Shown piece after piece: positions 1 through 21,808 of a DNA stretch of 21,808 nt. The notes beneath the pieces are model-generated. The model was not told where the DNA came from. It made no database searches and saw nothing but the letters and a program-made list of their open reading frames with translations. The stretch comes from Candidatus Hydrogenedentota bacterium. GTDB taxonomy: Bacteria > Hydrogenedentota > Hydrogenedentia > Hydrogenedentales > SLHB01. Every line of letters starts with the position of its first letter. Positions within the stretch are counted from its first letter, which is position 1. A program made the position numbers and the translations under genes. Where the stretch lies: positions 1 through 21,808 of the forward strand of contig JARKSN010000136.1 of NCBI GenBank assembly GCA_029974275.1, given 5' to 3'.

Positions 1-229
1 TCGGCCAGGAAGACGCCGACCGCGCAATCGCCCGACACTCCCCCTCGGGCAGTCCCCGCCGTTCGGGATGCGCCAGCAACTCGCGCAGGATCGCGGTTTC
101 GTCCAGCCCGCGCGCGCGAAGCGCCCCGGCCACGCTGGTCAACGCGCAGTTGCGGCCCGCGCCGTTCGTCCCCGCGCGATTCCCCTTGACGCCGCCGCCG
201 CCTTTGTGAGATACTTCTGATGTAAACAT
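1..229 (-). CDS. Primase/replication protein, N-terminal part with PriCT-1-like helical domain (runs off the left edge; not in the ORF track)
   Basis: Manual translation from ATG at 229 gives MFTSEVSHKGGGGVKGNRAGTNGAGRNCALTSVAGALRARGLDETAILRELLAHPERRGLPEGECRAIARSASSWP..., matching the PriCT-1 pattern GRNxxLxxxAGxLRxxG...LPxxExxxIARS. It lies just downstream of an AlpA/Xis gene. Confidence 0.7.
   Translation of the reverse strand, partial: MFTSEVSHKGGGGVKGNRAGTNGAGRNCALTSVAGALRARGLDETAILRELLAHPERRGLPEGECRAIARSASSWP
186..215 (+). promoter_or_regulatory. Sigma70-like promoter antisense to the primase gene
   Basis: TTGACG (186-191), 18-nt spacer, extended -10 TGnGATACT (207-215); points at the terminator at 246-275. 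Confidence 0.55.
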
Positions 230-245
230 TTTGGCTACCTGCCAT

Positions 246-275
246 TCCCGCCGCGCCAACGGCGGGATTTTTTTT
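246..275 (+). terminator. Rho-independent terminator, antisense to xis/primase
   Basis: Perfect 8-bp stem TCCCGCCG (246-253) / CGGCGGGA (260-267) followed by T8 (268-275). Confidence 0.75.
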
Positions 276-511
276 CAGCCGCGCGCGGGTGCGTCGGCGC
301 CGTCAGCGTTCGCGGCCTCGGCCTCGCGTGCGATCCAGGCGTGAACGTCGGATGCACGCCAGCGAAGGCGATTGCCCACGCGGAACGGGCGAAGCGGAAA
401 CCGACCGCGATGCAGAGCGACGTGAATGCTATTCGGAGTCAGTCCGAACACTTGGGCAACGTCGCGCACCGAAAGCAGGGCATCGATCTGAGTGATTGAA
501 GGTGAAGTCAT
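275..511 (-). CDS. AlpA/Xis-family winged-helix DNA-binding protein (excisionase/recombination directionality factor)
   Basis: 78 aa MTSPSITQIDALLSVRDVAQVFGLTPNSIHVALHRGRFPLRPFRVGNRLRWRASDVHAWI... has the LLSxxDVAxxFG...GRFPxP...RWxxSDVxAWI pattern. Start moved from 580 to ATG 511 because of the GAGGGGAG RBS. Confidence 0.85.
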   Translation of the reverse strand: MTSPSITQIDALLSVRDVAQVFGLTPNSIHVALHRGRFPLRPFRVGNRLRWRASDVHAWIAREAEAANADGADAPARG

Positions 512-653
512 CAGGTTTTCTCCCCTCGAAAGTCTCTGACAAGGTTTACAGAGGGGAGAGGAGGGTGTCAACCTGTGCAAGACATATTAAACATGATAGG
601 TATGTAACGGCCGCATGAAAATCGAACGGCCATTACATACCGATGCAGAGGGG

Positions 654-682
654 AAAGAAAAAGGCCCGGCATCGGCCAGGCC
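654..682 (-). terminator. Rho-independent terminator after the int/238-aa ORF unit
   Basis: Minus strand reads GGCCTGGC-CGAT-GCCGGGCC-TTTTTCTTT. Confidence 0.7.
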
Positions 683-707
683 CTCGAATCATGGAATGTC
701 GTTTGAT

Positions 708-1424
708 TCAGTGGCTTGGTTGGTGTTTTCGCAAGTAGTTCTGGAGCGAGTCCAACCTGTCGTTCAGATCGGGCGCCGCCGCGCGGATGAATCGACCGAA
801 GCGGGTCGGTTTTCCATCCCCCGCAACCAGCCATCCCCGCGGTTCGCCCGTGTGTCGCTCCCATGCCTCAGCCAAGGCCCGGACTGCCTCGCGTTTCCCG
901 TCCTTTCTCGCTCCGCCGCCCCTGCGCTTGACGATTTTCTTGATTCGCCCCTCATCGTCCAGGCAGCAACCACTTGATTCCGGCGCGCGCCGCGAATAGT
1001 CCGCGGCCCCGGCATTGGCGGCCACTCGGATGGCGGTCAACAGATTTCCCGCGTGCTGAATCAACTCGTCGATATGCGTTCCGGTCGCGGCCACCAGCTC
1101 TGTGCATGCATCGGAATCGAAAGTTCCCGTCGCTGCCCGAATCCTGAATAGCGCCTTCACCCCCGCGTGAACCTTGACGGCCGTGTCGGCCTCGGGCGAA
1201 AGCGACTGCCAGCCCTCCAGAACCTTCTCGAGGTGGCCCTCGAGTCGATGTAGCGCGGCCACGTCGCGCGCCGGTAGACTTGCGATGCCCCGCCGAGATT
1301 CGCCGCCCGCCTCGGTTCGTTGCTGATAGAGCCCGGCCAGATCGGCCCGTAGCGCCTCGGCATTGAAGCCAGAGCCCGCCGCCTGTCGCGCGAGCTTGAT
1401 TGCCTCCTCGAAGTTCGCGCTCAT
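708..1424 (-). CDS. Hypothetical protein (238 aa) of the integrative element, probably co-transcribed with int
   Basis: ATG with GAGTGAGG RBS 21 nt after the int stop; followed by a terminator. Basic C-terminal region (RRGGGARKDGKR...LAEAWERHTGE...RFGRFIRAA). No family recognised with confidence. Confidence 0.7.
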   Translation of the reverse strand: MSANFEEAIKLARQAAGSGFNAEALRADLAGLYQQRTEAGGESRRGIASLPARDVAALHRLEGHLEKVLEGWQSLSPEADTAVKVHAGVKALFRIRAATGTFDSDACTELVAATGTHIDELIQHAGNLLTAIRVAANAGAADYSRRAPESSGCCLDDEGRIKKIVKRRGGGARKDGKREAVRALAEAWERHTGEPRGWLVAGDGKPTRFGRFIRAAAPDLNDRLDSLQNYLRKHQPSH

Positions 1425-1445
1425 CGTCCGGCCTCACTCTTCTCA

Positions 1446-2708
1446 TTAGGGTTCGGGATTCATCGTCACCACCTTCGCCCCGGAAATAATGCTATCCATT
1501 TCATCGCCGATGGCCTCGGACACTACACGCCATGGGGAGTCATCCACGTGGGAATACCGCGCGGTCATCTTTGAGCCGGGTTTGTGGCCCAGCAGCTTGC
1601 CCAACATGGGCAGCGATGCCTTCACCCCCACGCCGATAGTCGCAAAGCTATGCCTCAGGTCATGCACCCGCAGCCCCTCGATTTCCGCCAGCTTGCACGC
1701 CGCGGCCCATGCCTTTTTGATCTCCTGCACTGGCTGTCCCTCAACCTCGCCAGGAAAAACCCAGCCCTCCCGCTTGCGCTTGATGTCGTTCAGCACCTTG
1801 AGCGCTTGCCGGTTCAGCACCACTTTTTTCCTTCCGCTCTTGCTGTCGGGGAGATTCAAACAGGCGCCGTCGAGGTCCACGTGCTCCCAGCGTAAATTCA
1901 AGATTTCGCCCCGCCGGCAACCAGTAAAGATCAACAGCCTGATGGCTTCGATTGCCGGCTGCCGGACGAACCGCGGTTCACGCTCCAAGGTGCCGAGAGC
2001 AGCCCACAGACGCGAGAGTTCATCGGGTGAAAGATACCTGTCGCGTTGCCGGTCGGCTTCGTCGTAACGCCTGACACCTTTGCAGGGGTTGCCCTCGATG
2101 GCCGTCCGATATTTCCAATCGACAGCCATGGTCATCATGTGAGAGAGCAGTGCAAAGGTCCGATTGGCTGCAATGGGTCGCTCGTGCATCGAAGCATGAA
2201 GGCGTTGCACGTCGCCCCTCTCGATGGCCCGGACGTCATGCCGTCCCAATACCGGCTCGACATGTTTTTCGAACATGATGCGGTCGGTTTCCAGACTGGT
2301 CGGCTTCTTGTGGACCTCCGCGAAGTCGCGTCGATAGATCTTCCAGAAGTCAGAGAGCGCCACCCTTTTTTCGGACACCCGCCGCGCGGCCATCGGGTCT
2401 TTGCGGTCGGCCACCTCGCCCATCAGCTTCCTGGCCGCCGGCCGTGCATCGTCCAGTGTCATGCTTGCAGCAGAGCCCAGCGTCTGCCGTCGCTGCGTCT
2501 TGTCGGTCTTCGTGCGATAGTCCACGAAATAAGACTTCTTGCCTGATGGATGCACCACAACCCCCAGCCCCGGTACGCCAGCATCCCACACACGGATGCG
2601 CCGGGCAGGATCTGGCGCCAAGTCCATCACGGCTTTCTGTGTGAGCCGTACGGCCCGCCCCTTCTTGCCCTTCACGGTCGCCTCATCGGTCGTCATTTGA
2701 CTGCCCAT
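1446..2708 (-). CDS. int: Tyrosine recombinase/integrase, P4-like, with N-terminal arm-binding domain (Arm-DNA-bind_3/DUF4102-like)
   Basis: N-terminal WDAGVPGLGVVVHPSGKKSYFVDYR; catalytic motifs TGCRRGEI, DSKSG, HDLRHSFA, LLGH, TARYSH. Confidence 0.95.
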   Translation of the reverse strand: MGSQMTTDEATVKGKKGRAVRLTQKAVMDLAPDPARRIRVWDAGVPGLGVVVHPSGKKSYFVDYRTKTDKTQRRQTLGSAASMTLDDARPAARKLMGEVADRKDPMAARRVSEKRVALSDFWKIYRRDFAEVHKKPTSLETDRIMFEKHVEPVLGRHDVRAIERGDVQRLHASMHERPIAANRTFALLSHMMTMAVDWKYRTAIEGNPCKGVRRYDEADRQRDRYLSPDELSRLWAALGTLEREPRFVRQPAIEAIRLLIFTGCRRGEILNLRWEHVDLDGACLNLPDSKSGRKKVVLNRQALKVLNDIKRKREGWVFPGEVEGQPVQEIKKAWAAACKLAEIEGLRVHDLRHSFATIGVGVKASLPMLGKLLGHKPGSKMTARYSHVDDSPWRVVSEAIGDEMDSIISGAKVVTMNPEP

Positions 2709-2761
2709 TGAATTTAGACCTCTTGACTTTCTGCCCGCTTGGGGCGGGGTAAAAAAGGCCG

Positions 2762-2780
2762 GGTCAACAAATGGTCAACA
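2762..2780 (+). repeat. Left pair of integrase arm-type direct repeats (GGTCAACA x2)
   Basis: GGTCAACA at 2762-2769 and 2773-2780, 11-bp period. Confidence 0.65.
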
Positions 2781-2797
2781 TCCGGCCGCAAAAGACA

Positions 2798-2833
2798 GCA
2801 TACTGCCGCATACTCTGAAACATCAAGCATAAT
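2798..2833 (+). repeat. Helically phased GCATAMT repeats, candidate Xis/AlpA binding sites
   Basis: GCATACT 2798-2804, GCATACT 2808-2814, GCATAAT 2827-2833, lying between the arm repeats and the att core. Confidence 0.4.
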
Positions 2834-2909
2834 GCGTAAATAAAGGAGTTCTAGGGATTTGTGAGCAAATCGACTGTATGCATTAGGTTTATGAAAAACT
2901 ATCCGATGC

Positions 2910-2956
2910 GACTGGCAGTCAAGAGGTCCGGGGTTCGATTCCCCGTATCTCCACCA
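2910..2956 (+). tRNA. Partial tRNA-Ala(GGC): 3' half only, serving as att core; not a functional tRNA
   Basis: GA-CTGGCAG-TCAAGAGGTC-CGGGGTTCGATTCCCCG-TATCTCCACCA gives the anticodon loop with GGC, T-arm, acceptor 3' strand and CCA. No D-arm or 5' acceptor strand upstream. Confidence 0.85.
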
Positions 2957-2978
2957 TCCTCAATCGCCAACAAATCGC

Positions 2979-3008
2979 CCCCCGCCGCACGGCGGGGGTT
3001 TTTGTTTT
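2979..3008 (+). terminator. Rho-independent terminator after the tRNA-Ala fragment
   Basis: CCCCCGCC-GCAC-GGCGGGGG-TTTTTGTTTT. Confidence 0.8.
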
Positions 3009-3010
3009 GG

Positions 3011-3029
3011 GGTCAGCCCTGGGTCAACA
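3011..3029 (+). repeat. Right pair of arm-type direct repeats (GGTCAGCC / GGTCAACA)
   Basis: GGTCAGCC 3011-3018 and GGTCAACA 3022-3029; same 11-bp period and orientation as the left pair. Confidence 0.6.
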
Positions 3030-3487
3030 GCTCCAAATGGTACGACATCACCTCTGGATCCAAGTCACCCCCCAGGCCTCGCATTTACAGCCTTCACTTC
3101 CCCTCCCAACGCTCTTCTTCGGTTTAATGATGACTGAAACTGAATGTTTCGTCTTGTGTGATTCATTCACTCGGTTGCCTGTCGCTTAAAGGTCCGGTTG
3201 AGGGGGAGCCTGTTTGCCGTGGAAAGTGATCAGACGTATTCCGCGTCTTCTACAATATTGAATAACGCTTGATTCCCACTCAGAACGACTAAGCTATGTC
3301 CATAGTCGAGCGGAAGCAGGTAGCAACCTCTTCAGGTCTTGACTTTTTCATTCGGCTCGTGCAGACATAGTGAGCGATTAAGATACTCGTATCGTATTGC
3401 CGCGTCACTTTGCTGCGTCACTGCATTTTGCGATGGGGAGGGGAATGCCATTGAGTTCCGGCACCTTCTGGCCGACTTGACGAGGGC

Positions 3488-3523
3488 GCTTCAATGGAGC
3501 CGCGCTTTTTTGAGCGCGGAATT
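3488..3523 (-). CRISPR. Solitary CRISPR-repeat-like unit (type I-G/I-U-like); no array and no cas genes in the window
   Basis: Minus strand AATTCCGCGCTCAAAAAAGCGCGGCTCCATTGAAGC (36 nt): 7-bp stem CCGCGCT/AGCGCGG and 3' ATTGAAGC handle, the architecture of type I-G repeats. Only one copy seen. Confidence 0.6.
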
Positions 3524-3554
3524 CAATGGATGCTCACTGGGAACCTGACATGAT

Positions 3555-3588
3555 GTAAGCGTCCGCTCTAGGCCGTCTTGATAGGCGC
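3555..3588 (+). repeat. IS66 left terminal inverted repeat
   Basis: GTAAGCGTCCGCTCTAGGCCGTCTTGATAGGCGC. Confidence 0.92.
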
Positions 3589-3635
3589 GGGGTGATGTGA
3601 GCAAATCGGGCCATTGTTTTTCGGAGGTGAAAGCG

Positions 3636-4028
3636 ATGGCTCAACGCAGAGGCCGCGATTTGGAGAAAGAGGCGCTGTGGCGCGGGCGACTGGCCGAGCA
3701 GGCGGCCAGTGGCTGCTCGATTTGCGCCTGGTGTCGCCAGAACGGCATCCAGGACGCGCTGTTTCATTACTGGAAGCGCACGATCGCGCGGCGCGACTCA
3801 AGCCCTGGGGCGTCTGACAGCGCGGCTCCCAGTGCCGCAGGCGATCGGGCGCTGTTTGCCCGGGTTGTTCTGACGCCGCCCCCCGCGCCGACCCTTGCCC
3901 AATCGCGCCCGGGGGACGGTTGTCTGGAACTGATCGTTGCCGGCGGCCATGTGGTGCGTGTCCCGGCCGGCTTCGACGCGCCGACGTTGGCGCGCGTGCT
4001 GGACGTGCTGGCGGCGCGCCCATGCTGA
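3636..4028 (+). CDS. tnpA: IS66 accessory protein TnpA (HTH)
   Basis: WRGRLAEQAASGCSICAWCRQNGI...FHYWKR HTH and C-terminal VRVPAGFDAPTLARVL. ATG at 3636 follows a GGAGGTG RBS; ATGCTGA overlap with tnpB. Confidence 0.9.
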   Translation: MAQRRGRDLEKEALWRGRLAEQAASGCSICAWCRQNGIQDALFHYWKRTIARRDSSPGASDSAAPSAAGDRALFARVVLTPPPAPTLAQSRPGDGCLELIVAGGHVVRVPAGFDAPTLARVLDVLAARPC

Positions 4029-4390
4029 GCCTGCCCCCCGCGGCGCGCATCTGGCTGTGCACCGAGCCGACCGACATGCGCAAGAGTTTCGACACGCTGG
4101 CCGCGCTTGTGCGCCGCAGTCTGGGCCGCGACCCGCTCTCGGGCAGCCTGTTCGTCTTCGTCGGCCGGCGCGCCGACCGGCTCAAGATCCTCTACTGGGA
4201 CCGCGACGGTTACGCGCTGTGGGCCAAGCGCCTGGAGCGCGGCACGTTCCGGCTGCCGCTGGCGGGCGCGCAGGACGGCGCTGTGGCGCTCAGCCCGGCC
4301 GAGCTGGCGATGCTGCTCGAAGGGATCGAGCTGGCCGGGACGCAGCGGCGCAAAAGGATAATTTCAAATATTAATTGTGAATATCATTAG
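4022..4390 (+). CDS. tnpB: IS66 accessory protein TnpB (Orf2; unrelated to IS605 TnpB nucleases)
   Basis: PTDMRKSFDTL...LFVFVGRRADRLKILYWDRDGYALWAKRLERGTF signature; start set at ATG 4022. Confidence 0.93.
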   Translation: MLSLPPAARIWLCTEPTDMRKSFDTLAALVRRSLGRDPLSGSLFVFVGRRADRLKILYWDRDGYALWAKRLERGTFRLPLAGAQDGAVALSPAELAMLLEGIELAGTQRRKRIISNINCEYH

Positions 4391-4452
4391 ATTTCTATTG
4401 ACATTCACGCGTTGCGTGGCAGGATGGCGCATCCTGCCTGGAAACCGTCGCC

Positions 4453-6084
4453 GTGAGCAAGCCCGATCAGCGCCGCCTGCCCGCCACGCTGGAAGAATCG
4501 CACGTGCTGATCGGCGACCTACTGGCTGAGAATCGCCAGATGCAGGCGCGGATCGACTGGCTGGCACGCAAGGTCTTCGGCCGATCCAGCGAGCGTCTCG
4601 CCGCGGGAGAGCCGGACTTTTTCGGCCAGCCCTTCGCGCCTGAACAGAATGCCAATGATAATGCCGGTGACAATGCCGCCGATCCAGCCGGTCCGGCAAA
4701 CAATGCTAATGACAATCCCGGCGTCATGTCCAAACGTGCCGCCCGCCGCTCGGCGCTGGACGATCTGCCGCGCCAGGTCATCGTCCACGACGTGGCCGGG
4801 GCCGACAAGCGCTGCGCCTGCGGCCGCGAGAAAACCCGCATCGGCCAGGACGACAGCGAACAACTCGAATACATCCCGGCCTCGGTCTTCATGCTCCAGC
4901 ACGTCCGGCCCAAGTATGCCTGTCCCGCCTGCCACGACGGCGTCGTCCAGGCCCCCATGCCGGCCATGCCGATCGAGCGCGGCGCCGTCGGCCCCGGCCT
5001 GCTGGCCCACCTGATCGTCAGCAAGTACGCCGACCATCTGCCCCTCCACCGCCAGGAATCGATCCTGGCGCGCCACGGCATCGACCTGCCGCGCTCGCTG
5101 ACCTGCGAATGGGTCATGAAATCGGCTGAACTGCTCGAGCCCGTGGCCGCGGCGATGCGGCGCGAAATCCTGGCGGGCGCGCTGGTGAGCACCGATGACA
5201 CGCCCGTCGACGTGCACACCAAACAGGGTAATCACCAGGCGCGTCTGTGGACTTACGTCGGCGATCCGCTCCATCCCCACACCGTCTACGACTTCACCTG
5301 GGACCGCACGGGCGAAGGGCCCCGCAAGTTCCTGGCCGGTTTCGCCGGCACGCTCCAGGCCGATGCCTTCAGCGGCTACGACGCGCTGTTTCGGGTCGAT
5401 CCGAAAAATCCCAAAAAGATCCCGCCCATCGAGGCCGGTTGCCTGGCCCACGCCCGGCGCAAGTTCCACGACGCGCGCGCCGAGGATCCGCTCGTGGCGC
5501 TGCCGATCCTCGCGCTCATGCGCGAGCTTTACGATTTTGAACGCGAGGCCAAGGATCGCTGGCCGGTGCTCCGGCAGGCGCGGCCCGACCCGCATGAACT
5601 GGCCGTCGCCCTCGCCGGCCGGCTCGCCCTGCGCCGGGAAAAATCGGCCCCGCGGATGGAAACGCTCAAGGCGCGCCTGCTCGCGCTCAGGGATCAGGTG
5701 TTGCCCAAAAGCGGCCTGGGCGGTGCGGTCGGGTATGCGCTGGGCCATTGGAAGGCGCTCTCACGGTTCCTGGAAGACGGCCTCGTCGCGATCGACAACA
5801 ACGCGGCCGAGCGCGCCATCCGGCCGCTGGCCCTGGGCCGCAAAAACTGGCTGCACCTGGGCAGCCGGCGCGGCGGAAAGGCCGCCGCCACCCTCTTCAC
5901 GCTGGTCCAAAGCGCCCGGCGCCACGGCATCGACCCGTTCCAATACCTGCGCGACCTGCTCACCCGCATCCCCACGCACCGGCACAGCCAGATCCACGAA
6001 CTCTTCCCCGATAACTGGCTCAAACTGCGCCAGGAAGCCGCCTCCGATAAAGCCGTCGCGCCCGCGGAGCCCGCCGACCTCTGA
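4453..6084 (+). CDS. tnpC: IS66 DDE transposase TnpC
   Basis: FGRSSE, zinc-finger CACG...CPAC, SKYADHLPLHRQ, DDTPV, LQADAFSGY, CLAHARRKF, IDNNAAERAIRPLALGRKNWL. Confidence 0.97.
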   Translation: MSKPDQRRLPATLEESHVLIGDLLAENRQMQARIDWLARKVFGRSSERLAAGEPDFFGQPFAPEQNANDNAGDNAADPAGPANNANDNPGVMSKRAARRSALDDLPRQVIVHDVAGADKRCACGREKTRIGQDDSEQLEYIPASVFMLQHVRPKYACPACHDGVVQAPMPAMPIERGAVGPGLLAHLIVSKYADHLPLHRQESILARHGIDLPRSLTCEWVMKSAELLEPVAAAMRREILAGALVSTDDTPVDVHTKQGNHQARLWTYVGDPLHPHTVYDFTWDRTGEGPRKFLAGFAGTLQADAFSGYDALFRVDPKNPKKIPPIEAGCLAHARRKFHDARAEDPLVALPILALMRELYDFEREAKDRWPVLRQARPDPHELAVALAGRLALRREKSAPRMETLKARLLALRDQVLPKSGLGGAVGYALGHWKALSRFLEDGLVAIDNNAAERAIRPLALGRKNWLHLGSRRGGKAAATLFTLVQSARRHGIDPFQYLRDLLTRIPTHRHSQIHELFPDNWLKLRQEAASDKAVAPAEPADL

Positions 6085-6136
6085 GCACCCGGCCCCGCGA
6101 ACCGGACAATCCCGCCCCATCCTCCCGCAATCTCCA

Positions 6137-6170
6137 GCGCCATTCAAGACGGCCTACAGCGGACGCTTAC
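6137..6170 (-). repeat. IS66 right terminal inverted repeat
   Basis: Reverse complement GTAAGCGTCCGCTGTAGGCCGTCTTGAATGGCGC. Confidence 0.92.
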
Positions 6171-6628
6171 GGAAGTGGTGCGCCCTGACGACGTATATGG
6201 GGTGCGCTTTGTGCGCGCCACGACTAGCGAAGATGGTCGGCGGTGTGTGACCTTTTGAATTTCTGAACCGGATGACGTGCTACGCAGGGCGGGTAGTCCT
6301 CGTGGCTCCCATACGGGCTCGCTTCCTCACGATTGCCCCAGACCCGTAGTCTGACCCAATCCACCCATATATCAATCCCACGCGGCAGATCGGCTTCTGA
6401 CGGTCGTTCCCATGTTGGTTGGTTTATATCAGTGGGACCATCCGTTGGTTCCCATCAACTTGTGCGGAGCAATCGCTCCCGTAGGAGGGCATAGCATGCC
6501 ATTCAAGTTTCGAGTGCTATCGCAGGCAGGGGAAGGCTCTAGCTACTGGAGCCGGCGCCGGCACATGTGCCGCAGGTCGCTCCTGACTTGCACCAGATCG
6601 ATCGTTTGGAAATCGGGGGCAGAGCGTC

Positions 6629-7840
6629 ATGCGATTGCGTAGGCGTGAAGGCAAGATGGGAGGAGCGTGGTATATCGACTACGTTGACCGCGCAGGAAAG
6701 AGGCGACGCCACACCCTGAAGGGCATCACGACCAAAAGAAGCGCGGAACTCGCCCTTGCCCAGTTTCGATTGAAGCTTGAGCGTGAACAGATGGACCTTC
6801 CAGTCGATGAGAATCTTGCTCTCTCTGACGCGCTTGATGCGCTGGTCACGAACCGCCGGCTTGCGGGGTGCTCCCAAGGATGGCTCGTCCGGCTCAAGAG
6901 CTGCCGAAACCATCTTGAGGAGTATTTCGGGGCGGAAAGGCGACTGATGGATTTGAGCGACACCAGGATCGCCCAGTACCGTATCGCCCGACTTGATGAG
7001 GACGTGGCAGTAGAGACCGTCAACAAGGAGTTGAAGACGCTTGCGGCTGCAGGTCGCCTCGCGGTTCAACAGAATAAGCTCACCAAGCTCCCTTGGCACA
7101 AGATCGATCTGGCAATTGATCGGACAGGCAAGGAAGTCTGGAACTATCTGACGGAAGACGAAACCAAGAAGCTGCTGCACTTGTTGCGACACGGGGGCGA
7201 GCGCCAGACCATCGAGAAGAAGAACGGCAGGAGCTACAGCTTCGAAGTTCAGCCATCGCCGCGCCTTTGGGCGATCGTGACGTTCCTCCTCAACACGGGA
7301 GCACGGAAGGGTGAAATGTTCGCTCTCCGTTGGTCCGACGTCAACACGGAGAACCGGACGGTGCGTCTGGTGGGATCGAAATCAGCGAAGAACGGCAAGA
7401 GCGCCAAAGCGCGTTACATCCCGATGAACGAGGAGTTGCTCATTCTTTTCAACGAGCTGGAGCGAGGTGCGCCAAGTGACGTCGTCTTTCCGATGGAGAA
7501 GAATTTGCGCAAGAAGTTTTCGCAGTCTTTACGCTGGGCGGGACTGCGGCACTTTCGTATCCACGATCTCCGCCACACATTCGCTTCGCACCTCGCGATG
7601 AAAGGCGTCGCGCTCTACACGATCGCGCAGTTGCTGGGTCACAGCTCTACGGAGATCACGACGCGATACGCTCACCTGTCTCCCGAGAACATGGCATCGG
7701 CTGTTCAGCTACTGGGCTTTGGAGCAAGTCATCAGGACAAAGCAGAAACTTCCAACACACCGCAAGCTGCCACCGCCGAGGATGCAACAACAAGCGACGA
7801 AAACGTCTCAAGCACCCTTGAAAACGCTCTCCATCCCTGA
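6629..7840 (+). CDS. int: Tyrosine recombinase/phage-type integrase (second element)
   Basis: N-terminal WYIDYVDRAGKRRRHTL arm-binding-like region; ETVNKEL; TGARKGE, HDLRHTFAS, LLGHSS, TRYAHL. Ends 31 nt before a tRNA fragment. Confidence 0.94.
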   Translation: MRLRRREGKMGGAWYIDYVDRAGKRRRHTLKGITTKRSAELALAQFRLKLEREQMDLPVDENLALSDALDALVTNRRLAGCSQGWLVRLKSCRNHLEEYFGAERRLMDLSDTRIAQYRIARLDEDVAVETVNKELKTLAAAGRLAVQQNKLTKLPWHKIDLAIDRTGKEVWNYLTEDETKKLLHLLRHGGERQTIEKKNGRSYSFEVQPSPRLWAIVTFLLNTGARKGEMFALRWSDVNTENRTVRLVGSKSAKNGKSAKARYIPMNEELLILFNELERGAPSDVVFPMEKNLRKKFSQSLRWAGLRHFRIHDLRHTFASHLAMKGVALYTIAQLLGHSSTEITTRYAHLSPENMASAVQLLGFGASHQDKAETSNTPQAATAEDATTSDENVSSTLENALHP

Positions 7841-7871
7841 CAGTATTGATGTTAGGTCGTGCCTTTTGTGC

Positions 7872-7916
7872 CCTTCCAAGCCGAAGATACGGGTTCGATT
7901 CCCGTCACGCGCTCCA
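7872..7916 (+). tRNA. Partial tRNA-Gly(TCC): 3' half only, serving as att core (attR-like); not a functional tRNA
   Basis: C-CTTCCAA-GCCGAAGAT-ACGGGTTCGATTCCCGT-CACGCGCTCCA gives the TCC anticodon loop, T-arm and Gly-type ...CGCTCCA end. The 5' half is absent. Confidence 0.85.
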
Positions 7917-7926
7917 CAAGTTCCTT

Positions 7927-7971
7927 AGCCGCAAGCTGCTGATTGGCAGGCAGTTTGCGGCTCCGTTTTTT
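7927..7971 (+). terminator. Terminator-like hairpin after the tRNA-Gly fragment, between convergent units
   Basis: AGCCGCAAGCTGC (7927-7939) / GCAGTTTGCGGCT (7950-7962), one G-U pair, then CCGTTTTTT. Confidence 0.55.
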
Positions 7972-8015
7972 GGCAGGCGATCCACCGGATTGCGCGGCGC
8001 ACTTGATTTTGACTC

Positions 8016-9296
8016 TCATTCATAGTGCGAGAAATTTTGGATGGTGAGTGGACTGTCGGCGGCGGGGATGCGAAAGAAGTAGACGCGCTCCGGGTTGTAG
8101 CCCGTGGCCGTGAAGGAACCGATAATGTAGCCATCGGCGGTGAGCTGGCGGCAGCCGCCGATGGCGTAGGTTCCGGCGCGGGGGGTGTTGGCCCGGGCAT
8201 GGTCATGCCACGTCAGGCCATTGTCCAGGCTGACGAGGCATGCCAGGCGGTCGACGTCGAGCGAAACGTAGTAAAGCGGCGAGGAAGGTCGGGCGGCGTC
8301 GGAAGCGAAGAATCCGTCAAGATTATTAAGATTAATCGTTTCGCCGCGCAATTCCTGGTGATCAACATCGCGGATGCCGGTCACGATATCGTAGCGCACG
8401 TGGTGCTGCCTGAGCCCCTCGGCGCGATAGGCGAAGTGGATCTTACGCTGCTTCACGATGAAGCTGGAAAGCCAGGTGTGGGTTTCGAATTCGTCATCCA
8501 ACGTAATGCGGAGCGTGGGGCCGCTGTTGTCGGCGACGATGCCGCGAAAACCGAGCGAGAGAGGCGTATTGTTCAGGTTCATCCACGAGAGGCCCCGGTC
8601 GGGCGTCAACATGTGATGAATATCCCAATACAAATAGAAGTCATGCTTCTGGGTCGTCCAGGCGAGGTGCAAGATGCCGTCGGGGGCGAGCGACAGAAGC
8701 GGATAAACGAGCCCGGCGTACTGACCGCTGCGATGCAGGCGAACGGAGCGCTGGAGCGTGCCGTCAAGCGACAACACACTGAATCGATCATACTTGGAGA
8801 AAAAATAAAGCAGGCCGGCCTGCTCGTCGAGAACCATGGAGTACTTGTCGGCTCCGACGCCGGAGACGGTGGAGATAAGAGGATTGACATAATTGTCTTC
8901 AGCCAGAAAACGATTTAGATAGGCATTGTTATTGGTAAAGTCGGCCCGCATCAGGTAGATATTGTCCTGCGAGTCGGTTTCCAGGACGGGAGGATTCGTT
9001 GCATGCGTTGCCTCATAGAGCGTATAAAACGACAGGCCGCCGTCGGTGCTGCGCGAAAGGCGCCAGTGCTGCGCGGTGTAGTCGTCGTTGCGGCTGCGAA
9101 CATGGGTCATGAAAATGCCGTTCTGATTCGAGACCACCTTCTGGTTATAACTCTGGAACGTTCCGAAAAGTGTTGCGTTGGCGTCGATCAGGATGATTTC
9201 GATCGGGACGATGTGGGTGTCCGCGGGGGCTTTAAATATCAAATGGGTGAATACCATTATAACCAGGAGCAGGCGGATTAAACAGCACGGTTTCAT
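8016..9296 (-). CDS. Secreted BNR/Asp-box repeat beta-propeller protein (sialidase-like fold, putative glycoside hydrolase)
   Basis: N-terminal signal peptide; Asp-boxes SRSTDGGLSF, TPDRGLSW, SLDNGLTW; GGGGGTG RBS. Confidence 0.75.
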   Translation of the reverse strand: MKPCCLIRLLLVIMVFTHLIFKAPADTHIVPIEIILIDANATLFGTFQSYNQKVVSNQNGIFMTHVRSRNDDYTAQHWRLSRSTDGGLSFYTLYEATHATNPPVLETDSQDNIYLMRADFTNNNAYLNRFLAEDNYVNPLISTVSGVGADKYSMVLDEQAGLLYFFSKYDRFSVLSLDGTLQRSVRLHRSGQYAGLVYPLLSLAPDGILHLAWTTQKHDFYLYWDIHHMLTPDRGLSWMNLNNTPLSLGFRGIVADNSGPTLRITLDDEFETHTWLSSFIVKQRKIHFAYRAEGLRQHHVRYDIVTGIRDVDHQELRGETINLNNLDGFFASDAARPSSPLYYVSLDVDRLACLVSLDNGLTWHDHARANTPRAGTYAIGGCRQLTADGYIIGSFTATGYNPERVYFFRIPAADSPLTIQNFSHYE

Positions 9297-9372
9297 GATA
9301 CATCACCCCCGATACACTAAACAGTAAGAGCAAAGCGTCGACTGCCCGCCCCCGGGTAGCCGGCCCGATTCA

Positions 9373-11715
9373 TTATCGGCTCTCCACGCCGCCGAGACTT
9401 GCCGCGGGGAGATCATTTTCAATAAATGAACGGTCGAACAGATGTAGGGTAGACGGACTCTCGGCGGCCATGATCAAGTCCAGACGGCCGTCGCCATTCC
9501 AGTCGGCGGCGTCGAACGCACTCGCATGATTGTAGGTTTGGATAATCCGCCCGCCGGCCCGGAACGGGCCGTGAGCCCTGAAGAGGGGCGCCGTGGGCGT
9601 GCCGACATTTTCATAATAGCGCACGGCGTAAAGGCTGCCGTTAATCAGGTCCAGCAGGCCGTCGGCGTTCCAGTCAACCAGCAGGCTGTGATTATCTCCA
9701 TTATTATTCGCGTCATAGAAGAAGCCGCGAACGGGTTGTCCGGTCTCGAGGCGCAGGGGATATTTAATACGCACATTAAGAACGGCAGGGTCGGATTGGT
9801 CGGGCGCATCCTCGTAGGCGTAGAACACATTGTCGCGATCGGAGGTGACGACAAACTCCACGCGACCGTCGCCGTCGAGATCGCCGGCGCCCAGCTTGGA
9901 GCGCCAGGAAAACTCATAGGGATCGCCGTCGCAGCGGACTTCCCGACCTTTCGAGAAGCGGGGTTGGGCGCGCGTCCCAATGTTTTCAAAATACTGGACC
10001 TGCCAGCGCTGGCCCGTCACGAACAGGTCGAGGCGACCGTCGCCATTCCAATCGATGACGCGAGATTGCATGGCGGCGGCAGTTGCTTCGCCGGGGCCCT
10101 GCGGTCCCCAGTGAGAGGGCTCCTCGGCCTGGGGATCAAGCCAGTTCACCAGATTGATCGGCTGGCCGTCGGCCAGGATGGTCTCACCGCGGTCGAAGAC
10201 CGGGTTCATCAGCGTCCCGAGATTCCGATGAAACAGAATTGTATTAGAATATGTAGCACAGACGAGATCGAGGAGGCCGTCGGCATCCCAGTCGACGGAG
10301 TCAACGGAAAAAGCGGTCGGCCGGGGATAGAGCTCCCGGGCGCTGTCGTAAGCGCGCTCGTTGTTTTCCCAGGGTGGCGGCGCGGGCAGCGGCATGATGA
10401 ACAACGGGGCCTCGCGCGAGCCGACATTTTCGGCCCACATTGTCCGGGCTCCCTCGAGTGGACGACCGCTCCAGTCAGAAAAGACAAGGTCGAAGTCGCC
10501 GTCGCCATCGCGATCCTCGTAGGCCGGCTCGGCGCCGGTGGCGGTTGTAATCGGTCGATTGCGATCATCCCGGAGCACGACGGGGTTCGCGAAGCGGGGA
10601 TTATTCGATTCATCCAGGCCGATGTTGCGGAAGACTTCGAAAAAGGCGAGAAACGGGCCATAGGGAATCACGCTAAGGCGTGGATTTGTCTGGGCGGTGG
10701 CATGGTAGTGGCCGACGGTGAAAAGCAGGTCCTGCCGGCCGTCACCCTCCCAATCGGCGAAAGTGAAACGGTTCAGATAGAAGGACCGGTTGCCGACGGT
10801 CTCGGGCAGGGTTTCACGAAATTCGGATTCGCCATGGACCTGCATGACTTCGCGCGGCTGGCGGAAAATGTAGACGTTGTTCGCGTCGCGCCGACCGGTA
10901 TTTTCAACAACAAAAAGCGAAGTGGTGCGAAAGCCAATAAAATCCATCAGACTGTCTTCATTCCAGTCCATCGGCGAAAGGCTGAGATACATTTGCCCGG
11001 ATCCGAGCAGAAAATTGCCATCGTCGGCCTTGAGCCGGACAAAGTCGTCGTAGAGCTGATCGCGGGCCGTGCCGCGATTTCTGTAGAATTTAACCGTGTA
11101 CCCAAGACGATCCTCGAGCGGCATGCTGTATTCATAGGCGCGGACCGTGGCGACGATTCGGTCCGGCAGACCGTCGCCATCCCAGTCCACCTCGCCGCCG
11201 GTGGTATATCCAGGCTGCCCATCATTATAATGAAAACTGTCGCCGATCCCGACGAGGCCGAGGGTTGTGGGCGGAGGCATGCGTCCATGATCCAGCGTGT
11301 CGAAGTAAATGTGATAATCGAGAGCCTGCCGGTCGGCCATACGCCACCAGACCCAGCCGGCCTCGTCGTTGCCCCAGTCGCCGGTAAGCTGATGTGGGAT
11401 GGCATATTCGTTGGGAAATTCAGGCCGCGAAAGGGGTCCGCCCGTCCGTGGATCGAACCGAACGACCTGAATGGAATTCAGATCAATTCGGCCCGGGATG
11501 GCGTTCTGTGAGAAAATGTCGGCAAAATCGAGCCGGACGCCGACGGGGGCATTGATGCGCTCCGACACGCCGGGATCAACCATGACGGCGATGCGGTAAT
11601 GATGTTCCGGCAGCGCCCACTGGGGCGGGGCGGCCAGCGAGCCTGGCGCGAGCGCCAGCGCGACGAGCAGCACTATCCACGCGGCGACGTCACGACCGGG
11701 GTTCGGGGTCTTCAT
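9373..11715 (-). CDS. Secreted FG-GAP/VCBS-repeat protein (780 aa), paralog of 14493-17021
   Basis: Signal peptide MKTPNPGRDVAAWIVLLVALALAPGSLA; many DW(D/N)xDGxxDL and F/YENxGTxxxPxF repeats. Start moved to ATG 11715 (GGAAGGA RBS; avoids overlap with the upstream gene). Confidence 0.85.
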   Translation of the reverse strand: MKTPNPGRDVAAWIVLLVALALAPGSLAAPPQWALPEHHYRIAVMVDPGVSERINAPVGVRLDFADIFSQNAIPGRIDLNSIQVVRFDPRTGGPLSRPEFPNEYAIPHQLTGDWGNDEAGWVWWRMADRQALDYHIYFDTLDHGRMPPPTTLGLVGIGDSFHYNDGQPGYTTGGEVDWDGDGLPDRIVATVRAYEYSMPLEDRLGYTVKFYRNRGTARDQLYDDFVRLKADDGNFLLGSGQMYLSLSPMDWNEDSLMDFIGFRTTSLFVVENTGRRDANNVYIFRQPREVMQVHGESEFRETLPETVGNRSFYLNRFTFADWEGDGRQDLLFTVGHYHATAQTNPRLSVIPYGPFLAFFEVFRNIGLDESNNPRFANPVVLRDDRNRPITTATGAEPAYEDRDGDGDFDLVFSDWSGRPLEGARTMWAENVGSREAPLFIMPLPAPPPWENNERAYDSARELYPRPTAFSVDSVDWDADGLLDLVCATYSNTILFHRNLGTLMNPVFDRGETILADGQPINLVNWLDPQAEEPSHWGPQGPGEATAAAMQSRVIDWNGDGRLDLFVTGQRWQVQYFENIGTRAQPRFSKGREVRCDGDPYEFSWRSKLGAGDLDGDGRVEFVVTSDRDNVFYAYEDAPDQSDPAVLNVRIKYPLRLETGQPVRGFFYDANNNGDNHSLLVDWNADGLLDLINGSLYAVRYYENVGTPTAPLFRAHGPFRAGGRIIQTYNHASAFDAADWNGDGRLDLIMAAESPSTLHLFDRSFIENDLPAASLGGVESR

Positions 11716-11743
11716 GTTCAAACCGTCCTTCCCGGCGGCGGAA

Positions 11744-14455
11744 TTAATAGCCAAGCGTTACTTCATCCAGTTCCGGGTAGTTGGAGCCGTCCCGGGAAAC
11801 AAACAGCGCGCGATATTGAAAAGCCTTTCCATGAAGGGGTTCCACCGGACCGGGAGATTGATAATAGGAATCAGGCCCGTCAGGACCCATCCAGTTCGCC
11901 TCGTCGAGTATTTCGGCGGAATCGGCCGCGCGAAGCTGGAACTTGACCTGTGAGCCAGCGGGCGTCGCGGCGCGCCAGTCGATCGAGCGGAGCGTCACGG
12001 GGTCAGCGGCTTCGATAACGCCGCTCACGAATCCGATCTCGTGCCGGCGCGTGTAGCTGTGACCGGGATCAAGGAAGGAGGTCTGGACGGCGCCGGCCGT
12101 GGGGAATTCCAACCGGCGGTCCTCGGAAAACCCCTCAGGTCCACCCCACAGGAGAAACGACTGGGTGACGTGAGTTCCATTGGCGGCTTTATGGCAGGAA
12201 AAGGCAAGATCAAGCCAGCCATCGGCGTTAAAGTCGAGCGGGACGCTGCCCGCGCCGCCGTTCGTGAAGAGGCTGGTGCGCCGGACGGGATCGAATCCGT
12301 CGGGCCCATTCCAATAGAGATAGGAGAAAGAGGTGCGGTCGCGCGCGCCCGTGCTTTCATTGCTGAAGCAGATGTCGAGAAAGCCGTTGCGGTCGAGATC
12401 GGCGACGCTCGCATGGACGGCGCCGACGGTCGGCAGTTCGGTACGGCGCGCGGGATTGAATCCGTCGGGCGCGCCCCAATAAATACGCGACAAAGTGTCA
12501 TTCTGCTTGCCACTATTAAATTCACTGTAGACCAGATCAAGCCAGCCGTCGCGATTCAAATCGGCTGGAGTAACGGAATTGCTCCCGTTGCTGGGCAGGC
12601 GAACAACTCTGGCCGTGGAGAAGCCGTCGGCCGATCCGAAGTAGATCGGGGCCGTTTCCTCGCCGTAATTCCCATAGGCAATGTCGAGCCAGCCATCCTT
12701 GTCGAAATCGCCAAGGCCGAGGCCAACCGTCATGTTCGTGCGCAGCGCGGAGGTATTTTCCTCACTGAACCCCTCCGGGCCACCCCAGTAGATGCGGTTA
12801 TTACCGTCGTTTTTCCATTCGCTGAAGATCAGGTCGAGCCAGCCGTCGCGATTCAGATCGCTCGTCAGGACGCAGAGCGCGCCTTTCGTGCGCAGAACCT
12901 GTTTACGGTCGTCGGAGAAGCCGTTCGCGGAACCCCAGAAAACAAAGCTGCCCTGATCCTTGAGCCATGGGGCAAACTCGAACGAATTGGCGATCGCCAA
13001 ATCGACGTAACCGTCCAGGTTGAGATCAGCGGCGGCCGACCCAATGCCGTCCCAGATCGTGAGCCGGGTCAGCCGGTCGCCCGAGAATCCGCCCTTGCCG
13101 TCATTCCAATGCAAATCCGCATAGGAGAAGGCATGGCCGGCGGTGGCATTGTAAAAAATCACATCAGGCAACTGGTCGTCGTTCACGTCGCTGATCTGCA
13201 CGTCGAGCGGGCCATGGGTGGGTAGTTCGGTGCGCCGCGCGATATCGAAGCCATCGGGCGATCCCCAGTAGACAAACGATGAGTGATTGAGAGAAAGCTC
13301 ACTCATCTTATTGGCGAAGACCAGATCGGGCCAGCCGTCACCGTTCAGGTCGCCGGTGGCGCACTGCGTGGCCCAGTCGGTGGGCAGTTCCAACTTCCTC
13401 GCGGGATCATAACCTGTAGGAGAACCCCAATAGATCAGGCTGTTCACGGTCTCGTAGACACTGTCATCCGTCGGTTGGTCGGCAAATGCGATATCGGAAT
13501 GACCATCCGAGTTAAGATCCGCGACAGCGCAGCCGACGGCATGCCGCGTGGGGAAGTGGGCCCGCGGGCGTTGGTCGAAGCCATCGGGTCCGCCGAAAAT
13601 AATGAGTGAGGGAGAGGGAGAATTCTTCGCGGCCGCCGCCACGACGAGATCGACGTGTGCATCCTGGTCCACGTCGGAGGCGGCGAAGCGCGTGACGCCG
13701 GGCGCGGTGATTTCCTCGACATTGTCTTCATTGAAACCAACCGGTTGATTCAACAGAATTAAAATGCGGTCCTTGCCGGCGGCGACCAGATCCAAGAGCT
13801 GGTCGCGATTGACATCGACAAGCTGAAGATAATCGGCCTCCGTTTGCAGTTCGGTTTTGCGGTCGGGGATGAATCCGTCTTCGCTATTCCAGTAAATCAG
13901 AATCCCGGCGCCGCGTTGGGCAAAGGCCAGATCCTTCCAGCCATCGTTGTTCAGATCGCCGGCCGCGCAGGAATAGGAAAAAAGGGTGGGCAGTCTGGTG
14001 AGATGCGTCAGCAGGAAACCACGTTCGGTGCCGTAATAAATGTAGGCATCGAGCGCGACCCGATTCATCCCGTTGGCGGTGCCGCAGAGGACCAGATCGG
14101 TCCGCCCGTCCTGATTGAGGTCCGCGGCGGTTCCGGAATAGGCGCCGTCGTTGAGCAATTTCCAGAGATGGCGCTGATCAAGGCCGCTCGCGGAATTGGT
14201 ATAAATGTAGGTGAAGGGAGAGTCGTTCAGGTCGTGCGAGTTGAGATACAGGACATCATTCGCACCGTCTCGATTGTAATCGAAGGTATAAATGCCGCTC
14301 ACGGTTCCACGGGCGGTCACGTAGAGATTAACGCCGCCGTCCTCGGCCGTGCCCGCGAGAAAATCCTCAAAAGTGGAGTGGGTCCAGGATTGCGCGACAA
14401 CGGTTCGCAGCATGGAGAGAAAAAGGAGCGAGGTTATCGCCATGGTTCGATTCAT
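11744..14455 (-). CDS. Secreted FG-GAP/VCBS-repeat protein (903 aa) with DLNxDGxxDL / IYWGSxDGF repeats
   Basis: Real start MNRTMAITSLLFLSMLRTVVAQS at 14455 (AGGAAAGG RBS, signal peptide); more than ten repeats; C-terminal non-repeat domain (WRAATPAGSQVKFQLRAA...FQYRALF). Confidence 0.87.
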   Translation of the reverse strand: MNRTMAITSLLFLSMLRTVVAQSWTHSTFEDFLAGTAEDGGVNLYVTARGTVSGIYTFDYNRDGANDVLYLNSHDLNDSPFTYIYTNSASGLDQRHLWKLLNDGAYSGTAADLNQDGRTDLVLCGTANGMNRVALDAYIYYGTERGFLLTHLTRLPTLFSYSCAAGDLNNDGWKDLAFAQRGAGILIYWNSEDGFIPDRKTELQTEADYLQLVDVNRDQLLDLVAAGKDRILILLNQPVGFNEDNVEEITAPGVTRFAASDVDQDAHVDLVVAAAAKNSPSPSLIIFGGPDGFDQRPRAHFPTRHAVGCAVADLNSDGHSDIAFADQPTDDSVYETVNSLIYWGSPTGYDPARKLELPTDWATQCATGDLNGDGWPDLVFANKMSELSLNHSSFVYWGSPDGFDIARRTELPTHGPLDVQISDVNDDQLPDVIFYNATAGHAFSYADLHWNDGKGGFSGDRLTRLTIWDGIGSAAADLNLDGYVDLAIANSFEFAPWLKDQGSFVFWGSANGFSDDRKQVLRTKGALCVLTSDLNRDGWLDLIFSEWKNDGNNRIYWGGPEGFSEENTSALRTNMTVGLGLGDFDKDGWLDIAYGNYGEETAPIYFGSADGFSTARVVRLPSNGSNSVTPADLNRDGWLDLVYSEFNSGKQNDTLSRIYWGAPDGFNPARRTELPTVGAVHASVADLDRNGFLDICFSNESTGARDRTSFSYLYWNGPDGFDPVRRTSLFTNGGAGSVPLDFNADGWLDLAFSCHKAANGTHVTQSFLLWGGPEGFSEDRRLEFPTAGAVQTSFLDPGHSYTRRHEIGFVSGVIEAADPVTLRSIDWRAATPAGSQVKFQLRAADSAEILDEANWMGPDGPDSYYQSPGPVEPLHGKAFQYRALFVSRDGSNYPELDEVTLGY

Positions 14456-14492
14456 TGCATTACCTTTCCTGCAAAATATACCGGCAAGCCAC

Positions 14493-17021
14493 CTATCTCC
14501 GCTGAAAGGCGCCGACGGTGGCCGACGCAAATTCGCCTTCAAGGTAATAACGACTAAAGAGATGCAATGGACTGCCGATCGGCTGATCCGATGGGCATTC
14601 CGCGCCGAGGACGAGATCCAGCCGACCGTCCCCGTCCCAGTCCGCGGCATCGAATGATCCGGCATGGTTGAAGGTGTGAAGATCCCGCCCGGCAAGCTGC
14701 ATGCGGCCGCGCGCCTTGAAGACGGGCTGCGCTTTCGTGCCGACATTCTCATACTGCCAGACGCCATACAGGCTGCCAATGAGCAGATCCAATTTGCCGT
14801 CGCCATTCCAATCGACCAACTGAGCGTGGTTGTCGCCGTTGTTGTTCTTGTTGCCAACCCGGCCCCGGACAGGATCGCCGGAATCAAGGAGCAGCGCGGG
14901 TCCACGGGTCAATTCCAGCACGGAGGCATCGTGTTGTTCGCGAGCTGGATAAAAGCAATAAAAAATATTATCCCGGGCGGAATGACCCACCAGCTCCGCG
15001 ACGCCATCGCCGTCGAGATCGCCGGCCGCGGGTTTGGAGCGCCAGGCGAACGCACGCTCATCGCCGTCCACGCGGACGGTTCTGCCGCGGGCGAGCTGGG
15101 GTTGGGCTCGGGAGCCGATATTTTCAAAGTACTTCGTCCGCCAGCATTGGGCCGTGACGAACAGGTCCAGATCGCCGTCGTGATCCCAATCGACACAGGT
15201 GGGGAGGGTCCAGCCGTAGTTGGGTTCGGAGGGTCCCTGGGGGCCCCAATGGTAGATTTCACCGGTTTCGGGGTCGGTCCAATTCGAATTGGGCAGATAA
15301 ATCGGACGCCCGCCGGCTTCGACCTTTACACCGCGAGCGAACGATGGATGCAGCGTAGAGCCCTTATTCACATAGAGCAGGACGCAGGATTGAAAGCCGC
15401 CGAGCAGATCCAGATCGCCGTCGTTGTCCCAGTCGACGCTGATCGTGAAGTAGGTGAGGATCGGCGGGTCGACCTGTTGAGCCAGGCCGCGCGAGACAAA
15501 ACGGGGCAGAGTCCATGGGTGGGGGCGGCGCGAACCCGAGGGGCGGGTGGGCGGCTCAATCGGGGCGGCGGCGCCGCTGAGCGGATTGATGTTTTCAAAC
15601 AACTCGCCGCCGGCAAACAGATCAAAGCGCCCGTCATGGTTCCAGTCGCAGACGATCGGCGGGCCCTGGATTGGAAGAATCGGCGTGCCTTCAAGCAGAA
15701 GGGGCTCGCGCCGCGTCCGGTCGTTCTCGGCAAGCATCAGGCGGCCCCCTTCGAGGGGGCGCGTGGTCAGGTCGAAGTAGAGCAAGTCGAAATCGCCGTC
15801 ATTGTCCCAGTCGAGGTATTCCGGGCCGCCGGGGGCCAGGGCAAACGCGGTGATCGGCAGACCGCGCGATTCGAGGATCGGCACGGGATCCGAGAATTGG
15901 AGAATTCCCTGGTCGTCGCCGACGCGTTCATACAATTCGAAATGCATCAGGGCGGCGCCGTAGGGCATGACGCCCGTGGTCGGGTCGACCTCCTTCAACA
16001 GATTGACGCAGGCCCACGCGACGATCAGGTCCAGATCGCCGTCGCCCTCCCAGTCAACCCGTCGCAAACCCTTGCAGGTGAAGCTCGGCGTCCGAACGAC
16101 GCCGGGCATTTCGGCGCGGAACTGCGAGACAGGAAGATCCATGATCGGGACGGGTTGATTGAGCATCAGCAGGCCGTGGGCGTCGCGCGAGCCGGTGTTT
16201 TCCCACAGCAGGAGCGTGTTTCCGGCGACGCCGGCAAAATCCATGTCGCCGTCGCCGTCCCAGTCCATCGGATGCATGTTCTGGCCGAGTTGGTCGGTGC
16301 GCAGCCATGCGCCATTACGATCCTTCATGCGAAGCCGGGGCGCAAACAGAGGATTTTCATTGGAGCCGATATTTTTCAGAAAATAAACGCCATTGCCCAG
16401 ATTCTCTTCAAGGTCCTCGCCGTGTTCATAGATGCGGAAGGCGATGCCGATGAGGTCGAAGACGCCGTCGCCATCCCAGTCGAGCGGCCAGAAGGTCGAG
16501 TGCAGGGGCACGCAGTCGGCCGGACCGGGCTGTCCGTCATGGTAGTGGAAGGTATCGCCGATGCCGATCGGTCCTGAAGTCGGAAAAGGAGCGGCCTCGC
16601 CTGCGACCGCCGCGCGGAATTCCGTTTCAAAATAAAGATAATAACTTCGGGCTGACGCATCCGGAGCGCGCCACCACAACGTGACCGGCCCGTAGGAACG
16701 CGTGTCTCCCGTCAGCGCGAACGGAAGTTCCGTTTGGATGGTATTGGTGGACAACTCCTGGTGAGCGCCAATACGCATCAATCGAAGCGATGAATAGCTG
16801 ACAACGCCTGAGATCGAGTTGTCGGACAACAATCTATTCAGATCGAGCTCCAGGCACGCGAGGGAATTGGTGGAGGCAGGGTCGCCGGTGTCGCAGTCGA
16901 TCGCGACGCGAAACCGATGGGGCAGGACCCAGTCGGACCCGTCGGCCGCCCGGGCGGCGGAATCCCATGCAAACATTGCAATCAGCAGGACGAGATGGCC
17001 AGCGCGCGTCCGCCATTTCAT
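14493..17021 (-). CDS. Secreted FG-GAP/VCBS-repeat protein (842 aa), paralog of 9373-11715
   Basis: Signal peptide MKWRTRAGHLVLLIAMFAWDSAARA; DWDGDGDxD and ENxGxxxxPxF repeats. Confidence 0.87.
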   Translation of the reverse strand: MKWRTRAGHLVLLIAMFAWDSAARAADGSDWVLPHRFRVAIDCDTGDPASTNSLACLELDLNRLLSDNSISGVVSYSSLRLMRIGAHQELSTNTIQTELPFALTGDTRSYGPVTLWWRAPDASARSYYLYFETEFRAAVAGEAAPFPTSGPIGIGDTFHYHDGQPGPADCVPLHSTFWPLDWDGDGVFDLIGIAFRIYEHGEDLEENLGNGVYFLKNIGSNENPLFAPRLRMKDRNGAWLRTDQLGQNMHPMDWDGDGDMDFAGVAGNTLLLWENTGSRDAHGLLMLNQPVPIMDLPVSQFRAEMPGVVRTPSFTCKGLRRVDWEGDGDLDLIVAWACVNLLKEVDPTTGVMPYGAALMHFELYERVGDDQGILQFSDPVPILESRGLPITAFALAPGGPEYLDWDNDGDFDLLYFDLTTRPLEGGRLMLAENDRTRREPLLLEGTPILPIQGPPIVCDWNHDGRFDLFAGGELFENINPLSGAAAPIEPPTRPSGSRRPHPWTLPRFVSRGLAQQVDPPILTYFTISVDWDNDGDLDLLGGFQSCVLLYVNKGSTLHPSFARGVKVEAGGRPIYLPNSNWTDPETGEIYHWGPQGPSEPNYGWTLPTCVDWDHDGDLDLFVTAQCWRTKYFENIGSRAQPQLARGRTVRVDGDERAFAWRSKPAAGDLDGDGVAELVGHSARDNIFYCFYPAREQHDASVLELTRGPALLLDSGDPVRGRVGNKNNNGDNHAQLVDWNGDGKLDLLIGSLYGVWQYENVGTKAQPVFKARGRMQLAGRDLHTFNHAGSFDAADWDGDGRLDLVLGAECPSDQPIGSPLHLFSRYYLEGEFASATVGAFQRR

Positions 17022-17185
17022 TGTGCAGGTCTCATCGGCAAAATATCTCGCGGCTCATCTATCCATTAATTCCAATTATCCTTGTTCATCGCAGCCCAAA
17101 CGAGCCAGAAAGCGTTGCCGCGGCCTGAGGCCAGACGAGGCCGAATGGAACCGAAGCAATGCAGCGCACGCGAGCTCCCACCGGC

Positions 17186-18385
17186 TCAGGAAAAATAGCG
17201 CACGGTCCTGTAAAGCGCTTCGGCCTGAACCTTCATCTCATCCTCATCCTTCTGATTGGTGGTGAACTGCATCAATTCGCGCTGGATCATCTCTGCATGG
17301 GGGCAGATGCCGCGGTCGGTCGCCATGCGCCGGTCAAGCCCCATTCGGCGGAACAGGGCCAGGATTTCGGGAACCGAATCCTCGAGATAACAGAGGGTCC
17401 ATGCGGCATAGGCGCCGTCGCCGCCGTATTCAATGTGTTTTTTGCGGAAGGCTTCCCAGGAGACGTCCTTTTTCAGGAAGCGCAGGGCGAAAGTGTAATA
17501 GGAATTGCGGTCGCCGGCCGGTGTCTGCTGCGGAACCAGCCAATCGACGCCCTGGATGGCCTCGGCGTACAGACGGGCCATCTGTTCGCGCTTGGCGACG
17601 AACCAGTCGATCTTTTCGAGCTGGGCGAGGCCCATCGCGGCGGCGACTTCGGGCAGGCGGTACATGAAGCCGAACGAATCGTGCCGCTTGTAGTTGGGGT
17701 TCTGAAAATCATCCTTCGAGAGGCGCACCTGGCCGCTGACGGCCGTACAGGTGCGGAAGCCCTGGCAGCAGAGCTTGCGCAGTCGCGTGCCCAGTTCCTC
17801 GCTGTCGCAGGCGAGGATGCCGCCGTCGCCGGTAGTCAGGTGCTTCGAGTTTTCAAAGCTCCAGCTTCCGGCATTGCCGAACGTTCCGCCGATGCGGCCG
17901 CGGTGCGTGCCGAGGTAGCATTGAGCGCAATCCTCTAGGACGGCCAGATCGTGGCGCTGGGCGATTTCCATGATGCGGGTCATGTCGCAAACCTGGCCGT
18001 AGAGATGAACGGGCATGATCGCCCGGGTCCGCGGAGTGATTTTGCGCTCGACATCATCCGGATCGAGCAGAAAGGTATTGGGATCGACATCGGCGAAGAC
18101 CGGAATGGCATTGCAATAAACGATGGCGTTCATGCAGGAGATGACGGTCAACGGCGTGGTGATGACCTCATCGCCGAAGCCGACGCCGATGGCGACCAGC
18201 GCGGCATGGAGGGTGGTGGTGCCGGAGTTGCAGGTGACCGCGTATTTTCGGCCAAAGCGGGCGGCAAAGGCCGCCTCGAGGCGCTGATTCATCGTGCCGG
18301 TGGTGGAACTGGCAAACCCGGAGTCGAGCACTTCGTTAATGTAAATACGTTCGCGTTGATCAAAGCGCCAGGCTAAACTTCCCAC
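17186..18385 (-). CDS. DegT/DnrJ/EryC1/StrS-family PLP-dependent sugar aminotransferase
   Basis: NSGTTTLH, GDEVIT, IMPVHLYGQ, LEDCAQ, SFENSKHLTTGDGG (PLP lysine). GTG at 18385 preferred over 18391 because of spacing from the GGAGGA RBS. Confidence 0.92.
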   Translation of the reverse strand: MGSLAWRFDQRERIYINEVLDSGFASSTTGTMNQRLEAAFAARFGRKYAVTCNSGTTTLHAALVAIGVGFGDEVITTPLTVISCMNAIVYCNAIPVFADVDPNTFLLDPDDVERKITPRTRAIMPVHLYGQVCDMTRIMEIAQRHDLAVLEDCAQCYLGTHRGRIGGTFGNAGSWSFENSKHLTTGDGGILACDSEELGTRLRKLCCQGFRTCTAVSGQVRLSKDDFQNPNYKRHDSFGFMYRLPEVAAAMGLAQLEKIDWFVAKREQMARLYAEAIQGVDWLVPQQTPAGDRNSYYTFALRFLKKDVSWEAFRKKHIEYGGDGAYAAWTLCYLEDSVPEILALFRRMGLDRRMATDRGICPHAEMIQRELMQFTTNQKDEDEMKVQAEALYRTVRYFS

Positions 18386-18418
18386 GCTCACATCCTCCGG
18401 TCGGCATCAGCGGATGGC

Positions 18419-19192
18419 TCAGGCATGCAGGCCGCCATCCATCAGGATATTTTCGCCCGTGATGTAGGCGGAGGCGGGCGAAGCCAGAAAGACAACGACG
18501 CCTTTGATGTCGTCAGGCAGCGCCATGCGGCCGAGCGGCACCTTCTGGTTGTAACGCCCCAAGAATTGGGGGTCCTGATCGCCGAGCAAGCCGCCCGGGC
18601 TGACGGCATTGACGCGGATGTTGCGCGTGGCGAGCTTGCGGGCGAGGTAGCGCGTCAGCGTGATCAGGCCGCCCTTGTGGAAATGGTAATCGGGCGGGGA
18701 ATCCATCGCGGTTCCCTCGTAGAGCATGAAGTCGGGGGCGTAGACGCCCTGCATCGAGGCGATGTTGACAATCGAGCCGCCGCCGCCGCGGGCGATCAGG
18801 TCGGCCATTTCGCGGGTGATGTCGAACATGCCGGTGGCATTGACGCGCATTGATTCGGCCCAGGCTGCCAGCGGGTCCTCGTAGCGCTTCATCGGGCGAG
18901 CGACGGCATTGTTAATAAACACGTCGAGGCGACCGTGGCGCTGCTCCAATTCCGCTTTCAGTTGCATGACCGATTCGTGATCGGCCTGATCGACGGTCAG
19001 CGCCGCGACGGCGAGTCCCCGGCGCGCCAGTTCGTCCGCCAGATGCTGGCCGGCCTCGAGCGAGCGCGAAGCGGTGACGACTGTGCCGCCGGCTTCGGCG
19101 AGGGCTTCCGTGATGTGTCGGCCGTAGAGTCCCGCGCCCCCGGTCACCAGACAGACTTTTCCCTTGAGGCTGAGCAAATCGGCGAGATGCAT
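18419..19192 (-). CDS. Classical short-chain dehydrogenase/reductase, PtmA-like subgroup
   Basis: TGGAGLYG, INNA, GSIVNIASMQG, YxxxK (YHFHK), IRVNAVSPGG, YITGENILMDGG. The APDFxLYEGTxMxSP insert recalls PtmA-type SDRs. Start at ATG 19192 with GAGGT RBS. Confidence 0.9.
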   Translation of the reverse strand: MHLADLLSLKGKVCLVTGGAGLYGRHITEALAEAGGTVVTASRSLEAGQHLADELARRGLAVAALTVDQADHESVMQLKAELEQRHGRLDVFINNAVARPMKRYEDPLAAWAESMRVNATGMFDITREMADLIARGGGGSIVNIASMQGVYAPDFMLYEGTAMDSPPDYHFHKGGLITLTRYLARKLATRNIRVNAVSPGGLLGDQDPQFLGRYNQKVPLGRMALPDDIKGVVVFLASPASAYITGENILMDGGLHA

Positions 19193-19202
19193 GGCAATAA
19201 CC

Positions 19203-20171
19203 TCAGCCCGGCCGGCCGGCGGCCGCGGGTCGGAGCAGTGCGGTTTGGCCGTGCCCGTCGAGCACGCGGAAGCGATTAACAAAGGGACTGGTGCAGATGT
19301 TCTCGCAGAGATCGCGTTGCTTGAGCGTGTCCTTGACGGCGGCCATCCAATCCACTTTCAGATTCGGCCCCAGCATTTCGAGCAGCGCCGCACGGAATTG
19401 GGCGTTGAGAGCGTACGCGCGCTCGCGGTCGCCGGCCGACGCGGCGCGGTACAGCTCGAGCAGCAACGGGATGAAGGCGGTCCCACCGCCGGAAATCACG
19501 CCGTCGGCGCCTAGGAGCAGCGTGATGTCGAATAGCGACTCGTCTCCCTGGAGCAGGCTGAACGGGCGCGTCGCCCTGTCGGGGTAACGCCGCAGCAATT
19601 CCGCGATCAGCCCGAAGTTGCAGCTTGAATCCTTCAGCGCGGCCACGCGCGGCATGTTCACGATCTGGTCGATGGTATCCACGTCGCACGCATTCCCGGT
19701 CATGCCGGGTTGATGGTAGAAGATAAGCGGGAGCGCCAGTTCCTCGGCCAGGCGCGCGAAGAACTCAAGCTGACTGTCGGGGTTCGGATAGTGATAGAAG
19801 AAGGGCCCGGTCGAGATGAGATAGTCGGGCTGTTCGTCCTGAATCAGACGGCCCAGTTCGAGCGTGCGGCGCGTGGAAGTTTCGCTGATGTTCGCCAGCA
19901 GGGGCACCGCGTGATCCAGATGCCGGACGGCGGCGCGGACGGCCAGCCGCTTCTGTTCGTTGACAAGATTGGGGCCCTCGCCCATGCTGCCGAGCAGGAA
20001 GATGGCCGCGGCGCCCGATCCGACGCAATGATCGAGCAGGCGGCGGAGGGCATTCAGATCCACGTCTTCATGGGCATCCAGCGGTGTCGGCAGCGCGGGG
20101 ATGACGCCGCAGAGCCTATCGTGCCGTTGCGGCGCCGCCAGGGAATTGCGCATCGGGCGTTTCTGCATCAT
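19203..20171 (-). CDS. DapA/NanA (DHDPS-like) family class I aldolase/lyase, probably not housekeeping DapA
   Basis: GVIPALPTPL, GSMGEG (DapA has GTTGES), IFYHQP, LKDSS Schiff-base lysine, LLLGADGVISG. Start uncertain (20171/20168/20153). Confidence 0.88.
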   Translation of the reverse strand: MMQKRPMRNSLAAPQRHDRLCGVIPALPTPLDAHEDVDLNALRRLLDHCVGSGAAAIFLLGSMGEGPNLVNEQKRLAVRAAVRHLDHAVPLLANISETSTRRTLELGRLIQDEQPDYLISTGPFFYHYPNPDSQLEFFARLAEELALPLIFYHQPGMTGNACDVDTIDQIVNMPRVAALKDSSCNFGLIAELLRRYPDRATRPFSLLQGDESLFDITLLLGADGVISGGGTAFIPLLLELYRAASAGDRERAYALNAQFRAALLEMLGPNLKVDWMAAVKDTLKQRDLCENICTSPFVNRFRVLDGHGQTALLRPAAAGRPG

Positions 20172-20276
20172 GAACCTTTCAACCGGAGGTGATACGTGGG
20201 GCGAAGGGCGATCGGCCTCGATCGCCGATGGCCCGCGAGCGCGTGGATGGGGCCGAGTCGGTCGACGGGGCGCCGC

Positions 20277-21808
20277 TCATCGATAAATGGCCCAGGCGCC
20301 CGTGCCGACCGCGTTGGGCGGCGGAGCGGACTGGTAAAACCGGACATGGGCCAGCCCCGCATAGCTGTAGCCGCCGCCTCCCCAGTTGCCTTCGCCCGGG
20401 GCGACGGAAGCCTGCTGGATGCGAACATAGCGCGCCTGCAGGCCGCCAAACGCGACCGGATCGCCCCATGTATCGGGCAGATCGGGGTCATGCAGGTTGG
20501 TTGCGGGTTGATCATCGGCGCCGGCCGCCTTGGCCAGGGTGAAGACGTCGCCGCCGCCGGAGGCGGTCAGTGTGGACCACGCATCGTCGACCGCGGTCTT
20601 GTAGAGCACGTGGACATCCTTCATGCCGGATTCCGCACTGAAATAGCCAGTGCCGGGGAAGTTCAGGTTCCAGACCCACATTTGGCCGAGGGAATAAACC
20701 TGCTGCAAATCAAACTCCACCCATTGGATTTCCCATGGATCGAGGTAGGTGGAATACCACTGGGCCAGGTAGATGGCGGAGCTGTGCAGCATCTGCTTGG
20801 AGCCGAGCACGTAAGCCGGGACCTCCGTGACGCCGACCTCACCCTCGGTTTCGACCAACCACTTGGGATGATAGTTTTCGGTTTCGTAGTAATAGGTGCT
20901 GGCGGTGGCGGCGACGTTCGGGATGAAGGTGGGCTCGGATCCGGCGATCAGCGCGGTGAAATCGCAGCTGAGCGTGCGGGCATCAACGCCGTCATCGAAA
21001 TCCGCCTCGAGCGAGGCCGCCAGGGGTCCCAATCCGGAGACATGGGCGTGCAGCTGCACCTCGACCTCGGCGATCTCGCCCGGATCGAGGACCAGTGGCA
21101 GGCCCGGCTTGGCCGAGATGGTGAGCAACTGGCCGCCGCCGATGATCTCGATCCGATCGACGGTCGCCGCCGCGGCGGCGTTTTCGTCATGACTCAATTC
21201 GATCAGGATCGATTGGGTCTGGCCGACCTGGACCGTGCCGAAGTCGTGCGTCGCGGGCGTCAGCGCAAAGCCGACGGGCGTGTCCTCGGTCTGGCCGGTC
21301 AGGTGAACGGTGGCCAGATGCGTGCCGTACTGGTCCGTATACTCGATTGGCAAATCGGCGGTGTAGGGCGTGTTGGGGTCCGCGCCGTTGAAGCGGATCG
21401 TCAGCGCAAGACTCTGCCCGGAGTTGAGCGAGGCGGGCAGGGAAGGGGGGTTGACGAGGCTGAACGCCGTGCCGTCCAGCGCGCTGGCGTCGATGGACTG
21501 GATGCCGCCGGTCTTGCCCGCCGGGCCATAGTTGGCCAGGGTCAACACTTGATCGAGCGGCTGGCCGGCCTGGACGCCGGAGAAGTCCGCGGTTTCGGGG
21601 ATGCTGATGAAGCCCTTGTAGACGCGGAATTTGCCGGCCTCGTGGTACGGGCCGCCCCAGTTGTCGAGGTAGGTCAGGCGCAGATAGCGGGCCTGCACAT
21701 TTTCCAGGTCGACGGGGTCGCCCGTGCCATCCTGATTGGTCGGACCGACCTCCACGTCCGGAGCGGCGGCGCCCTTGGCCATCGTGACCGTCTTGAGGAC
21801 GGTGTAGC
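20277..21808 (-). CDS. Large modular extracellular protein, C-terminal part (5' end outside window): discoidin/F5-8-like domains flanking two Ig-like (choice-of-anchor D/ASH-like) domains
   Basis: Frame stays open to the window edge (…YTVLKTVTMAK). QARYLRL/QARYVRI and WVEFDLQQVYSLGQMWVWN discoidin-like motifs; DFSGVQAG and HDFGTVQVG...LDPGE Ig-like motifs. Confidence 0.8.
   Translation of the reverse strand, partial: YTVLKTVTMAKGAAAPDVEVGPTNQDGTGDPVDLENVQARYLRLTYLDNWGGPYHEAGKFRVYKGFISIPETADFSGVQAGQPLDQVLTLANYGPAGKTGGIQSIDASALDGTAFSLVNPPSLPASLNSGQSLALTIRFNGADPNTPYTADLPIEYTDQYGTHLATVHLTGQTEDTPVGFALTPATHDFGTVQVGQTQSILIELSHDENAAAAATVDRIEIIGGGQLLTISAKPGLPLVLDPGEIAEVEVQLHAHVSGLGPLAASLEADFDDGVDARTLSCDFTALIAGSEPTFIPNVAATASTYYYETENYHPKWLVETEGEVGVTEVPAYVLGSKQMLHSSAIYLAQWYSTYLDPWEIQWVEFDLQQVYSLGQMWVWNLNFPGTGYFSAESGMKDVHVLYKTAVDDAWSTLTASGGGDVFTLAKAAGADDQPATNLHDPDLPDTWGDPVAFGGLQARYVRIQQASVAPGEGNWGGGGYSYAGLAHVRFYQSAPPPNAVGTGAWAIYR

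Follow-up and report, generated by a model that had tools for sequence, protein, structure and literature searches.

A solitary type I-G CRISPR repeat was identified at positions 3488-3523 of the analyzed stretch of DNA (21,808 nt, referred to as the window in the following), where it lies on the minus strand next to an insertion sequence of the IS66 family. The unit is a genuine type I-G CRISPR repeat. With a probability of about 0.6, it once formed the trailer end of a type I-G array, which was disrupted by the IS66 element, and its lone state may partly reflect assembly across this IS. The features of the window that are relevant in this context are the following:

2..259, minus strand: fragment of a PriCT primase gene (left-hand island)
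275..580, minus strand: AlpA-like HTH protein gene (left-hand island)
1446..2708, minus strand: P4-type tyrosine integrase gene (Pfam Phage_integrase, 78.9 bits; Arm-DNA-bind_3; SAM_3)
2910..2956, plus strand: 3′ 47 nt of a tRNA-Ala(GGC), an attachment-site remnant (no complete gene according to ARAGORN)
2979..2998: terminator hairpin with a T-run (region up to 3008), following the tRNA-Ala(GGC) fragment
3448..3487, minus strand: trailer-side flank of the repeat with an inverted leader-end motif and an inverted junction copy
3488..3523, minus strand (crRNA sense): solitary type I-G CRISPR repeat, 36 nt, read from the sequence and a family model
3524..3554, minus strand: gap between repeat and IS66, 31 nt, less than one spacer length
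3555..6170, plus strand: IS66-family element with three ORFs (transposase at 4453-6084) and terminal inverted repeats
6629..7840, plus strand: second tyrosine integrase gene (Pfam Phage_integrase, 105.8 bits)

Structure and Uniqueness of the Repeat

A first-pass annotation of this DNA had described a 36-nt minus-strand unit with a perfect 7-bp stem and a 3′ handle, which could be confirmed at 3488-3523. Positions 5-11 of the repeat pair with positions 18-24, resulting in a stem of 7 bp with a 6-nt loop, and the stem is followed on its 3′ side by CTCC (4 nt) and the 8-nt handle ATTGAAGC. The anatomy is that of the Thioalkalivibrio type I-G repeats as given in the available text of Shangguan et al. 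(bioRxiv 10.1101/2022.08.08.503147), which have 36 nt and a 7-bp stem, are cleaved by Csb2 4 nt 3′ of the stem and yield a crRNA with an 8-nt 5′ handle; for the repeat described here, the cleavage site at the same distance from the stem is predicted from the sequence. Unlike the Thioalkalivibrio repeats, the lone repeat stands outside any array.

Within the window the repeat is unique at up to three mismatches, and none of 100 shuffled sequences contained a match. The comparison of the 36-mer with the host genome, which had been proposed earlier, likewise revealed no other copy at up to three mismatches in the whole assembly (4.38 Mb, 342 contigs). For a covariance model, 20 family repeats from arrays were aligned, from which the identical 36-mer was omitted. 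The model scores the repeat with 55.6 bits (E-value 2e-13), and two array repeats of the same genome, located on contig C319, with 54.2 and 53.7 bits. In the alignment of the 20 repeats, covariation was observed at the stem pair 11-18 (C-G vs. T-A). The lone repeat and the two repeats on C319 are the only strong copies in the assembly. With the filters switched off, the model detected no second copy in the window, so that no array, i.e., at least two repeats with a spacer, is present there; the next best match in the window (13.6 bits) covers only the stem and is located inside the IS66 element.

No Rfam family matched the window at the gathering thresholds, and a permissive scan resulted in a sub-threshold match to CRISPR-DR16 (21.9 bits, gathering score 35). 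The repeat was found in none of 60 related genomes at up to three mismatches, and no match was obtained in viral contigs.

Matching Arrays and Type I-G Genes in Other Genomes

The assignment to type I-G had already been made in the first-pass annotation and proved right, as array repeats identical to the lone repeat in 36 of 36 and 35 of 36 positions exist and arrays of the family adjoin type I-G genes. For the detection of related arrays, one genome per species was scanned with a pattern in which the stem and the 18-nt 3′ part were fixed and the loop was left free. In total, 20 loci were obtained, counted as 17 contigs from 13 genomes, which are mostly labelled Kiritimatiellia, Opitutales, Verrucomicrobia, Planctomycetota, Phycisphaerae, and Lentisphaerales. 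All matches are located in or adjoin arrays of 2 to 128 repeats, including four seemingly single matches that turned out to be variant repeats within long arrays. The closest named array repeat is found in an Opitutales genome with 84-94 copies and is identical to the lone repeat in 33 of 36 positions.

Furthermore, metagenomes were scanned with an exact 34-mer, by which three contigs (L026, L027, and L028) could be identified. L028 carries an array of 15 repeats that are identical to the lone repeat in 35 of 36 positions. L027 contains cas4/1, cas2, a leader and three repeats, of which the first, leader-proximal one is identical in all 36 positions. In L026 a leader homologous to that of L027 is followed by a single repeat without a spacer. 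The spacers in these arrays have a length of 35-41 nt.

The cas genes of the family were typed with NCBIfam models. Cas8g2, Csb1/Cas7g, Csb2, and Cas4g/Cas1g were found over the cut-off on L023; Csb1, Csb2, and Cas4g/Cas1g on L010; and Csb2 and Cas4g/Cas1g on L009. A Cas4g/Cas1g fragment is present on L027, and on L026 only the 77 N-terminal positions of Cas3g are left, which run straight into the leader. In the relatives, the family of the lone repeat thus adjoins genes for Csb1, Csb2, Cas8g, and Cas4/1, as is the case for type I-G.

Some further observations were made in these loci. An ORF between csb2 and cas4/1 in the Opitutales I-G locus (L009, 2763-3566) resembles a Hef/XPF-type nuclease and scores 173 bits with the C-terminal part of the Hef model. 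A box, GCTCGCAAA or GCTCGAAAAC, is common to the leaders of the family (L008, L010, L013, L015, L021, L023, L026, L027, and C319). It precedes the first repeat by approx. 50 nt and may be a conserved leader element. Isolated single repeats are located 200-700 nt past the array end in L014 (8031-8066, oriented), L017 (6590-6625), and L018 (3522-3557); in L014 and L017, a second copy of the trailer sequence follows the isolated repeat.

The Type I-G Locus of the Same Genome

According to the first-pass annotation, neither cas genes nor a second copy of the repeat are present. For the window this holds true, since none of the 21 scanned ORFs codes for a Cas protein and the repeat occurs once. At the genome level it does not, as cas4/1 and cas2 are present together with a related mini-array on another contig of the assembly (C319, 1,824 bp). 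A Pfam Cas1 match with 296.7 bits was obtained on this contig, and the corresponding reading frame fits positions 176-546 of the Cas4g/Cas1g fusion model (491 bits) before it runs off the contig end. It is followed by cas2 and by an array consisting of a 186-nt leader, two repeats, two spacers (one of them full) and a degenerate third repeat (approx. 36-71). The C319 repeats are identical to the lone repeat in 26 of 36 positions; TTCCGCGC, the last 18 nt and a 6-bp core stem are common to both, and the loop differs. The same repeat type as on C319 occurs in the arrays L018 and L021, which are labelled Kiritimatiellia. Within the host family, arrays matching the family model were found in 2 of 53 other genomes.

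The search for csb1 and csb2 proposed in the first-pass annotation was negative for both genes in the fragmented assembly of 342 contigs, in which C319 is broken inside cas4/1; Csb2 was searched for with the family model as well as with the L023 protein as a query. As a positive control, the same Csb1 and Csb2 models score well on L023 and L010. Likewise, neither a stand-alone Cas4 nor a Cas3 or Cas3g over the cut-off was found in the assembly.

An ORF on C96 that weakly matches Cas3g was identified as a generic SF2 helicase. Two further repeat-like matches, C185:2559-2601 (29.2 bits with the family model) and C19:32506-32519, were rejected as coding sequence, which was read from their translations and not from a family scan, and a k-mer scan of the assembly for more arrays yielded only tandem coding or non-CRISPR repeats.

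Genomic Neighborhood and the IS66 Element

To the left of the repeat, the window contains an island with the primase fragment, the AlpA-like gene and an ORF without an assigned function, which is also encoded on the minus strand, as well as the P4-type integrase gene and the tRNA-Ala(GGC) fragment. An intact, non-identical tRNA-Ala(GGC) is located at the end of contig C212. The region 2845-2956 was at first read as a tmRNA (Rfam, 20.6 bits), which was discarded because the tmRNA of the genome on C112 has a different 3′ end. Between the tRNA fragment with its terminator and the repeat, there are about 530 nt of non-coding DNA with a G + C content of 52%. To the right, the repeat is followed by the 31-nt gap, the IS66 element, 458 nt and the second integrase gene. 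Of 132 other genomes of the order, six contain relatives of this integrase, with an identity of only 33-36%. An IS-free homologue of the repeat and its flank (2957-3554), which the first-pass annotation had suggested looking for, was found in none of 60 relatives.

The IS66 element has terminal inverted repeats of 37 nt, which are imperfect (89%), and its transposase matches the Pfam domain DDE_Tnp_IS66 with 271 bits, in addition to the zf-IS66, LZ, and C-terminal domains. In the assembly it is present as a single copy. A simple insertion of an IS66 element gives an 8-bp target-site duplication. Here, the flanking 8-mers GACATGAT and GGAAGTGG differ, and the element is therefore without such a duplication. 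Both statements of the first-pass annotation on the IS were thus borne out: the missing duplication, and a start of IS66 31 nt from the repeat on the would-be leader side, which is set by the inverted ends.

The 31 nt between repeat and IS (3524-3554) are probably the 3′ part of a spacer that was cut by IS66, as judged from their position and length. No resemblance to the L026 and L027 leaders was detected, as 2785 and 2891 of 3000 shuffled sequences, respectively, score as well. A putative degenerate repeat upstream of the unit found no support, with at least 1194 of 5000 shuffles scoring as well. For 24 nt of this flank (window 3528-3551), no protospacer match was found. The last 7 nt of the gap together with the first 2 nt of the repeat form a 9-nt duplicate of the handle part TCCATTGAA.

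The Trailer-Side Flank

On the other side, the 3′ end of the repeat is directly adjoined by the same 10 nt (3478-3487) with which the C319 leader ends. In C319 these adjoin the 5′ end of the first repeat, and the motif is thus inverted relative to the lone repeat. As the 10-mer is found at 19 sites when both strands of the 4.38-Mb assembly are counted, and as it is anchored at both repeat borders, the probability of such a match by chance is in the order of 1e-5, without a correction for its post hoc discovery. When a 200-nt flank was aligned with the leader, no significant similarity resulted (126 of 1000 shuffles). A second feature of the flank is found at 3448-3460, which is an inverted copy (12 of 13 positions) of the junction CCATTGAATTCCG that was created by the 9-nt duplication 5′ of the repeat. 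A degenerate inverted repeat at 3448-3487 was rejected, because the similarity is limited to the first 13 nt (2970 of 5000 shuffles for the rest), as was a trailer homology with L026 (969 of 1000 shuffles).

The protospacer search for both flanks that had been proposed earlier resulted in nothing beyond chance matches of 18-19 nt. When the trailer-side flank was compared with viral contigs with every sixth base left free, no protospacer match was obtained, and its first 18 nt match two loci in viral contigs, where both matches break off after 19 nt, as expected by chance for this collection. Conversely, 546 distinct spacers from arrays of the family were compared with the assembly, in which besides the self-match of the C319 spacer only chance matches of 16-22 nt were found, none of them on the contig of the window.

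The inverted leader-end motif is not explained by a plain relic. If it is not due to chance, it could be a recombination product at the repeat borders, where Cas4/1-Cas2 acts, or alternatively a guide aimed at the leader.

Occurrence in Other Metagenomes

Parts of the window region 2900-3700 are present in 20 sequencing runs from 17 studies, with at least half of the sampled words in six of them. The source labels of the metagenomes include wastewater, activated sludge, digester, and biofilm. In the RNA runs X19 and X20, only 5% of the sampled words were found. The contigs of four runs (X2, X3, X4, and X6) were placed on the window region 2700-6800.

One contig of X6 (record 27) spans 3286-3716 with two differences. 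It bridges the junction between repeat and IS66, and the junction is therefore real and recurs in another study. In X2, record 1 covers 2910-3437, and its letters to the left complete an intact tRNA. This allele lacks the left-hand island and represents an empty site, which places the flank of the repeat outside the left-hand island. Contigs in which two repeats enclose 36-39 letters were found in three of the four runs (X2, X3, and X4), so that arrays with this repeat live in those communities.

A contig of X3 starts from the other side of the element: the right IS66 end (6171) is followed by 13 letters and then by a copy of the repeat, i.e., the IS is located 14 nt from the repeat. The sum of both distances minus 8 nt (31 + 14 - 8 = 37) corresponds to a spacer length, but the 8-mers of the window and of X3 do not match. 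The IS-repeat joint of X3 is therefore not simply the other half of the IS66 insertion in the window. Other flanks of the IS were seen as well. Record 8 of X2 and record 32 of X6 reach position 6171 and continue for 29 and 42 letters, respectively, outside the part placed on the window, and the same applies to 304 letters past the left IS end in record 14 of X3. From these letters it follows that IS66 has other flanks elsewhere. The window region 6262-6800 was not covered in X2, X3, X4, or X6, which does not show its absence there, and the adjacency of the two IS66 sides is uncertain for this reason.

Compared with the window, the contigs of the four runs show no difference in 3385-3523 and ten differences (nine substitutions and a 1-nt deletion) in 3023-3384, a weak contrast in view of the few contigs. 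The contig depths of array pieces and flank are similar in X2, X3, and X4, which carries no weight.

Origin of the Solitary Repeat

According to the preferred reading, the repeat would be the last, trailer-end repeat of a type I-G array, and IS66 would have landed in the adjoining spacer, 31 nt upstream in the crRNA sense. The leader-side part, consisting of further repeats, the leader and perhaps cas genes, would no longer be joined to the repeat in the contig, owing either to an IS66-associated rearrangement or to the assembly, in which a multi-copy IS would have linked the contig to an unrelated flank. Given that IS66 has other flanks in the metagenomes and that a target-site duplication is missing, either of these two events may have brought the sides of the window together. 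As it stands, the repeat would be a relic without a function of its own; given read-through transcription, Csb2, the Cas5-Cas6 fusion of type I-G, could still bind the hairpin and cleave the RNA 8 nt upstream of the 3′ end of the repeat.

That an array was once attached at 3488-3523 is suggested by several results. An IS-amputated array was one of two options offered in the first-pass annotation, and it is now the favored one, since arrays with exactly this repeat exist, the IS-side flank is of spacer length and unlike any leader, the target-site duplication is missing and IS66 adjoins the repeat from the other end in X3. Collapsed I-G loci of the same repeat type also occur, with one repeat in L026 and two spacers in C319, and no promoter-like (sigma-70-like) site was found on either strand in 2800-3800. 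Against the preferred reading, terminal repeats are usually degenerate (C319, L006, L008, and L016), whereas the lone repeat is perfect. No allele of the locus itself that is IS-free or bears an array was recovered, and the loop differs from that of the only array of the assembly, so that the parent array is not in hand. The trailer-side features, i.e., the 10-nt leader-end match, the 9-nt handle duplication and the inverted junction copy, are non-random, and the absence of differences in 3385-3523, compared with ten in the neighboring segment, counts weakly in the same direction.

The stranded repeat adds a further case to a known phenomenon. Orphan and remnant CRISPR repeats are known as isolated arrays or as stand-alone repeats that are found away from cas genes after the decay of an array. 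Like these, the repeat belongs to a known subtype, has no adjacent cas genes, adjoins genes of mobile elements and bears the scar of a rearrangement in the form of an IS without target-site duplication. It differs from them in being undegraded and in the end-anchored inverted copy of the leader end in its trailer flank.

An array might also have collapsed to one repeat, or have stayed at one, before or independently of the arrival of IS66. The shrinkage would then be due to recombination between repeats, the 31 nt would not be a spacer, and the repeat would still be a relic, from which IS66 amputated nothing. The one-repeat state of L026 with the same repeat type is a precedent, as are the isolated repeats 200-700 nt past the arrays in L014, L017, and L018, and the lone repeat starts with AA like the leader-proximal repeat of L027, whereas internal repeats start with AT. 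L026 has kept its leader, however, and the 31 nt are unlike the leaders of L026 and L027; the missing target-site duplication and the IS-repeat joint in X3 moreover point to IS activity inside arrays, which makes this course of events unlikely. A role as a decoy is rather improbable. In this case the repeat would be transcribed and bound by Csb2 and Cas7g and would thereby titrate the I-G proteins of the host away from their crRNAs, in the manner of the RNA anti-CRISPRs (Racrs). The latter are described in the available text of Camara-Wilpert et al. (2023, PMC10651486) as single repeat units that are carried by mobile elements. As in a Racr, a solitary repeat mimics the repeat of a host array where Cas6-type proteins read it: it is fully intact and agrees with the C319 repeats in the stem and the 18-nt 3′ part, so that resident proteins could plausibly recognize it. 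It is located between an att-type tRNA fragment and integrase genes. Unlike the Racrs of that text, it is found neither in a virus nor in a plasmid and has no promoter or acr neighbor. Racr candidates were picked there for a promoter within 250 bp upstream, whereas here no promoter-like site was found in 2800-3800 and the place of the promoter is occupied by IS66. The searches of viral contigs and of the 60 relatives (up to three mismatches) were negative, no acr or aca genes were found among the ORFs of the window, and the assembly yielded no match for Csb1, Csb2, or Cas3g over the cut-off, with Csb1 and Csb2 models that score well on L023 and L010. The intact-tRNA allele of X2 furthermore puts the repeat outside the left-hand island. 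The available text of PMC10651486 does not mention type I-G.

It is highly improbable that the unit acts as a crRNA-like regulator of the CreA, CreR, or Cracr kind, with the handle and the downstream flank as a guide onto the leader-repeat junction of C319. Csb2 would cut the unit, and Cascade would bind the junction without cutting it and thus block the transcription of the array or the uptake of spacers. The 10-nt identity anchored at both repeat borders, with its chance probability in the order of 1e-5, is in line with this, and for viral crlRNAs, 9-10 PAM-proximal pairs are sufficient according to the available text of Liu et al. (bioRxiv 10.1101/2024.10.29.618823). The unit shares with the Cracrs described there a repeat-like part, a guide-like stretch and ten PAM-proximal matches to a site inside the CRISPR-cas locus of the host. 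It is unlike them in that the target is the leader-repeat junction and not a cas or toxin promoter, and in having neither a PAM nor a terminator. The would-be PAM is AAC, compared with the TTN reported for type I-G in the available text of Shangguan et al. (bioRxiv 10.1101/2022.08.08.503147), which is perhaps not that of this clade. In the genome there are 101 sites with the 9-nt seed, including the flank of the unit itself and the C319 site, and only two of them are preceded by TTN. Flank and leader are otherwise unlike (126 of 1000 shuffles). A second repeat remnant or a terminator that would end the RNA was not found, and neither were a promoter-like site in 2800-3800 or the effector genes in the assembly. 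The option of a Racr or regulatory mimic, which the first-pass annotation had put beside the amputated array, is thus unsupported, with no viral match, no promoter-like site, no effector genes and no PAM-flanked target found. If the mimic were real, it would be an RNA anti-CRISPR that is aimed at a CRISPR leader and shuts off crRNA production or spacer uptake, which is described for no type in the available texts of the cited Racr and Cracr papers; the text of bioRxiv 10.1101/2024.10.29.618823 mentions neither "I-G" nor "leader," and its supplement could list I-G candidates.

As the relic of an IS66-disrupted array, the repeat would be an example of how type I-G CRISPR loci are eroded by IS66 in uncultured bacteria from wastewater and digesters. 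It also calls for caution in screens for RNA anti-CRISPRs, as a lone repeat next to an IS in a short-read bin may be the cut-off end of an array.

Additional Observations

Contig C222 of the assembly carries about 14 tandem copies of a 24-25-nt unit at 85600-85930, in non-coding DNA upstream of the start of an infC-like gene. These copies are un-CRISPR-like because they are without spacers. In the window itself, three large adjacent ORFs on the minus strand (9373-17021) code for proteins of 793, 1053, and 842 aa that are rich in FG-GAP/VCBS-type repeats, and one of these proteins also has a GEVED domain.
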